63,623 nucleotides of DNA, filler included, from an uncultured Methanosarcinales archaeon (GCA_964608065.1; 5 parts of 5 records of this genome joined end to end with filler, not necessarily neighbours in it), one strand, 5' to 3'; counted from the whole stretch's first letter, positions 1 through 63,623 are shown. The notes: generated by a model from the letters alone, not told the origin. Program-made: numbers and translations.

Positions 1-172
1 AATGCCTTATGTATTTAAAAAAAAAAAAAAAAAATAAAATTTTTTTTTTAAAAAAATAAAAATTTTTTTTTTTTTTTTTTATAAACAATTAAATTTATAA
101 ATCCATAAAGGATTTGAACTATAAAAGGGGTGTAGTACACTCCAGCTTGTTCTGGAGATTTATGTAATTAAA

Positions 173-1099
173 ATGGATGAATGCAATATAAAAATTCCTG
201 AAATAAAGGATGTTAAAGCACTTGCTTATTATATTCATGAGAATATAGTTCCTGTCAGAAATTATTTTCGAGGAGAACTTCCTCTTTTTTTTATTCTTCC
301 TGACAGGCACGGAGATGAAATGATTTCTTATCATAACTATCATCTACATGTTTTTGATTTGCTTAATAAATTAACAGGTCTTGATTTTGTTGGATTAGAA
401 GGTATGGACGGTATAGTTGATAAGGCGCGGCTTGATAAAACAATACTTGAAGGTGAGATATTTCCCGGAGAAAGGGATATTCGGAAAATAATTATTGAAG
501 AAACTGCAAAATATCCTGAGATTAAAGGCTTGTGCGAGGAAATGTTTGGTCACAACTATGAATCCCTTGAAGATATGATTTCAAACCTGCCTCTTATGCA
601 ACTAGGTTTAAGGGAAAGTATATCCTGCATTGGTTTGGAAAATCCCGAGCTAATGAGAAAAACATTGTCATCCGCTACAATGTTTGATTACGCATCTCTC
701 CTTCTTGCTGTGGTTGTTGGACAGATGTTTAACAGTGGATTTCCCAAAGAATACTGGCCGAAATATGAAAAAGAACAAAAAGAAGCATTGAAAAAATATT
801 TCATGCCAGTATATGAGAGACACCCATATAAAGAGATTTTGCCTGATCCAAAAAAAATATTTGAGAGCCAAACTCCTTTCATTATTATAACAGATCATTT
901 CGCAAAAGCTCATGACACATTTCAGGGAATTGAAAGAAGTATCAATGCAGCTGAGACTGCTTTTAATAAATGTAGTGAAACCGGGAAGAATCAAATGGCT
1001 ATAATTTACGGGATAGGCCATTCAGAAGAGATAGCTGAAGAACTGCGAAAAAAAAATGTATCTTATATAACAATATTAGATTTAGATTCTGTAATATAA
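173..1099 (+). CDS. Hypothetical protein, TraB/Tiki-ChaN-EreA-like fold
   Basis: 308-aa ORF; N-terminal 'LPDRH..VGLEG', C-terminal 'ERS..IIYGIGH..IAEEL' pattern resembles this superfamily. Confidence 0.45.
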   Translation: MDECNIKIPEIKDVKALAYYIHENIVPVRNYFRGELPLFFILPDRHGDEMISYHNYHLHVFDLLNKLTGLDFVGLEGMDGIVDKARLDKTILEGEIFPGERDIRKIIIEETAKYPEIKGLCEEMFGHNYESLEDMISNLPLMQLGLRESISCIGLENPELMRKTLSSATMFDYASLLLAVVVGQMFNSGFPKEYWPKYEKEQKEALKKYFMPVYERHPYKEILPDPKKIFESQTPFIIITDHFAKAHDTFQGIERSINAAETAFNKCSETGKNQMAIIYGIGHSEEIAEELRKKNVSYITILDLDSVI

Positions 1100-1124
1100 A
1101 AAAAAAATCAATGAAAAATTAAAT

Positions 1125-1179
1125 AAGGGGACTATTGTAGAATTTAGTTTAAGTTAAGGTTTATGGTCCCAATCCCCTT
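1125..1179. repeat. Conserved hairpin motif, copy 1
   Basis: ggggacta-N9-ttagtttaagttaaggtWtatggtccc, repeated at 2964-3017 with identical spacing. Confidence 0.85.
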
Positions 1180-1225
1180 CTGAAACCGAAAGTATTATAT
1201 AGGATATCCTATCATATCCTATTAT

Positions 1226-1567
1226 ATGGAAGAAACAACTCAATTCAATATAAGACTGCCAAAGGCATTACTATATGATATGGAATATATAGCACAGAAT
1301 CTTAAGATAAGCAGAAATGACTGGCTGAAGTTTAAGATTGCAGAGTTAGTGTCTAATGAAAAGCTTAAACTGATGGAAAATATAGAGAGACAGTTTATCC
1401 GCGGAACAATTACAGAATTGGAATTTAAGGAAAAAGCAGGATTTAGTCCAACTAAAGAGATGTTAGATTTGAAAAGAACTTATACAGCGGCTGCAAGAAA
1501 AGGTACATTAGCTGCAGAGAAATATGTCAGGGATATTGTGAAAGAAATTAATACAAGATCAAAATGA
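1226..1567 (+). CDS. Ribbon-helix-helix (CopG-like) DNA-binding protein
   Basis: 'TTQFNIRLPKALLYDMEYIAQNLKISRNDWL' RHH pattern; stop overlaps next start (ATGA). Confidence 0.7.
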   Translation: MEETTQFNIRLPKALLYDMEYIAQNLKISRNDWLKFKIAELVSNEKLKLMENIERQFIRGTITELEFKEKAGFSPTKEMLDLKRTYTAAARKGTLAAEKYVRDIVKEINTRSK

Positions 1568-2736
1568 AAACATTTTCAAATTCAAAACTAAGCTGTTTTG
1601 AGCAATGCAAGTTGAAGTTTAAGTTTAACTATATAGATAAAGTTAAAACTGAGATAGAGAATACAGTTGAAGCTTTCTTAGGTTCATTAGTTCATGAAAC
1701 TTTAGAGAAGTTGTATAAGGATTTGAAGTTTCAAAAGCTTAATTCTTTGAAAGAGTTGCTTTCTTTCTTTAATGAAGAATGGAAAAAAAACTGGAATGAT
1801 GGAATTGTTATTGTTAGAGATGAATATTCTGAAAAGAACTATATAAAAATGGGTGAAAAGTTTATTACTGATTATTATAACAAATATAAACCATTTGATC
1901 AGACTAAAACTATAGGATTAGAAACTAAAGGTTTTGTTGATATTGGAGAATATAAAATCCATGTAAGGATTGATAGATTAGCTATGGATGGAGATGTTTA
2001 TGAGATTCATGATTATAAGACTAATAATTCTTTGCCTACACAAGATAGAATAGATCATGATAGACAATTAGCTATCTATGCTTATGGTATTAAGAAGATG
2101 TATCCTGATGCTAAGAAGATTAAGTTAATATGGCATTTTTTAGCTTTTGACAAAGAAATGCACAGTTCAAGAACAGATAAAGATTTGAAGAATATGCAGA
2201 AAGAGGTTCTTGAAGTGATTAAAGATATTTTAAAATGCAAAGAATACCCAGCTAAAGAATCTGCATTATGTGGATGGTGTGAGTTTAGACCTTTATGTCC
2301 TAATTTTAAACATTTATTTTCAATAGAAGATAAGCCAGCTAAAGAATATCTAGATGATGATGGTGTTAAGTTAGTTAATGATTTTGCTTCTTTACATAAA
2401 GAAGTTAAAGAGAAAGAAGAGAAGATGGATAAGATTAAGGATGCATTAGTTGAATTTGCTAAACAGAAGGAAGTTGAGGTTGTTTTTGGTTCTGATATGA
2501 AAGCTTTTGTTAAAAGTTATCCTAAACTTAGTTTTCCTAAGAAAGATGATGATAATAGAGATAAATTCTTTGAAATGGTCAAGAAGATTGGATTATGGAA
2601 TAAGTTAGCTGTTGTTGATGTTTATGAATTAGCCAAGATGATAAACAAAGGAGAAATCAATGAAGAACTGAAGAAGTTATTGGATAAGTTTATAGAGAAA
2701 GGTGAAATTATTAGAGTTGGGTTGAGGAAGAGATAA
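1564..2736 (+). CDS. PD-(D/E)XK nuclease, RecB/AddB/Cas4-like, probable Fe-S cysteines
   Basis: S.SKL..FEQC, G..VH, RIDRL, IHDYKT, QL.IYA, CGWCEFRPLC. Confidence 0.85.
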   Translation: MKTFSNSKLSCFEQCKLKFKFNYIDKVKTEIENTVEAFLGSLVHETLEKLYKDLKFQKLNSLKELLSFFNEEWKKNWNDGIVIVRDEYSEKNYIKMGEKFITDYYNKYKPFDQTKTIGLETKGFVDIGEYKIHVRIDRLAMDGDVYEIHDYKTNNSLPTQDRIDHDRQLAIYAYGIKKMYPDAKKIKLIWHFLAFDKEMHSSRTDKDLKNMQKEVLEVIKDILKCKEYPAKESALCGWCEFRPLCPNFKHLFSIEDKPAKEYLDDDGVKLVNDFASLHKEVKEKEEKMDKIKDALVEFAKQKEVEVVFGSDMKAFVKSYPKLSFPKKDDDNRDKFFEMVKKIGLWNKLAVVDVYELAKMINKGEINEELKKLLDKFIEKGEIIRVGLRKR

Positions 2737-2755
2737 GATTTTTGGAAAAGTTATA

Positions 2756-2965
2756 ATGCCCAGAAAAAGAAAAATAGATGAACTTAAAAGAAAAATAAAA
2801 GAAATAGAAGATTATCTAGGTCCAAGGGTAAAGTTTTCATCTGATGAATGGCCTAGGAATAAAGTTAATAGATGGTTGATGGAGTATTTGATTTTGATTA
2901 AGAAGGATTATTATAGGAAGTTGAAATCAATAAAAAGAGTCAATAGGAAAAGGAAAAATAAATAG
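2756..2965 (+). CDS. Small basic hypothetical protein
   Basis: 69-aa ORF 19 bp after the nuclease, same strand. Confidence 0.5.
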   Translation: MPRKRKIDELKRKIKEIEDYLGPRVKFSSDEWPRNKVNRWLMEYLILIKKDYYRKLKSIKRVNRKRKNK

Positions 2966-3017
2966 GGGGACTACCTATTACATTAGTTTAAGTTAAGGTA
3001 TATGGTCCCCACCCCCT
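2964..3017. repeat. Conserved hairpin motif, copy 2
   Basis: Direct repeat of 1125-1179 with a different 9-nt internal segment. Confidence 0.85.
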
Positions 3018-3086
3018 GGTGGAATATAAAGACTTATATATATCTAAGATATATCTCATTAATATATATCCAAAGAGGTAATTTAT

Positions 3087-3365
3087 ATGGAATTTACTTA
3101 TAAAGGAAAACCAATAATGCCTACTAAAACAGCATTAAATGAGTTAAGTGATATTGATTTGGATTTATATGATGTACCTGAGATTTTGGAAAAAGGAGTT
3201 GAACTAAGAAAAAGAAAGAAAAATATTACTGAAAGAGCAGTTACTAAAGGTAATAAAATAATAAACGTAGTTGTGGTTGATATGGGCAATTACTATAAAC
3301 TGATACATGCTGGAAAATTTACTTTAACTAAAAAGTTTAAAAAATTAATGAGGGATAAAAAATGA
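3087..3365 (+). CDS. Putative type II toxin (DUF4258/MqsR-like RNase)
   Basis: 92 aa, 'PTKTALNEL...IINVVV...YKLIHAG'; overlaps a Zn-finger antitoxin-like gene. Confidence 0.55.
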   Translation: MEFTYKGKPIMPTKTALNELSDIDLDLYDVPEILEKGVELRKRKKNITERAVTKGNKIINVVVVDMGNYYKLIHAGKFTLTKKFKKLMRDKK

Positions 3366-3679
3366 ATTTCGAAAACTTAAAAATAAAATGTGAATGTGGG
3401 GGATCTATGGAAAAAATAAAGACAGAATGGAAAGGTATAGTTGTTAGAGGATGGAAATGCAAGAAATGTAGAGAAGAAGTTATAAATCCAATAGATGCCC
3501 AAAAAGCACTGGAGATAGAAAAGGCTAGGAAGGGGAATAAGCTGAAAGTAAAATTAAGAAAAGTTGGGAAAAGTGATGTTGTAACTATACCTAGTATAAT
3601 AAAGAAACTTGAAAATTTAAGAAGCGGTCAGGAATTAGAGTGGAGTATTGAAGGTAAAAAATTAGTGTTAATACCTTAA
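3362..3679 (+). CDS. Putative antitoxin: YgiT/MqsA-type Zn ribbon fused to AbrB/MazE domain
   Basis: CECGG..M and CKKC..E; C-terminal 'KLRKVGKSDVVTIP..I...L..GQEL.W'. Confidence 0.7.
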   Translation: MNFENLKIKCECGGSMEKIKTEWKGIVVRGWKCKKCREEVINPIDAQKALEIEKARKGNKLKVKLRKVGKSDVVTIPSIIKKLENLRSGQELEWSIEGKKLVLIP

Positions 3680-3927
3680 AGAAAATAAACATCCCCCACT
3701 TTATTTTCTCCTTTTTCTTTTTTTATTAAATTATTTCTAACTAACTTATTCAAAGCTTTATAAGTGCTAGAATATTTTTTGAAAAGGTTTAGTTTATGAA
3801 TTTCTTTTACGCTTTTTGGTTCTTTTAAATTTAATAGAATCATTATATGATTAGAATTAGCTAATAAAGAGAATTTCTTGCTTAGTTCTTGGATGTTGGT
3901 TTTCTGTAGATTGAATGTTAGGAGCAT
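3676..3927 (-). CDS. Winged-HTH (ArsR-like) regulator
   Basis: 'LANSNHIMILLNL..PKSVKEI...STYKALNKL...LI'. Confidence 0.65.
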   Translation of the reverse strand: MLLTFNLQKTNIQELSKKFSLLANSNHIMILLNLKEPKSVKEIHKLNLFKKYSSTYKALNKLVRNNLIKKEKGENKVGDVYFL

Positions 3928-4089
3928 GGAAATAAATAAAAAGGAGCAATATAAATAGATTTGGAGCCGTATATGGCTACATGATTTCTATATCATTTAA
4001 TTGTTGCCATGAGTGGGAATATATTGCCGGAAGGGGGAAAGGTTTATAAAATTTATACTATTACTACTCAATAATTGGGGGTAAAAAAA

Positions 4090-5592
4090 ATGTCAAATAA
4101 TGGTCATGGATTAGGATTTGAGCAAAAGCTTTGGACAGCTGCAGATAAAATGCGTAATAACATGGATGCTGCTGAGTACAAGCATGTTGCATTGGGTCTA
4201 ATATTCCTAAAGTATATTTCTGATAGTTTTAATCAGCTGTATGAAAAATTAAAAAATGATCCCAACAGTTTGGGTCCAGAAGAGCGTGATGAATACAAAG
4301 CTGAAGAAGTTTTCTGGGTACCGAAAGAAGCAAGATGGCAATTCCTACAGGATCATGCAAAACAGCCAGAAATTGGTAAAATACTTGACGATGCTATGGA
4401 TTTGATTGAAAAAGAAAATCCATCTCTAAAAGCTGTTCTTCCAAAGGATTATGCTCGTCCTGCACTGGATAAACGAAGGTTAGGAGAATTAATTGATTTA
4501 ATTGGAACTATTGGTCTAGGTGATGCTGAAAGCAAGAAAAAAGATATCTTGGGAAGAGTATATGAGTATTTTTTAGGCCAGTTTGCTGATGCAGAAGGAA
4601 AAAAGGGTGGACAATTCTATACACCTCAAAGTATTGTTAAATTACTTGTTAAAATGATTGAACCCTACAAAGGTAGGGTATATGATCCTTGTTGTGGTAG
4701 TGGAGGAATGTTTGTTCAATCTGAAAAGTTTGTTGAAGAGCATTCTGGTAAAATTGATGATGTTTCAATATATGGCCAGGAAAGTAATCCTACAACCTGG
4801 AAGCTATGTAAGATGAATCTTGCTATACGAGGAATTGAGAGTAAGCAAATTGCTTCTGGAGATTCATTTCATAAAGATGAACATAAGGATCTTCGTTCAG
4901 ATTTTATACTTGCAAATCCACCATTTAACATATCTGACTGGGGTGGAGAGCATTTACGCGAAGATGTAAGGTGGAAATATGGTGTTCCTCCAAAAGGAAA
5001 TGCAAATTTTGCATGGTTACAGCACATGATCCATCATTTATCAGATAAAGGTGTAATTGGTGTAGTGTTGGCTAATGGTTCAATGTCTTCAAATACCTCT
5101 GGAGAAGGGGATATCAGGAAGAATATGGTTGAAGGTAATGTAATTGACTGCATGGTAGCCTTACCTTCTCAGTTATTCTATAATACAATGATTCCTGCGT
5201 GCCTTTGGTTTATTAGAAAAGGCAAGAAAGATACTCATACTCTTTTTATTGATGCTCGTAAGATGGGAACAATGATTACAAGACGTAATAGAGAGTTAAC
5301 TGATGAGGATATTAAGAAGATTTCTTCAACTTATCATGCCTGGAGAAAGGGCAAAGGTTATTCTGATATTGATGGTTTTTGTAAAAGCGCCCCACTTGAA
5401 GATATTAGAAAGCACGGACACATATTGACTCCTGGAAGATATGTTGGAGTTGAAGAAGAGGAAGATGATGGAATTCCTTTTGAAGACAAGATGAAAGAGC
5501 TAACAACTGATCTTAAAAAGCAGATGGAAGAAGGTAAGAAGCTTGATGAAGAGATAAAAAAGAATTTGGAAGGGATTGGGTTTAAGATTTAA
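4090..5592 (+). CDS. hsdM: Type I R-M methyltransferase subunit M
   Basis: [23 protein letters not shown]; start moved to ATG 4090 after a GGGGG RBS. Confidence 0.97.
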
Positions 5593-5593
5593 G

Positions 5594-5767
5594 ATGTTTG
5601 GAAATCAAGGAACAATTATTGGATTGAGTAAGAAGGTTAAGAAGTATAAATTAATAGTTGAGAAGCTGGTTAATAAGAAAGAATTAGCAGCTGATGAAAA
5701 AGAGTTTTTAGAGAAGGAAGAAATAGGAATTGAAGATGGCAGTCAAAAAAAAGAAACCAGATATTAA
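5594..5767 (+). CDS. Small hypothetical protein
   Basis: 57-aa ORF packed between hsdM and the next gene. Confidence 0.35.
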   Translation: MFGNQGTIIGLSKKVKKYKLIVEKLVNKKELAADEKEFLEKEEIGIEDGSQKKETRY

Positions 5768-6701
5768 AATATTAGGTCCTGCTGAAAAATGGGAAAATGG
5801 AGAAAAAATTAGTTCTATGGCCCCCTTAGAGATTGAAGGAAGGAAAGGTATCTCGGTTCGTGTTGGAAAAAAACAAGGTAATTATGAAAATTATACTCAT
5901 AAGCTGTGGATTGATGGTAAATTTAATTTTTCTTCTTGGTTAAGATGGTTAATTAAAACAATAAAAAAGCCATATTTCATTCTTTTTGGAAAAACATTAA
6001 ACCTTGATGAGGAGATTGAATCTTATAAAACAAAAAAAGAAGAATTAACAAAACAATTAGCAGAATTACAAATTAGATTAAATCTGGCTGAAAAAAAGAA
6101 TCAAGAAAATAAGAAGTTAATAGAGTTAGCTAACAAAACAAAGTCTAGGTACAAAAGAGATTTTAGAAAACTTTTTAATGATTTTTGTAAAGTCATTGAG
6201 GAAAGTATACAGTTGGGGCAAGGAAAAGAAGAACAAATTAAAACCAAAATAAAGGAACAGCCATGGCTTTTAGGTCTAGAATGTTTTGTAGAGGCAAAAA
6301 ATCAAGATGTAGACATTCAAACAGAGATAGATCTACATATTAAAACAAGATACAACAAAGATGTAATTGTAGAAGTCAAAAGCCCACATATAAATCCTCT
6401 TAAAAGAAAAAGTCATGAAAAAAGTAGACTTATCCTATCTCCAGAATTGGCAGAAGCAATAAGTGAGATAGTATATTATTTAAGAAGAACAGATATCTAT
6501 AGCGAGAAAGCAGGAGAGGGAGTTTATGGAATTCAAAAAGCTGAAGGGATAATTCTGACTGGATCAAATTTATCAGATGAAGAAAAAAGAGTACTAAAGG
6601 AAATAAACTTCCATTTTTGCCCATATATAAAAATAATCACATTTGATGATCTAAAAGAGAACATCGAAAGAGAAATAAATTTATTAGAAACAATTCAATG
6701 A
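5736..6701 (+). CDS. Shedu-like (DUF4263) anti-phage nuclease with coiled-coil N-terminal region
   Basis: 'EEQIK..I..QPWLLG', 'IDL...VIVEVKSP', 'LSPELAEAI', 'GIILTG', 'IITFDDL'. Confidence 0.7.
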   Translation: MAVKKKKPDIKILGPAEKWENGEKISSMAPLEIEGRKGISVRVGKKQGNYENYTHKLWIDGKFNFSSWLRWLIKTIKKPYFILFGKTLNLDEEIESYKTKKEELTKQLAELQIRLNLAEKKNQENKKLIELANKTKSRYKRDFRKLFNDFCKVIEESIQLGQGKEEQIKTKIKEQPWLLGLECFVEAKNQDVDIQTEIDLHIKTRYNKDVIVEVKSPHINPLKRKSHEKSRLILSPELAEAISEIVYYLRRTDIYSEKAGEGVYGIQKAEGIILTGSNLSDEEKRVLKEINFHFCPYIKIITFDDLKENIEREINLLETIQ

Positions 6702-8050
6702 ACCAAAAAACAAAATTTAAAGAAACTGAAATAGGAGAAATCCCTGAAGATTGGGAAGTACGACAATTTAAAGAGATTTTAATAGGAAACATTAAACACG
6801 GCATTTATAAAAGTAAAGAATATTTTAGAGAAAGTCCTGTCAAGATATTAAAAATGGGTGTGCAATATGGAAATGCTCGCATAGGAAATCAACAAATGGA
6901 TTCAATTGTGGTTACAGGGGGGGAATTAAAACGATTTAAAATAGAAACAGGCAACCTTATGTTCTCAAGAACTTCTATGATGACTGATGGCGCTGGAAAA
7001 TGTAGCCTTGTTATTGAACATAAAAATCCCATCGTTTTTGATGGAAATATTTTATGTGCTGTATTAAATAATAAATTAGCACATCCTGAGTATTTTTACT
7101 ATCAATTTAATTCAAAGTTATCAAAAGATGAATTATCCAAAATTACTGCAGGGACACAATCAAGAAATATTTCTGGTTCAAACTTAATGAAGTTACTCAT
7201 AATCATTCCACCAATGCCTGAGCAGCAAGCCATAGCTAAAATCTTTTCAGACCTTGATTCAAAAATAGAATTACTCCAAAAACAAAACCAAACATTAGAA
7301 AAAATAGGTCAGGCTTTGTTTAAGCACTGGTTTGTTGATTTTGAATTTCCGAATGAAGGCAAGCCTTACAAATCTTCAGGCGGAAAGATGGTTGATTCTG
7401 AATTAGGGGAGATTCCGAAAGGGTGGGAAGTTAGAAAATTGGGAGATTTTATTTTTGTTGAAAGAGGACTTTCATATAAAGGAAGTGGACTTTGCGAAGA
7501 TGGAATTCCTATGATTAATCTCGGAAATATTGCGCCAAATAATCATTTCAGATATGAAGGATTAAAATTTTATGCTGGAGAATACAAAGAAAGGAATCTG
7601 GTTAAACCTGGAGATTTAGTAATAGCCAACACAGATATTACTCAAAAAAGAGAAGTTCTTGGTAGTTGTTTAGTGGTACCTGCTGATTTAGGTTCTGATA
7701 AAATAATTTTCACTCACCATATTTATGTAGTAAGACATAAAAATTCAAAATTATCCAATCATTTCTTATCTTTTCTTCTACAAATTCCAGAGTATAGGGA
7801 AAGAGCAACCGGCTTTGCTACTGGAACTACAGTTCTGGCTCTTCCAGAAGATGCAATTTTAAATTTTAATTTTGTTTTACCCCCTGAACATGTAACGAAA
7901 AAATACAATCTTTTAGTAACCCACATAAAAAATAAAGCATCACTAAATATTATAGAATCAAAGAATCTATCAAAAATTAGAGATTCCCTCTTACCAAAAC
8001 TAATGTCAGGAAAAATAAGGGTGCCAATTGAGGTGAAACAAAATGCCTAA
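6698..8050 (+). CDS. hsdS: Type I R-M specificity subunit S
   Basis: Two TRDs with repeats ETEIGEIPEDW / DSELGEIPKGW, 'PP..EQQAI', 'RDSLLPKLMSG'. Confidence 0.96.
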   Translation: MNQKTKFKETEIGEIPEDWEVRQFKEILIGNIKHGIYKSKEYFRESPVKILKMGVQYGNARIGNQQMDSIVVTGGELKRFKIETGNLMFSRTSMMTDGAGKCSLVIEHKNPIVFDGNILCAVLNNKLAHPEYFYYQFNSKLSKDELSKITAGTQSRNISGSNLMKLLIIIPPMPEQQAIAKIFSDLDSKIELLQKQNQTLEKIGQALFKHWFVDFEFPNEGKPYKSSGGKMVDSELGEIPKGWEVRKLGDFIFVERGLSYKGSGLCEDGIPMINLGNIAPNNHFRYEGLKFYAGEYKERNLVKPGDLVIANTDITQKREVLGSCLVVPADLGSDKIIFTHHIYVVRHKNSKLSNHFLSFLLQIPEYRERATGFATGTTVLALPEDAILNFNFVLPPEHVTKKYNLLVTHIKNKASLNIIESKNLSKIRDSLLPKLMSGKIRVPIEVKQNA

Positions 8051-9014
8051 TTTATTTGTGTTAAGAGCAAATTTTGGACAATATACTGAACATTTTCTTA
8101 ACGGAGGTTATATTGGAATAGGTTGGATTAAGGATAAAAACCTATCTGAGGTTAAAACTAAAGAGGAAATTCAAAAATTATATGTAGAAAGGCACCCAGA
8201 TGAAAAAAGTCCAAATGTTATAGGTCAACAAGTAGGCCAAATAGCAAGATTCCTTTTTGACATACAACCAGGAGATTATGTTATAACTCCAGATTTTAAT
8301 AGCGAATATTTACATTATGGTATTGTTAAAGAAGAACCATATTATTATGCTACTGAAGATGATGGTTGTCCTTATGTTCATAGAAAAAAAGTAAAATGGA
8401 ATAAGGAAGTAGTACAAAGAAAACAATTCTCAGTCCCTTTTCAGAATAGTATAAGATCATCATTAACTATATTTTTAGTTAAAGATAGGCATAATTTTTT
8501 TGAAACCATTGGGAAAAAGGAATTTGTTTCACAAAAGATTGCAGTTAAAGAATCACCGGAAGAAACTGTTCTCAGAAGAATCTTAGAACTAGATGCTAAA
8601 GAATTTGAAATTCTTGTAACTGCATTGTTAAATGCTTTAGGTTTTGAAGCTGAGCATACAGGAAAGGTTGGTGATGAAGGAGTGGATGCAACAGGCGAAC
8701 TAGATTTATATGGACTGGCTAAGATAAAATTATTTGTTCAGGCAAAAAGATATAAAGCAGATGCTAAGATAAATGCTAAGCAAGTAAGGGCATTAAGACA
8801 AAATATCAAAGCTGGAGCCCAAGGTGCATTTATTACAACAGCAAACTTTCAAAAAGACGCATTACAAGTAGCTGTTGAATCAGGATTTCCAAGAATCGGA
8901 ACAATCAATGGTAGTCAACTGGTAGATTTATTATCTGAAAAATGGGAAGATTTAGAATTACCAGAGGAATTAAAACAAAAATTAGCACTTAAGAGGGGAT
9001 TAGTGATAGAATAA
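8043..9014 (+). CDS. mrr: Mrr-family (type IV) restriction endonuclease
   Basis: 'FEILV..LL.ALGF', 'GDEGVDA', 'VQAKRY', 'GAFITT..F'. Confidence 0.88.
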   Translation: MPNLFVLRANFGQYTEHFLNGGYIGIGWIKDKNLSEVKTKEEIQKLYVERHPDEKSPNVIGQQVGQIARFLFDIQPGDYVITPDFNSEYLHYGIVKEEPYYYATEDDGCPYVHRKKVKWNKEVVQRKQFSVPFQNSIRSSLTIFLVKDRHNFFETIGKKEFVSQKIAVKESPEETVLRRILELDAKEFEILVTALLNALGFEAEHTGKVGDEGVDATGELDLYGLAKIKLFVQAKRYKADAKINAKQVRALRQNIKAGAQGAFITTANFQKDALQVAVESGFPRIGTINGSQLVDLLSEKWEDLELPEELKQKLALKRGLVIE

Positions 9015-9015
9015 A

Positions 9016-12000
9016 ATGTCATTCATAGTTGAACAGGATATTGAAAACGCGGCATTAGAAATACTGGATGAATTAGGCTACGACATAATCTACGGCCCTG
9101 ATATTGCTCCAGACAGCGATAATCCTAAAAGAACAAGCTGGGATGAAGTTGTTTTAAAAGAAAGATTAGAAACCGCACTAAAAAGAATTAACAAAGTTCC
9201 AAATGAAGCAATTGAAGAAGCAATAAAAAAAGTAACAAGGACAACAAGCCATAAAACAATAGTAAACAACGAAAGGTTCCACAATTTTCTTGTAAATGGT
9301 GTTGAAGTAGAAATTAGAGATAAAGGAAAGATAAGGGGAGTAATAGTAAGACTATTTGACTTTGAAAATCCAAAAAACAATGATTTCGCAGCAATTAATC
9401 AATTTACAGTTATTGAAAACAAGCACAATAGAAGGCCAGACATTGTTTTATTCATTAATGGACTCCCTATCGGTTTAATTGAACTAAAAAATCCAGCTTC
9501 AGCAACTGCCACAGTACAGTCAGCATATGAACAAATAGAGACCTATAAACAAGAAATTCCAAGTTTATTCAATCATAACGAATTTATTATTATAGCTGAC
9601 GGAACAGAATCAAAAGTAGGCACTATAACAAGTCCATGGGAATGGTTTTTGTCATGGAGAACAATAGATGGGAAAAAAAGAGAACCATTATCAAAAGCAC
9701 AGTTAGAAATCAACCTAAAAGGCATGTGCAATAAAGATGTAATTTTAGATTTAATCAGAAATTTCATTGGATTTCAAAAAACCAAAACTGAAACAACAAA
9801 GATAATTGCAGGTTATCATCAATATCATGCAGCAAATAAGTCAATTACAAAGACACTAAAAGCAGTTGGAAATACAAGGAAAGTCGGGGTAGTTTGGCAT
9901 ACGCAAGGATCAGGAAAGTCTTTTACTATGGCTTTCTATGTTGGGAAAATCACAAGAAACAAGGAAATGAAAAATCCTTCGATTGTGGTAATTACTGATA
10001 GAAATGATCTGGATGATCAATTATTCAACACATTTAGTGATCTCTCACAATTATTTAGAGAATCTCCTAAGAAAATAAACTCACAACCTGACTTAAAAAA
10101 ATTGTTAAAAGTATCATCTGGAGGAATCTTTTTTACCACAATACAAAAATTTCAGGAAAGAGCTAGTTCTGAATTTGAGCTTCTCTCTAAAAGAGATAAT
10201 ATTATAGTTGTTGCAGATGAAGCTCATAGAACTCACTATGGATTAAAAGCCAAATTCAATAAAAAACAAACACTAAAATACGGATTTGCTAAATACCTTA
10301 GAGATGCTCTTCCTAATGCTTCATTCTTAGGATTTACTGGAACTCCAATTGACTTTGCAGATAAAAGCACAAGAGCAATATTTGGAGGTTATATTGATGT
10401 TTATGATATGCACGCAGCAATTGAGGATAAAAGGGTTGTTCCAATATTCTATGATCCTAGAGTTGTAAAGCTTGGTAAGCATGAGGAAGTATTCAAGACT
10501 TTAGATGAAGATGTTGACGAAATAACTGAATTTGAAGAACAAACAAGTAAAGAATACCTGAAATCAAAATGGAGTACAATCGAAGCTTTAGTAGGTACAG
10601 AAGAAAGAATTGAGATAATTGCAAAGAATATTATCAGACATTTTGAATTAAAACAAAGTGTGATGGAAGGCAAAGCAATTATTGTCTGTATGAGTAGAAG
10701 GATTTGTGTAGAACTCCATAACAAAATAAAAAAACTAAAGCCAGACTGGTATCATAAAGAGGATAATAAAGGTAAAATAAAGATTATAATGACTGGCTCA
10801 GCAGATGATGGGAAAGAATGGCAGCAACATATTAGAACTAAACAAAAAAGAAAGGAAATGGCAGAGCTATTTAAAAATCCTGATTCAGATTTCAAAATTG
10901 CAATTGTTAGGGATATGTGGCTTACTGGATTTGATGTTCCCTCACTTAATACGATGTATTTGGACAAACCAATTAGACATCATAATCTTATGCAGGCTAT
11001 TGCAAGAGTTAATAGGGTCTATAAAGTAAAGCAAGGAGGAATAGTTGTAGACTTTATTGGTATTGCTGAAGAGTTAAAGAAAGCAATTACTATTTATTCT
11101 CAAAGCAAAGGAGAAGGTACACCAGCATATGATATTAAAGTAGCAGTCTCTTTAATGAAGGAAAAATATCAAGTGTTGAAAGATATGCTTCATAATTACC
11201 CATACATAAAGTTCTTTAAAGCCTCATCAAAGGAAAAAATGAGGATCATACCAGAACTTATGGATTTCATACTAAAACTAGATAAAGGCAAGGAAAGATT
11301 TGTAAAAAATTCAGGTCTTCTGATGAGATCATTATCTTTAGCAGCAGCAGAACCTGAAGCACAAGAAATTAGAGATGAAGCTGCACTTTTCCAGGCTATT
11401 GCTAATGCATTTAAGAAAACAGAGATTAAAGGCACAAAAAGTAAAGTTATTTCTGATGCAGCAATAAAACAGCTAGTTTCAAAAGCAGTATCTGCTCATG
11501 GCGTGATAGATGTTTACAAGGAACTTGGCATGGACAAACCAGAGATTTCAGTTTTATCTGATAAGTTTTTATCAGAATTTCAAAATATGAAGTACAAAAA
11601 TTTGGCTTTTGAAGCTTTAAAGAAGATATTAAATGATGAAATAAGGGTCATATTCAAAGATAATAAGGTAAAGAGTAGAAAATTTTCAGAAAGACTGGAA
11701 GAAGCAATAAGGAGATATCAAAACAAAAGCATAACTTCAGCACAAGTAATTATTGAATTAGTTGAAATAGCCAAAGAAGTAAGGGAAGCGCAAAAGAGGG
11801 GAGAGGAATTAGATCTTAGTGATGAAGAAGTTGCTTTTTATGATGCATTAGCTGATAATGAGAGTGCTATCAACGAACTAGGAGAAGATATTATTAAAAA
11901 GATGGCTAGGGAGTTAACTGAATATTTGAGAAAAAATACTAATATAGATTGGAAGATAAGAGACACTGTTAGGGCAAAATTAAGGATAGGTGTTAGAAGA

Positions 12001-12183
12001 TTATTGAAGAAATATGGATATCCCCCTGATAAACAAGCAATTGCAACTGATTTAGTTTTAGAACAGGCCGAATTACTGTCGGATAAATGGGCTGAAGAAG
12101 ATGAATCAATGATCAGTAAATTAATTAGTGACCCTCAGAATGAATATGCTGTAACTGATAAGAAACCCAAATATAATCCTTAA
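9016..12183 (+). CDS. hsdR: Type I R-M restriction subunit R
   Basis: RPDIVLFINGLP..IELK, HTQGSGKS, DEAHR, FTGTP, MWLTGFD, QAIARVNR. Confidence 0.97.
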   Translation: MSFIVEQDIENAALEILDELGYDIIYGPDIAPDSDNPKRTSWDEVVLKERLETALKRINKVPNEAIEEAIKKVTRTTSHKTIVNNERFHNFLVNGVEVEIRDKGKIRGVIVRLFDFENPKNNDFAAINQFTVIENKHNRRPDIVLFINGLPIGLIELKNPASATATVQSAYEQIETYKQEIPSLFNHNEFIIIADGTESKVGTITSPWEWFLSWRTIDGKKREPLSKAQLEINLKGMCNKDVILDLIRNFIGFQKTKTETTKIIAGYHQYHAANKSITKTLKAVGNTRKVGVVWHTQGSGKSFTMAFYVGKITRNKEMKNPSIVVITDRNDLDDQLFNTFSDLSQLFRESPKKINSQPDLKKLLKVSSGGIFFTTIQKFQERASSEFELLSKRDNIIVVADEAHRTHYGLKAKFNKKQTLKYGFAKYLRDALPNASFLGFTGTPIDFADKSTRAIFGGYIDVYDMHAAIEDKRVVPIFYDPRVVKLGKHEEVFKTLDEDVDEITEFEEQTSKEYLKSKWSTIEALVGTEERIEIIAKNIIRHFELKQSVMEGKAIIVCMSRRICVELHNKIKKLKPDWYHKEDNKGKIKIIMTGSADDGKEWQQHIRTKQKRKEMAELFKNPDSDFKIAIVRDMWLTGFDVPSLNTMYLDKPIRHHNLMQAIARVNRVYKVKQGGIVVDFIGIAEELKKAITIYSQSKGEGTPAYDIKVAVSLMKEKYQVLKDMLHNYPYIKFFKASSKEKMRIIPELMDFILKLDKGKERFVKNSGLLMRSLSLAAAEPEAQEIRDEAALFQAIANAFKKTEIKGTKSKVISDAAIKQLVSKAVSAHGVIDVYKELGMDKPEISVLSDKFLSEFQNMKYKNLAFEALKKILNDEIRVIFKDNKVKSRKFSERLEEAIRRYQNKSITSAQVIIELVEIAKEVREAQKRGEELDLSDEEVAFYDALADNESAINELGEDIIKKMARELTEYLRKNTNIDWKIRDTVRAKLRIGVRRLLKKYGYPPDKQAIATDLVLEQAELLSDKWAEEDESMISKLISDPQNEYAVTDKKPKYNP

Positions 12184-12836
12184 TCTTTTTTCTCAAAACT
12201 ATAATAATTATCTTTAGAAATTATAATGTAGTCTAGCAGTTTAATGTTTAGTAAGTCTGCTGATTTTTTTATTATGTTATTAATTAGAAAGTCTTGCTCG
12301 CTTGGCTCACAATCCCCACTAGGATGATTATGCACCAGTATAATCGCATTAGCGCTGTTCTTTATTGCTTCCTTAAAGACTTCTCTTGGATGAACTAAAG
12401 AACTATTTAAAGTTCCAACTGATATCAACTCTTCCTTGATAATCCTGTTCTTAGAATCTAATAATAAAGCATAGAAATGTTCTTTTTTGAAATCTCTCAT
12501 CTTTTCCATATAATAGGAAGCAACATCAGAAGCTGAATTAATAACTTTACCAGTAATCTTTCCAGCATTTACCCTTTTACTTAATTCAAAAGCAGCAATA
12601 ATCTTACATGCCTTAGCAAAACCAATGCCTTTAACCTGAATTAATTCAGTTAAACTCAAAGAATTTAAATTATCTAAACCATATTTAGTAATTAACCTAT
12701 TACTTAAATCAATAACATTCTCTCCTTTAGAACCATTCTGCAATAAAACAGCAAGTAATTCAGCATCGCTTAAATTATCACCATTCTTCAACCTCTCACG
12801 CGGTCTTTGTTCCAAAGATATATCTTTTATTAACAT
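12180..12836 (-). CDS. radC: RadC/JAB-domain protein
   Basis: RPRERL, LSDAELLA, HPREVF, HNHPSG. Confidence 0.95.
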   Translation of the reverse strand: MLIKDISLEQRPRERLKNGDNLSDAELLAVLLQNGSKGENVIDLSNRLITKYGLDNLNSLSLTELIQVKGIGFAKACKIIAAFELSKRVNAGKITGKVINSASDVASYYMEKMRDFKKEHFYALLLDSKNRIIKEELISVGTLNSSLVHPREVFKEAIKNSANAIILVHNHPSGDCEPSEQDFLINNIIKKSADLLNIKLLDYIIISKDNYYSFEKKD

Positions 12837-12877
12837 TTTACCAAAAAGTTTAAAACCTCCAAAAACTTACTAAAAAT

Positions 12878-13183
12878 ATGAACATACTCTTCATATGCAA
12901 CCAAAACCAAAATAGAAGCAAAACAGCTGAAAAGCTTCTTAAAAGTAAATATAACACTAAATCTGCAGGTCTGTACAATGAAAAACCAGTAACAAAAGAA
13001 CAAATCAATTGGGCAGATACAATATTGGTAATGGAAGAATCTCAAAGACAAGAAATTGGAAAAAGATTTCCTAAAGAATACATGCAAAAACGCATTCTCT
13101 CTTTGAATATTCCAGATGTTTACCATTATGATCAGCCTGAACTAAAAACAATACTTAATGAAAATATTCAGTCCATTCTCTGA
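12878..13183 (+). CDS. LMW protein-tyrosine-phosphatase-like protein
   Basis: P-loop 'LFICNQNQNRS', 'SAG', 'WADTILVME'. Confidence 0.85.
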   Translation: MNILFICNQNQNRSKTAEKLLKSKYNTKSAGLYNEKPVTKEQINWADTILVMEESQRQEIGKRFPKEYMQKRILSLNIPDVYHYDQPELKTILNENIQSIL

Positions 13184-13319
13184 ATTGTTCTAAAGCTTTC
13201 TCAATCTTAGAAAACAATTTGGTATCAGATATACCTAAATCTGGAATTCTTTTGGTAACCTTATATTGGCTTCCATTGTCCTTTAATTCTATTATGCTTA
13301 CTTCCCATTTTATACTCAT
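13155..13319 (-). CDS. Small hypothetical protein (54 aa, absent from ORF track)
   Basis: GAGGTGA RBS; MSIKWEVSIIELKDNGSQYKVTKRIPDLGISDTKLF...W. Confidence 0.6.
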   Translation of the reverse strand: MSIKWEVSIIELKDNGSQYKVTKRIPDLGISDTKLFSKIEKALEQFREWTEYFH

Positions 13320-13359
13320 TTCTATCACCTCTTGCTATTCGCATTTTGTTTCAATGAGG

Positions 13360-13459
13360 NNNNNNNNNNNNNNNNNNNNNNNNNNNNNNNNNNNNNNNNN
13401 NNNTTAATTAATTAANNNNNNNNNNNNNNNNNNNNNNNNNNNNNNNNNNNNNNNNNNNN
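13360..13459. other. Artificial contig linker
   Basis: N-run containing TTAATTAATTAA. Confidence 0.99.
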
Positions 13460-14018
13460 TGATTCTCTAAAGCTATATTTAAACTTGATTGCAGAGCATA
13501 ATGATAAAGATGTTTTTGATAAAGAGGTAATAGAGGCATATTACTTAGGTAATAATTTATTAGAGAATGTTCCTGCTGAAGAAATTAAAAATTTGATCTT
13601 AAAAGAGTTTACTAAATCTGGTAGGTCAAAAGAAGTGGCTTTTAATTTAGCAAGTAAAGTTCCTAAAAATGCTTTACCTGATCATAATTTTCATGTTTTC
13701 CATATACACGAAGCTACAAAGAAAACAGGGACTTTAACAAACATAGATAAATGCAGGATTAGTTGTGGCAAAGTAAAGCATGTTGGCAATAATAAATTAA
13801 TAGTCGCTTATACTCCTGTAGAGTCTAAAGGTAAAATAACTCTAGGAAATCCTAAAGAAATAGAAGTTGATTACGATAGAGAATTTTTACCAAATCTCAA
13901 AGAAGGAGATTATATAAGCATGCATTGGGGTCTTGCAATACAAGTTATAGATGAAAAACAAAGAGATAATCTAAAAAAATATACAGAAAGAAATATTGGG
14001 GCTATGAATTCACTTTAA
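13460..14018 (+). CDS. DUF6390-like protein, 5'-truncated, HypC-like C-terminus
   Basis: 'VIEAYYLGN', 'HNFHVF', 'DKCRIS', 'GDYISMHWG'. Confidence 0.7.
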
Positions 14019-14319
14019 CTTCTTTTAGAATAATATCTTTTCCTTCATAAACTTTAGGCAAACCACTGCATTTAGGACAAACAAATAAAGTCATTCCAGC
14101 TTTTTTTCCCAAAATCTTAGGATTGCCTTCATAACCACAAGAACATTTTACTTTGCTTCTTTTTGTAGCTACTAAAACTTGCCAGTCAACCATTTCTTTT
14201 ATAGAAGCTTCTATTTCTTCTGCAGAAACATTAGATAGTTCACCAACCTCTACTAATATGGACTTAACATCTCCTTTTCTTTTTGCCTTTTCTATTATCT
14301 GCTTTACAATCTCATTCAT
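14002..14319 (-). CDS. hypA: HypA-like Ni/Zn metallochaperone
   Basis: 'VEVGELS', CxC..CPxC Zn site, 'EGKDIIL'; starts MNE rather than MHE. Confidence 0.7.
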   Translation of the reverse strand: MNEIVKQIIEKAKRKGDVKSILVEVGELSNVSAEEIEASIKEMVDWQVLVATKRSKVKCSCGYEGNPKILGKKAGMTLFVCPKCSGLPKVYEGKDIILKEVKVNS

Positions 14320-14785
14320 TTTCTACAGTAAAAGTAGTTTCTTTTTTATATAAAACATGATTGTTGTAAACAATTTTAGTTGTAAATGTGTGTTCTCCTG
14401 TAAGAACCTTTGTATCAAGGTTAAAGTTTTCAATATCTATGCTGTAAGTGTAATCTCCAATATAACCATAACCTTCATAATCAGCTATTTCTAAAGTTCC
14501 TTGTGCGTATTCGTAAGGTTCATTACTTATTTTAATAAATTCTTTAATTGGAATAGAAGCTTCTCTGTCATCTAATGAAACCATTACTAAAGAGTCTTTA
14601 GGAATAAGCTCGTTTTTGCTTAATTTTAAGGTCACTTTTGCTGTTACAGTTCTTTCATCAGTTGGGTTAATATCTGAAACAGCCATTCCTGTTGGACCTA
14701 GTGTTGGTTTAGTAAAAGTAAAAATAGTTGCAAATATGATTAAGCTTAATATAGGAACAATATAGAGTTGAATTTTTTTTAACAT
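14312..14785 (-). CDS. Membrane-anchored hypothetical protein
   Basis: N-terminal TM helix followed by 'TGMAV'. Confidence 0.7.
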   Translation of the reverse strand: MLKKIQLYIVPILSLIIFATIFTFTKPTLGPTGMAVSDINPTDERTVTAKVTLKLSKNELIPKDSLVMVSLDDREASIPIKEFIKISNEPYEYAQGTLEIADYEGYGYIGDYTYSIDIENFNLDTKVLTGEHTFTTKIVYNNHVLYKKETTFTVENE

Positions 14786-15720
14786 TTTTTGATTTTTGAA
14801 ACGAAAAATCCTTCAGTATCATTATCCTGGGGCCATATTCTTAAGATATTTTTTATCTCCTTATTATATTTTCTGTCTTCAAACTCTAATACAGGCTTGC
14901 TTTTTCTTATATCAATTTTTATTTCTTCTAATTTAGCATTATCATATTTATCCAATAAAAAATCTATCACTCCTTCATTTTCCTCTGGCTCTATAGAACA
15001 TGTTGAATAAACTAAACATCCCCCTGGTTTCAGAGCATTAAACCCTGTTTCAATCAATTGTTTCTGTGTTGCACACAACCTCTTGATCATATTCAAGTTC
15101 CAAATCCTTAATGTCTTCAATGATTTTCTTACTGTTCCTGTCCCAGAGCAAGGAGCATCTACAAGTATTTTATCAAATAATATATTTTTAAAATATCTTC
15201 CTTCCATTAATGTGATTATAGCATTAGTTGCACCAGCTCTCTGAAGATTTATAGATAAAGGGGGAATCCTCATACCCTTATAGTCATTAGCAATTAAAAC
15301 TCCTTTGTTTTTCATTAAAGCTGCAATCTGTGTTGTTTTTGACCCTGGTGAAGCGCACATATCTAATACAAACTCATTCTCCTTAGGCTCTAAAACCAAA
15401 GGTGGAATCATAGAAGCAGCATCCTGCACATAAATATATCCTAAAAGATGTTCTTTTGTATTTCCAATATCTAATCTTCCTTTTTTATGTTTTACCCAGA
15501 ATCCTTCATTACACCATGGTATCTGTTCTAGCTCCCAATTTTTCTCTAACCTTTTCTTTGCTTCTTTCACACTTATCTTCAAAGTATTAACTCTTACAGA
15601 TCTTCTAGGAAATGATAAGCAATACTTCTTAAAAACTTCAAAATCAGTTAACTTAGAGTATCTTTTAACAAATTCTTCCTTAAATTCCACTTCTTTATGA
15701 TTAGGCATTAATTCAGGCAT
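14779..15720 (-). CDS. RsmB/NOP2/NSUN RNA m5C methyltransferase
   Basis: QDAASM, DMCASPGSKT, DAPCSG, YSTCS. Confidence 0.95.
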   Translation of the reverse strand: MPELMPNHKEVEFKEEFVKRYSKLTDFEVFKKYCLSFPRRSVRVNTLKISVKEAKKRLEKNWELEQIPWCNEGFWVKHKKGRLDIGNTKEHLLGYIYVQDAASMIPPLVLEPKENEFVLDMCASPGSKTTQIAALMKNKGVLIANDYKGMRIPPLSINLQRAGATNAIITLMEGRYFKNILFDKILVDAPCSGTGTVRKSLKTLRIWNLNMIKRLCATQKQLIETGFNALKPGGCLVYSTCSIEPEENEGVIDFLLDKYDNAKLEEIKIDIRKSKPVLEFEDRKYNKEIKNILRIWPQDNDTEGFFVSKIKKC

Positions 15721-15763
15721 GATATAGTAAAATTAATATACTTATTTAAAGTTGTTGTTTTGT

Positions 15764-16498
15764 ATGACTTTAAAAGATTTTAAAAGAAACTTAGAAAGGT
15801 TTGAGAATCTAATCAAAAGTATAGAAAGCGATAAAAAAAAAGGGGGAATGAAGAAGAGATTTGATTTTAGTGAGAACAAACTGCAGTATTATATCAATTC
15901 TGCAAAAAGTGCTTTTAAGGATTTAAAAGATAGTTTATGGGACCTACACTATTTGGTCAAAGATAATAAAAAAAATGAAGAAATTTATCTGGAAATAGTC
16001 AAAGACATCAAAGATATAGAAAGCAAAGACAACAAGAAATCACTTGAAATAATAAGTAAGACAAAAGAAAAAATAAAAAAAATTAAAGAAGTTGAAGAAG
16101 ACATTAATTTAGACATAAAATTTATTCCTACAGATGTCAGAGCTGATGTCAATGCTGATATTCAGGAATTAAGAAAATGTTATAAAGCTGGTTGTTACAG
16201 AAGCTCTGTAATCTTATGCGGAAGATTATTAGAAACTGCATTGCACAGAAAATATTACGAGATAACAGGTCAGGATATTTTAGAAAAAAATCCTGGAATT
16301 GGTCTGGGCAAATTAATAGCTAAACTATCTGAAAAAGAAGTCAAATTTGATCCAGGTGTTAAAGAACAGATTCATGTAATAAATAATATAAGGATCCAGT
16401 CAGTTCACAAGAAAAAAGACGCTTTTTATCCAGGTAAATCACAAGCATATGCCATAATGCTATTTACAACAGATGTTTTAGAGAAGTTGTTCAAATGA
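15764..16498 (+). CDS. DUF4145/HEPN-like domain protein
   Basis: 'CY..SVILCGRLLE', 'R.QSVH' RxxxxH-like motif. Confidence 0.65.
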   Translation: MTLKDFKRNLERFENLIKSIESDKKKGGMKKRFDFSENKLQYYINSAKSAFKDLKDSLWDLHYLVKDNKKNEEIYLEIVKDIKDIESKDNKKSLEIISKTKEKIKKIKEVEEDINLDIKFIPTDVRADVNADIQELRKCYKAGCYRSSVILCGRLLETALHRKYYEITGQDILEKNPGIGLGKLIAKLSEKEVKFDPGVKEQIHVINNIRIQSVHKKKDAFYPGKSQAYAIMLFTTDVLEKLFK

Positions 16499-17268
16499 GA
16501 CTAGGATTAGTATTAGGAGCAGGAGCTGCAAGAGGATTAGCATATATTGGTGTAATTAGGGTTCTTGAGAAAAATGGTATTAAGCCAGATTATATTATGG
16601 GAATCAGTATAGGTGCTGTGATTGGAGCTTATTATGCTCTGTATGGAGAGATTGATAGTATTATGGATAAGGTTAAATTTAGCAGGAGAGAAGTTTTTGC
16701 TATGATGGATGTAAAAAGGCCAGTGAAAAGTTTAATTGGCGGGAGAAAAATAAAAACGTTTTGGAGAAAACAATTTAAGAACAAAACCTTTGATGATTTA
16801 AAGATGCCTTTAGGAGTAATAACTACAGATCTTGAAGCTGGTGAAGAATATGTTATTACAAAGGGCAAGCTGTTAAAGGCTTTAATGGCAAGTGCAGCTG
16901 TTCCAGGTTTATTACCACCAGTAAAAATGGATAAAAGGTGGCTTGTTGATGGTGATGTAGCACACTGTAATCCTGTTGAATTAATAAAAAAGCATGTAGA
17001 TAAAGTGATATATGTTGATGTTATGACAGATACTAAGAAAAAAATTAAGAAGCTTAATATTGTTAAGACTTTGATTTATTCTTATGATGTAAAAAGGAAG
17101 AAGGTGCTTAATGATATACAAAGAAGAAAAGATACAGTAGTGATTAAACCAAACGTTAGCGATGGTTTTAATTATATGGAATTTTCTAAATATGATAAAT
17201 TTATATTCGAAGGACAGAAAGCTACTTTGAGGAAGATTAAAGAGATAAAGAGATTAATAAACAGATAA
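16495..17268 (+). CDS. Patatin-like phospholipase
   Basis: GAGAARG, GISIG, ASAAVPG, DG(D). Confidence 0.92.
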   Translation: MRLGLVLGAGAARGLAYIGVIRVLEKNGIKPDYIMGISIGAVIGAYYALYGEIDSIMDKVKFSRREVFAMMDVKRPVKSLIGGRKIKTFWRKQFKNKTFDDLKMPLGVITTDLEAGEEYVITKGKLLKALMASAAVPGLLPPVKMDKRWLVDGDVAHCNPVELIKKHVDKVIYVDVMTDTKKKIKKLNIVKTLIYSYDVKRKKVLNDIQRRKDTVVIKPNVSDGFNYMEFSKYDKFIFEGQKATLRKIKEIKRLINR

Positions 17269-19794
17269 CTATTCCAATTTCCCCTTAAACTCTTCCAGCT
17301 CTTTAAGAAATCTCTTTATAGTGTTCTTTATGAAATGCGGCTGTGTTCTTAACACTTCAGAAGTCTTAACCAGAAGATCACCTTTATGTATTTCCTTAGA
17401 AACAAGTTCTAGTTCATGCATAGCAATTTTCTTGCCTTTTTTCAAAGCCTTCCTTGCTTTTTTCCATTTACTAAACAACTCTTCAGCTCTTGCTGGAATC
17501 TCCTCTTCTTTAACATTAAGTAATTTTGCTATTTCTTCTAAAGCTCCAATTTCCTTTTTCTCTTCATGAACTTTAGCTTTTCCAGCTTTGAATGTAATCC
17601 TTACAACACCATCCTGTATCTTAGTTGATTTTATTATTTTTATTTCTCCAGCTTCAGAAGTATTGTTCAGATGAGTTCCACCGCAAGCCTCAGTATCAGT
17701 CCCAGCTATATCCACTACTCTTATTTTCTTGCCTGGAACTGCTCCTCCCTGATAAATCTCCATTCCATATTTTTTCTCAGCTTCTGACCTTGGCAAAAAG
17801 AATTTATTAACTTTAAGATTAGATTTGACAATTTTATTAGCTTCATTCTCTATCGCTTTAAGTTCTTTATCAGAAATACTTTCATAATGTGTTACATCTA
17901 AATGTGCTTTTTCTGTTGTTTTCTTAGCTCCAGCCTGAAAAACATGTTTTCCAAGAATTTTTCTTGCAGCAGCATTTATTATATGTGTGGCAGTATGGTG
18001 CTGTGCTAACTGTAATCTTCTGTCTTTATCTAGCTTAACTTCTACTATATCTCCTTCTTTAAATTCAGGTTTATTATCAAGAACATGGACAATAACAGAG
18101 CCTTGTTTAAAGACATCAATAATTTTTTGATTATTAATAGTTCCAATATCGTGTATTTGTCCACCAGAAGTAGGGTAAGCTACTGTTTTATCTAATATTA
18201 CATAGTTATCTATTATTTTTAGAACTTTAGCTTTGTTTTCAAGTTTAAGATAATCATCAAAATACAAAGCTTCTGTATCATGAATATTCTTTAAATTAAG
18301 TTTTTCTTTTCTTTCAGTAGCATGCTCCTGCTCTTTTTGCTCATGCAAATCAGCAACTCTTGCATAAAAATTATCAGGAACCTCTATTTTTCTCCCTAAT
18401 TTTAAAGCTTCTTCTCTGATTATTTCAGGAGAAATGCCTTGGCTGTCATATAGCTGTAATAATTTTTTTTCATTCACTTCTGTTTTTACAAGATTTCTAA
18501 TGATCTGTTTTGATTTTTGCTTTGTAGCTTCAAATTTGCTTTTCTCAACATCAATTATCTTCTCAACTTCATCTAAATTCTTGCTCAACTCAGGAAATAA
18601 GGGTTTTAGATAAGATGCATGCTGCTTGCATACTCCAAAAATATCAATATCCCATTTGTATTTTTCAATAAAAGATAATGCTCTCCTTAAGATTATCCTC
18701 AGATTATAGCCTCCGCCAACATTACTAGGCAAAGCTCCGTCAGACAAAGCAACCAACAAAGCCCTTGAATGCTCTGCCACAGAATACAAAGCAGCAATCT
18801 TAGATATTTTTTCTCTTAATTCTTTTACATCTACTTTGATTTTCTTTGCAACAAAATTCCATATTTTATCAATATCCTCAACTTCATCAACATTCAGATA
18901 AGAGGAATAAGGCAAAAACTTCTTCATAAGCTCATTATCAACCTTAATATCAGTAGAAGAATATAATTTCTTCATAACAGTCGGCATTACAGCATCATAA
19001 CTTGTACTTGTAGCATTTGTAAACCATGTGTTTCTTTCATGACCCATACCCATGTCTAAAACTTTAAGATTAAGTTCTTTAAAACCTTCAGGAGTTTTCT
19101 CATACAGCATGTAAACCTGATTTCCCAGCTCTAATCCTCTTGAGAAATACTCCATACAAGGTCCGAAATTGCCACCACCAGCCCAAGCATCCTCATGATA
19201 AGTTATTTCCTCATTCTTTAACCCTAAACCTTTAGCTAACCAGTTATGTATATCTGTAAAATATCTGTCCTGATCCCATTCTTTCTTTGTATCAAAAGCA
19301 TGCTGTCCTATCATTACAAACCCAGTATAATGTGCTCCTGTTATTCCAACATTATCTATATCATTAAATCTCAAACAAAATTGAGGAACAACTAAAGGGT
19401 TAGCAGGCGGTTCTACTTCACCTGAAACAACATAAGGCTGGAAATCATAAATAGATGCCTGCACAAAGTCAGTATCATCTCTCCATCTTGCAGCAACAGG
19501 ATATCTTGCTATTGGAGTATACCCATATTTTTTGAATAGTTTTGAGAATAATTGCCATGTTTCTATATAATCTAGTTTTCTTTTTGCTGGGGTATCATTA
19601 ATAAATCTGAATCCTCCAGAACAAGCAGGGTCTCCGCATGTATCTGCGTTAGTTGTAGTCCAGAAATATGTTCCGCATTTACACTTTTTTCTCTTAAAAC
19701 CTTCTTTTTTTAAGATATTAGTAGAATAGTATCTGTTAGGATCTTTGCTTGCCTTAATCTTGAATTCTTTCTTTATTGTTTTGTCTGAAACCAT
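17269..19794 (-). CDS. alaS: Alanine--tRNA ligase (archaeal type)
   Basis: ASIYDFQP, CLRFNDIDNVG, WAGGGNFGP, HTATH, CGGTH. Confidence 0.97.
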   Translation of the reverse strand: MVSDKTIKKEFKIKASKDPNRYYSTNILKKEGFKRKKCKCGTYFWTTTNADTCGDPACSGGFRFINDTPAKRKLDYIETWQLFSKLFKKYGYTPIARYPVAARWRDDTDFVQASIYDFQPYVVSGEVEPPANPLVVPQFCLRFNDIDNVGITGAHYTGFVMIGQHAFDTKKEWDQDRYFTDIHNWLAKGLGLKNEEITYHEDAWAGGGNFGPCMEYFSRGLELGNQVYMLYEKTPEGFKELNLKVLDMGMGHERNTWFTNATSTSYDAVMPTVMKKLYSSTDIKVDNELMKKFLPYSSYLNVDEVEDIDKIWNFVAKKIKVDVKELREKISKIAALYSVAEHSRALLVALSDGALPSNVGGGYNLRIILRRALSFIEKYKWDIDIFGVCKQHASYLKPLFPELSKNLDEVEKIIDVEKSKFEATKQKSKQIIRNLVKTEVNEKKLLQLYDSQGISPEIIREEALKLGRKIEVPDNFYARVADLHEQKEQEHATERKEKLNLKNIHDTEALYFDDYLKLENKAKVLKIIDNYVILDKTVAYPTSGGQIHDIGTINNQKIIDVFKQGSVIVHVLDNKPEFKEGDIVEVKLDKDRRLQLAQHHTATHIINAAARKILGKHVFQAGAKKTTEKAHLDVTHYESISDKELKAIENEANKIVKSNLKVNKFFLPRSEAEKKYGMEIYQGGAVPGKKIRVVDIAGTDTEACGGTHLNNTSEAGEIKIIKSTKIQDGVVRITFKAGKAKVHEEKKEIGALEEIAKLLNVKEEEIPARAEELFSKWKKARKALKKGKKIAMHELELVSKEIHKGDLLVKTSEVLRTQPHFIKNTIKRFLKELEEFKGKLE

Positions 19795-19879
19795 ACTAGA
19801 ATAAGATTTTTGATTGAATATAAAAGTTTTGGTTTTTTAGTTAATTAAATAGAATTCAATACTAAAAATAAAAAAAAAA

Positions 19880-20152
19880 TCAAACTTTATAGACAGTATC
19901 TCCTTCTCTGGCGTGTTCTGGTATTTTAAGGCCAATAGACTGTTTTTTCTTTGCTTCTTCTACTTTCTTATGATCTATCTGCATTGACTCAACTTTCATT
20001 GTAAAATCACTTGTAGCTCCTTTTACCTTGATAGTATCTCCTGTCTTTAAAGTATCTTTTAGTTCAATTACAGCAACACTTATGTTTGCAAAATAATGTG
20101 CTACTTTTCCTATTTCCTTACCTAAATCTTCTTTTGCTTCTTCTTCTGCCAA
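19880..20152 (-). CDS. Small beta-barrel protein (translation-factor-II / U32 C-terminal like)
   Basis: 'IGKVAHYF..ISVAVIEL..L..GD.I..KG.T.DF...V.SMQ'; TTG start after GGGGGTGA. Confidence 0.8.
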   Translation of the reverse strand: MAEEEAKEDLGKEIGKVAHYFANISVAVIELKDTLKTGDTIKVKGATSDFTMKVESMQIDHKKVEEAKKKQSIGLKIPEHAREGDTVYKV

Positions 20153-20252
20153 AATATCACCCCCTATGCAAATGTAATACTAACTAATATTTAAATTATT
20201 TGTAAATAGGAAACTAAAAATTTAAATATATGAATTGTTTTTAATAGGTTAT

Positions 20253-20537
20253 ATGGATGAAAGATTACAATGGATTATAGCTGGAATTATCGTTCTTTTT
20301 ATATTTAGTAGAATCATTAGATTTCTTTTGGGAAAAAAAGTTAAGCAACAAGCTGGTCAGCAAAATGGTGCATTAAAAAAAAAAACTCAAGACAGATTAG
20401 GAAGAGATGCAGCAGCAGAACAACAAATAGCTAATCAGTTAAAGAACACAAAAGATCCTAATAAAAGAAAAGAACTTCTAAAACAAGCTGGTCGGGTTGC
20501 AAAAGATGAAGAAGCTGCAGCAAAAAAAGGAGCTTAA
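20253..20537 (+). CDS. Single-TM hypothetical protein
   Basis: N-terminal hydrophobic helix, basic helical tail. Confidence 0.6.
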   Translation: MDERLQWIIAGIIVLFIFSRIIRFLLGKKVKQQAGQQNGALKKKTQDRLGRDAAAEQQIANQLKNTKDPNKRKELLKQAGRVAKDEEAAAKKGA

Positions 20538-20545
20538 TTCTTACA

Positions 20546-20959
20546 ATGAAAGAAATCTCTGCAGGAGCTATTATTTTTTCTAAAGATAAAAAAAGAAAAT
20601 ATTTATTATTATATTATCCTGGAAACCATTGGGATTTTCCTAAAGGAAATATTGAAAAAAGGGAAGAAGAAAAAGAAACTGTAATCAGAGAAGTAAAAGA
20701 AGAAACTGGGATTAAAGCCCTAAACTTTATTGAAGGCTTTAAAGAAAAAGTCAGCTATTCTTATAAAAGAAAGAAGAAAGTTATTCATAAGGAAGTAATA
20801 TTTTATCTAGCTGAAACTGAACAAAAAGAAATTAAATTAAGCCATGAGCACAAGGATTTTGACTGGTTAGAGTATGATAAAGCTATGGAAAGACTTACTT
20901 TCAAGAATGCAAAAGATATTTTGAAAAAAGCAGAAGATTATCTCACTCTAATATCATGA
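20546..20959 (+). CDS. NUDIX hydrolase (Ap4A hydrolase-like)
   Basis: 'WDFPKG...E...T..REV.EETG', 'LSHEH'. Confidence 0.93.
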   Translation: MKEISAGAIIFSKDKKRKYLLLYYPGNHWDFPKGNIEKREEEKETVIREVKEETGIKALNFIEGFKEKVSYSYKRKKKVIHKEVIFYLAETEQKEIKLSHEHKDFDWLEYDKAMERLTFKNAKDILKKAEDYLTLIS

Positions 20960-21151
20960 TTTTATTTTATTTTTAATACATAAATGCTCTTCTACAGCTA
21001 TGATATGTTTGCATTTACCATGTCTTTTGATTTCTCTGAATAAAAAATCAGGACAATCACAGAATGGCTGTTCTATATTAACTTCATAGAACTTACTTTT
21101 TCTGGAACTTTCAACTTTAAACTTCTCATCACTTATTTTTTGGATTTTCAC
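20954..21151 (-). CDS. SWIM zinc-finger protein
   Basis: CDCPDF...CKHI. Confidence 0.85.
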   Translation of the reverse strand: MKIQKISDEKFKVESSRKSKFYEVNIEQPFCDCPDFLFREIKRHGKCKHIIAVEEHLCIKNKIKS

Positions 21152-21672
21152 TTTAAATTTTTAACTTTCTTTTTTAATAACATTAATTTCTTAACTCCAT
21201 ATTCTCCTAAATCTCTGTGAAACCTTTCAACAACTTTTTTCCAAGGAACTTCTTTAGAGCCAAAAACAAAATTATCAGCATAGCATATGATATATTCTTC
21301 TTTTGTTAAGGGAATGTAGCATTTGTTTTTTGGCAAAGGAAGCTTTTGGTCTTTGATATCTTTTTTATTGATTCCAGCACCAATATGACGTTCGCAAACA
21401 TTAGCATGTTTTTTTAGTCCATGTTTTCTAAGTATTTTCGCTCCATAAATACCATGCTTTATAATATCTTTTTTGAAATATTTGAAACGACCTATGTCGT
21501 GGAGAATAGATGCTGTTTTAATGAATTCTTTATCGCAATCAATATTATTAGCTATCCTCAAAGCAACTTGCTGAACTTTTTTAGAATGAGCTAAAACTAT
21601 CTTAAACGCTTTCTCATTAGGAGAATATTTTCTAAGTAAGTTTATGGCTTGTTCTTCTGTTATTTTTTCCAT
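21148..21672 (-). CDS. HD-domain (HDIG) phosphohydrolase
   Basis: HS, LHDIGR, HG..G, RHIGAG, YAD; start placed at MEKITEE. Confidence 0.9.
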   Translation of the reverse strand: MEKITEEQAINLLRKYSPNEKAFKIVLAHSKKVQQVALRIANNIDCDKEFIKTASILHDIGRFKYFKKDIIKHGIYGAKILRKHGLKKHANVCERHIGAGINKKDIKDQKLPLPKNKCYIPLTKEEYIICYADNFVFGSKEVPWKKVVERFHRDLGEYGVKKLMLLKKKVKNLK

Positions 21673-21737
21673 ATTGGTTCTGTAGAAAGAGTTGAAATAA
21701 AAACCTTTTGAAAAGAAAAGAAAAGAAAAAATTGAAG

Positions 21738-21798
21738 GGGCTCCTTGAATTCGTAATATGTGGGGGTGGTTACGAGAAATAAGGGTAACAAGGAGCCC
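21738..21798. other. GC-rich branched stem-loop (possible terminator or sRNA)
   Basis: GGGCTCCTTG/CAAGGAGCCC outer stem, TCGTAA/TTACGA inner stem, U-tract downstream on the minus strand. Confidence 0.55.
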
Positions 21799-21807
21799 TA
21801 TAAACAT

Positions 21808-22218
21808 TCAGTTCTTTTTAATATTGAATGGAGGCTTTCTTAAGTCTTGTAGCCACATCAATCCAATCCTTATCATCTCCTTATTGAAATTCTCGCTTAA
21901 TTTGTATGTTTTCTTGTAAAGATCATAATCTATTATACCCATTGATTTCATTGGAGTCAATATCCTATCATAAAACTGCCTTTTGTTATAGGAAATCTTG
22001 ACTTTTTTTCCTTTAAATGCAGGTTCATCAATCTGGGTTATCAAATTGCCTTCATGCAATTTTGTTGCAAACATCGACATCTCTGTCTTCCCTATTTCCC
22101 TGCTGTTTGACTTAATATGGTCTATCAAAAGCTTTGCAACTATCTTCTGCTGCTTTGTCGCAAATATCACTTCATATACATCTTCAGGTAAATTGAACCT
22201 GTCAAACAGTATTACCAT
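21808..22218 (-). CDS. Hypothetical protein, probable winged helix
   Basis: 136 aa, 'FYDRILTPMKSMGIIDY...YKLS'. Confidence 0.7.
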   Translation of the reverse strand: MVILFDRFNLPEDVYEVIFATKQQKIVAKLLIDHIKSNSREIGKTEMSMFATKLHEGNLITQIDEPAFKGKKVKISYNKRQFYDRILTPMKSMGIIDYDLYKKTYKLSENFNKEMIRIGLMWLQDLRKPPFNIKKN

Positions 22219-22296
22219 AAAAACAGAGAAGTAGCAATAGTATATAAATGTTTTGTTTTTTGTATGTTAGTATAGGAATTTGTATATTAGTTCTAT

Positions 22297-24165
22297 CTAT
22301 AAATTAAAGAAATCCTTAACTTCTTCAACATAATCTCTAGTTATCTTCATATTCCAGTCAGGAGGAAAACATTTCATATAACCAGGCCATACATACCTTT
22401 CATCAAGAAAAACAACAATACCTTTATCTGTTTCTGATCTAATACATCTTCCTGCAGCTTGCAATGATTTAGTTACAGCAGGCAATATATAGCCATAATC
22501 CCAGCCTTTAGAATATTTTTTATCATAATAGTTGATCAATTCTTTAGTCTCTAAATCAGGTGGTTGCAATGGAAGTCCAACTACAATAACACATTTCAAT
22601 AAATCACCCGGCAAGTCAATGCCTTCTGAAAAATTAGCAGCAGCTACTGCCAAAAGAACAGAACCAACTTTCTTATATTTCTTGAACTTATCCAGCAAAT
22701 CATTTTTCTCTTTTTTTTTTAAATTAGGATTTTCCAGAAAAATTGTTTTTGTAGATTTTGGAGAAAAATAATTATCAACAGAATTCCTCAAACTATAACT
22801 AGGAAAAAATATTGCGCTATTACCTGGAACTGAATTTGTAATTTTAGAACAAATATCTGCAATAGCTTTATACTGCTCTTGATTTCTAGCAGTAAACTTT
22901 GTTGTTGTCTCTGGAATAATCAAACTTAGCTTATTCTCCTGTGGAAATGGGTTTTTGTAAACTCTTTCTATTGTATTCTCAGGAAATCCTAAAATATCTT
23001 TATACATTGAAGTAGGAGCCAAAGTTCCAGACATAATAATTGTTGAATGTGATTTCTTGATTATTTCTCCAGCAACAATAGAAGGATCTAAGCATCTGTA
23101 AGATAGAGTAAGCCATGGCTGTCTTTTATATTGCTTTACTGACAATATCCTTGAAAAACCAGTATCTTCTCCCTGCCATAATTCCAAAAACAAAGCAATA
23201 GAGCCAATATAACTTTGTTTTTTCACTAATCTTATTTGGTCTCCTGCAAATTCCAGATCTGCTAATAACTCGTCATAATCTTTTATTTTATTAACTTTTT
23301 TTACAAAATCTTCTTTCTTTATTAGTTTTTCTTGTCCTAATCCCATATCCTTTGAGAACTCATTCAAAATTTCCTGTATTTCAATCAAATATATTATCAG
23401 CTCTTTCTTATTCTCTATTTTTGCTTCTTTTATTGCTCTTTTTATTGCTAAGTTCGAAAGATTAGTAGATAACAAATCCCTGATCCTGTTAGGAAGATTA
23501 TGTCCTTCATCCACAATTATTATTGAATTCTCTAATTTTTTGTTTACTTTTCTCAAAAAATTTTCATTCAATCCAGGATGAAACAAATGATGATAATCAC
23601 AGACAATAATCTGGGATTCTTTTGCCAAAGCAATTGAAAATTCATATGGGCAAAGTTTTTCATTTTTGCATAAACTAATTGCTTCTTCAGTATGCACTGG
23701 TGATTTAACAGCTACATTTGTCAAAATACTTTTTGCTTTAGTGTCCAATCCTCCAGTTTTCTTCTTTGTATTAACATAAAATTCGCAAACATAATCTTCT
23801 CTTTGTGATTTACAGAATTCCATAAATTCATTTGTCTTTAGATCAGAAGTATTAGGCAGAGCACACATCCACTTTCTTCCGATTAAATCTGTAGCAGTAA
23901 AATCAACATCGTGCTTTTCCTTTATTTCTTTTAATGTGTCTATTGCAATAATATGCTGTGTGTGTCTTGATGTCAAAAAAAAAATATTTAGTTTTTTATG
24001 CAGAGCATATTCCAATGCTGGAGATAAAATCGCTACAGTTTTCCCTAACCCGGTTGGAGCGTGAGCTATAAGGTGCTGTTTGTTTTTAATAGCTGATTCT
24101 ACATCTGTAATTAGTTTATCCTGCTCCTTTCTTATAGAAGAATGAGGGAAAAGATTTTTTTTCAT
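22297..24165 (-). CDS. XPD/Rad3/DinG-family Fe-S helicase
   Basis: APTGLGKT, Fe-S Cys incl. CPY, DEGH, SGTL, QAAGRCIR. Confidence 0.95.
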   Translation of the reverse strand: MKKNLFPHSSIRKEQDKLITDVESAIKNKQHLIAHAPTGLGKTVAILSPALEYALHKKLNIFFLTSRHTQHIIAIDTLKEIKEKHDVDFTATDLIGRKWMCALPNTSDLKTNEFMEFCKSQREDYVCEFYVNTKKKTGGLDTKAKSILTNVAVKSPVHTEEAISLCKNEKLCPYEFSIALAKESQIIVCDYHHLFHPGLNENFLRKVNKKLENSIIIVDEGHNLPNRIRDLLSTNLSNLAIKRAIKEAKIENKKELIIYLIEIQEILNEFSKDMGLGQEKLIKKEDFVKKVNKIKDYDELLADLEFAGDQIRLVKKQSYIGSIALFLELWQGEDTGFSRILSVKQYKRQPWLTLSYRCLDPSIVAGEIIKKSHSTIIMSGTLAPTSMYKDILGFPENTIERVYKNPFPQENKLSLIIPETTTKFTARNQEQYKAIADICSKITNSVPGNSAIFFPSYSLRNSVDNYFSPKSTKTIFLENPNLKKKEKNDLLDKFKKYKKVGSVLLAVAAANFSEGIDLPGDLLKCVIVVGLPLQPPDLETKELINYYDKKYSKGWDYGYILPAVTKSLQAAGRCIRSETDKGIVVFLDERYVWPGYMKCFPPDWNMKITRDYVEEVKDFFNL

Positions 24166-24288
24166 CACTTATCATGAAAACCAAATTGTTTATAAGTTTT
24201 ATGAAATTAAAACCGAAACCTTTAAATATATGCTACAAAACATATATTTTCTAAAGATTATAATAAAAGAGTGATTGGGGGTTGCTAA

Positions 24289-24558
24289 ATGACTGATGAA
24301 AAAATATTTACTGTTTTTTTTAGAGAAAAGCCAGCTATGATGTTAGTAGGATTAAAGAATGCAAAATCTGAAATCTATGCTTCTTCTCTGGCAAAAAATA
24401 TTGACTGCACTTACAGTCATGTTGTTAAGATACTACAGCAAATGGAAAAATCAGGATTAATAAATTTCGAAAAACAGGGAAGACTAAAATTATTGACATT
24501 GACTAAGAAAGGTTCTGAAGTAGCAGAACATATTGATGGTATTAGAACTGTATTATAA
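24289..24558 (+). CDS. MarR-like winged-HTH regulator
   Basis: 'YASSLAK..DCTYSHV.K.L..ME..GLI...K.GR...LT.KG'. Confidence 0.85.
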   Translation: MTDEKIFTVFFREKPAMMLVGLKNAKSEIYASSLAKNIDCTYSHVVKILQQMEKSGLINFEKQGRLKLLTLTKKGSEVAEHIDGIRTVL

Positions 24559-24604
24559 ATTCTAAAATAAAAATTTTAAAAATAAAAAAAAAAAAAAAGA
24601 GGTG

Positions 24605-26014
24605 CTAGTTTTTAGAATATTTTTCTAAAACACTTACAGCTTTCTCTAAAAAAATAGTTTCCTTATCTGTTGGCAGCAAAGCTCCTGCAGCCTCCATATG
24701 CCCTCCTGCCTCAGTTTCATCTATACCTTCACAAATTTCTGTAACTATTTTTTTTAAATCAACATTATTATTGCTGCCTATCATCCTTAAAGAAGCCTTA
24801 GAATTATTATCAGAATTTCTTGCTAATGATAAAATAAATGTTCCTTCCTTGAAATCATTTGATTTTGAGAGTATGGAAGCAAGAGTTCCTATAACTGTTG
24901 CTAATACATTATCTCTTGCATTGATTATTATAAAATTCTTTTTTTTTATTATAGCATCTGAATCTAAATTAGCCTTGTACCATCTTATAGCATTAACTAT
25001 CTCTTTCTTATATTCTGTTAACACCTTTATAGCCTTTCTTCTTGCTGTTTTATTTCCCAGACAAACATTAATTCCAACAGAAGGTTTTTTCATTCTACCG
25101 CATGCATTAAGCATTGTTGAAAATTCTTTAACAGTCCTGAATGTAGTTCCCTTCTCCTCATCAACTAAAACATACCTGTTTGACAAAACATTCTCAGGAT
25201 TTTCTAATCCAGACCTTTTTACAACAATTGCTGCTATCATTTTTTTTACTTCTTCATCTGTAAGGTCAATTATTTTTTTCCAATAATTTCCTTTTCTTGG
25301 ATCAATACCCACTTCCTGAAGAAATTGAATAGCTCCTGACTCTGAGCCAGAAACTCCTGGAATATAAGGATCTGAACAATATTCTAAGATTTTATGCAAT
25401 GGTTTTGTATGAGCTCCAAACACCCTTAATCCTCTGCTCTGCTTTATTCTTTTCTGATGTATAGCTTCCTGCAAAATTTCATTATTAAGATGCTTAAACC
25501 CCTCTTCCTCCTGTACATCACCTATTGCCCCAATAACAGCAATATGTGGCAGTAAAGATTCATTTGTCAGATATTTTGAAAAAAAGTAAACAACTCCTGA
25601 TCCAGAAATTTCTTTTCCTCCATCTATATCCAAAAGATGCGGATTAGCATGATATATATTATCATTAGTCTTTGATTCAGGCTGGTGATGATCCAGGATA
25701 AAAACTTTTTTATCTTTAAACAATTCATTTATTGTATTGATCTGTCCAGAACCGATATCTGTAAAAACATAGTAATTATATTTTTCCTTCACTAACTTAC
25801 TTAAAATATTTTTATTTAATTGCTGCACAATCGATATAATATATTTATAGTTCTCATGCTTTAAAGCATTGACCAAAATAGAAGCTGCGCAAATTCCATC
25901 AGAATCCAGATGAGAAACTACCCTTATAATTTCTTTTTTATCTATAGTCTTAAATTTATCAGCAACACTTTTAACATGCTCTTTAAATAGATTATATTTT
26001 TCCAATTTAAACAC
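24605..26014 (-). CDS. DHH-family phosphoesterase (archaeal RecJ/GAN-like)
   Basis: HLDSDG, DIGSG, LDHH, GGH..AAG; follows rps15. Confidence 0.92.
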   Translation of the reverse strand: MFKLEKYNLFKEHVKSVADKFKTIDKKEIIRVVSHLDSDGICAASILVNALKHENYKYIISIVQQLNKNILSKLVKEKYNYYVFTDIGSGQINTINELFKDKKVFILDHHQPESKTNDNIYHANPHLLDIDGGKEISGSGVVYFFSKYLTNESLLPHIAVIGAIGDVQEEEGFKHLNNEILQEAIHQKRIKQSRGLRVFGAHTKPLHKILEYCSDPYIPGVSGSESGAIQFLQEVGIDPRKGNYWKKIIDLTDEEVKKMIAAIVVKRSGLENPENVLSNRYVLVDEEKGTTFRTVKEFSTMLNACGRMKKPSVGINVCLGNKTARRKAIKVLTEYKKEIVNAIRWYKANLDSDAIIKKKNFIIINARDNVLATVIGTLASILSKSNDFKEGTFILSLARNSDNNSKASLRMIGSNNNVDLKKIVTEICEGIDETEAGGHMEAAGALLPTDKETIFLEKAVSVLEKYSKN

Positions 26015-26042
26015 TTATAAAAATAAAAAATAAAAAAAAAAA

Positions 26043-26498
26043 TTATTCCACAAACATGGAAACCTTTCTTCTGTCATATTTCCAGTCAACTGATAATTTC
26101 CTTGTTTTTTTATAATACTTCACTAATTTATTTATTTTTGACTCTGTAATCTGCAGTCCACGTAAAGAAGACATATCTTTCTTGTTTTCTTCAAGATGTT
26201 TTTTTAAGTTTGCGACTTTCTTGATTAATGACATCAGGTCTTCTGGAAGTTTTTTCTGTAATTTTCTTTCTTCCAGTATCTTGTTTATTCTCTTATTAGT
26301 CAACAGCTTTACACTAGGTACACCATAAGTATCTCTTAAAATAGTGCCTATCTTTGAAGGATTATGCCCTTCTTTTGCTAATTTAACTACCAACAGCTCT
26401 ATTTCTTTGGGTTTATGTCTTATCCATGTTGGTTTTTTTTGTTTTAACGGTTTTTTTGAGCCTGATTTACCTTTAGCTCTTGAATACATTCTTGCCAT
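26043..26498 (-). CDS. rps15: 30S ribosomal protein S15 (uS15/S13e)
   Basis: MARMYSR.KGKSGS, LRD.YG.P, LPEDL, ESKI..L..YY. Confidence 0.97.
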   Translation of the reverse strand: MARMYSRAKGKSGSKKPLKQKKPTWIRHKPKEIELLVVKLAKEGHNPSKIGTILRDTYGVPSVKLLTNKRINKILEERKLQKKLPEDLMSLIKKVANLKKHLEENKKDMSSLRGLQITESKINKLVKYYKKTRKLSVDWKYDRRKVSMFVE

Positions 26499-26598
26499 NN
26501 NNNNNNNNNNNNNNNNNNNNNNNNNNNNNNNNNNNNNNNNNNTTAATTAATTAANNNNNNNNNNNNNNNNNNNNNNNNNNNNNNNNNNNNNNNNNNNN
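26499..26598. other. Artificial contig linker
   Basis: N-run containing TTAATTAATTAA. Confidence 0.99.
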
Positions 26599-26640
26599 AT
26601 AGAATACTTAATAAATGATAAGAATTTGTATTATTTTCTT

Positions 26641-27063
26641 ATGAAAGACATACTATTAAGATATTTTAGATATAAAATAAATGCTTGTCCTTGGATAGAC
26701 ATTTCAATAATAAGAACTGAAAGACAAAATTTAGATGAAAGTGCAAAGAAACTTTTAGGTTTATATTCAAGAATAGAGAAAAATGAAGATATTTCTTTAA
26801 TGTTAAATGAATTAGAAGATAAAATTACAGTAAAAACCAATTTAATTAAAATTTGCTCTACTTGTTTACCCCAAGATTATGCTAATGAATTTCCTAATGG
26901 TCCTTTTGGTCTAGGTTATGGGAATTATTTTACAGCATTACCTAAAACAGAAAATAAATTAAATGACGAAGAATATATTAGAAGAGAACTGGAATTACAT
27001 AAAAATCTATACCCCTTATTTGTAGAATTTGCTAGAACCAATAAATTCAGGAACATCATATAA
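26641..27063 (+). CDS. Hypothetical protein
   Basis: 140-aa ORF with no recognisable motif. Confidence 0.5.
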   Translation: MKDILLRYFRYKINACPWIDISIIRTERQNLDESAKKLLGLYSRIEKNEDISLMLNELEDKITVKTNLIKICSTCLPQDYANEFPNGPFGLGYGNYFTALPKTENKLNDEEYIRRELELHKNLYPLFVEFARTNKFRNII

Positions 27064-27103
27064 CAAAGATTTAATAAATAAAGAGATTTTATCTAAGATA
27101 ATA

Positions 27104-28921
27104 ATGGTAAAAGAAACAATAACTAAGGCAGTTGCAGATTCCTCTATAATCACTGGAGGAATTCTTTCAAAAAGAATACAATCTAAAGAAATTTCTGTTT
27201 CAGAACTAATTATTCCAGAAGCTTTCATTTCAGTATTTGAACACATGGCTGGAAATGAAAAAGCCGTAGGTTTTATTGGTTTAGACGAATTAAAAGAATT
27301 AAGGGACATATTAGGGGATAAATTACATTTCAAAGGCAAACGTCCAACAGAATATGAAATAAAATATTTGAATTTGATTGGTTTAGATTCCTTAGCAAGA
27401 CAATTAGCATTTGATGAAGGTGCTATACTAATAACAACCAGTGATACAAAAGCTAATACAGCAGAAGCAAACGGCATTAAATCTTTATTGATTACAGCAG
27501 AGAAAGAATCAGTAATAACTAAATTGGAAAAATTATTTGATGAAACAACAATGAGTGTACATCTTAAAGAATCTTTAATCCCTTATGCAAAAAAAGGCAA
27601 GCCTGGCGAATGGAAATTCATGCCTATTCAAAAAGAGCCATTATCAAAAAAAGAAATAAAAGAGATTTCTCAAGAGATTATTGAAAGCCCAAGATTAAGA
27701 GATGATGCATTTATTGAAATTGAAAGAACTGGTAGCACAATAGTACAAATGGGATTGTTCAGGACAGTAATTACTCGTCCACCTTTCAGCGATGGCTGGG
27801 AAATTACTGCATCTCGTCCAATAAGAAAGTTGGACTTCAAGGAGTATAATATGAGCCCAGAACTTAAAGAAAGAATTATGCATGAAGCTTCAGGCTTAGT
27901 AATTGCAGGAGCCCCAGGATCTGGTAAAACAACTTTCGCAAGCGCATTAGCAGAATTTTATGCATCTATGGATAAGATTGTAAAAACAATTGAAGCTCCT
28001 CGTGACATGATATTAGGTCCTAAGATTACCCAGTATGCAATAAGCCACGGTGATGCTCAAGAAATTCATGACATATTATTATTATCAAGACCAGATTACA
28101 GTGTTTTTGATGAAATGCGTAACACATCAGACTTTGAATTATTCATAGATTTAAGATTAGCAGGAATTGGTTTAGCAGGAGTTATACACGCAACAAAACC
28201 TATTGACGCAGTTCAAAGATTTATTACAAGGACAGAATTAGGAGTTATCCCGCAAGTTATTGATACTTTGATTTTTATAGATAAAGGACAAATTGGAAAA
28301 GTTTTAAGCATTAACATGGCAGTCAAAGTTCCAACAGGTATGACTGAAGCAGACTTAGCTAGGCCAGTAGTAGAAGTAAAAGATTTTGAAACAAAACAAC
28401 TTGAATATGAAATGTACACTTATGGTGAACAAACAGTCATGATTCCTGTTATAGGTATTAGCCAAAAAAAATCAGGCATGAACAATTTAGCTGTAAGACA
28501 AATTGAAAATGCTTTTTCTAATTTAACTGATTCAGCTGAAGCAGAAATGGTAAGCCAACATAAAGCAATTGTTTATGTTGCTGATAAAGATCTTCCAAGA
28601 ATAATTGGTAAGCAAGGAAAAAATATTGAACAAATTGAGAAAGAACTAGGCATAAGAATTCAACTGGAGCCTATACAAAGTAAATCGAGACCTAACCAAA
28701 AAGCAATTAAATATAATTTAAAAGAGAGAGGCAATTATATCATCTTTAATACAGACAGAGGCGGAGACTCTATTGACACTTTCGTTGATGATGCTTATTT
28801 GTTTACATCAACAACAAGCAAGAAAGGTGAAATTAAAATTAACAAAAAAAGTCAACTTGGAAAATCTTTAATAAAAGCTCTTGATTTGAACAAAAAAATT
28901 GATTTAAAGGTGTCTGCATAA
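27104..28921 (+). CDS. PIN-ATPase-KH protein (PINA/MJ1533 family)
   Basis: N-terminal PIN, GAPGSGKTT, RPDY..FDEMR, KH 'IIGKQG'. Confidence 0.93.
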   Translation: MVKETITKAVADSSIITGGILSKRIQSKEISVSELIIPEAFISVFEHMAGNEKAVGFIGLDELKELRDILGDKLHFKGKRPTEYEIKYLNLIGLDSLARQLAFDEGAILITTSDTKANTAEANGIKSLLITAEKESVITKLEKLFDETTMSVHLKESLIPYAKKGKPGEWKFMPIQKEPLSKKEIKEISQEIIESPRLRDDAFIEIERTGSTIVQMGLFRTVITRPPFSDGWEITASRPIRKLDFKEYNMSPELKERIMHEASGLVIAGAPGSGKTTFASALAEFYASMDKIVKTIEAPRDMILGPKITQYAISHGDAQEIHDILLLSRPDYSVFDEMRNTSDFELFIDLRLAGIGLAGVIHATKPIDAVQRFITRTELGVIPQVIDTLIFIDKGQIGKVLSINMAVKVPTGMTEADLARPVVEVKDFETKQLEYEMYTYGEQTVMIPVIGISQKKSGMNNLAVRQIENAFSNLTDSAEAEMVSQHKAIVYVADKDLPRIIGKQGKNIEQIEKELGIRIQLEPIQSKSRPNQKAIKYNLKERGNYIIFNTDRGGDSIDTFVDDAYLFTSTTSKKGEIKINKKSQLGKSLIKALDLNKKIDLKVSA

Positions 28922-29664
28922 TGTTATACTTAATAGGATTAGGATTAGGTGATGAAAAAGATATCACAGTTAAAGGATTAGAAATTATTAGAAAATGTAA
29001 TTTTATTTATTTAGAAGCTTATACTTCTAAACTGCAAGTTGATATTAAAAACTTAGAAGATTTTTATGGTAAGAAAGTAATTCCTGCGGACAGAGAACTA
29101 GTTGAAAAAAGATTAGATGAAGAAATAATCTCAAAAGCAAAAGAAAACGATGTTGCTTTGCTAATTATAGGTGATGTATTCTCTGCCACAACCCACAACG
29201 CAGTTTTAGAAAGTGCTAAAGAAAAAGAAGTTGAAGTTAAAATCATACACAACACTTCAATCTTAACAGTAGTAGGAGATACTGGATTGTCATTATACAA
29301 ATTTGGCAAAACTGCCTCTATTCCTTTTGATAATGCAGAAGTTGAAGCACCTTATGATGTTTTGGTTGAAAACAAAGACATGCATACTTTATTTTTATTA
29401 GACTTAAATCCTTTGGCAGATAAGTTTATGACAGTCAAGGAAGCTATTGAGTATCTTTTAGTAGTTGAAGCTAAACGAAAATGCAAGGAGTTTGATGAAG
29501 AGAGTAAATGTGTAGGTTGTGCAGCTTTAGGCACAGATAATGCAGAGATTGTTTACGGCACAGCTAAGGAAGTTATGAAAGCTAAGTTAACTAAGTTTCC
29601 GCAATGCTTGATAGTTCCTGGAAAGCTACATTTCATGGAAGAAGAATTCTTAAATACGCTTTAG
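28921..29664 (+). CDS. dph5: Diphthine synthase
   Basis: LYLIGLGL, LEAYTS, GD.FSATTH, YKFG, HTL.LLD, PG.LHFME. Confidence 0.96.
   Translation: MLYLIGLGLGDEKDITVKGLEIIRKCNFIYLEAYTSKLQVDIKNLEDFYGKKVIPADRELVEKRLDEEIISKAKENDVALLIIGDVFSATTHNAVLESAKEKEVEVKIIHNTSILTVVGDTGLSLYKFGKTASIPFDNAEVEAPYDVLVENKDMHTLFLLDLNPLADKFMTVKEAIEYLLVVEAKRKCKEFDEESKCVGCAALGTDNAEIVYGTAKEVMKAKLTKFPQCLIVPGKLHFMEEEFLNTL
29627..29662 (+). repeat. attL of integrative element (3' end of dph5)
   Basis: tacatttcatggaagaagaattcttAaatacgcttt, 35/36 identical to 38797-38832. Confidence 0.92.
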
Positions 29665-29755
29665 TTATAAAGAATTTACCTAAATTTTACCTTAAATTTA
29701 CCTGTTTTTTACTTTGATTTTTGTTAGGGTCACTTTGAGGAAATCTTTAAAATAT

Positions 29756-30748
29756 TTAAACAGGATTTTGGATAAGAAATATCCAACGACGCCGATTAAA
29801 TTTATTAAACAATAAATTTGGGACTTTATCTAAAATACCAGCCATTGTCGCACCACTTGCTGAACCTAAAATAGTTCCTCCCATCGACCCCAAATTTGAG
29901 CCTACAATTCCACCAAATAATGCTCCTACAATAGGGCTTAGAGTCTTATTTACATCAGCATACTTTTTATACTTTTGAGCAAGTTTATTGAAATCATTTA
30001 CTAAATTACTTGATACGTCAGCTGTAAAATCTTCATTAGTTAACTGTGCCTTATGGATAGTATTTTCTAAAAAATTAGTGAAATGAGTTCTAAGAGGATC
30101 AGCCCTAAATATATTTATCTTATCAATTGGTAAACCTTTAGGTAACATAATATTTACATCATTAAGAAAAGTCCCCACTTCTAAAGTGTGTTTAAGCATA
30201 GGGTTAGGAGGAGAATAAAGTAATCCTAATTTTCTGAGATGATAAAACCATAATTGCAAATATTGTGGATTCAAAATCATTGGAACATCAAAAGTTTGTG
30301 AAAATATTGTATCCCATGCTATTGTCAAAGAGAGATTATCAACTGCATTATAGAGATCAGTATTATTAGGCTTTAGAATCTTACTTACCATCCAACGAAA
30401 TTTTTTATCTTTTCTATTATTCTCAACCAATGAACTATAAGACTGTTGAAAAAATGTTTCTTGGAAAATATTCTTCCTAGCAATATAATTTCCACTTTCA
30501 AGAATTTCAGAAGGTAAGATAGTATCATCAATCACTACTGGGAGGATAAAACCTTCAGTTATAAATTGGCACATCCTTTCAGAAAAATCGGACTTCTGAT
30601 TACAAAAGCATAACGCTTTATCTGTAAGAAGAGGTAAAGTATCTAAATAAAAATTATGGAAATCGGGAGTGTTCGCCGGATCAACATAAACAATTATTCC
30701 TTTCCCAATAAGACGCTTAACTCGATTATATTCACTTAGTTTTATCAT
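29756..30748 (-). CDS. Hypothetical protein with C-terminal glycine-zipper membrane segment
   Basis: 'IVGALFGGIVGSNLGSMGGTILGSASGATMAG'; overlaps upstream gene. Confidence 0.75.
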   Translation of the reverse strand: MIKLSEYNRVKRLIGKGIIVYVDPANTPDFHNFYLDTLPLLTDKALCFCNQKSDFSERMCQFITEGFILPVVIDDTILPSEILESGNYIARKNIFQETFFQQSYSSLVENNRKDKKFRWMVSKILKPNNTDLYNAVDNLSLTIAWDTIFSQTFDVPMILNPQYLQLWFYHLRKLGLLYSPPNPMLKHTLEVGTFLNDVNIMLPKGLPIDKINIFRADPLRTHFTNFLENTIHKAQLTNEDFTADVSSNLVNDFNKLAQKYKKYADVNKTLSPIVGALFGGIVGSNLGSMGGTILGSASGATMAGILDKVPNLLFNKFNRRRWIFLIQNPV

Positions 30749-31775
30749 CTTCCTCAAGATTTCCTTTAAATAATTTTCTTAATTCTGTTATAGATTCAAA
30801 TCTAAATTTTCCACTATCCAGCAGATTCATATCATCAAACCATAATTCTGGATTAGAATCTTCAAAAAATAAAACTGCTCCTTTCTCTGTTTTAAATATT
30901 TTAATCTTGTCTTCCAGATAACCTAAAGGAAACTTTAAACTAAAATTAGGATATATATCTAAATCAACTTTCATAATTTGATTAAATCCTTGCTTGTCTT
31001 TATCCTTCAATTCAACAATAGAAGATGTAGAGTTCAAAAGTTTCTTTACTTCTTCTATTGGACTCTTTGGTCGTTCAAGACCTATAGCATCACAAACTAT
31101 ATTCGCTTTTTCAGTTAAAACATGGAGTTTAGCCTTATCAAAATCTTGTTCATAGCCTATTTTGGAATCAGGAGTTTTAAGAGGATCTTGAGAGAAATAT
31201 AAATAAGGATAGATAAAAGTTGTATGGAAATCCTGTCTTAAAGCTTTCTCTAAGTATTTTAACAAAGCATTCTCATCATAATGTAAAATATCATTCTCAT
31301 AATCAGTTATAAGAATTCCTAAAAACCTATGAAGAATTTTATTAATAGGTATAGTAAATTGGGAGAATATTAAAATTCCCTTTGTAGCTTTTAATTGATT
31401 AGCTAAAGTATTCCCTAATTCTGAACAAAGATATTTAAAAGAATCATCATCTGTGCATGTCAAGATTTCTGCATAATTCTGCTTTTTTGAATTATTAGTT
31501 AAAGATTGAACATAAGAAGTTGGTTTCGCCCCTTGTTGCTGATCTTGAAAAATCTCCAAAGCGGGTTTAACTGCAAAACCTCCACGTTTAGGCAAAAAGT
31601 TTGTTTCCATGCCTCCAAACTTTCTTTTGAGATTCCTTCCTAAACAAAGTAATAAAGAATCCAAACGTTGTGAGCTTCTTGAAATGCTTATTGTTTGTAG
31701 GTGATCTATTCTTGAAATTGTTCTTTCTCGGATACATTCAAAAAGAGAAACCCTACTTATTTTTAGTTCTGCCAT
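30732..31775 (-). CDS. Hypothetical protein (weak resemblance to NdpA/KwaB-like families)
   Basis: 347 aa, GAGGTGA RBS; 'GILIF..F......FLGILITDYE' pattern. Confidence 0.7.
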   Translation of the reverse strand: MAELKISRVSLFECIRERTISRIDHLQTISISRSSQRLDSLLLCLGRNLKRKFGGMETNFLPKRGGFAVKPALEIFQDQQQGAKPTSYVQSLTNNSKKQNYAEILTCTDDDSFKYLCSELGNTLANQLKATKGILIFSQFTIPINKILHRFLGILITDYENDILHYDENALLKYLEKALRQDFHTTFIYPYLYFSQDPLKTPDSKIGYEQDFDKAKLHVLTEKANIVCDAIGLERPKSPIEEVKKLLNSTSSIVELKDKDKQGFNQIMKVDLDIYPNFSLKFPLGYLEDKIKIFKTEKGAVLFFEDSNPELWFDDMNLLDSGKFRFESITELRKLFKGNLEEDDKTK

Positions 31776-31887
31776 AATTTCACCTCAATATTTAATCTTC
31801 CAGAAGAAATGGAGGAAGAGTATTTAAAGTTTTTGTAGATTTACGAGGACAAAACAATTTTTATTTCTTTTAATGTTTCTTATGGAA

Positions 31888-32040
31888 CTATTCCTTCTTC
31901 TTCATATATCCTTGCTCAGAAAGATAAGCTACAACAATATTTCTTACAATTTCGGAATCTTTCTCACCAATCTTGCCTTTTAGCTCACCTTCAATAATCT
32001 TCCATGCACCATCCGGTAAACTAACTAAGACTCTTTTCAT
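31888..32040 (-). CDS. CopG/RHH regulator (50 aa, absent from ORF track)
   Basis: MKRVLVSLPDGAWKIIEGELKGKIGEKDSEIVRNIVVAYLSEQGY. Confidence 0.8.
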   Translation of the reverse strand: MKRVLVSLPDGAWKIIEGELKGKIGEKDSEIVRNIVVAYLSEQGYMKKKE

Positions 32041-32182
32041 AGGATTAATAATAATTTTGGATTTTATATGTTTTATGATTCATGTATATACATTATATAA
32101 TATATATAAGCTACATTTATATATTCTTTATGTCTTAGAAGTATCATTAATGATATAAACAAGTAATAAAGGAGGAAACAAT

Positions 32183-32326
32183 ATGAAAATGATTTTTGAC
32201 TTACCAAACGACATAACACCCATATTAGAAGAGGTATGCAGGATAGACTGCAGAACAAAGACAGGCATTGCTAGGATTGCAATAAAGAAGTATTGTGAAT
32301 ATATTTTAAACAATGAAAAAGCTTGA
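32183..32326 (+). CDS. RHH regulator (47 aa, absent from ORF track)
   Basis: GGAGG RBS; MKMIFDLPNDITPILEEVCRIDCRTKTGIARIAIKKYC. Confidence 0.7.
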   Translation: MKMIFDLPNDITPILEEVCRIDCRTKTGIARIAIKKYCEYILNNEKA

Positions 32327-32726
32327 TTTCAAATATACAGAAAAAGTAGATGCTATCTCAAAAGCTACAAAGCTCATAGAGTTATGCAAACTGCAAAGCT
32401 TCAAGCCAGAAGAATTGACAAGAATGATGTCTAGGATAGACAATGTAAAAAGAGGCTATATTAAAAGTGAATTAACAAAACTAGAACAAAATATCTTTGA
32501 AAGAATAATAGAATATGATATTTCTATAAGGCAGGCTAGAGATTGGTTCAAAGCATTATGTCTAAGACCTAGGTTACAAGAAAAGATTAAACAAAGAAAA
32601 TTACCATTAAAAGCTGCAATTAAAATTAATAATGAAATCCTATTCAAATCAAGATTAACAAAAGAAAAAATCTTAGAAGAAATAAAAGAAGCATTTGAGG
32701 AGTTGGATGATATAAATGAAGCGTAA
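32313..32726 (+). CDS. Hypothetical protein in integrase operon
   Basis: 137-aa basic helical ORF overlapping both neighbours. Confidence 0.7.
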
Positions 32727-33456
32727 AACCTTGCCTGACTACATTGAAGTTCCTAAGCTTAGAAAATTGTTCAGAGTTATAGATCGTCCAATGTATGCAA
32801 TAGCTTTTGCCATATGCTTCTTCTGTGGACTAAGAGCAACAGAAACTTGCAAGCTAAAGAAATCAGATGTTAATTTAGAACAAAAAAGATTGAAAGTAGT
32901 TAATGGAAAAAATAGTAAAGATAGATTTGTCCCAATACCTGTTGCAATCATCAGACCATTAGGCATGTGGATGAAATATTCAGGAAATTCAAGCTATTTG
33001 TTTCCATCAAGATCAAATTCATATTCAAGAAAAGAAAACAACCATATTCAAAGGAATGAGTTAAGAAGACGTTTCAATGAATATTCTTATTTAGCAGAAA
33101 TTAATGATGTCATAAGAAGAGATGCTAAAGGTAGAAAAATGCATCGCTATTATGTCCACAGTTTAAGGCATAGTTATGCAACTTATCTTTTAGAGCATGG
33201 AGCTAACATAAGAGAAGTTCAGGAGTTGTTAGGACATGCTGACATTAACTCTACCATGATTTATACTCACATTACTATGAAGAACAAAATGAAAGCTGTG
33301 AATACTGCTTTCAATCAAATAATGGAAAATAAAAGTAAGCCAGTTGAAGAAAATCCTAGCAACATAAGAATTGTTCTTAAGAAAAGACTTGCTTCAGGCG
33401 AAATTAGCTTGAAAGAATATGATGAAATTATTAGAAGATTAGATGAAGAGGTGTAA
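32716..33456 (+). CDS. Tyrosine recombinase/integrase (catalytic domain + SHOCT-like tail)
   Basis: [28 protein letters not shown]; '[14 protein letters not shown]'. Confidence 0.93.
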
Positions 33457-33458
33457 AA

Positions 33459-33956
33459 ATGAATTTTATATGTTTTGATATTGAAACAACTGGATTAGAT
33501 CCTATTAAAGATAGGATTACTGCAATAGGAGTAAAAAACTGTTATGGTGAAGAAGCATTAATAGACAAGGACGAGAAATTTATTCTGGAAGAATTTTGGA
33601 AGATGATTGCAAAGAAATATCCTTATTTCAGATTAGTCGGTTTTAACTGTCTTGGTTTTGATATGCCTTTCATATTGATAAGAAGTTTCAAGCATGGAGT
33701 AAAAGTGTTTGATGTGAGAGGCAAAGTTATAGATTTAAGGTTTGTATTATCTCATGGAAACAGGTATCAGCAAGGAAAGCTAGAAGATTATGCTGCGCTT
33801 ATTGGGTTAGACACTAAGTATAATGGTTATGATGGAGCTGATGCTATTAAATTATGGAAGAATAAGCAGTTAATGGAACTAGAGAAGTATGTTTTGAGTG
33901 ATGTGCAGATTACTTATGGAATTTATAAGAGAATTAAAGAGGTTGGATTATTATGA
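33459..33956 (+). CDS. DnaQ/PolB-type 3'-5' exonuclease (RNase H-like fold)
   Basis: FDIETTG, GFN...FD.PF, Y..SDV. Confidence 0.88.
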   Translation: MNFICFDIETTGLDPIKDRITAIGVKNCYGEEALIDKDEKFILEEFWKMIAKKYPYFRLVGFNCLGFDMPFILIRSFKHGVKVFDVRGKVIDLRFVLSHGNRYQQGKLEDYAALIGLDTKYNGYDGADAIKLWKNKQLMELEKYVLSDVQITYGIYKRIKEVGLL

Positions 33957-34042
33957 ACAGATTTACAACTTTCCCGAAAATCTTTCAAAAAATAAAAGCA
34001 AAGAATATAAGGAAGTTACATAATTAAAAAAGTAAGGATAAA

Positions 34043-35020
34043 ATGAAGGTGGTATCATTATTCTCCGGATGCGGAGGAATGGATTTAGGATTTATAAAAG
34101 CAGGGCATCAACTGGTATGGGTAAATGACAATGATAGTGATAGCCTAGAAACATATAAAGATTATTTTTGTAAAAAACTAGGAATGGATACAAACCATGT
34201 TTGCTTAGAAAATATAGAGAAAGTTAAAACTGATAATATACCTGATTGTGATGTTGTAATTGGAGGTTTTCCATGTCAAGGTTTTTCAATGGCTAACCCT
34301 TATAGGCATACAGAAGATAATAGAAATAAATTATATATAGAATTATTAAGAGTAATAAAGGAAAAAAAGCCAAAATATTTTATTGCTGAGAATGTGCCTG
34401 GTATTTGTTCTATTGGTGGTTATGAAACAAAAGAAGATAAAAAGAATCATGAAGGTAGAATTTTTAAAATGATTCTTAATGAATTAAGAAATGCAAATGA
34501 AATGGGTTACTATGTGAAATTTAAAATTTTAAATGCTGCAGATTTTGGGGTGCCTCAGACTAGAAGAAGAGTCATTATATTGGGCACGAGGAAAGATATT
34601 GAACCAAAATTAATGCACCCTGAACCAACGCATGATAAAAATTCATCAAAAAAAAATCATCAATGGAAAACAGTTAAAGATGCTTTAATAGGAATTCCTG
34701 AAAAACCTGACGAGAAGATACCAAATCATTTAGGAACTTCTCACAAGGTAACAATTAATGGTTATCTTGGAAATCGACCCACTAATCCAAATAAGCCTTC
34801 ACCTACAATTGCTGGAAGAGGTGGAGGAACTGGGGGGCCAGTTATTATTCCTCATCCAAATTTGAAAAGAAGAATGACGGTAAGAGAAACTGCTAGAATT
34901 CAATGCTTTCCTGATGACTTTATTTTTAAAGGCTCTATATCTTCCCAATATCGGCAAATAGGCAATGCTGTTCCTTGGCCTTTAGCTTATAATATTGCAC
35001 TCATGCTCCCATATGAATAA
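34043..35020 (+). CDS. DNA (cytosine-5) methyltransferase
   Basis: LFSGCGG, GGFPCQ, ENV, Q.R.R, R.Q.FPD, QIGNAVP. Confidence 0.96.
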   Translation: MKVVSLFSGCGGMDLGFIKAGHQLVWVNDNDSDSLETYKDYFCKKLGMDTNHVCLENIEKVKTDNIPDCDVVIGGFPCQGFSMANPYRHTEDNRNKLYIELLRVIKEKKPKYFIAENVPGICSIGGYETKEDKKNHEGRIFKMILNELRNANEMGYYVKFKILNAADFGVPQTRRRVIILGTRKDIEPKLMHPEPTHDKNSSKKNHQWKTVKDALIGIPEKPDEKIPNHLGTSHKVTINGYLGNRPTNPNKPSPTIAGRGGGTGGPVIIPHPNLKRRMTVRETARIQCFPDDFIFKGSISSQYRQIGNAVPWPLAYNIALMLPYE

Positions 35021-35024
35021 AGAA

Positions 35025-35711
35025 TTATTCTTCTAAGTCTTTTTTTAGAAATTCAAATATTTCTTTTTTTATTTTTTTATCAGCATCCTTAACTCTATCC
35101 TGCAGTGTGATTATTTTTATATCTTTATTTTTTGCCCCTTCATTACATACATTGCACATTGTAATAAAATCTTCTTTTGTTAATTTTTTGTCCTCTTTTA
35201 TTTCTTCAATCCTTTCCCATTCAATTGTATCTTTATTATTCTTTCTCTTATGCGCAATAATATGGCCAACATGCAATTTAATTTTATGTCCTTTTTTGAA
35301 AGGGTCTTCATCTCCTTTAATCCTTCCACAGAATTGGCATTGATATCCATCCCTCTCAAAAACCTCAAACATAATTTTTTTATTTACGCCACGGCTCCTT
35401 ATATTCTTTGGATTTGGATCTTTCTTAAGCAAAACCCACTCATCCACTTTTAAATTAAAGCCACTAGTATCATTATCACGCCAATTAATAATTTCATAAC
35501 CCTTCTCATCACGTAATTCAAAGATTCTTCTTATATTGTGAGAAATTGGATTGCCTTTTTGACCTGTAATTCTTGCTAATTCTGCAGAAGTTATAATCTT
35601 GCCGACATTAAGTTTAAACCATTCAAGAGCTTTTTTAGTATATGATTCTCCTTCATATTGCTTCAGAAATTCATCCAAGCTTAGTTCTTTTTTTGTATTC
35701 TTTTTAAGCAT
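35025..35711 (-). CDS. HNH endonuclease, probable cognate restriction enzyme
   Basis: RD...CQFCG, LHVGH, MCNVCNEG; convergent with the C5 MTase. Confidence 0.82.
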   Translation of the reverse strand: MLKKNTKKELSLDEFLKQYEGESYTKKALEWFKLNVGKIITSAELARITGQKGNPISHNIRRIFELRDEKGYEIINWRDNDTSGFNLKVDEWVLLKKDPNPKNIRSRGVNKKIMFEVFERDGYQCQFCGRIKGDEDPFKKGHKIKLHVGHIIAHKRKNNKDTIEWERIEEIKEDKKLTKEDFITMCNVCNEGAKNKDIKIITLQDRVKDADKKIKKEIFEFLKKDLEE

Positions 35712-35820
35712 TTTTCTAAATCTAATTTTTATTTTATGTTCCTAAATCTCTAAAACTATATATCCTGTTTTATTTAATAATGTTTTATTCTTTTTATCTC
35801 TTTCCTTATTTTTTAAACAG
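35690..35820 (-). pseudogene. vsr: Remnant of Vsr/DUF559 endonuclease C-terminus
   Basis: KNKERDKKNKTLLNKTGYIVLEI*EH then frameshifted DLEKCLKRI; stop at 35742-35744 where W is expected. Confidence 0.6.
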
Positions 35821-35971
35821 TACCTATTTACTTTTAAAGCGCCTGATTCAAGTTTTAGCAACCACCATAAATTATTTTTTCTTATTTTAAGCCTATAAAC
35901 TCCCAAATTTAAAAATCCTTACTTCCCAAACAAGTGCCTAATCCACTATAAAACAGCTCAAAACTACTTAA

Positions 35972-37684
35972 TTAACAGATTAATTGAGTTACATAAACTT
36001 CACGATCTTTAGAAACAGCTACACCAATTCCTTCAGAATTATGAGTTGATTTAATTATTTTTTGTTCACTTTCTTTATCTTGGAATAAGCCTTCAACTAT
36101 AACAACTGCTAATTCATTAAGATTTAACCAATCATAACCTTCGGAAGAAATTGAATGATACACCTTAGTTTTAAAAACATTCTCAACTAAAGGTTGATAT
36201 TTGCTTTCACAAACAAATTTTTCTGCTTTAGCTTTTGAAATAAAATCTTCTCCATCTAAATCTTCCATAAACAAATTATCATTATTAGCCATTTCTAAGC
36301 TATGTTCCCTACACATAGAATTCATTTTTGTATTATATCCTATTTCAGATAATTTATATTTTGATCTTTCAACATTAATTAACCTATGAATCTCTTTAGC
36401 CAACCTACTTTGTTCCCAATAAGTCCAAAGAGGAAATTCCTCGTTAATTTTCCTTTGACCTATTGTTTCTTCATCAATATTAAAAATATTACCAAACATC
36501 ATTAAATTAGTGTTATAATATATATTCCATAATTCTTCATAAACAGAATTATAATCTCTAAGGTTATTATTAAATTTTAAAACATAAATATTATAGATAT
36601 CTGCATCATCACAAAAATTGCTAGTTGGATCTTCAAAGTAAGTCACACCATCTAAAGTATAACAAAAAACACAATCTGTTTGACACATCTTGCTTTGTAA
36701 TTCATTAAGAGTTTTATCAATTATTTCTAATTTGTCATCTAAATCATTTATTTGTTGATAGTTATTGTCTACAATATTAGCTAATTTAGACCCATAATTT
36801 TGTTCAGAATAAATATTTTTACCATAATTAGTAGGTAAAAATCCTTCTATTTTAATATCACTTTCAGAACCAATTGGAGAAAAAAGAGTAGTTTCAATAA
36901 AACAGATTTGTTCTCCATTATGTTCTAAATTACCTTTATTACAAACAATCCCTACTAAAGCATGCTTTACTTCTTCACTATCTCCAAAAATAATATAAGA
37001 AGTATAATTTAATTTTTTTAAAATCCCAGAAAGAATTACTGATTTATCCAAACAATTTCCTTCTATTTCATAAATAGTTTCATAAGGATATTTATTTAAT
37101 TCTCCTTCATCATTACCATAAGGAATTGACTGAACAAACAATGTTGCAATTTCCACAAGTTCATTAAGAGAATATCCTTCAGATTTCAATTTTTCAAAAT
37201 CTTTAGAAATAGCTTCTATAAATTGATTGTTATAATCATCTTTGAAATAAGATGCAATATAATTACTAGAAGATAGATTTCCATTAAAAAAACAACTCTT
37301 CCCTTTTAAATCAGAAGAATAATAATAAATATCTTCAAAAAGATTGACTTTATAACTAATTTTTTTATCTAAATAATTAAATTCTAATAGATTTTTATCT
37401 TCATTTGAAAAGTTGATTATTAATGGTTTTTTACAAAAATTTAAACAATCTTCTCCTTCACAATAATATTGTCCAGCCCAACCCAATCTTGGTTTTCCAA
37501 GTTCACTTAAATTTCCAGTTTCATATTCTGTATACATAAAATTATAAAAAGGAACAAAAGATAAATCTGAAAATTGAAAATTTCCTTTTGTATGATTTAA
37601 AATTTCTTTAGGATTTGTCCCTGTTTCTTGAAAACAACCACTTATTAAAAAAAGGAATAACAATAAAATCAATATTTTCTTCAT
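35972..37684 (-). CDS. Lipoprotein with transglutaminase-like and CAP/SCP domains
   Basis: Lipobox ISGC; 'FVQSIPY', 'GNCLDKS', 'HA.VG'; 'IN.ER...HS.EM...EN...GIGV...TQ'. Confidence 0.85.
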   Translation of the reverse strand: MKKILILLLFLFLISGCFQETGTNPKEILNHTKGNFQFSDLSFVPFYNFMYTEYETGNLSELGKPRLGWAGQYYCEGEDCLNFCKKPLIINFSNEDKNLLEFNYLDKKISYKVNLFEDIYYYSSDLKGKSCFFNGNLSSSNYIASYFKDDYNNQFIEAISKDFEKLKSEGYSLNELVEIATLFVQSIPYGNDEGELNKYPYETIYEIEGNCLDKSVILSGILKKLNYTSYIIFGDSEEVKHALVGIVCNKGNLEHNGEQICFIETTLFSPIGSESDIKIEGFLPTNYGKNIYSEQNYGSKLANIVDNNYQQINDLDDKLEIIDKTLNELQSKMCQTDCVFCYTLDGVTYFEDPTSNFCDDADIYNIYVLKFNNNLRDYNSVYEELWNIYYNTNLMMFGNIFNIDEETIGQRKINEEFPLWTYWEQSRLAKEIHRLINVERSKYKLSEIGYNTKMNSMCREHSLEMANNDNLFMEDLDGEDFISKAKAEKFVCESKYQPLVENVFKTKVYHSISSEGYDWLNLNELAVVIVEGLFQDKESEQKIIKSTHNSEGIGVAVSKDREVYVTQLIC

Positions 37685-37730
37685 AATTTATTTTAAAATA
37701 CCTTTATTTAAATATTCATCGAAAAAGATT

Positions 37731-38636
37731 TCAAGGAACTACTTCATAATATAAATGCACTTCTTGATCAGCTTCTACACCACCATGGAAATAGTGATTA
37801 TTATCATCTTTAATAAAAATAAAAAATACAGGGAAATTTATATAATCAGCAATAGTAACGTCCCAAATACAAGTATTTTCAGTTTGCCAACCCATATATC
37901 CTTGATTTGCACTAGAATAACAGTTATAATAAATTTTATCGTCTGTTGGATCTTTCGCATTAATTGTAAATGTTAATCTATCTCCCACATTAATTTTAGG
38001 TCGATTTCCATTAAAACAACCAGTATTAGCGATTACATCACATTGATTTCCTAAATTATCTTCAACTGAGACAACATATGGTGGCTCTAAACCTGAAATC
38101 TCTTCAGTTTCTTGTTCTTCAATAATCTCTTCTTCTACTTGACAAACTTCATGTTTGCATTCTTGCTTTTCGAAATCATAACTATCAGCAGTATTAGGAT
38201 TATTATCATTACAATTTTGTGGGCAATCAACACTTTTAACATCAGAGGCACTTACGGAACTTGCCCTGCCTAAGGGGTTTCCTGGACAAAAAGTTATAGC
38301 TCCCTTATATTCTCCTTCTTCACAAATCCCATTATTAGCACATGGCGTTATGGATTCATATTTACACTCATAATTTGTATCTTTTGAACAATAATCTTTA
38401 GTACAAATATTTAAATCTTCACAAGATTGATTACAAGTTTTACAAGGGATTGGACAACAATAAGATTCAATGACATCTAAATAAGAAACAGCACATTCAT
38501 CTGGCGCTGAACATAGATAACCTTGAAAATCTTGACAACTTTTTGTAATACCTTGCCAATCTTCTAAATCTTCTTGAGTACAACCCACTAAAAATATTAA
38601 TAATACTAATAAACTTAAAATTAATAACTTTCTCAT
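37731..38636 (-). CDS. Cysteine-rich lipoprotein with Ig-like C-terminus
   Basis: Lipobox LVGC; 'CEDLNICTKDYC', 'CNDNNPNTADSY' repeats. Confidence 0.8.
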   Translation of the reverse strand: MRKLLILSLLVLLIFLVGCTQEDLEDWQGITKSCQDFQGYLCSAPDECAVSYLDVIESYCCPIPCKTCNQSCEDLNICTKDYCSKDTNYECKYESITPCANNGICEEGEYKGAITFCPGNPLGRASSVSASDVKSVDCPQNCNDNNPNTADSYDFEKQECKHEVCQVEEEIIEEQETEEISGLEPPYVVSVEDNLGNQCDVIANTGCFNGNRPKINVGDRLTFTINAKDPTDDKIYYNCYSSANQGYMGWQTENTCIWDVTIADYINFPVFFIFIKDDNNHYFHGGVEADQEVHLYYEVVP

Positions 38637-38796
38637 AATTAACTTAATAATAAAACTCCTATAAAAATTAATCGTTAATTCACAACAAGCGCCTAATTCA
38701 ATAATAAAACAGCTAAAGATTAACAATCCATAACAAACATCAACTACAACTCTCCTAACATCAAAATTCTAAACTTAAACAACAAACGCCTAAAAT

Positions 38797-38832
38797 TACA
38801 TTTCATGGAAGAAGAATTCTTGAATACGCTTT
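38797..38832 (+). repeat. attR of integrative element (duplicated dph5 3' end)
   Basis: tacatttcatggaagaagaattcttGaatacgcttt; encodes the same LHFMEEEFLNTL tail, then TGA. Confidence 0.92.
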
Positions 38833-38867
38833 GAAGCTTTAGGCGCTTAAAGAAAATATTTTAAATA

Positions 38868-38911
38868 TATTGTCCACAAAATAGAAATGCTTATAAAGAT
38901 TGTGGACAATA
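38868..38911. promoter_or_regulatory. Operator-like inverted repeat flanking a TATA box
   Basis: TATTGTCCACAA-N20-TTGTGGACAATA with TTATAAA inside, directly upstream of the Fic gene. Confidence 0.65.
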
Positions 38912-38919
38912 AAATATCC

Positions 38920-39315
38920 ATGGCTTATATTGATAAGATTAAATCAGGAAACAAAACATTTTACTATTTAGGAAAAACATTAAGATTAGGTCCAAATAAA
39001 TGGAAGAAAATAAGAATTAAATTAGGAAGTAAAAAACCAACAGAAAAAGAAATAGCAAATAAATTAAAAGAATTGAAACTTGAAGAATATAAAATATATA
39101 ATAAAGATTATATTGATGAAAATAAGTTAGAAATAATTGATGATTTTAAAGAAGTTTATAATAATCATTTAAAAGAAATCCCTAAAACAATTATTGAAAA
39201 GGAAGAATCTGACTTCTTAATAAGATTTACTTATAACTCTAATGCTATTGAAGGAAATAGGCTCACATTAAGAGATACATAACTCATTATTAAAGAAAAA
39301 CAAATACCTTACGGT
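38920..39315 (+). CDS. Fic-family protein, N-terminal part (internal stop near contig end)
   Basis: 'FTYNSNAIEGNRLT..DT'; frame continues LIIKEKQIPYG after TAA 39280-39282. Confidence 0.7.
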
Positions 39316-39415
39316 NNNNNNNNNNNNNNNNNNNNNNNNNNNNNNNNNNNNNNNNNNNNTTAATTAATTAANNNNNNNNNNNNNNNNNNNNNNNNNNNNN
39401 NNNNNNNNNNNNNNN
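39316..39415. other. Artificial contig linker
   Basis: N-run containing TTAATTAATTAA. Confidence 0.99.
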
Positions 39416-39844
39416 GGTGTTATGGACGCAGACCTCAGCCACCCTCCTGAGCTAATCCCAAAAATAATTGCCCATATAACTAAAAATAATGATATAGTTA
39501 TAGGAAGCAGATTAATCGAAGGTGGAGGAGATGAAAATATGACATTTCCAAGAAAGATCATATCACTCGGTGCTACAATCTTATGCATGCCTTTAACTAA
39601 AATAAAAGATCCTATGTCAGGTTACTTCTTCTTAAAAAAAAAAGTAATACAAAACACAAAGCTTGTCCCTAGAGGCTACAAGATTTTGCTGGAAATATTA
39701 GTAAAAGGAAACGCTGTTAAATTAAAAGAAGTTCCTTTTATCTTTAAAAGCAGAAATTATGGCAAGAGCAAACTAAATTTTAAAGTAGAAACAGAATTCT
39801 TAAGACAATTATTTGATTTATATTTTTACAAGCTGGGAAATTAG
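39416..39844 (+). CDS. GT2 polyprenol-phosphate mannosyltransferase-like, 5'-truncated
   Basis: MDADLSHPP, IGSR, DPMSGYF, GYKILLE, GKSKL. Confidence 0.9.
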   Translation, partial: GVMDADLSHPPELIPKIIAHITKNNDIVIGSRLIEGGGDENMTFPRKIISLGATILCMPLTKIKDPMSGYFFLKKKVIQNTKLVPRGYKILLEILVKGNAVKLKEVPFIFKSRNYGKSKLNFKVETEFLRQLFDLYFYKLGN

Positions 39845-41277
39845 GATGAACTCAGCTTCAAAAACGTTCTGAACATATTCTTCAGAGCCCTATCTGTCTT
39901 TGTCTCTTGTTTTCTCAGAACAAAATTTTTAATTAATCTAAAAACCTTTGAAGGATGGTAAATTGCCTGTGTCAATAAAAAACTAATATAAATTTTTCTT
40001 TTGAATTTCTTTACTTTCTCAGAATCAGGATACCATTTAGGAACAATACCTGTAACTAACTCTTCCCAATTCCTGATTTCTTTAATATGCTTGTATTTCT
40101 CTGTAATAGGGCATTCAGGATATGGCATTAAAGCAAAAGCCCCTATCTCATCAACACCTTTTTTCGCTAACTTTACAATATAACTCTCAGTTAACATTCT
40201 ATCTTTCTCTGTCTCACCAATTGCTCCAATCACAATATAGGCTGTAGTCCTAATCCCAAGTTTATTGCACCATCCAACAATATCTAATATTTTCCCCAAA
40301 TCAATAGACTTATTGAATATCTCTTTCAAAACTCTCTGAGAACCGCTTTCTGGAGCAAGGGTTATCTGATTACAACCTGATTTCTTCATCAGTTTTAACA
40401 ATCCATAATCTATATTCTCAGGCCTTATACCATTAGTTGCTCCCCAATTTATATTCAATTTTCTATTTATTATCTCATTGCAGATATCAATTATTCTTTT
40501 TTTGCTCAAAGTAAGATTATCATCAACAAAATGGAATTCTTTAATTCCAAATTTTTCAACACATTCCTGGATTTCATCTACAACATTCTTTGCATTCCTT
40601 GGCCTCCACATCCTCTGCCAGAATACTGCACTTGAACAATATGAACAATTATTAGGACAACCTCTTGAAGAGGTTATTGAAGTGTATCTTTTATTTGTTG
40701 GTCCAAATCCTGATTTTTCTTTAAAATAATTATCTAAAGGAAATAATTCTCTTGCAGGAAAAGGTAACTCATTAATATTTTTTACAAAACTATATTTTAA
40801 TGTTTTATTCTTTATTTTCTTTTTTTTTTTATCTAAAGATGCGCATAGTTTATAGAGTGAAATCTCCCCCTCCCCAAATATCACATAATCTGCACCAGCT
40901 TTCAATAACTCTTTAGAGTTATATGTAGCATGGTTTCCACCAACAGCTATAGGAATCTTTAATTTACTCTTAATATCTTTAATCAGTTTTACAATAATAT
41001 TATGCTGTGTAGAATATTTTGCTGCAATAGCTATAAGCTTGCTTTCCTTATCAATTCTATTGATAATTTCTTCATTAGATAATCCTAAGATTGTATAGTT
41101 TTTCTTGTATTTCCTTCTTTTATTGATTCCTTCACCAACAGCATCAATAACTTTAACATCAATTTTTTTTTTTAAAAGATAAGATGCAACATAAGCTAAC
41201 CCTAATGGAACATCTACAGAATAAGTGAAATTATACTTTCTATCAATAATAGGTGGATTAATTAAAGTAACAATCAT
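39841..41277 (-). CDS. B12-binding radical SAM protein
   Basis: PLGLAY, GG.HAT, GEGE, SRGCPNNCSYC, ESGS. Confidence 0.93.
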   Translation of the reverse strand: MIVTLINPPIIDRKYNFTYSVDVPLGLAYVASYLLKKKIDVKVIDAVGEGINKRRKYKKNYTILGLSNEEIINRIDKESKLIAIAAKYSTQHNIIVKLIKDIKSKLKIPIAVGGNHATYNSKELLKAGADYVIFGEGEISLYKLCASLDKKKKKIKNKTLKYSFVKNINELPFPARELFPLDNYFKEKSGFGPTNKRYTSITSSRGCPNNCSYCSSAVFWQRMWRPRNAKNVVDEIQECVEKFGIKEFHFVDDNLTLSKKRIIDICNEIINRKLNINWGATNGIRPENIDYGLLKLMKKSGCNQITLAPESGSQRVLKEIFNKSIDLGKILDIVGWCNKLGIRTTAYIVIGAIGETEKDRMLTESYIVKLAKKGVDEIGAFALMPYPECPITEKYKHIKEIRNWEELVTGIVPKWYPDSEKVKKFKRKIYISFLLTQAIYHPSKVFRLIKNFVLRKQETKTDRALKNMFRTFLKLSSS

Positions 41278-41328
41278 TCTGCCCTCTAAATGTCTTATAG
41301 ATTTAAAAAGTTTTGTATACTCTGTAAA

Positions 41329-42777
41329 TTATTTCAGAACATAATCTCTTGCATAGATATGATAGTAAGGCAAAAGATACTTAATATCCAGACCATACTT
41401 CAAACCTTTGGTCACATAATCTGTTAATCCTGTAAAATACCCCCCAGGATGTTGACCCATCATCCGCAAAATACGTTTTCCTAGTGTAAAGAAATAAGCC
41501 TTCTTTTGAAATAATTCAACTTGCTTTGGAGATAAATCCTTTAATCTTACTACAGCGTCATATGTAATGTTATCTGCTTTTTTCCATCTGTTCTGGTCTA
41601 TCTTGCCACCATATTTCTTTATAAGTTCCTCTCCAGTTTTAGTAAAAGGTTTAAATATAAAAAATGCTGATCTGTTTGCATTTAACTCACGAGCCAGCCT
41701 AATAGTCTCATTTACTGTATTCTTTGTTTCTGAAGGACCTCCAAGCATATAATAACCTGTTATTCCTACACCATTCTGTTTACACAGGTTGAATACTTTT
41801 TTTATTTTCTCTTTACTTATATTCTTCTTATAAACTTCATTTCTGACAAAATCATTTCCTGATTCTATACCCATACGCAATATAGCACATCCAGATTTTG
41901 AAAGCATTTTAATTTTTTCTTCATTAAGATTATCAATCCTTGAGAACATGCTAAACTTATTCTCATCAGGCCTGCCATTTTGTCTGTATTCATCACAAAA
42001 ACTTTTCAGCCATTTTTCATTTAAAGTAGGGACTTGATCAAATAACTGAGCTAACCTCATACCTTTTTTCCCCCCATATTTATCCCATTGGAATATTATC
42101 TCATTTGCATATTTTTTAGGATCATAAATCCTATAATAATGCCCATCTACTGCCTGTGACAAAGGATGAGCATCACAATAAGTACACCTATAGGGGCATC
42201 CTCTGCTGCCAATCATATAAAGCATACCAAGAAAATAAAAATACTTTCCTAAATCTTCCCATAAATCCCAGTTTGGAACTGGAAACTGGCTTATGTCCTT
42301 AATAAAACAACCCCTTTTATTCCTTATGATCATTCCATTCTCTTTTGCCCATATACCTTGTATTCCCTTTAATGATTTGCTTTTCTCAAAATTATCTAAA
42401 AATTTTGCTAAAGCAAATTCTCCATCCCCTATGCAAATAGCCTTAACCTCTGGAATTTTCAAAGTATCCATTGGCTTGATTGAAGTATGATAACCACCCA
42501 GTACAACAGGCAAATCAAACTTTTCTTTTACAAACTTTGCAATCCTCTTCACATACTGCATATACATTGTATTGCATGACATCCCAATAATATCTGGCTT
42601 AAACTTCCTGATATTTTTAGTAACATGTTCCTGCCAATTTCTTCTATGAAAAGTAAGGTCTGTTATAGAAGCCTGGTGCTCTGTTGTTTCATTTAGAAAA
42701 GTAGCTAATTGAGTTATTGCAATATCTAATGAACTATAGTCCCCACCAAGAAGAGGATTAATAAACTGAATTCTCAT
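41329..42777 (-). CDS. B12-binding radical SAM protein
   Basis: GG.HTS, GDGE, SRGCPYRCTYC, GIESG. Confidence 0.93.
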   Translation of the reverse strand: MRIQFINPLLGGDYSSLDIAITQLATFLNETTEHQASITDLTFHRRNWQEHVTKNIRKFKPDIIGMSCNTMYMQYVKRIAKFVKEKFDLPVVLGGYHTSIKPMDTLKIPEVKAICIGDGEFALAKFLDNFEKSKSLKGIQGIWAKENGMIIRNKRGCFIKDISQFPVPNWDLWEDLGKYFYFLGMLYMIGSRGCPYRCTYCDAHPLSQAVDGHYYRIYDPKKYANEIIFQWDKYGGKKGMRLAQLFDQVPTLNEKWLKSFCDEYRQNGRPDENKFSMFSRIDNLNEEKIKMLSKSGCAILRMGIESGNDFVRNEVYKKNISKEKIKKVFNLCKQNGVGITGYYMLGGPSETKNTVNETIRLARELNANRSAFFIFKPFTKTGEELIKKYGGKIDQNRWKKADNITYDAVVRLKDLSPKQVELFQKKAYFFTLGKRILRMMGQHPGGYFTGLTDYVTKGLKYGLDIKYLLPYYHIYARDYVLK

Positions 42778-42815
42778 GCAAAATCTTCATATAAACTATT
42801 AATATTTAAATTCTT

Positions 42816-43946
42816 CTACATCTTCAATTTTCTTTCTGGTTTGTACTTATAAACCTTTATTAAGAAATAAACAATAAATATTTCACGCAATACTAAAGTA
42901 GTATGGACTATAAACAAATAAACCATATTCTGCGGAGCTATAAAAAACATATAAAGAGATGCAAGAGAAAAAATTACATTGATTATCTCAAATGTAATAA
43001 ATTCCCTATATCTAATAATTGTTGTTAGTACAAAGAACATAAGCAGCCATAATGTGTGTTGTTGAGAAAACACCTTATTCACAGCAAAATACACTAAAAT
43101 AGCTAAAAAACTTAATTCAATTAAAGACCTTTTCCTTTGTTTCCACATAACAAAAAGATATAATGCTACAAACAACAATAAAGAAAAGAGATTAATGAAA
43201 GTAACACTTATTTTATCAGGAAAATAATAATGAATAACTCCCCAAATCGAAGTAAGATCTGAAAATCTCCCAGCCATATGTAAATAAAATTCTATCCAGA
43301 AATCAAATGAAATTATCATAAAAATAAGATTTATTGATAAGACTGTTGCACCAAAAACTAACACCATCTTAACAGCTTTCTTCAGATTTCTCTTAAGAAG
43401 CATTGGCAACAAGAAAAGAACTGGATAAATTTTTGCTGCAAACCCAATACCAAGAATAAAGGCAGCTAAACTATCTTTATTACCTCTAAAAAAATAAAAT
43501 GATAATAGTATTAAGAAAATCGGAATAAAGTCCCAGTTATAAAACATAAAATAAAACATAGACGGAGCCAAAATCCAAAAAAACAATAACCTTTTCTTAT
43601 TTATCTTCTCTTCTTCCATAATTTTATAAAGAAAAAAAGTAGATAATAATGCAAGAAAAAAAAGAACTAATGAATTAACATTAAAACTGCCAATTGCGTC
43701 CTTACCTACACTCCCCATTAAGCTTATATAAATGTCAAGAAGTATAGGATAATGTGTAACTCCAGAAAATTCGCTTTCACCAGACAAAGAGTATAAATCA
43801 TTACCAGCATAATCTCCAGCAACATCACTATAACCTGACCACCAAGGGATTTTTCCATAATTTCCAGATGTTTTAAAAGCAAAAGAAAAAACACCAATTA
43901 TCAAAAGTAATATAAGAACTATTTTTAGATTTATTTTATTTTTTAT
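42816..43946 (-). CDS. GT-C membrane glycosyltransferase (GT87/DUF2029-like)
   Basis: Many TM helices, HYP, 'NWD', 'GFAAKIYP', 'NKVFSQQ'; frame is open to ATA 43946 behind a GGAGGGGGG RBS. Confidence 0.8.
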   Translation of the reverse strand: MKNKINLKIVLILLLIIGVFSFAFKTSGNYGKIPWWSGYSDVAGDYAGNDLYSLSGESEFSGVTHYPILLDIYISLMGSVGKDAIGSFNVNSLVLFFLALLSTFFLYKIMEEEKINKKRLLFFWILAPSMFYFMFYNWDFIPIFLILLSFYFFRGNKDSLAAFILGIGFAAKIYPVLFLLPMLLKRNLKKAVKMVLVFGATVLSINLIFMIISFDFWIEFYLHMAGRFSDLTSIWGVIHYYFPDKISVTFINLFSLLLFVALYLFVMWKQRKRSLIELSFLAILVYFAVNKVFSQQHTLWLLMFFVLTTIIRYREFITFEIINVIFSLASLYMFFIAPQNMVYLFIVHTTLVLREIFIVYFLIKVYKYKPERKLKM

Positions 43947-44050
43947 TTTTTATCCCCCCTCCTATATAATATTCAATAATTATATAAAGCTTACTATGCC
44001 TATACTGTGATACAGAAAATAATTTAAATAAGAGAGATATTTAGGGTATA

Positions 44051-45496
44051 TTGGGGGATAAATTGAAGATATTATTTATTCAAGAAGATGTATTTAAAAG
44101 CTATGGAACTATGCTACTTTCATCTATATTAAAATCTCATGGTCATGAATTTGATATCTTAGTTGACTCATTAGAAAAAGACATCATAAGCAAGATAAAA
44201 ACAATCAATCCGGACATCATCTCATTTTCTGTTCAATCCACAAAATATGCTTGGCTAAAGAACATTGCAACAAAGATAAAGGAAAATTTCAAAATGCCTA
44301 TAGCAGTTGGAGGTCCATTACCAACATTCTTCCCAGAAGTGATTAAAGAGGACTTTGTAGATATAATATGCATAGGTGAAGGCGAATATGCTTTATTAGA
44401 ACTTCTGGACAAACTAAAGAGAAAGGCAAATATCGCCAAAATAAAAAATCTCTGGGTAAAAAAAGGTAATAAAATCTACAAAAACCCTTTAAGAAACTTA
44501 ATTGAAGATCTTGACTCTTTGCCATTTGCAGATACTGGTATTTACCTGAAATATAACTATTTTAGAAAACAAAACAGTGAGTCTGTCATGACAAGCAGAG
44601 GATGTCCTTACAACTGCACTTTCTGCTTTAACAAAAAATACAATGAAATGTATAAAGATAAAGGCAAGATAGTAAGAAGAAGATCTGTATCTAACATTAT
44701 AGAGGAAATAAAATTAATATTAAACAAAAACAAACAAATTACATCCTTAGTATTCCTTGATGACACTTTTATATTAGGCTCTAAAGCATGGTTTGATGAA
44801 TTCACAGAAAAGTACAAAAAAGAAGTAGATCTCCCATTCAGTATCACAGCAAGAGCAAATCTAGTTAATGACGACTTGATAAAAAAAATGAAACATGCTG
44901 GATGTAACTCAATTAGAATGGGTGTTGAATCTGCAGATCCTATACTTAGAGAGACTATACTTAAGAAAGGCATTACAAATGAACAGATATTATATGCTTC
45001 TAAGATAATTAAAAAGTACAAAATAAAATTACAGCTTTACAACATACTTGGAATTCCTGGAGAAACACTAAAAAAAGCATTAGATACTTATAAGTTTACT
45101 ATGAAAATTAATCCAACACATGCTTGGTGCAGTCTTATGCAATTTTTCCCTGGAACAGAAATAAGAGATATAGCAATCAAAAAAGGACTTATCAGAAAGA
45201 GTGAAAGCCAAAAGAAGGAAAAAGATGTTTTTTTCTCTGCGTTTCCTTTCTTCCAGGAAACTACAATCAATATTAAAGACAAAAATAAGATAATGAACCT
45301 GCAAAAGCTGTTTCAGTTTGGCAACTTACTAAGAATTCCGACACCTATGATGAAACAACTAATAAGGTTGCCCCCTAATAAATTATATAATCTTATATTT
45401 AAGATAAATTATGGCTATAGTATAATGAAGATGGACAATCTAAGTATAAGTTATATATTAAAATCTGCTTACCATACGTTGTTAAGAAAAAAATGA
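44051..45496 (+). CDS. B12-binding radical SAM protein
   Basis: GGP.PT, GEGE, SRGCPYNCTFC, GVES. Confidence 0.93.
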   Translation: MGDKLKILFIQEDVFKSYGTMLLSSILKSHGHEFDILVDSLEKDIISKIKTINPDIISFSVQSTKYAWLKNIATKIKENFKMPIAVGGPLPTFFPEVIKEDFVDIICIGEGEYALLELLDKLKRKANIAKIKNLWVKKGNKIYKNPLRNLIEDLDSLPFADTGIYLKYNYFRKQNSESVMTSRGCPYNCTFCFNKKYNEMYKDKGKIVRRRSVSNIIEEIKLILNKNKQITSLVFLDDTFILGSKAWFDEFTEKYKKEVDLPFSITARANLVNDDLIKKMKHAGCNSIRMGVESADPILRETILKKGITNEQILYASKIIKKYKIKLQLYNILGIPGETLKKALDTYKFTMKINPTHAWCSLMQFFPGTEIRDIAIKKGLIRKSESQKKEKDVFFSAFPFFQETTINIKDKNKIMNLQKLFQFGNLLRIPTPMMKQLIRLPPNKLYNLIFKINYGYSIMKMDNLSISYILKSAYHTLLRKK

Positions 45497-46212
45497 AACT
45501 TTCATTCGTAATACCAATATACAATGAAGAGGATGTTATTGTTAATACTGTCAATAGCATATCTAATTTCTGCAGCTCAAGATATCCTGAATTTGAAATT
45601 ATTTGCGTTAATGACGGAAGCACAGACAGTTCATTAGATGTTATGAGAAAAAATTTCAAAGCAGATGGAAACATAAAATTAATATCTTATGAAAAAAACA
45701 GAGGAAAAGGCTTTGCTCTTAGGGAAGGTTTCAAACAAACTGCAGGAAACATAGTTATAATGTATGATGCAGATTCTCAGCATAACATAGAGGACCTTCC
45801 AACACTTATAGATAAGATCAAGAATGGTTCAGATATTGCAATTGGCTCAAGAGCTTTCTCAAAAGACAACATAAAGAACTTTTACAGAAATAATCCTTTT
45901 TTTTATGCTTTCAGCAGAGATGTTTTAAGCAGAGTTCATGTGCTTCTTTGCAACAGTTTATTCTCTCTTAACATAAAAGACCCCCAATGTGGATTTAAAG
46001 CATTCAAAAAAGAAGTACTGCGCAACCTTGACCTTAAAACAAACAGTTATGAATTTGATGTTGAACTGTTAGTTAAAGCTAAAAATAAAAATTTTAAGAT
46101 AGTTGAATGTCCAGTAGAAACACGTTTTTTCAGGAGAAGATCTAACTTAGTTTTTTTTTCAGATCCTATGAAAATGTTCATCGATCTTATAAAAATAAAA
46201 TTAAGTTTATAA
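45493..46212 (+). CDS. GT2 glycosyltransferase (Dol-P-glucose synthase-like)
   Basis: IP.YNEE, NDGSTD, NRGKG, DAD, D.QCGFK, FDVELL. Confidence 0.92.
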   Translation: MKLSFVIPIYNEEDVIVNTVNSISNFCSSRYPEFEIICVNDGSTDSSLDVMRKNFKADGNIKLISYEKNRGKGFALREGFKQTAGNIVIMYDADSQHNIEDLPTLIDKIKNGSDIAIGSRAFSKDNIKNFYRNNPFFYAFSRDVLSRVHVLLCNSLFSLNIKDPQCGFKAFKKEVLRNLDLKTNSYEFDVELLVKAKNKNFKIVECPVETRFFRRRSNLVFFSDPMKMFIDLIKIKLSL

Positions 46213-46225
46213 TAAGGTGGTCTAA

Positions 46226-47650
46226 ATTAGAGTATTATTCATTAACCAATTCCTAGGAAGCTATACACTATACAGGGAACCTCTTGCTATCATGTACTTA
46301 GCTTCTGCTATCAAACCAAATCACCATGTATCTGTTCTAGAGCCTGACAAAGAAGACATTGACAAAAAGTTTAAAACTATTAAACCAGATGTAGTTGTAT
46401 ATTCTATAAGAACTGGATTCCATACACATTACATTGAACTAAACAAAAAATTAAAAAAAAAATATAATTTTATCTCTGTTTTTGGAGGTCCTCATGCAAC
46501 CTTCTTCCCACATATAATAAATGAAAAAGGTGTTGATGTTGTCTGTATTGGTGAAGGTGAAGAAGCATTTGCAGAATTATTAAACATACTGGACAAAAAA
46601 AAAAGTATTACAAAAGTAAAAAATTTCTGGGTTAAAAAAGACAACAAAATCTACAAAAACTCTTTAAGACCATTGATCCAAAACTTGGATAATCTAAAAT
46701 TTCCTGACCATTCTATATTCAACAAATACAAACAAATAAGAGATTCAAGGGTAAAATGTTTTATGGCATCTCGCGGCTGCCCTTACAACTGCACTTACTG
46801 TTTTAATGACTGCTTAAGAAACCTCTACTCTAACCAAAACTATGTCAGATACAGAAGCGTTGACAATCTGATAAAAGAAATCAAGGAAGTTAAGGAAAAA
46901 TATGGAAAAAATTTTGAAATTGCTTTGTTTGAAGATGATACATTTAACCTAAAGAAAGAATGGCTAAGAGAATTCTCCCAAAAATTCAGAAAACTAGGAT
47001 TAAAGTTTGTATGCAACATAAGGGCAGATATTGCAACAGAAGAGGACATAAGATTATTAAAAGAAGCTGGTTGCTGCAGTGTCTCTTTCGGACTTGAATC
47101 AGGAGTTCCTAATATAAGAAAAAAAATATTGAACAGAAACATGACAAATGAACAGATTATCAGCTGTTCTACGTGGATAAGAAAATACAAAATAACCTTC
47201 AACACAGAAAACATCCTAGCTATTCCATTCACAACCTTAGAAGATGATCTAAAAACATTGGAATTAAACATGATCTGCAAGCCAGATTATGCAACTGCCT
47301 GTATTATGCAGCCTTACCCTGGAACTAAAATTCATGAAATCTCTGTTAAAAACAACCTATTTGATAAGAATAACTTTGACAATATTACTTCTTATTATAA
47401 ATCATCTTCATTAAAAATAACCAATAAAAAAGAAAGAGAAAATCTCCAAAGATTATTTCCACTTGCTATACTATCTCCAATTATATATAATAATATTAGA
47501 CATTTAATAAAACTAAGATTAGGTTTTATTTACATGATATTCTACGAACTCCATAGGATATGGTTTGGTCTGAAATGGTTTCCATTAAAAAGAGGTATAA
47601 AAGAATATTTTTCACTATTTAAAAGATATTTCTTCAGAAACTATTGGTGA
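46226..47650 (+). CDS. B12-binding radical SAM protein
   Basis: GGPHAT, GEGE, SRGCPYNCTYC; frame extends to ATT 46226 (RVLFINQ...EPLAIMYLAS). Confidence 0.9.
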   Translation: MRVLFINQFLGSYTLYREPLAIMYLASAIKPNHHVSVLEPDKEDIDKKFKTIKPDVVVYSIRTGFHTHYIELNKKLKKKYNFISVFGGPHATFFPHIINEKGVDVVCIGEGEEAFAELLNILDKKKSITKVKNFWVKKDNKIYKNSLRPLIQNLDNLKFPDHSIFNKYKQIRDSRVKCFMASRGCPYNCTYCFNDCLRNLYSNQNYVRYRSVDNLIKEIKEVKEKYGKNFEIALFEDDTFNLKKEWLREFSQKFRKLGLKFVCNIRADIATEEDIRLLKEAGCCSVSFGLESGVPNIRKKILNRNMTNEQIISCSTWIRKYKITFNTENILAIPFTTLEDDLKTLELNMICKPDYATACIMQPYPGTKIHEISVKNNLFDKNNFDNITSYYKSSSLKITNKKERENLQRLFPLAILSPIIYNNIRHLIKLRLGFIYMIFYELHRIWFGLKWFPLKRGIKEYFSLFKRYFFRNYW

Positions 47651-47712
47651 TGTTATTAATAATTAAATTTATATACAAGATGTGTTTTAATATATCATAG
47701 GGTGGTCTAAAT

Positions 47713-47970
47713 ATGAAAAAAGATAAAATATTAATTATGTTTTTAGTTGTTGTGATAGTAGTTTTATTTTTATATGTGGTTATAGATAACTACAACGAAT
47801 CTAAACAAGAAAAAGAAAATGTATTATTGCAACAAGGAGCGCAACTAGGCTATGAACAAGCAATAGCTCAAATAGTACAGCAAGCTGTAACATGTCAACA
47901 AATTCCTATAACATTCCAAAACCAAACAATAAATTTGATAGCAGTTGAATGTCTACAACCTGCGCAATAA
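47713..47970 (+). CDS. Single-TM hypothetical protein
   Basis: TM helix, 'G.QLGYEQA', two Cys. Confidence 0.75.
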   Translation: MKKDKILIMFLVVVIVVLFLYVVIDNYNESKQEKENVLLQQGAQLGYEQAIAQIVQQAVTCQQIPITFQNQTINLIAVECLQPAQ

Positions 47971-48250
47971 TTTTTATTTTTCTTTCTTCTTCTTCTCTCT
48001 TCCTTTTCTTTTCTCTTTTTTTTTTTATTATAATTATTTATTTTCAATAGTGAAAATAAATACAACCTATGACCAGTGGAATTAACCCTTCTATCCATCA
48101 GATTCTAAAGAATTAGCCATTTCTATGACCCACTGGCCACTGGCCAAGTGTGTGCGTGAGGTATTTAAACCAACCTTGTTTATATTTATTCTAGATTTTG
48201 GAAGAAACCTTCCTCAACCACACTATAAAATAAAAAAAGAGGTGAAAAAT

Positions 48251-48361
48251 ATGGATTTAAGCCATAGCACAATACAGGATTTATTCTACAAACAGGTTAG
48301 AGATCTTACTATAAAGAACATTAACACATTTGATTTACAATTCAGTGACAGGTGGTTCTGA
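48251..48361 (+). CDS. Small hypothetical peptide (36 aa)
   Basis: GAGGTGA RBS; stop overlaps next ATG. Confidence 0.45.
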   Translation: MDLSHSTIQDLFYKQVRDLTIKNINTFDLQFSDRWF

Positions 48362-48486
48362 TGGACATCTATGATACTGAAACAATTGAACAACTTAATG
48401 AAGATGATGTTATAAATGACTTTGAAGAAGGATTCATGCTCGGCTATCTTTCAGCTTGTCAAAAACCATTAACCGAAGATGACTAA
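48361..48486 (+). CDS. Small acidic protein (41 aa); 3' end lies inside a palindromic repeat
   Basis: GGTGG RBS; MDIYDTETIEQLNEDDVINDFEEGFMLGYLSA-CQKPLTEDD. Confidence 0.6.
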   Translation: MDIYDTETIEQLNEDDVINDFEEGFMLGYLSACQKPLTEDD

Positions 48487-48553
48487 CATCAAATGGTTTT
48501 TGAGCATGCTCAGAAATTTTTGCAAATTCCATATATGATAAAAATTTCTGACA
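48457..48553 (-). repeat. Cloverleaf palindromic repeat, copy A
   Basis: TGTC-AAAAACCATT..AATGGTTTTT-GAGCATGCTC-AGAAATTTTT..AAAAATTTCT-GACA. Confidence 0.9.
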
Positions 48554-48585
48554 TATTCTTAATGCCTCTAAACACCGCTCTATTT

Positions 48586-48608
48586 CCTCCTCCTAAAAAA
48601 GGAGGAGG
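48586..48608. terminator. Stem-loop, possible terminator
   Basis: CCTCCTCCT-AAAAA-AGGAGGAGG. Confidence 0.4.
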
Positions 48609-48661
48609 TCTAATTCTCTAAAACAATAAACTATATAAATAACTAACACATCCTAAAGGAT

Positions 48662-49234
48662 ATGCAGATTTTAACTAAAGATGATCTTAGGACTAGAAAA
48701 AACGAAATGATGGATAAGATAGAAAGGGGAGCTATATTTATTCATCCAACTGATACTATATATGGTATTGGTTGTAATGCTCTGGATGAAAAAGCTGTAA
48801 AAAGAGTAAGAGAAATAAAGGAAAGATACAATTCCCCTTTTTCAGTCATAGCTCCTGAAAAAGGATGGATAAATGAAAACTGCAAAGTTAGTGATAATGC
48901 ATTAGAATGGATAAACAAACTGCCTGGAGCATATACACTAATCCTACAATTAATCAACAAAGAATGTATTGCAAAAAACGTAAACAATGATTTAGACACA
49001 TTAGGTGTAAGGATTCCTAACCATTGGTTTAGCGGAGCTGTAAGAGAACTAGGATTGCCTGTTGTTACAACAAGTGCAAATATAACTGGCGCAGATTTCA
49101 TGACATCTATTGATAACTTAGATCCTAAAATCAAGAGTAAAATAGATTTTATCATTTACGAAGATGAGAAAAAAGGCTCTCCAAGCAAAATTATCGATTT
49201 AACTAAATCAAAAGCTGAAATAATAAAAAGATGA
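48662..49234 (+). CDS. sua5: Threonylcarbamoyl-AMP synthase (Sua5/TsaC)
   Basis: PTDTIYGIG, K.R...P, PG.YT, GVRIP, TSAN. Confidence 0.93.
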   Translation: MQILTKDDLRTRKNEMMDKIERGAIFIHPTDTIYGIGCNALDEKAVKRVREIKERYNSPFSVIAPEKGWINENCKVSDNALEWINKLPGAYTLILQLINKECIAKNVNNDLDTLGVRIPNHWFSGAVRELGLPVVTTSANITGADFMTSIDNLDPKIKSKIDFIIYEDEKKGSPSKIIDLTKSKAEIIKR

Positions 49235-49854
49235 AAAAACTGGAAAAACATTTAAGAATTCTTGCAGCTGGTGATCTCCACGGAGATACAAGTTTAGCAA
49301 AAAAATTAGCAGATAGGGCTGAAAAAGAAAAAGTTGACTTAGTCATACTTTGTGGAGATATCACAAGCTTTGAAACAAGCACAAAAGATTTAATCGGACC
49401 TTTTGTAAAAAAACATAAAAAAGTTTTATTAATACCTGGAAACCATGAATCTATTGCAACTGCTGACTTTCTAGCTCAACTATATGGTGTCAAAAATATA
49501 CACGGCTATTCTGTAAAATACAAGGATGTTGGCATATTTGGAGCTGGTGGAGCAAACATTGGATTAGAACAATTAGATGAAAAAGAGCTATATGATTTAC
49601 TAAAAAAAGGCTTTGACAAAATAAAATATCTGAAGAAAAGAATTATGGTTACACATGTACATCCAAAAGGAACTTTAATGGAAAAATTCACATCTATTTT
49701 TCCAGGAAGTAGTGGAATTAAAAAAGCTGTAGAAACATTAAAGCCAGATATACTTCTTTGCAGCCATGTGCATGAAGCAGAAGGTATTGAAGAAAAAATA
49801 GGAAAAACAAAAGTTATTAATGTGGGGAAAAAAGGGAAGATTATTGATATCTAA
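49231..49854 (+). CDS. Metallophosphoesterase (calcineurin-like)
   Basis: DLHG, GD, GNHE, TH, HVHE. Confidence 0.92.
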   Translation: MKKLEKHLRILAAGDLHGDTSLAKKLADRAEKEKVDLVILCGDITSFETSTKDLIGPFVKKHKKVLLIPGNHESIATADFLAQLYGVKNIHGYSVKYKDVGIFGAGGANIGLEQLDEKELYDLLKKGFDKIKYLKKRIMVTHVHPKGTLMEKFTSIFPGSSGIKKAVETLKPDILLCSHVHEAEGIEEKIGKTKVINVGKKGKIIDI

Positions 49855-49897
49855 TTCTACAGCAAAAGTTATAAATAACTTGTAATTCTTAGCTACG

Positions 49898-50242
49898 ATG
49901 AGAATTCCTAAAAAATATGGTCAATCAAGAATTGATAAATGTCCATTCTGTGATAAAACTGCAATAACACAAAATAATCAGGGAGTTCCTGTTTGTTCTC
50001 AGCATAAAAACAAAGAGCTTAATAATCTAAAATGTTTTTGTGGGGAATGGCTTGACCTAAAGATAAGTAAATATGGCGCGTATTTTCATTGTATGAATTG
50101 TGGTAATATTAGTTTTAAAAAAGGTATTGAATCAAATCCCCATATTAGTAAACATGAGATAGTTCCAAAGAAAAAAGAAAATAAAAAATCTTTAATTAAA
50201 CAAAAAGAGATGATAATAAGATCTGATGAATTAGATTTTTAA
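49898..50242 (+). CDS. Zinc-finger hypothetical protein
   Basis: CPFC..C..H and CxC..CxxC. Confidence 0.75.
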   Translation: MRIPKKYGQSRIDKCPFCDKTAITQNNQGVPVCSQHKNKELNNLKCFCGEWLDLKISKYGAYFHCMNCGNISFKKGIESNPHISKHEIVPKKKENKKSLIKQKEMIIRSDELDF

Positions 50243-51645
50243 CCTTTTAACACACCCATAGGCTCCATTCTAATTACTTTTTTAGAAATTCCAGAACCAT
50301 GAACTGTTTCTATTACATCCTCTACATCTTTGTATGCTAATGGTGCTTCTTCTGCTAATGACTTGAAATTTGTTGCCTTAGTAACAATACCTTTATGCTG
50401 CAACAGTTCATTGCTTATTTGTTCCCCTCTAAACTGCCTTAAAGCACCATGCCTTGACATTGCTCTTCCTGCACCATGCGCACTGCTTCCAAAAGTTTTT
50501 TCCATTGCTGTCTCTGTTCCTTTCAATATATAAGATGAAGTTCCCATTGAACCAGCAAGCAAAACTGGCTGGTCTGGAAATGATCTTGTAGCTCCTTTTC
50601 TATGGACAAATAATTTTCTTTTCTCACCATTGACAATATGTTCCTCTAGTTTCACAACATTATGGCATATTCCATAGATTGTATGCATTTCCATGTCCTG
50701 CCATGTTTTACCAAAAACTTTCTCAAAAGTCTCTCTAATCCATTGCGTCATAACCAATCTGTTTGTAAAAGAATAATTAACAGCGCATTTCATAGCTGCA
50801 AAATAATCCTGACCTTCTTGAGAATTTGCAGGAGCGCATACTAATTGATTGTCAGGAATCCATATTTTATATTTTTTTACAGCTTGTTCCTGTATTTTAA
50901 GATAATCAGAAGCAACCTGATGCCCTAATCCTCTGCTTCCGCAATGCAGCATTATCAAAACCTGATCTTTATCAGTAACACCCCATTCTTTGGCCTTATC
51001 ATCATAGATATTTGTTACTTTTTGTATTTCCAGAAAATGATTTCCTGCCCCTAAAGTACCTAATTGAGGTTTTCCTCTTTTCTTAGCTAAGTCTGAAACT
51101 TTTGAAGAATCTGCTCCTTCCATTTTTCCATTTTCTTCCATATTTTTCAAATCTTCTTTAACACCATAGCCATTTTTAACAGCCCATTCACAACCATTAA
51201 CTAAAACTTCATCTAATTCAGAATCATTTAATCTTAATTTCCCTTTACTTCCAACACCGCAAGGTACTTTATCAAATAAAGCTGGAACTAATTCTTTAAG
51301 TTTATCTTTAACTTCTTCATACGAAAGGCTTGTTCTTATGGAATTAACACCACAGTTTATATCAAAACCGCATAATCCTGATGAAATAATTCCTTCTTCA
51401 GCATCAAAAGCAGCTACAGCACCCATTGGCAGACCATATCCAAAATGCGCATCAGGTAGTGCAACTACTGGTTCAATAACACCTTGCAATGTACAAACAT
51501 TACTTAACTGCTCTATAGCTCCATCTTCCATAGCATCATATATTTTTTTATTTGCTATGAGTTTACCTGCTACTCTCATTTCCTTTCTTACTGCTTTTGG
51601 TAACAACCACTCGTAATCGTTTAATTTCTGCAGTTTATCTTTCAT
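50239..51645 (-). CDS. rtcB: RtcB RNA ligase
   Basis: PDAHFGYG, GFDINCG, GNHFLE, HCGSRG, HRKGAT, HGAGR. Confidence 0.97.
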   Translation of the reverse strand: MKDKLQKLNDYEWLLPKAVRKEMRVAGKLIANKKIYDAMEDGAIEQLSNVCTLQGVIEPVVALPDAHFGYGLPMGAVAAFDAEEGIISSGLCGFDINCGVNSIRTSLSYEEVKDKLKELVPALFDKVPCGVGSKGKLRLNDSELDEVLVNGCEWAVKNGYGVKEDLKNMEENGKMEGADSSKVSDLAKKRGKPQLGTLGAGNHFLEIQKVTNIYDDKAKEWGVTDKDQVLIMLHCGSRGLGHQVASDYLKIQEQAVKKYKIWIPDNQLVCAPANSQEGQDYFAAMKCAVNYSFTNRLVMTQWIRETFEKVFGKTWQDMEMHTIYGICHNVVKLEEHIVNGEKRKLFVHRKGATRSFPDQPVLLAGSMGTSSYILKGTETAMEKTFGSSAHGAGRAMSRHGALRQFRGEQISNELLQHKGIVTKATNFKSLAEEAPLAYKDVEDVIETVHGSGISKKVIRMEPMGVLKG

Positions 51646-51682
51646 ATTTATGTGTCTTATTTGACATAGATTTATTATTAGC

Positions 51683-51934
51683 TTATAAAGTTTTTGCTAA
51701 TTTATTAATAATTTTTTTGTTTAATAATTTATCTTCAACTAATTTCTTAACTTCATCTCTCTTTTGGACTGCAAGATAATAGTATATAGTCCCATAACCG
51801 TTCTTATTTTTATAAATCTTGGATTCGATATCATATTTTTCTTTTAATAAATTTGATAATTTTTCTAAGTTTTTTTTCACTATTGAAAAAATTACAATGA
51901 TATATGGCTTTCTAAATTTTGATTTTTCTTTCAT
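51683..51934 (-). pseudogene. Partial LAGLIDADG endonuclease-like domain
   Basis: 'LEKLSNLL...DIESKIY......YYLAV....V.KL' resembles a LAGLIDADG C-terminal half; N-terminal motif absent. Confidence 0.4.
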
Positions 51935-52028
51935 AAATTTTTTGATATCTAAATTAGAAAAATTCCAATTATAAATTAAAAAACTAAGAGAAATAGATGG
52001 TATTGATAAAACAAGAACTATGATTGTG

Positions 52029-52128
52029 NNNNNNNNNNNNNNNNNNNNNNNNNNNNNNNNNNNNNNNNNNNNTTAATTAATTAANNNNNNNNNNNNNNNN
52101 NNNNNNNNNNNNNNNNNNNNNNNNNNNN
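52029..52128. other. Artificial contig linker
   Basis: N-run containing TTAATTAATTAA. Confidence 0.99.
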
Positions 52129-52229
52129 AATATTACACAATCTTTTTTTTTTTAAGAATTATTCAAGTCTTGGGACAAACCCATTATTTTCAAAAAGTTT
52201 AAATAATACTCTAATCTATTATTTCCAAT

Positions 52230-52856
52230 ATGAAAAAAAGAGGTGACAAACATAATCATTTTCTAAAAGGTATAGTATTCATAATATCTATTATCACTAT
52301 ATTCTTAATTATTTCAAGTAATGTAAAAGAACCTATGATTGAAGAAGAGATTATAGAAGAAACCTCCCCTGAAATAGAAAAACTAGGAGAAGAATTTGTA
52401 GAAAAACCTATTGAAGAAGTTCCTGAAGAAACAGTAATTGAAGAAGAAGTTATAGAAGAAAAACCAAAAACATTCATCTCAGAAGAAGAATGTAAAGATG
52501 GAGTAATAAGTTTAAACTTAAACAATTTATATGAAGACAAAATAAATGTTAAATGGAGCACTTTTTTCTGCAGCGGAAAAATAATGGTAAGGCCTGGTTG
52601 TGATAAAGAAAGTTTAGAGCCAGGAGAAAGTACTTTCTGTAGTAATGTATGCAGTTTTCCAAGAAAAAACAGGATAAGAGTTGCAATAGCTATTTACAAG
52701 CACACAACTGTTGGAACTACAGTAGATTGTGGCTCTAATTTAGTAACTGGAAGTGCTGTAAAAGAACCATTTTATTATGGCTTTAATCCTATATTTTTTA
52801 TTGTTATGTTCTTTCTTTTATCATTTGTTTTTAATTATTACAGAGTCCACTATTAA
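52230..52856 (+). CDS. Membrane protein with acidic linker and Cys-containing domain
   Basis: TM helices at both ends, E-rich region. Confidence 0.75.
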   Translation: MKKRGDKHNHFLKGIVFIISIITIFLIISSNVKEPMIEEEIIEETSPEIEKLGEEFVEKPIEEVPEETVIEEEVIEEKPKTFISEEECKDGVISLNLNNLYEDKINVKWSTFFCSGKIMVRPGCDKESLEPGESTFCSNVCSFPRKNRIRVAIAIYKHTTVGTTVDCGSNLVTGSAVKEPFYYGFNPIFFIVMFFLLSFVFNYYRVHY

Positions 52857-52880
52857 AGTAATAATCAAAAGAAAAGGAAG

Positions 52881-53149
52881 AGGGTTGTTGCTGTAAACTC
52901 CAACTTATCCGAAGATAATCAATTAGTCTTTCTCTACTAATACATAACCCATGAAAACCAAATGTAAGCTTAGTTTTAGTATGTGTTTGGTTTAAATCTG
53001 ACGTTTAATCAAAGACTATTTTCCAAGATTATCTTACAATAACCTTAAAAAGTTTTCTTGATGTAATCAGATAAAAACTGACACATATTAGTTATATATC
53101 AATAAAGGGTGTCTAATTGTAAATGAATATCTACAGTAACTCACCCCCC
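52881..53149 (-). ncRNA. Candidate ~270-nt structured RNA of unknown family
   Basis: End-to-end closing helix, several internal helices, cUUCGg loop, upstream TATA, downstream U-tract, no ORF. Confidence 0.55.
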
Positions 53150-53347
53150 AAAGAATAAGGAAAGTGAAGCTTATATAAATATATTTTTAGTTTCTAAACT
53201 ATATTTTGCATTGAGCAATTACTAGATAATAGTATCTAAAGAAATCCACCCCCACATGTTTAATTTTTAGAAACAGGTTATTTATATAGTTTTCGCTCGT
53301 CGGTGTGGGAAAAAGTATACTATTTTGTTTTTTATTAATAATATTGA

Positions 53348-54121
53348 TTAGAAATAAACAAATTTTAAAGGTTTATCAGAAGCTGAAATCCTTACTTTAC
53401 AATATTTCTTCAATCTATATTCCTTACTAGTTGAATCTGCAACTATAATACAATCTTTTATCTCAGGTATTATTGTGATCTCGTTCTTTACAGTTCCTTT
53501 TAACAATTTATAGTTACAAATAATATTCCCATGATAAGGTTCACGAACAACAAACTGAATATCTTTTGAATGTGGATGTATTTTTTTTCCACCAGCTGAT
53601 TTATGCCATGCACTGGATCCTGCAGCAGTACTGACCAAAACTCCAGAGCTTTTCTGTAATTCTTTTTTACTATTAATCTTTAACCAATATCTAAAAACAT
53701 CATATGGCTTCTTACAACCTATATAGAATTCATTCAAAGCTAAATCATTTATCACCTTATTATTTATCTTAGCCTGTAACCTTGTTAATTTGATTATTTT
53801 ATATTTACTATTAATAATTTTCTTTAGATTTGATTCAAAATTTATTTTATTAGTTATCATAAAAAAACCTTCTTTTTTATTATGTTTAGCATTAACACCT
53901 AAGAAAGGAACATGATTCTTCAAAGCTAAAGCTGCTCTCAAAAAAGTTCCATCACCGCCTACAACTATAACTAAATCTTTCTTATTGTAATCACTTGTTT
54001 TAATCTTCTCTCTGATAACTTCTTTATAGTTTATATTATATTTATCTAAAACAGACTTAATTTTAGCCAAAGCTCCATGATTCTTCTGCATATATACTAG
54101 TAAAATGTTGTTTAACTTCAT
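53348..54121 (-). CDS. nadK: NAD kinase
   Basis: GGDGTFL, ALNE, SSG..VST..GSSAW..SAGG. Confidence 0.92.
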   Translation of the reverse strand: MKLNNILLVYMQKNHGALAKIKSVLDKYNINYKEVIREKIKTSDYNKKDLVIVVGGDGTFLRAALALKNHVPFLGVNAKHNKKEGFFMITNKINFESNLKKIINSKYKIIKLTRLQAKINNKVINDLALNEFYIGCKKPYDVFRYWLKINSKKELQKSSGVLVSTAAGSSAWHKSAGGKKIHPHSKDIQFVVREPYHGNIICNYKLLKGTVKNEITIIPEIKDCIIVADSTSKEYRLKKYCKVRISASDKPLKFVYF

Positions 54122-54263
54122 ATTGATTAAAGAGGTATTTGTTTTTATTTAAATTTTATTGATTTTTATCACTTATCCTAAGTTATACAAAAACGCAACA
54201 TTTATATATAAGGGGTATATCAATATGTATACTAATATAGTAATTCAAAAAAGAGGTGTTTAG

Positions 54264-54515
54264 ATGGAAAACATTGGAAAAACAGAAGATATAGAACAAT
54301 TCAAAAATGATGTTGATAATTGGGTCAAGGAATTAAGAAGCGACATACTAAAAACCAAAGAATTTAATGAAATTTTAGAAGAAAACGTAGGTAACACACA
54401 GCACAATTATGAAATTACTAAAAGCTTACAAGCAGAAATTGAAGACCTAAAACAAGAAGTAAGACTATTAAAAATATCTCAGATTGCTTTATTAAGAAAT
54501 GAAAGAAAAGGTTAA
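54264..54515 (+). CDS. Coiled-coil hypothetical protein
   Basis: GAGGTG RBS, heptad pattern. Confidence 0.7.
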   Translation: MENIGKTEDIEQFKNDVDNWVKELRSDILKTKEFNEILEENVGNTQHNYEITKSLQAEIEDLKQEVRLLKISQIALLRNERKG

Positions 54516-54802
54516 CCTGTTTCTATTTTTTTCATTACTTCATCTAAAGCTCTAAAAAGATTTCCAGCTGAAGACTGAGCTTCCTTAACATTTCCACCAT
54601 GGTACAACTGAACAACTAGCTCATTACTTTCCTTATTCTTCAAAGTCAGAACTAATTTCTCAAAATCACTGTGTTTTTCTGAGAAAGTCTTTACATAGAT
54701 TCCAACCATCTTCTTTACTATAACCATAGCTCCAGGCTCTATTTCATTAAACCCAGCTAGCTCAATATTTCCTCCAAGCTTTACTACATCTTCCTCTGCC
54801 AT
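54512..54802 (-). CDS. Hypothetical protein, possible HPF/RaiA-like fold
   Basis: GGTGA RBS; C-terminal 'NLFRALDEVMKKIE'. Confidence 0.6.
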   Translation of the reverse strand: MAEEDVVKLGGNIELAGFNEIEPGAMVIVKKMVGIYVKTFSEKHSDFEKLVLTLKNKESNELVVQLYHGGNVKEAQSSAGNLFRALDEVMKKIETG

Positions 54803-54916
54803 ATAAATCACCTTTTAGTTGGAAATATGTCATTATTTAAAAAGTTTACTGAAAGTTGTGCCTCAGTTCGCCCAGCTCTGAAGGGGAGAAACTTCGTTTA
54901 ACGCTTTATGTCAATC

Positions 54917-56095
54917 TTATCTACGTCTATGTGACCATTGTCTTCTTGGTCCTCTTCTCTCAGCATCTCTAACAGTAACAATCTTATTTAAATATGGCTT
55001 TTCCATCTTTTTAATAGAGAAGTCGCGATATTCATTAAGAATTCTTCCAAAATTATCATGATCATAATCACACAAAAGATTGACTGCTTTTCCTTCTTCC
55101 CCAGCTCTTGCAGTTCTGCCTATTCTATGGACATAATCTTTTGCGTCCTTTGGCAGTTCATAGTTATATATATGTGAAACATTGTCAATATGAAGTCCTC
55201 GGGCAGCAACATCAGTGCATACCAATATGCCTACTTTGGCATTGTTAAATGAATTAATAGTATTAGTTCTCTTGTTTTGCGCAAATCCTCCATGCATAGC
55301 TATTGCTTTGATATTATTCACTTTAAGGTTTTTAACAACAAAATCAGTTGATTTTCTGGAGTTACAAAAAACCATAACTAACCCTCTTTTTTCATTATGC
55401 AATAAATGAACTAATAAAGAAAATTTCAAGCTCCTTGGAACATCATAATAGACTTGTTTAAGCTTAGCTGGATCAACTTGTTTTTTAGCTAAAACTACAA
55501 TAGGTTTAACCATATGATGATTAGCTAATTTCTTGACATTTGATGAAATTGTAGCAGAAAAAAATAAAGTCTGTCTTTTACTTGGGCATTTTCTGATAAT
55601 TTTTTCTACATCCTGGATAAATCCCATATCAAACATACGGTCTGCTTCATCTAGTATAAGAATCTTAATTTTTGAAGTATCTATTGTGCCTCTTTGAAGA
55701 TGATCCAAAAGTCTTCCAGGTGTTGCTACAACAACCTCTGCTCTTGTTAAACCATCAATTTGAGGATTAATTGAAACTCCTCCATAAATAGCCATGATTT
55801 TGAGATGTTTCTGTTGCGAGAGCTGGATTAACATATCTTTCACCTGCTCTGCAAGCTCTCTTGTTGGTGTAAGTACAAGTGCTTGTATCCCTTTTCCAGG
55901 AATAGATTTATCTAAAATACCGCAGCCAAAAGCTAGTGTTTTGCCAGAACCAGTAGCTGACTCCCCTATTACATCCTTTCCTTCCATTATAGGAGGTATA
56001 GACTCTAATTGTATTTGTGTTGGTTCAGTTAATCCTAGTTTCTTAATAGCTGCTAATAGCTCACTGCTTAAATTAAATTGTTCAAATAAGTTCAT
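54917..56095 (-). CDS. DEAD-box RNA helicase
   Basis: ATGSGKT, PTRELA, TPGR, DEAD, SAT, HRIGRTAR. Confidence 0.97.
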   Translation of the reverse strand: MNLFEQFNLSSELLAAIKKLGLTEPTQIQLESIPPIMEGKDVIGESATGSGKTLAFGCGILDKSIPGKGIQALVLTPTRELAEQVKDMLIQLSQQKHLKIMAIYGGVSINPQIDGLTRAEVVVATPGRLLDHLQRGTIDTSKIKILILDEADRMFDMGFIQDVEKIIRKCPSKRQTLFFSATISSNVKKLANHHMVKPIVVLAKKQVDPAKLKQVYYDVPRSLKFSLLVHLLHNEKRGLVMVFCNSRKSTDFVVKNLKVNNIKAIAMHGGFAQNKRTNTINSFNNAKVGILVCTDVAARGLHIDNVSHIYNYELPKDAKDYVHRIGRTARAGEEGKAVNLLCDYDHDNFGRILNEYRDFSIKKMEKPYLNKIVTVRDAERRGPRRQWSHRRR

Positions 56096-56203
56096 TTTCT
56101 ACCTCATTTAGCACTTTTCTAGAAAAAAGCGAAATCATCAGGATACTGATCAAGTGCTCTTTCAATAATGCTTTAATAAAATGAAAAACAAAAAAAAAAT
56201 GAT

Positions 56204-56398
56204 TTATTCTTCTTTTGAAACATTAATAGCCTTTGGGCCTCTGTCTCCTTCTTCTACATCAAATGTAACTGCATCATTCTCATTTAAAGTGACGCCTTCT
56301 TTTAATCCTGATTGATGTACAAAAACTTCTTTTCCATCTTCAGCTGTAATAAAGCCGAATCCTTTCATTTGATTAAAAAATTTTACTGTTCCTTTCAT
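56204..56398 (-). CDS. cspA: Cold-shock protein
   Basis: [15 protein letters not shown]...EVFVH; GAGGAGG RBS. Confidence 0.95.
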
Positions 56399-56576
56399 TG
56401 TTTTATTCCTCCTCATAACTATCTTTGTTTCTTATCGATTTTCAATTGACAATCATCGCAGTAGTTGTTCTTTGCTTCACTTTTATCAACAACAAACCTT
56501 TTTCTACACATTCTACAATATTTGACAATCCTGTAATCTACCATTTACTAGGGGAAAATAGAATCCTTTTTAAATG

Positions 56577-56668
56577 TGTCGGAAATGTAAAGCATTTCCG
56601 AGCATGCTCAAAAACCACTGTACACGTTTGCGATAAGCAACATGCTGCTAACTAAGTGGTTTTTGACA
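56577..56668 (+). repeat. Cloverleaf palindromic repeat, copy B
   Basis: TGTC-GGAAATG..CATTTCC-GAGCATGCTC-AAAAACCACT..AGTGGTTTTT-GACA. Confidence 0.9.
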
Positions 56669-56690
56669 CTTCTATTTTGTTAAAGAAAAA

Positions 56691-58340
56691 TTAAACCTTC
56701 CCAAACATCTCAGCAACCTTTTTCTTACCAATTGTCAAGATAAAAGGGGCTAGTTTAGGGCCTTTTTCTTTTGAAATCAAAACCTTATATGCTGCTGAAA
56801 AAAACTCTCCAGGAGTTATTCCTTCTTCTTTTATAATCTCATAGAACTCTTCAAACAATGTCTTCTCATCATATTTATTTTCTAATTTCTTAGATAAGAT
56901 ATGCAAACTTTTCTTCTGTTTTTCATCTAGTTCCAAATCTTTAGGAACTTCTTTATTCAAAGTAAACTTGTATTGCTCAGGAGCAAAATTATCCAACCAT
57001 TTTTTAGCAAAATCAATCCTTTCATTAATATATTCTGAATCTTCTTTTGACAATTTCTCAGGTAAATGTTTTAATTTCTGTAATAATGAAATTGATTTCT
57101 CTTTATTCAAAGCAACCTGTATTGTAGTTGCAGCTAAAGTAAAAGGAATCTGTGGAGGAATTTTCTTAGGTATTTTTCCTACATGAGATAGTTCATAGAT
57201 TCTCTTATGTTTCTGAACTTCATGAGGATTATTATTTTTTTCTTTTCCAAAATAAATTCTTTCAGTCTTATCAAACCTTTCATACAATAATATTAAATCA
57301 TTCTTTGTTACAGGATCAAAATCAATAACAGCCATAGGCCTTGTTGCAACTAACAAATATCTTAATATTTTAGCAGGAGCATATTCTGTTGAATCTACAA
57401 AACCAATACCTGTTCCTTTAGAAGTGCTCATCTTTCTTCCGCCAATTGTAAAAAACTCATAAGCTTTTCCTATTTTCTTTCTAGTGCTTGGATATGGTGG
57501 TGGGAAATTAAATATTTCGTCGGATATAGCAATAGCAATACTCCTGCTTCCACCAGGAGTAAAATGGTCTTTGCCAGCTAGCTCGCACATAACACCAACA
57601 GTAGGCCACTTAGCTGCCCATTCAACTTTCCAGGGAAACTTTCCATTACCATTATAAGGGCTGATTTCTCCTTCATGACCACAGCCTTTTGCCCATTCAA
57701 CTAAATCATCTGTACATCTATACTTCAAAACTTCTCTTTCTTTATCCCATTCATAAGCTAAAGTAGTTCCTATCTTTCCGCATTTCTCACAAACAGGATT
57801 AAAAGGCAACTTCTGTGGAGCTTTTCCATAAAATCTTTCATAAATATTATTAATTTTATCAGCATTATCCAGCACCTTTTTTATAACAGGGTTAAAATCA
57901 CCTTTATCATATCTTTCTCCAGTTTTTTCAATCTCTGCTTCTATCCCATATTCTTCAAACTTCTCAACACATTGCATAAAATAATACTCTGCAAAGCTTT
58001 CATAGCCTTTGACAGGGCTTGGTATGTTTCTGAATGGAACACCCAAGTACTGCTCAAATTTAGGGTCTAGATCAGCATTCATCTTATCAAAAGGATCAAT
58101 ATCATCAGAACTTAGTATAAATCTTCCTTTAAGCCCAATATCCCTCAATGCTTTAGCTATAACATCATGTATAACCCATCCTCTGCCAGAACCAATATGT
58201 ATTTTTCCAGAAGGAGTTTTCTCATCATAAACTATAAATCCCTTTTCTTTTGTTATTTTCTTTAGAGCTTCATCTGTTTCTGCTCTTCTCTTTAATTCCT
58301 GAGCTATCTGATCAGCCCAATGTAAGCTTTCTTTTGACAT
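56691..58340 (-). CDS. lysS: Lysine--tRNA ligase, class I
   Basis: HWAD, PSG.IHIG, W.VEW.A.W, GKDH, KMSTSKG, GPKL. Confidence 0.97.
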   Translation of the reverse strand: MSKESLHWADQIAQELKRRAETDEALKKITKEKGFIVYDEKTPSGKIHIGSGRGWVIHDVIAKALRDIGLKGRFILSSDDIDPFDKMNADLDPKFEQYLGVPFRNIPSPVKGYESFAEYYFMQCVEKFEEYGIEAEIEKTGERYDKGDFNPVIKKVLDNADKINNIYERFYGKAPQKLPFNPVCEKCGKIGTTLAYEWDKEREVLKYRCTDDLVEWAKGCGHEGEISPYNGNGKFPWKVEWAAKWPTVGVMCELAGKDHFTPGGSRSIAIAISDEIFNFPPPYPSTRKKIGKAYEFFTIGGRKMSTSKGTGIGFVDSTEYAPAKILRYLLVATRPMAVIDFDPVTKNDLILLYERFDKTERIYFGKEKNNNPHEVQKHKRIYELSHVGKIPKKIPPQIPFTLAATTIQVALNKEKSISLLQKLKHLPEKLSKEDSEYINERIDFAKKWLDNFAPEQYKFTLNKEVPKDLELDEKQKKSLHILSKKLENKYDEKTLFEEFYEIIKEEGITPGEFFSAAYKVLISKEKGPKLAPFILTIGKKKVAEMFGKV

Positions 58341-58394
58341 AGTATTTAGTGTTTTTATTTAAGTTATATAAATCTTTTTATAAACAGAAACCAA

Positions 58395-58442
58395 CAAAAA
58401 ACAAAATATGTTTTTTGAGGTTCCGAAAATGTAAAAATTTCG
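58395..58442. repeat. Degenerate double hairpin, possibly related to the cloverleaf repeat
   Basis: CAAAAAACA..TGTTTTTTG-AGGTTC-CGAAAAT..ATTTCG. Confidence 0.4.
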
Positions 58443-58491
58443 ATACATTTATTAACCAATTAATTCTAAATTCTTTAAAGGGGTGATTTTA

Positions 58492-59253
58492 ATGGCTATT
58501 TTTGGAATAGGATTAACAGGATTTCTAATATTTTGGGCAGTAGTATTATTTTTTAGTGCTTTAAAGATTGTCAAGCAATACGAACGTGGAGTTTTATTCA
58601 CATTAGGTAAATTTACAGGTGTTATGCAACCTGGTTTAAGATTAGTAATTCCAATAGTACAGCATTGGGATAAGGTAGATATTAGAGTTAAGGCAGTTGA
58701 TGTTGCTGCACAAGAAGCAGTGAGCAAGGATAATGTAAGCCTAAAAGTTAACGCAGTCCTTTACTTTAAAGTAAGAGACGCAGACAAAGCAATAATTGAG
58801 GTTGAACATTTTGCATATGCTGTAGCTCAACTAGCACAAACAACTATGAGGAATATAGTTGGACAGTTTGAATTAGACGAAATACTGCAAAAAAGAGATC
58901 AAATTTCTAAGAAAGTTCAGGAGATTGTTGACAAAGCAACAGATCCATGGGGTATTAAGGTAACAAATATTGAAGTCAAAGATATTGAATTACCAGAAGG
59001 AATGAAAAGAGCAATGGCAAAACAAGCTGAATCTGAAAGAGAAAGAAGAAGCAGAGTTATCTTAGCAACAGGTGAAGCTCAGGCAGCTGAAAAACTAGCA
59101 GAAGCTGGAAGGAAGATAGGAAAAGAGCCAGCAGCATTGCAATTGAGATTATTCCAGACAATGTCTGATATCGCATCAGAGAAAAACTCAACAATAATCT
59201 TGCCAGTACCAACTGAGTTGTTGGAATATTTTAGACGTGGGAATAAAAAATAA
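58492..59253 (+). CDS. SPFH/band-7 (stomatin-like) protein
   Basis: YERGV.F.LG, AQTTMR, WGIKV, QAESERERR. Confidence 0.95.
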   Translation: MAIFGIGLTGFLIFWAVVLFFSALKIVKQYERGVLFTLGKFTGVMQPGLRLVIPIVQHWDKVDIRVKAVDVAAQEAVSKDNVSLKVNAVLYFKVRDADKAIIEVEHFAYAVAQLAQTTMRNIVGQFELDEILQKRDQISKKVQEIVDKATDPWGIKVTNIEVKDIELPEGMKRAMAKQAESERERRSRVILATGEAQAAEKLAEAGRKIGKEPAALQLRLFQTMSDIASEKNSTIILPVPTELLEYFRRGNKK

Positions 59254-59271
59254 AAAAAAAAAGGTGATAAG

Positions 59272-59430
59272 ATGGGTAAAAAGAAAAGTATAGGCGGCAT
59301 GCTTATTCCAGCAGGTCTTTTGATAGGTCTTGGCATAGGTTTAGCAATTAACAAAGTTGCAGCAGGTACAATAATTGGCCTAGGAATTGGATTTTTAGCT
59401 GCTTTTATTTTTGCAAAGAAGAAAAAGTAA
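59272..59430 (+). CDS. Small Gly-rich two-TM protein (52 aa, absent from ORF track)
   Basis: GGTGA RBS; PAGLLIGLGIG...AGTIIGLGIGF. Confidence 0.75.
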   Translation: MGKKKSIGGMLIPAGLLIGLGIGLAINKVAAGTIIGLGIGFLAAFIFAKKKK

Positions 59431-59485
59431 GTTTTTTTTTTTTTTTGATTAAATTTTTATAGTAATGTATTTTTAATTCCAATAT

Positions 59486-59815
59486 ATGTATCTTAACCCA
59501 AAAACTTTCAAATGCAAACAATGCGGAGAATGCTGTGAAACAGTTGTTAAGTTAACTACTAAGGAAATCAAAGCAATAGAAGATAAAGGATATAATGATT
59601 TCTTAGAGATTGACCCTATTAAAGGAAAAAACAAAGACTGTCTTAAAAGAATCAATCAAAAATGCATTTTCTTAAAAGATGATTATTGCGAAATATATGA
59701 AATAAGGCCTAAAACATGCAGACTATACCCTTTTATAAGCAAAAACCTTAAAATCAACTCTTGCAAGCCCAGAGATGTATTTCCTTTCTATAAAAATGTC
59801 AGAAATTTTCAATAA
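59486..59815 (+). CDS. YkgJ/CxxCxxCC family Zn/Fe-cluster protein
   Basis: CKQCGECC, CIFL, C.IYE.RP..CR.YPF. Confidence 0.92.
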   Translation: MYLNPKTFKCKQCGECCETVVKLTTKEIKAIEDKGYNDFLEIDPIKGKNKDCLKRINQKCIFLKDDYCEIYEIRPKTCRLYPFISKNLKINSCKPRDVFPFYKNVRNFQ

Positions 59816-59915
59816 TTTATGTTAAATTGTGAAAATTTCTGATCATGCTCAAAAACCATTATTCAAATTTGTGGTAAGCAATATTATATCAATCCATAAA
59901 TCATGGTTTTTGACA
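59797..59915 (+). repeat. Cloverleaf palindromic repeat, copy C
   Basis: TGTC-AGAAATTTTCA..TGAAAATTTCT-GATCATGCTC-AAAAACCAT..ATGGTTTTT-GACA. Confidence 0.9.
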
Positions 59916-59993
59916 CATATAAACTAGTAAACTTTTTAAATACATGCTTATTATTGCTCTAAATAAATATATAGGAGGGAATTTAAAAAAAAA

Positions 59994-60512
59994 ATGGCAG
60001 ATTTTAAACTAACAATAAATAATGCAAAAGGGTTGAGTGTACAGAGAGAACTTAAAGACCCTCAATCTAGTGCATTAATTGGAAAAAAAATAAAGGAAAA
60101 AATAGATGGAAACCTAATTGGCTTAGCTGGCTATGAATTTCAAATAACTGGCGGCTCTGATTATTGCGGATTTCCAATGAGATGGGATGTTCCAGGAACA
60201 AGAAGAAAAAAGATTCTGGCAGTAAAAGGTGTTGGAATAAAAAGAAAATTAGGCAAAGGAATCAAACAAAGAAAAAACGTTTGCGGAAACACAATCCATG
60301 AAAAGATTGTTCAGATCAATCTTAAAATTATTAAAGAAGGTAAAGAAGACTTAGGATTCAAAGCAAAGAAAGAAGGAGACAAAAAAGAAGCACCAAAAAA
60401 GGAAGTTAAAGAAAAACCTAAGGAAGAGAAAAAGGAAGCTCCAAAGAAAGAAGAAAAACCAAAAGAAAAGAAAGAAGAACCTAAGAAAGAGGAAAAGAAA
60501 ATAAATGCCTAG
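59994..60512 (+). CDS. rps6e: 30S ribosomal protein S6e with K/E-rich tail
   Basis: 'ITGGSD..GFPMR.DV.G', 'RK.V.G..I...I.QIN'. Confidence 0.95.
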   Translation: MADFKLTINNAKGLSVQRELKDPQSSALIGKKIKEKIDGNLIGLAGYEFQITGGSDYCGFPMRWDVPGTRRKKILAVKGVGIKRKLGKGIKQRKNVCGNTIHEKIVQINLKIIKEGKEDLGFKAKKEGDKKEAPKKEVKEKPKEEKKEAPKKEEKPKEKKEEPKKEEKKINA

Positions 60513-61764
60513 AAAAAAGAAAGAAGTTGCTGAACAAGTACAACCTGTTATAAACATAGGAATGGTGGGCCATGTTGATCATGGAAAAACAACCTTACTT
60601 GAAAGATTAAGCGGTAAATGGACAGATACTCATTCTGAAGAAATGAAAAGAGGCATCACAATAAAACTAGGCTATGCTGATGTTGTATTCAGAAAATGCC
60701 CTAAATGTCGTGGCCATAATTCTTACACAATAAAAGAAGAATGTGATAAGCATAAGGTAAAATCAAAATTTGTAAGGAAAGTAAGTTTTGTAGATGCTCC
60801 TGGACACGAAAGCTTAATGGCAACAATGCTTTCAGGAGCAACAATAGTGGACGGAGCTTTGTTATTAGTAGCAGCTAATGAACCTTGCCCACAACCTCAA
60901 ACAAGAGAACATCTGATGGCTCTGGAAATTATAGGTGTTGAAAACTTAATAATAGTACAAAACAAAATTGATTTAGTTGATGATAAAAAAGCATTGGAAA
61001 ACTATAAACAAATAAAAGAATTTCTGAAAACAAGCAAATACAAAGATGTTCCAATTATCCCAATATCTGCTCAGCAAAATGTAAATATTAGTGCTTTAAT
61101 AGAAGCTATTGAAAAAAACATTCCTACTGCAAAAAGAGACACTTCTAAAGATCCTATGATGGTTGTAGCTCGTAGTTTTGATATAAACAAACCAGGATCT
61201 TTAATAAAAGACTTGAAAGGTGGTGTTTTAGGTGGCTGCCTAAAGCAAGGTAAATTAATTGAAGGTCAGGAAATAGAGATTAAGCCAGGAAGAATGGTTG
61301 AAGAAAAAAACCAAAAAATATGGAAGCCTATCAAAACAAAAATAACGAGTATTATAACAGGTGGTGCTAAAGTCAAAGAAGTTGTTCCAGGAGGTTCAAT
61401 AGGAATCCAGACATTATTAGATCCATCTTTAGTCAAATCAGACTCACTAACAGGCTCTGTTATGGGTTCACCTGGAAAACTACCTAATGTATGGTATAAT
61501 TTTAAACTAGAGATTCATTTGCTTGAAAGAGTTGTAGGAAGCAAAGAAGACTTGAATGTTGAGCCTATCAAGATGGGAGAATCTTTAATGTTGAATGTAA
61601 ACAGTGCAGCAACAGTAGGAATAGTAACTGAATTAGGTAAAAATACAGTTAGATGCATCTTAAAATTACCAGTTTGTGCAAATCCTGGCTCTAGAGTTAC
61701 AATCTCAAGAAGGATTGGCAACAGATTCAGGTTAATTGGATATGGTGTTATACAAGATGTTTAA
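60505..61764 (+). CDS. eif2g: Translation initiation factor 2 gamma subunit
   Basis: GHVDHGKT, RGITIKLGYA, DAPGH, NKID, RSFDINKPG. Confidence 0.97.
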   Translation: MPRKKKEVAEQVQPVINIGMVGHVDHGKTTLLERLSGKWTDTHSEEMKRGITIKLGYADVVFRKCPKCRGHNSYTIKEECDKHKVKSKFVRKVSFVDAPGHESLMATMLSGATIVDGALLLVAANEPCPQPQTREHLMALEIIGVENLIIVQNKIDLVDDKKALENYKQIKEFLKTSKYKDVPIIPISAQQNVNISALIEAIEKNIPTAKRDTSKDPMMVVARSFDINKPGSLIKDLKGGVLGGCLKQGKLIEGQEIEIKPGRMVEEKNQKIWKPIKTKITSIITGGAKVKEVVPGGSIGIQTLLDPSLVKSDSLTGSVMGSPGKLPNVWYNFKLEIHLLERVVGSKEDLNVEPIKMGESLMLNVNSAATVGIVTELGKNTVRCILKLPVCANPGSRVTISRRIGNRFRLIGYGVIQDV

Positions 61765-61894
61765 AAAAGCAAAAATCGCAAAGCTGATTACATTTTTGAT
61801 ATTTGCAGCTGCTATAATATTTTTAGTCTTGCTGACAAAAAACAAAGGCGACTTTGCAGCAGTATTTGCAGATATTTTTGGAATATTTAAGTAA
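61757..61894 (+). CDS. Small membrane protein (45 aa)
   Basis: MFKKAKIAK followed by a hydrophobic helix; overlaps the eif2g stop. Confidence 0.55.
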   Translation: MFKKAKIAKLITFLIFAAAIIFLVLLTKNKGDFAAVFADIFGIFK

Positions 61895-61940
61895 GATATT
61901 TATATCTGCTTTGCTTAATTATAGTAAAAGGGGTGGTTAA

Positions 61941-62057
61941 ATGGAAGATCCATTAAAAAGAGTAGAGATTATTGAAAATATAAGAAATAGACTGATTTCT
62001 ATGAATGTAAATTCTCAGTTTGCAGATGAAATAGCAAGAAGATGGTTTAGGTATTAA
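61941..62057 (+). CDS. Small hypothetical protein (38 aa)
   Basis: GGGGTGG RBS and upstream TATA. Confidence 0.5.
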   Translation: MEDPLKRVEIIENIRNRLISMNVNSQFADEIARRWFRY

Positions 62058-62629
62058 TATTTTCTAGATTTAGAAACTAATCTCTGCAATGTATCTACTT
62101 CTTTCATTAATCTTAACTTTTCTTTATCCATTTCATCAATTTTATTTGTAAAATTAGTTAATTCAAAGTCTTCTTTCTTTATGCTTTTGCTTATTTCCTT
62201 TAATTTCTGTATCTCTTCTGTTAAGCTTGTAGTATGGCTTAAAACAGAACTAATCTTCTGCTTTAAATCATTATATGAGCTAATATCTCCTTTTAGGTCA
62301 TTAGTATGGTTCAGCATCTCTTCTCTAAACTCTTTTGTTAAATCTTCTATCATACTTTTCTTTTGGTTTGAAACAAAAACCTTGAAATTAGTGATTTCAC
62401 TCTGAAGTTCATCTTTTAAAGTATTTATTGTTGATATTTTTTCTTTTAATGAATTCGCCATTTCATCGCTATCTTTATTTAACTGTTCTTTAATATTAGA
62501 AAAACCTTCTCTCAGACTGGATATTTCTTTAGTCAGTTCATTAACAACCTTGATATTATTCTCAACACTAGAGTTTAATTTATCCAAAGCTTCTCTTGTT
62601 TGCATAAGCTCTTTTATTTTTTTAATCAT
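62054..62629 (-). CDS. Coiled-coil hypothetical protein
   Basis: 191 aa heptad-rich ORF. Confidence 0.7.
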   Translation of the reverse strand: MIKKIKELMQTREALDKLNSSVENNIKVVNELTKEISSLREGFSNIKEQLNKDSDEMANSLKEKISTINTLKDELQSEITNFKVFVSNQKKSMIEDLTKEFREEMLNHTNDLKGDISSYNDLKQKISSVLSHTTSLTEEIQKLKEISKSIKKEDFELTNFTNKIDEMDKEKLRLMKEVDTLQRLVSKSRKY

Positions 62630-62665
62630 CCTGATAGCAATTTTGAGTTTTATATAAAAAAGTTT

Positions 62666-63466
62666 CTAAAAATCCAAAGGGCTCTTTATTTTTGATATGT
62701 CTTTATTTGATACTTTAGTATAAATCATAGTCGTCTGCAGATTAGCATGCCCTAATAAATCCCTAATATACCTAATATCAGTTCCTCTCTCAAGCAAATG
62801 AGTTGCAAAGCTATGCCTTAATGTATGGGGTGTTATTTTCTTTTTTATTTTTGCATTTTCAGCACTTTTTTTTACAATAAGCTCTATAGTTCTTAGAGAA
62901 TATTTACTATTTCTATTATTTTTGAACACTAATCCTTCTTTTTCTATATCTAATTTCATCAAATTCTTCTTAGCCTTAGGAGATAACATTACAATCCTGT
63001 CTTTGTTTCCTTTTGCCAGTTTTAAATGGATTATATTTCTATCAAAATCAATATCATTCCATCTTAAATTAATAATCTCGCTTACTCTTAATCCAGAGGA
63101 ATACATCAACATAATCATTGTCCTGTGAATAAAATTTTTAGTAACAATAATCATTCTCCCAATCTCCTGCTTAGATAGAATAACATGTAGTTTCTTGTCT
63201 CTTTTGACATTAGGTATTTTCTCAATAATCTTATTTATTGATTTATCCTGCTTGGATTTAATCCCCAGATAAAACTTAATAGCAAATCCAGCAACTCTCA
63301 CAGTTTCCTTACTCTTTCTGTCATTAATCAATCTCAGCAAATACTTCTTTGAATCAAGTTTGGACTTAAGAAATTTATCAACATGATACACATAGGCATT
63401 TATGGTTTTTCTAGAATACCCTCTTAATTTCAACTCATTAATCAATTTATTTTTCCAATTATCCAT
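62666..63466 (-). CDS. XerA/XerD/IntI-like tyrosine recombinase
   Basis: 'LRGYS..TI.AY', GLRVSE, KG.KDR, HTLRHSFATH, LGH, TMIY, terminal SPLD. Confidence 0.95.
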   Translation of the reverse strand: MDNWKNKLINELKLRGYSRKTINAYVYHVDKFLKSKLDSKKYLLRLINDRKSKETVRVAGFAIKFYLGIKSKQDKSINKIIEKIPNVKRDKKLHVILSKQEIGRMIIVTKNFIHRTMIMLMYSSGLRVSEIINLRWNDIDFDRNIIHLKLAKGNKDRIVMLSPKAKKNLMKLDIEKEGLVFKNNRNSKYSLRTIELIVKKSAENAKIKKKITPHTLRHSFATHLLERGTDIRYIRDLLGHANLQTTMIYTKVSNKDISKIKSPLDF

Positions 63467-63547
63467 AATCTAACCCCCAATTCTAATAATAAGATTAAAA
63501 ACAGACTAACAACATATATAAATACTTCGCTTTTCAATGAAATACCA

Positions 63548-63578
63548 CTATTAAACGTAATAAAACTACGTTTAATAG
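63548..63578. other. Candidate recombinase binding/crossover site
   Basis: Perfect IR CTATTAAACGTA-ATAAAAC-TACGTTTAATAG ~80 bp upstream of the recombinase start. Confidence 0.6.
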
Positions 63579-63623
63579 GTGTTGCGGCGAAATTTCCAAT
63601 TTTCCTCGACGAGGAAACCTGAT

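Follow-up and report, generated by a model that had tools for sequence, protein, structure and literature searches.

The dph5 locus and its repeats

The window is the whole stretch of DNA that was analyzed (63,623 nucleotides, filler included) and consists of five contigs with linkers of N44-TTAATTAATTAA-N44 between them. The features described here lie on a single 12,717-bp contig, G000:C40 (window positions 26599-39315), and are listed in Table 1. In the host flank, an ATPase gene is followed by dph5, the gene for diphthine synthase, whose product matched the TIGR00522 equivalog profile at positions 1-253 of 258 (cut-off, 114.3 bits). The gene was intact, as the original prediction had claimed.

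The last codons of dph5 lie in a 36-bp direct repeat, the second copy of which lies downstream with 35 of 36 positions identical. A repeat search lengthened the pair to 41 nt, with 38 of 41 identical, and the longest exact block common to both copies was 25 nt (29627-29651). Read from two codons upstream, both copies encode KLHFMEEEFLNTL followed by a stop, so that the earlier reading of one tail with two different stops was confirmed. When the contig was simulated 200 times with a first-order Markov model, the longest exact direct repeat was 13-19 nt; this result and the 35/36 identity indicate that the repeat is real and nonrandom. In the 1.40-Mb bin, the repeat pattern was found at 2 sites only, which were the two copies described. 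The repeats bound the intervening DNA and one of them completes the target gene, as in an integrative element at the 3' end of a gene.

Each repeat copy is accompanied by an arm with short boxes. The four TTTAC(C) boxes of the left arm start at 29675, 29686, 29697, and 29708, an 11-bp phase, and are followed 3' by a conserved block, TTTTG..GGG..C.TTGAGGAAA. The second of the two right-arm boxes directly adjoins the attR repeat. The contig ends 483 bp beyond attR.

Table 1. Features of the dph5 locus, by window position
Feature	Position	Strand	Remarks
PIN/PilT/KH-type ATPase, host flank	27029..28921	+	NF010335, 729.6 bits
dph5, diphthine synthase, intact, 247 aa	28921..29664	+	TIGR00522, 248.2 bits
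attL, left repeat copy	29627..29662 (extends to 29622)	+	dph5 last codons and stop, TAG
Left arm	29665..29745	+	TTATAAAG, then four TTTAC(C) boxes, then conserved block
333-aa ORF, glycine-rich hydrophobic C-terminus	29756..30757	-	No family match
347-aa ORF	30732..31775	-	No family match
Small ORF, 50 aa, divergent from integrase operon	31888..32040	-	Ribbon-helix-helix-like by eye only
Small ORF, 47 aa, heads integrase operon	32183..32326	+	Ribbon-helix-helix-like by eye only
o137, helical, 137 aa	32313..32726	+	11-nt overlap with integrase start
Tyrosine integrase, 246 aa	32716..33456	+	Catalytic domain only and weak SHOCT-like C-terminal tail
Stand-alone 3'-5' exonuclease, DEDD-type, 165 aa	33459..33956	+	DNA_pol_B_exo2 / RNase_H_2
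C5 cytosine DNA methyltransferase	34043..35020	+	PF00145 2.4e-72; PADLOC MTase_II 9.4e-92
HNH-type protein, 228 aa	35025..35711	-	PADLOC REase_II 2.7e-11; PHROG HNH endonuclease 1.7e-5
570-aa protein, N-terminal signal/lipobox-like start	35972..37684	-	C-terminal CAP domain, 5.8e-6
Cysteine-rich secreted-type protein, 331 aa	37731..38726	-	Homologue in L037
Right arm	38682..38796	+	Two direct ACAACAARCGCCTAA boxes, 38682 and 38779
attR, right repeat copy	38797..38832 (extends to 38792)	+	Displaced dph5 tail, stop TGA
Fic-domain gene start, second ~1.16-kb mini-element	38887..39315	+	Continues on G559:C119 (L070)

A genome of a related genus, G468, carries the same ATPase-dph5 locus (81% and 80% protein identity), with its ATPase gene also directly preceding dph5. 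It has one dph5 tail genome-wide, and no integrase was found in the 2 kb downstream of its dph5. This locus reads as an unoccupied one in a related genus at approximately 80% protein identity, not as a precise attB; a same-species empty site was not found.

In the bin from which the window derives, dph5 and the ATPase gene are each present a second time, and G000:C40 is probably a mis-binned contig from another archaeon of the same class. When marker genes are duplicated in a bin, this can point to a mis-binned contig with more interesting biology. The nearest reference genomes belonged to family f140 for this contig and for the related locus L040, and to family f153 for L038. The label DPANN/Woesearchaeota is taken only from the names of the sources in which remoter integrase homologues occur and from one Atlas taxon label.

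The integrase and its partner gene

The integrase matched PF00589 at residues 27-188 with 116.6 bits (cut-off, 27.1). The active-site motif of tyrosine recombinases is R...HxxR...H/W...Y, and R40, H148, R151, H174, and Y183 of the integrase were invariant across 10 family members and aligned with the GLRVSE, HQLRHSFAT, LLGHS, and IYT stretches of Pyrococcus abyssi (P. abyssi) XerA. All 10 members of this close family were 243-249 aa in length. No match to PF02899 or PF13495 was obtained for an N-terminal core-binding (SAM-like) domain, and the alignments of the integrase were confined to residues 99-276 in XerA (4a8e) and to positions 90-258 of the 263 in NF040815. Its gene lies 3 kb from attL and is not beside either att site.

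The o137 gene preceded the integrase gene with an 11-nt overlap in every case. No Pfam match was found for o137, and no sequence relatives were detectable beyond this element family. Its structural model had a pLDDT of 84.8, and the best Foldseek matches were to Noc/ParB, weakly (E 0.2). The top four VIA matches were Spo0J, ParB, and KorB (two entries) with Z of 6.0-5.1, below the caution line for helical models, and the alignments had rmsd of 3.6-8.1 over 76-97 residues. The Atlas lead was HTH_ParB (0.91), a family present in 37% of the members of that cluster. The predicted complex of o137 with the integrase scored 0.81, against 0.02 for the highest of 3 controls. Among solved complexes, 116 of 157 attained the mark of 0.81, as did 2 of 215 mismatched pairs. 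At least 91% of contacts were in common between runs, and the partner pLDDT was at least 82. This prediction supports, and does not show, binding of o137 to the catalytic domain of the integrase through its C-terminal helix. The same two-gene layout was present upstream of integrases 34-35% identical in two other genomes, where the partner proteins had the same predicted fold as o137 and no detectable sequence similarity to it. The recurrence of this layout before such distant integrases suggests that the split architecture is old and widespread.

The two small ORFs had no Pfam or NCBIfam match. L038 and L040 retained that of 50 aa, which was partly conserved in L037, and that of 47 aa was kept in L036, L038, and L040. 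The exonuclease gene was beside the integrase gene in L037, L039, and L040, and was split by a transposase gene in L038.

Related elements, arrays, and cargo

Relatives were collected by integrase similarity alone, without regard to dph5. Five metagenome contigs carried integrases 72-96% identical to that of the window, two of which were too short for the flanks to be judged. In all three loci with enough flank (L038, L040, and L037), the arrangement matched that of the window, with dph5 or its tails present: dph5 lay upstream in the same orientation in L038 and L040 (TIGR00522, 269 and 243 bits), and L037 had two tails. The survey for dph5 tails with related integrases, which the original prediction had proposed, came out in favour of an integrative element. 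Related islands hold this position in other tiny archaea of groundwater. The only genes common to the window, L037, L038, and L040 were the small ORFs, o137, the integrase, and the exonuclease. L038 and L040 kept the left arm, and L037 kept part of it; the right arm was conserved at both ends of L037 and at the second tail copy of L040. The sole stretch common to the intact tails of the window, L038, L040, L070, and G468 and to the second L037 tail was CAYTTYATGGAR, which in the window lies within the attL repeat. Taken together with the repeat and the intact gene, these data make it very probable that the region is a site-specific integrative element of approximately 9.1 kb inserted at the 3' end of dph5.

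Several dph5 tails were found in a row at some loci, with 4 in L040 and 2 in L037, both of which are tandem arrays, and 4 in the window combined with G559:C119 (L070), a contig from another bin that overlaps the end of the window contig by 233 bp at 99.1% identity. On G559:C119, two additional right-arm boxes are present, along with a third dph5 tail, located at L070:908. This single overlap points to the window element as the head of a tandem array. The lone 9.2-kb element of the original prediction would accordingly stand as an element, and not as a single one, being the first member of an array. The codon at 39280-39282 in the Fic gene is TAA in the window and TAC in 4 of 4 public runs compared.

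A search of 37 genomes from the host family gave no close homologue of the integrase: E-values there reached 4e-45 at best, and when the top two matches were checked, neither lay beside dph5. A pattern scan of the GTDB species representatives likewise gave none.

Some of the evidence would also fit a decayed, immobile island, in which one ancestral integration left relic repeats and the relatives reflect vertical inheritance with turnover of cargo. The neighbouring array members are degenerate (the 1.16-kb Fic mini-element and a decayed tail, KLPFIEEEFLNAL), the L038 exonuclease gene is cut by the transposase gene, and no bridging of either repeat copy, excision joint, or circle junction was listed for the assembled contigs of the public runs. 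However, the repeat copies differ at only 1 of 36 positions, and the motif residues of the integrase are all kept. The host dph5 products of the relatives were 53-57% identical to that of the window, whereas the integrases were 72-80% and o137 77-78% identical, the reverse of what vertical descent would lead one to expect. The locus is unoccupied in the related genus, and in public run X1 a second left-arm variant was present with a depth of 7.19, about a third of the 21.8 measured locally. We therefore regard a decayed island as unlikely, and the integrative element may be mobile at present.

The cargo of the element includes the C5 methyltransferase and the REase-like HNH protein, convergent neighbours that form a putative type II restriction-modification pair, and two secreted proteins, in keeping with the defence or surface island that had been proposed. 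The 333-aa and 347-aa ORFs were absent from L037, L038, and L040. Cargo varied between elements, which carried other restriction-modification systems and genes for viperin-like radical SAM, QatC/QueC-like, PIN/MazE, and nucleotidyltransferase proteins. The earlier statement that no replication, capsid, or conjugation genes are visible still holds.

Proteins of archaeal viruses often escape profile searches, and four ORFs without a family match (333, 347, 570, and 331 aa) and a PolB-exonuclease-like gene conserved with the integrase leave room for an integrated virus or plasmid whose replication or structural genes are hidden among them. This reading is very improbable. The unannotated ORFs differ between elements, except for the cysteine-rich protein, which has a 64%-identical homologue in the second element of L037, which lacks an integrase. 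Structural and packaging PHROGs were matched by none of the 18 proteins scanned, although archaeal virion proteins may escape such profiles, and integrases in a viral contig collection were only 25-30% identical.

An assembly artefact, with the second tail or a junction arising from a chimeric join at a short repeat, might be suspected from a probably mis-binned metagenome contig that ends 483 bp beyond attR and from public-run contigs that break at both repeat copies, but its probability is negligible given the recurrence of this architecture in three independent contigs from metagenomes of other samples, parts of the stretch in runs of four studies (three of them compared), an exact block of 25 nt that is shorter than the usual assembly k-mers, and arm motifs flanking both copies as real att sites would have.

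Proposed integration and comparison with known systems

For the integrative element, a tyrosine-recombinase crossover may take place between a core within the final codons of dph5 and a copy of this core on the circular form of the element. The crossover core would lie around CAYTTYATGGAR, which codes for HFMEE. The left end of the element would then provide the remaining dph5 codons and the stop, so that dph5 stays whole, and the old tail would remain as attR. Because the regenerated dph5 end keeps the core, further elements could enter and tandem arrays could build, with the newest element nearest dph5. The position of the core in the conserved HFMEE codons means that islands could cross between host families. 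If this is true, the terminal residues of an essential enzyme, one that modifies a translation factor, are rewritten with every insertion.

The conserved machinery comprises the pair of divergent, regulator-like small ORFs together with o137, the integrase, and the exonuclease, with the remaining genes being exchangeable cargo, mostly for defence. The integrase has no N-terminal DNA-binding domain, and o137 may supply DNA binding in trans by reading the phased arm repeats. We tentatively propose, as a possibility that falls somewhat short of probable, that DPANN integrative defence islands are driven by a two-subunit tyrosine integrase, in which a catalytic-only, SHOCT-tailed recombinase is paired with a ParB/KorB-like HTH partner that clamps the catalytic domain via its C-terminal helix and reads the 11-bp-phased arm boxes. 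This apparently two-subunit integrase is the freshest part of the findings. The element could serve as a test case for a tyrosine recombinase whose DNA-binding half is a separate protein, and as a candidate integration tool if the host becomes cultivable. Mobile elements of DPANN are barely described and their hosts are not genetically tractable; a compact, recurrent element with conserved arms, a core of five genes, and a defined attachment site in a protein-coding gene offers a marker for the flow of defence genes between uncultured lineages.

In tRNA-gene islands and lambda-type attP sites, arm sites surround the core and an element-borne copy of the 3' end of the target restores the gene. 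Integrative elements and attP arm sites are also treated in a review, as far as its available part goes (PMC8371274). The dph5 element resembles these systems in the restored target, the arm boxes on both sides of the core, and the arrays at one site; it differs in having a protein-coding target and in lacking an integrase arm-binding domain to read the boxes.

Integration at gene 3' ends, including that of a diphthamide gene, is already known in archaea. The accessible part of the survey by Krupovic et al. (2019; PMC6563490) places 14 of 68 thaumarchaeal elements at the 3' ends of protein-coding genes and describes NitDev-E5, a 7.5-kb element of Thaumarchaeota inserted in a "diphthamide biosynthesis protein" gene. 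Of the unusual protein-coding attB that had been proposed for the window, the target, dph5, was upheld and the novelty was not. According to the same part of that survey, thaumarchaeal elements share with the present one direct-repeat att sites, a position at the extreme end of a gene, a reading frame closed by element sequence (NitEve-E2), tandem integrations at one site, and a cryptic class without replication or structural genes (PMC6563490). They belong to another phylum, and the target of NitDev-E5 may be dph5 or another dph gene; its 16-bp att overlaps only the final 4 nt of the gene, whereas the repeat here is 36-41 bp and covers 11-13 codons (PMC6563490). A recurrent family aimed at a diphthamide gene, as seen here, is not reported for thaumarchaeal elements in the portion available (PMC6563490).

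According to the available part of the review cited above, the haloarchaeal virus SNJ2 transcribes its integrase, IntSNJ2, together with small accessory proteins that increase integration and of which one contains a DNA-binding domain (PMC8371274). There the target is a tRNA gene and the accessory proteins are nonessential (PMC8371274); here the target is dph5, the integrase is devoid of any N-terminal domain, and docking of the partner onto the catalytic domain is predicted.

XerA was both the best solved match (P. abyssi 4a8e, E 5.4e-25) and the best NCBIfam match (NF040815, E 2.9e-34) of the integrase. At 118.8 bits, the integrase fell below the cut-off of 220 of the archaeal XerA equivalog (NF040815) and was not assigned to it. 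Its gene, in contrast to that of XerA, is element-borne and variable in presence, and att repeats lie on both sides. The SSV-type "suicidal" integrases of hyperthermophilic archaea are element-borne tyrosine recombinases whose gene contains the att site and is split when the element integrates, according to the part of the source available (PMC7253208). An SSV-type element was rejected for the window, in which the integrase ORF is whole and the repeats lie outside it, starting at 29627 and 38797.

Repeat, target gene and contig assignment

The two copies of the proposed 36-bp direct repeat (see the table for positions) were identical at 35 of 36 nucleotides, and an extended match covered 41 nt (38/41). 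The longest exact block between the copies was 25 nt, compared to 19 nt or less for the longest exact direct repeat arising by chance when the contig was simulated 200 times under a first-order Markov model, and the repeat pattern was present at these two places only in the whole 1.40-Mb bin. These results confirm the repeat. Both copies encode KLHFMEEEFLNTL-stop, and the left copy forms the end of an ORF of 247 aa identified as diphthine synthase (NCBIfam TIGR00522, 248.2 bits with a cut-off of 114.3). The match extended over positions 1-253 of the 258-position profile, in agreement with the original prediction that dph5 stays intact. A tRNA scan found no tRNA genes in the window, and a tRNA target for integration was therefore excluded. 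The base composition of the element was not distinct from that of its surroundings. The contig ends 483 bp beyond the right copy.

The window is made of five separate contigs of one bin, G000, joined by N44-TTAATTAATTAA-N44 linkers at 13360-13459, 26499-26598, 39316-39415, and 52029-52128. Reading features across these linkers is invalid; the element is confined to a single 12,717-bp contig, C40 (window 26599-39315). A second dph5 in the bin (G000:C23:15260-15994) was 57% identical to the C40 copy, and was 80% identical to and syntenic with that of G001, a genome of the same genus as the bin. The bin also had a second PIN/PilT/KH ATPase gene (G000:C2:13201-15045), with 55% identity to the C40 copy. 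The same-genus genome has the matches to the C23 and C2 copies; those to the C40 copies are in family f140, which belongs to another order. In G468, a genome of that family within the same class, the ATPase was 81% identical to that of C40 and was followed directly by dph5, itself 80% identical to the C40 copy. G559, of the same genus as G468, was without both ATPase and dph5 despite 94% completeness, and the first 233 bp of its contig C119 were 99.1% identical to the C40 end. Because of the duplicate dph5 and ATPase in the bin, the f140 matches, the gap in G559, and the 233-bp overlap, C40 is probably mis-binned and belongs to a G559-like organism. Mis-binning alters the host and leaves the finding of the element untouched. 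The unpublished genomes G315, G209, G244, G207, and G501 were counted only in the tallies of the dph5-tail pattern survey and the C40 ATPase comparison.

Gene content of the element and its relatives

Features of the element in window coordinates
Feature	Position	Strand	Match or remark
Left repeat copy	29627-29662		end of dph5
Left-arm boxes, TTTAC(C) type (four)	29675, 29686, 29697, 29708		exactly 11 bp apart
ORF, 333 aa	29756-30757	-	no family match
ORF, 347 aa	30732-31775	-	no family match
Conserved ORF, 50 aa		-	after the 347-aa ORF, then an AT-rich gap; recurs in relatives
Conserved ORF, 47 aa			between the AT-rich gap and o137; recurs in relatives
o137, 137 aa	32313-32726	+	
Tyrosine integrase, 246 aa	32716-33456	+	
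Exonuclease, 165 aa	33459-33956	+	PolB-exonuclease/RNase H kind
C5 DNA methyltransferase			after the exonuclease; PF00145, 2.4e-72
HNH protein, 228 aa			convergent with the methyltransferase; type II restriction enzyme model match, 2.7e-11
Protein, 570 aa			CAP domain
Cysteine-rich secreted-type protein			last ORF before the right repeat copy
Right-arm boxes, direct ACAACAARCGCCTAA (two)	38682, 38779		~97 bp apart; second touches the core
Right repeat copy	38797-38832		displaced dph5 tail

Cargo was compared with that of metagenome loci carrying close integrases (L037, L038, and L040). In L037 the type II pair is a different one (MTase_II, 2.6e-141; REase_II, 3.8e-67), and L040 has a QatC/QueC-like protein as well as two N6/N4 methyltransferases accompanied by two unknown ORFs. 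The second and third members of an array at L040 have PIN, MazE-type, and nucleotidyltransferase genes, and L038 has a viperin-like radical SAM protein (1.7e-18) with HTH and MazE-type proteins. Apart from the integrase, only o137, the exonuclease, and the two small ORFs recurred, a pattern consistent with a minimal integrative chassis whose defence cargo can be exchanged and one that argues against a virus or self-replicating plasmid. As had been claimed, capsid genes were not visible: none of the 18 proteins scanned from the element and its relatives had a structural PHROG match.

The 333-aa ORF has a glycine-rich hydrophobic C-terminal stretch and overlaps the 347-aa ORF. Its Atlas look-alikes were hypothetical proteins of bacteria (0.97), with DUF6236 in 10% of one cluster; as a gene pair, the two ORFs may serve as defence or membrane-acting cargo. 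At L038 (10742-12056), the exonuclease gene is broken off after 58 codons and followed by a DDE_Tnp_ISAZ013 transposase gene (4.2e-117), which looks like an insertion sequence that landed in the element core.

Recurrence at dph5, element ends and arrays

We scanned JGI metagenome contigs with an alignment of integrase relatives and obtained five close loci. Two of these, L036 and L039, were shorter than 2.4 kb and uninformative on ends. All three longer loci (3/3) linked the integrase module to dph5 or to copies of its 3' end (tails). Because the loci were found via the integrase and not via dph5, this recurrence is an independent test. L038 has dph5 (269 bits) 5.3 kb upstream of the o137-integrase pair in the same orientation. 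L040 has dph5 (243 bits) 3.5 kb upstream and further tails at 15808, 19520, and 20636; between its tails lie a 9.3-kb element that carries the integrase, an element of 3.7 kb flanked by a 46-bp repeat (44/46), and a remnant of 1.1 kb. The L037 contig begins within an integrase 96% identical to that of the window and has two tails, the second of which closes an integrase-less element with a Cys-rich protein in common with the window. These data, together with conserved ends and arrays, support and widen the integrative-element reading. The 3.7-kb element of L040 (15808-19559), whose 46-bp repeat is that of a dph5 tail, has PIN_2, HTH, and MazE-type genes and no integrase, and may be mobilised in trans by the integrase of its neighbour.

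The host dph5 genes of the related loci were 53-57% identical to that of the window, and the integrase, o137, and exonuclease were 70-80% identical. The nearest reference genomes were in f140 for L040 (65%) and in another family, f153, for L038 (60%). Because the element genes are more alike than the housekeeping target dph5, the comparison points to horizontal movement of the elements. Among the 400 other genomes of the order of G000, none had two dph5-tail copies on one contig; the pattern matched in 95 of the 400, detects no more than about one in four dph5 genes, and was surveyed in an order that is not that of the element host. Two genomes had two pattern matches on separate contigs (G256:C1:26082 and C4:463918; G212:C8:10908 and C22:18555), which could represent contamination, a second copy of dph5, or an element split between contigs.

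Conserved sequences (arms) lie beside the tails. After the dph5 stop, the left arms of the window, L038, and L040 have TT(T)ATAAAG/TTTATGAG in common, and in L038 and L040 the stop codon itself is within this sequence. The same three left arms have the four TTTAC(C)-type boxes and a TTTTG..GGG..C.TTGAGGAAA block. The right-arm boxes of the window, which precede the displaced tail, recur at both ends of L037 and at the second tail of L040. The only stretch common to the intact tails of the window-family loci and G468 was ~12 nt, CAYTTYATGGAR, with departures in the first L037 tail and in the fourth tail of the array locus L070 (G559:C119). After the EEE codons the tails differ (FLNTL, FLQLYGKS, FLKTFSL, FLERFSL, SDFLKHYGN.., and YLQIYHDNIGLTKN). 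Because the tails diverge past these codons, the last residues of the enzyme appear to be replaced by each insertion.

The right flank of the element continues on G559:C119, which completes the ORF at 38887 as a Fic-domain gene (3.8e-20). Beyond it, two right-arm boxes precede the third tail (HFMEEEFLQHYGKS, L070:908); a fourth, decayed tail (KLPFIEEEFLNAL) is at L070:1225, followed by a second Fic gene, an arm-like stretch, and a radical SAM gene. The window element is therefore the dph5-proximal member of a tandem array, and presumably its youngest; this placement depends on the overlap of 233 bp. Next to the element is a Fic mini-element of 1.16 kb. The Fic gene of this mini-element is flanked by inverted repeats TTGTCCACA...TGTGGACAA (window 38869-38910; L070 754-792), which may be operator or terminator sites. 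In the window, TAA at 39280-39282 ends a 131-aa ORF; four public sequencing runs (X1, X3, X4, and X5) and G559:C119 all have TAC. With C and not A at 39282 in all four runs, the Fic gene has no stop there, and the window stop is probably an assembly error or rare variant. G468 has the ATPase and dph5 with tail KLHFMEEEFLNSK, the single tail pattern in that genome, and downstream of dph5, where the first 2 kb had no integrase, there are methyltransferase fragments and an LD-carboxypeptidase. At ~80% protein identity, G468 appears to show the unoccupied locus in a related genus and not a precise attB.

Parts of the stretch were present in six groundwater runs from 4 coded studies. The comparison used assembled Logan contigs only, from the four runs named, and these agreed at 99% or more in most pieces. 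Among the contigs listed, there was no skip of ~9,170 bp, no excision or circle back-joint, and no contig bridging a repeat copy, a result that is uninformative on absence. Joints at 27994>35055, 29239>29732, and 37210>38115 had short sides of 21-22 nt and were treated as noise. The X1 contig of the left flank reaches as far as 29651, and that of the right end breaks at 38826; our guess is that these ends fit a coexisting empty-site (dph5-plus-old-tail) allele in a k=31 graph. X1 also had a second left-arm variant at about 29627-29726 (depth 7.19 of 21.8), with nine differences at 29659-29695, and the sample may hold a second family element at the same gene end. This variant resembles the L038/L040 type of arm.

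The results support a family of small, recurrent integrative defence islands whose attachment site is the conserved dph5 end, where they build arrays and rewrite the last residues of diphthine synthase. Krupovic et al. (PMC6563490) describe element-derived stop codons and tandem integrations, as well as NitDev-E5 (7.5 kb, att 16 bp), which lies in a 'diphthamide biosynthesis protein' gene and touches its last 4 nt. Protein-coding attB sites are noted in a review of archaeal tyrosine recombinases (PMC8371274). In the literature searched, neither dph5 nor diphthine synthase was linked to an integrase as its target, and such elements were not described in Woesearchaeota; for DPANN and tyrosine recombinases it had Asgard or nanohaloarchaeal elements only. 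This kind of element is known, and the new variations are the target, the host group, and apparently a two-subunit integrase.

The integrase and o137

The integrase matched PF00589 (116.6 bits). R40, H148, R151, H174, and Y183 were invariant among ten family members and align with the motif residue positions of P. abyssi XerA. The match covered XerA residues 99-276 only, and the XerA model was matched at positions 90-258 of 263 only, with a score below the model cut-off. Because the close relatives are all 243-249 aa and the matches lack the N-terminal part, the N-terminal core-binding domain is absent from the gene and not lost by truncation. The last ~25 residues had a weak resemblance to SHOCT (E 0.0013, below cut-off). 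Nine cluster-level relatives of 70-80% identity came from metagenomes only. There was no close integrase in GTDB species representatives, where the sole return was an unrelated bacterial match, or in 37 host-family genomes, where the two best distant matches did not adjoin dph5; a viral contig scan returned integrases of 25-30% identity only.

In every case the o137 gene preceded the integrase; in the window and L040 the two genes overlap by 11 nt. It had 13 relatives, all at least 70% identical, and 2 clusters among 1.84 billion representative proteins; no fused longer form was found, which is weak evidence. Its AlphaFold model was all-helical (pLDDT 84.8). The best Foldseek rows were Noc/ParB (E 0.2), the Atlas lead was HTH_ParB (0.91), and the top four VIA rows were DNA-binding domains of Spo0J, ParB, and KorB (two entries), with rmsd of 3.6-8.1 over 76-97 residues and Z of 6.0-5.1, below the level advised for trusting helical models.

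The predicted complex of o137 and the integrase scored 0.81, and the best of 3 controls scored 0.02; of 157 solved complexes, 116 reached that mark, as did 2 of 215 mismatched pairs. The runs had at least 91% of contacts in common, with partner pLDDT of at least 82. In the predicted interface, residues 113-136 of o137 touch residues 11-36, 75-88, and 157-161 of the integrase. The model supports, but does not establish, binding of o137 to the integrase. We propose that o137 would provide DNA binding as one subunit of a two-part integrase and would probably read the arm boxes. Two small helper proteins are described for the IntSNJ2 operon in the same review (PMC8371274).

Two comparison genomes, G546 and G545, have catalytic-domain-only integrases (34-35% identical), each preceded by a helical 128-aa ORF whose predicted fold neighbours are those of o137. 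Using hhalign, no sequence similarity of the G546 128-aa ORF to o137 was found. Its model was weaker (pLDDT 67.1) and had the helix order of o137 and the same top four VIA rows (Z 5.0-4.4). These two loci (G546:C14:550-1687 and G545:C8:2577-3899) do not adjoin dph5, and their integrases have a SHOCT-like end.
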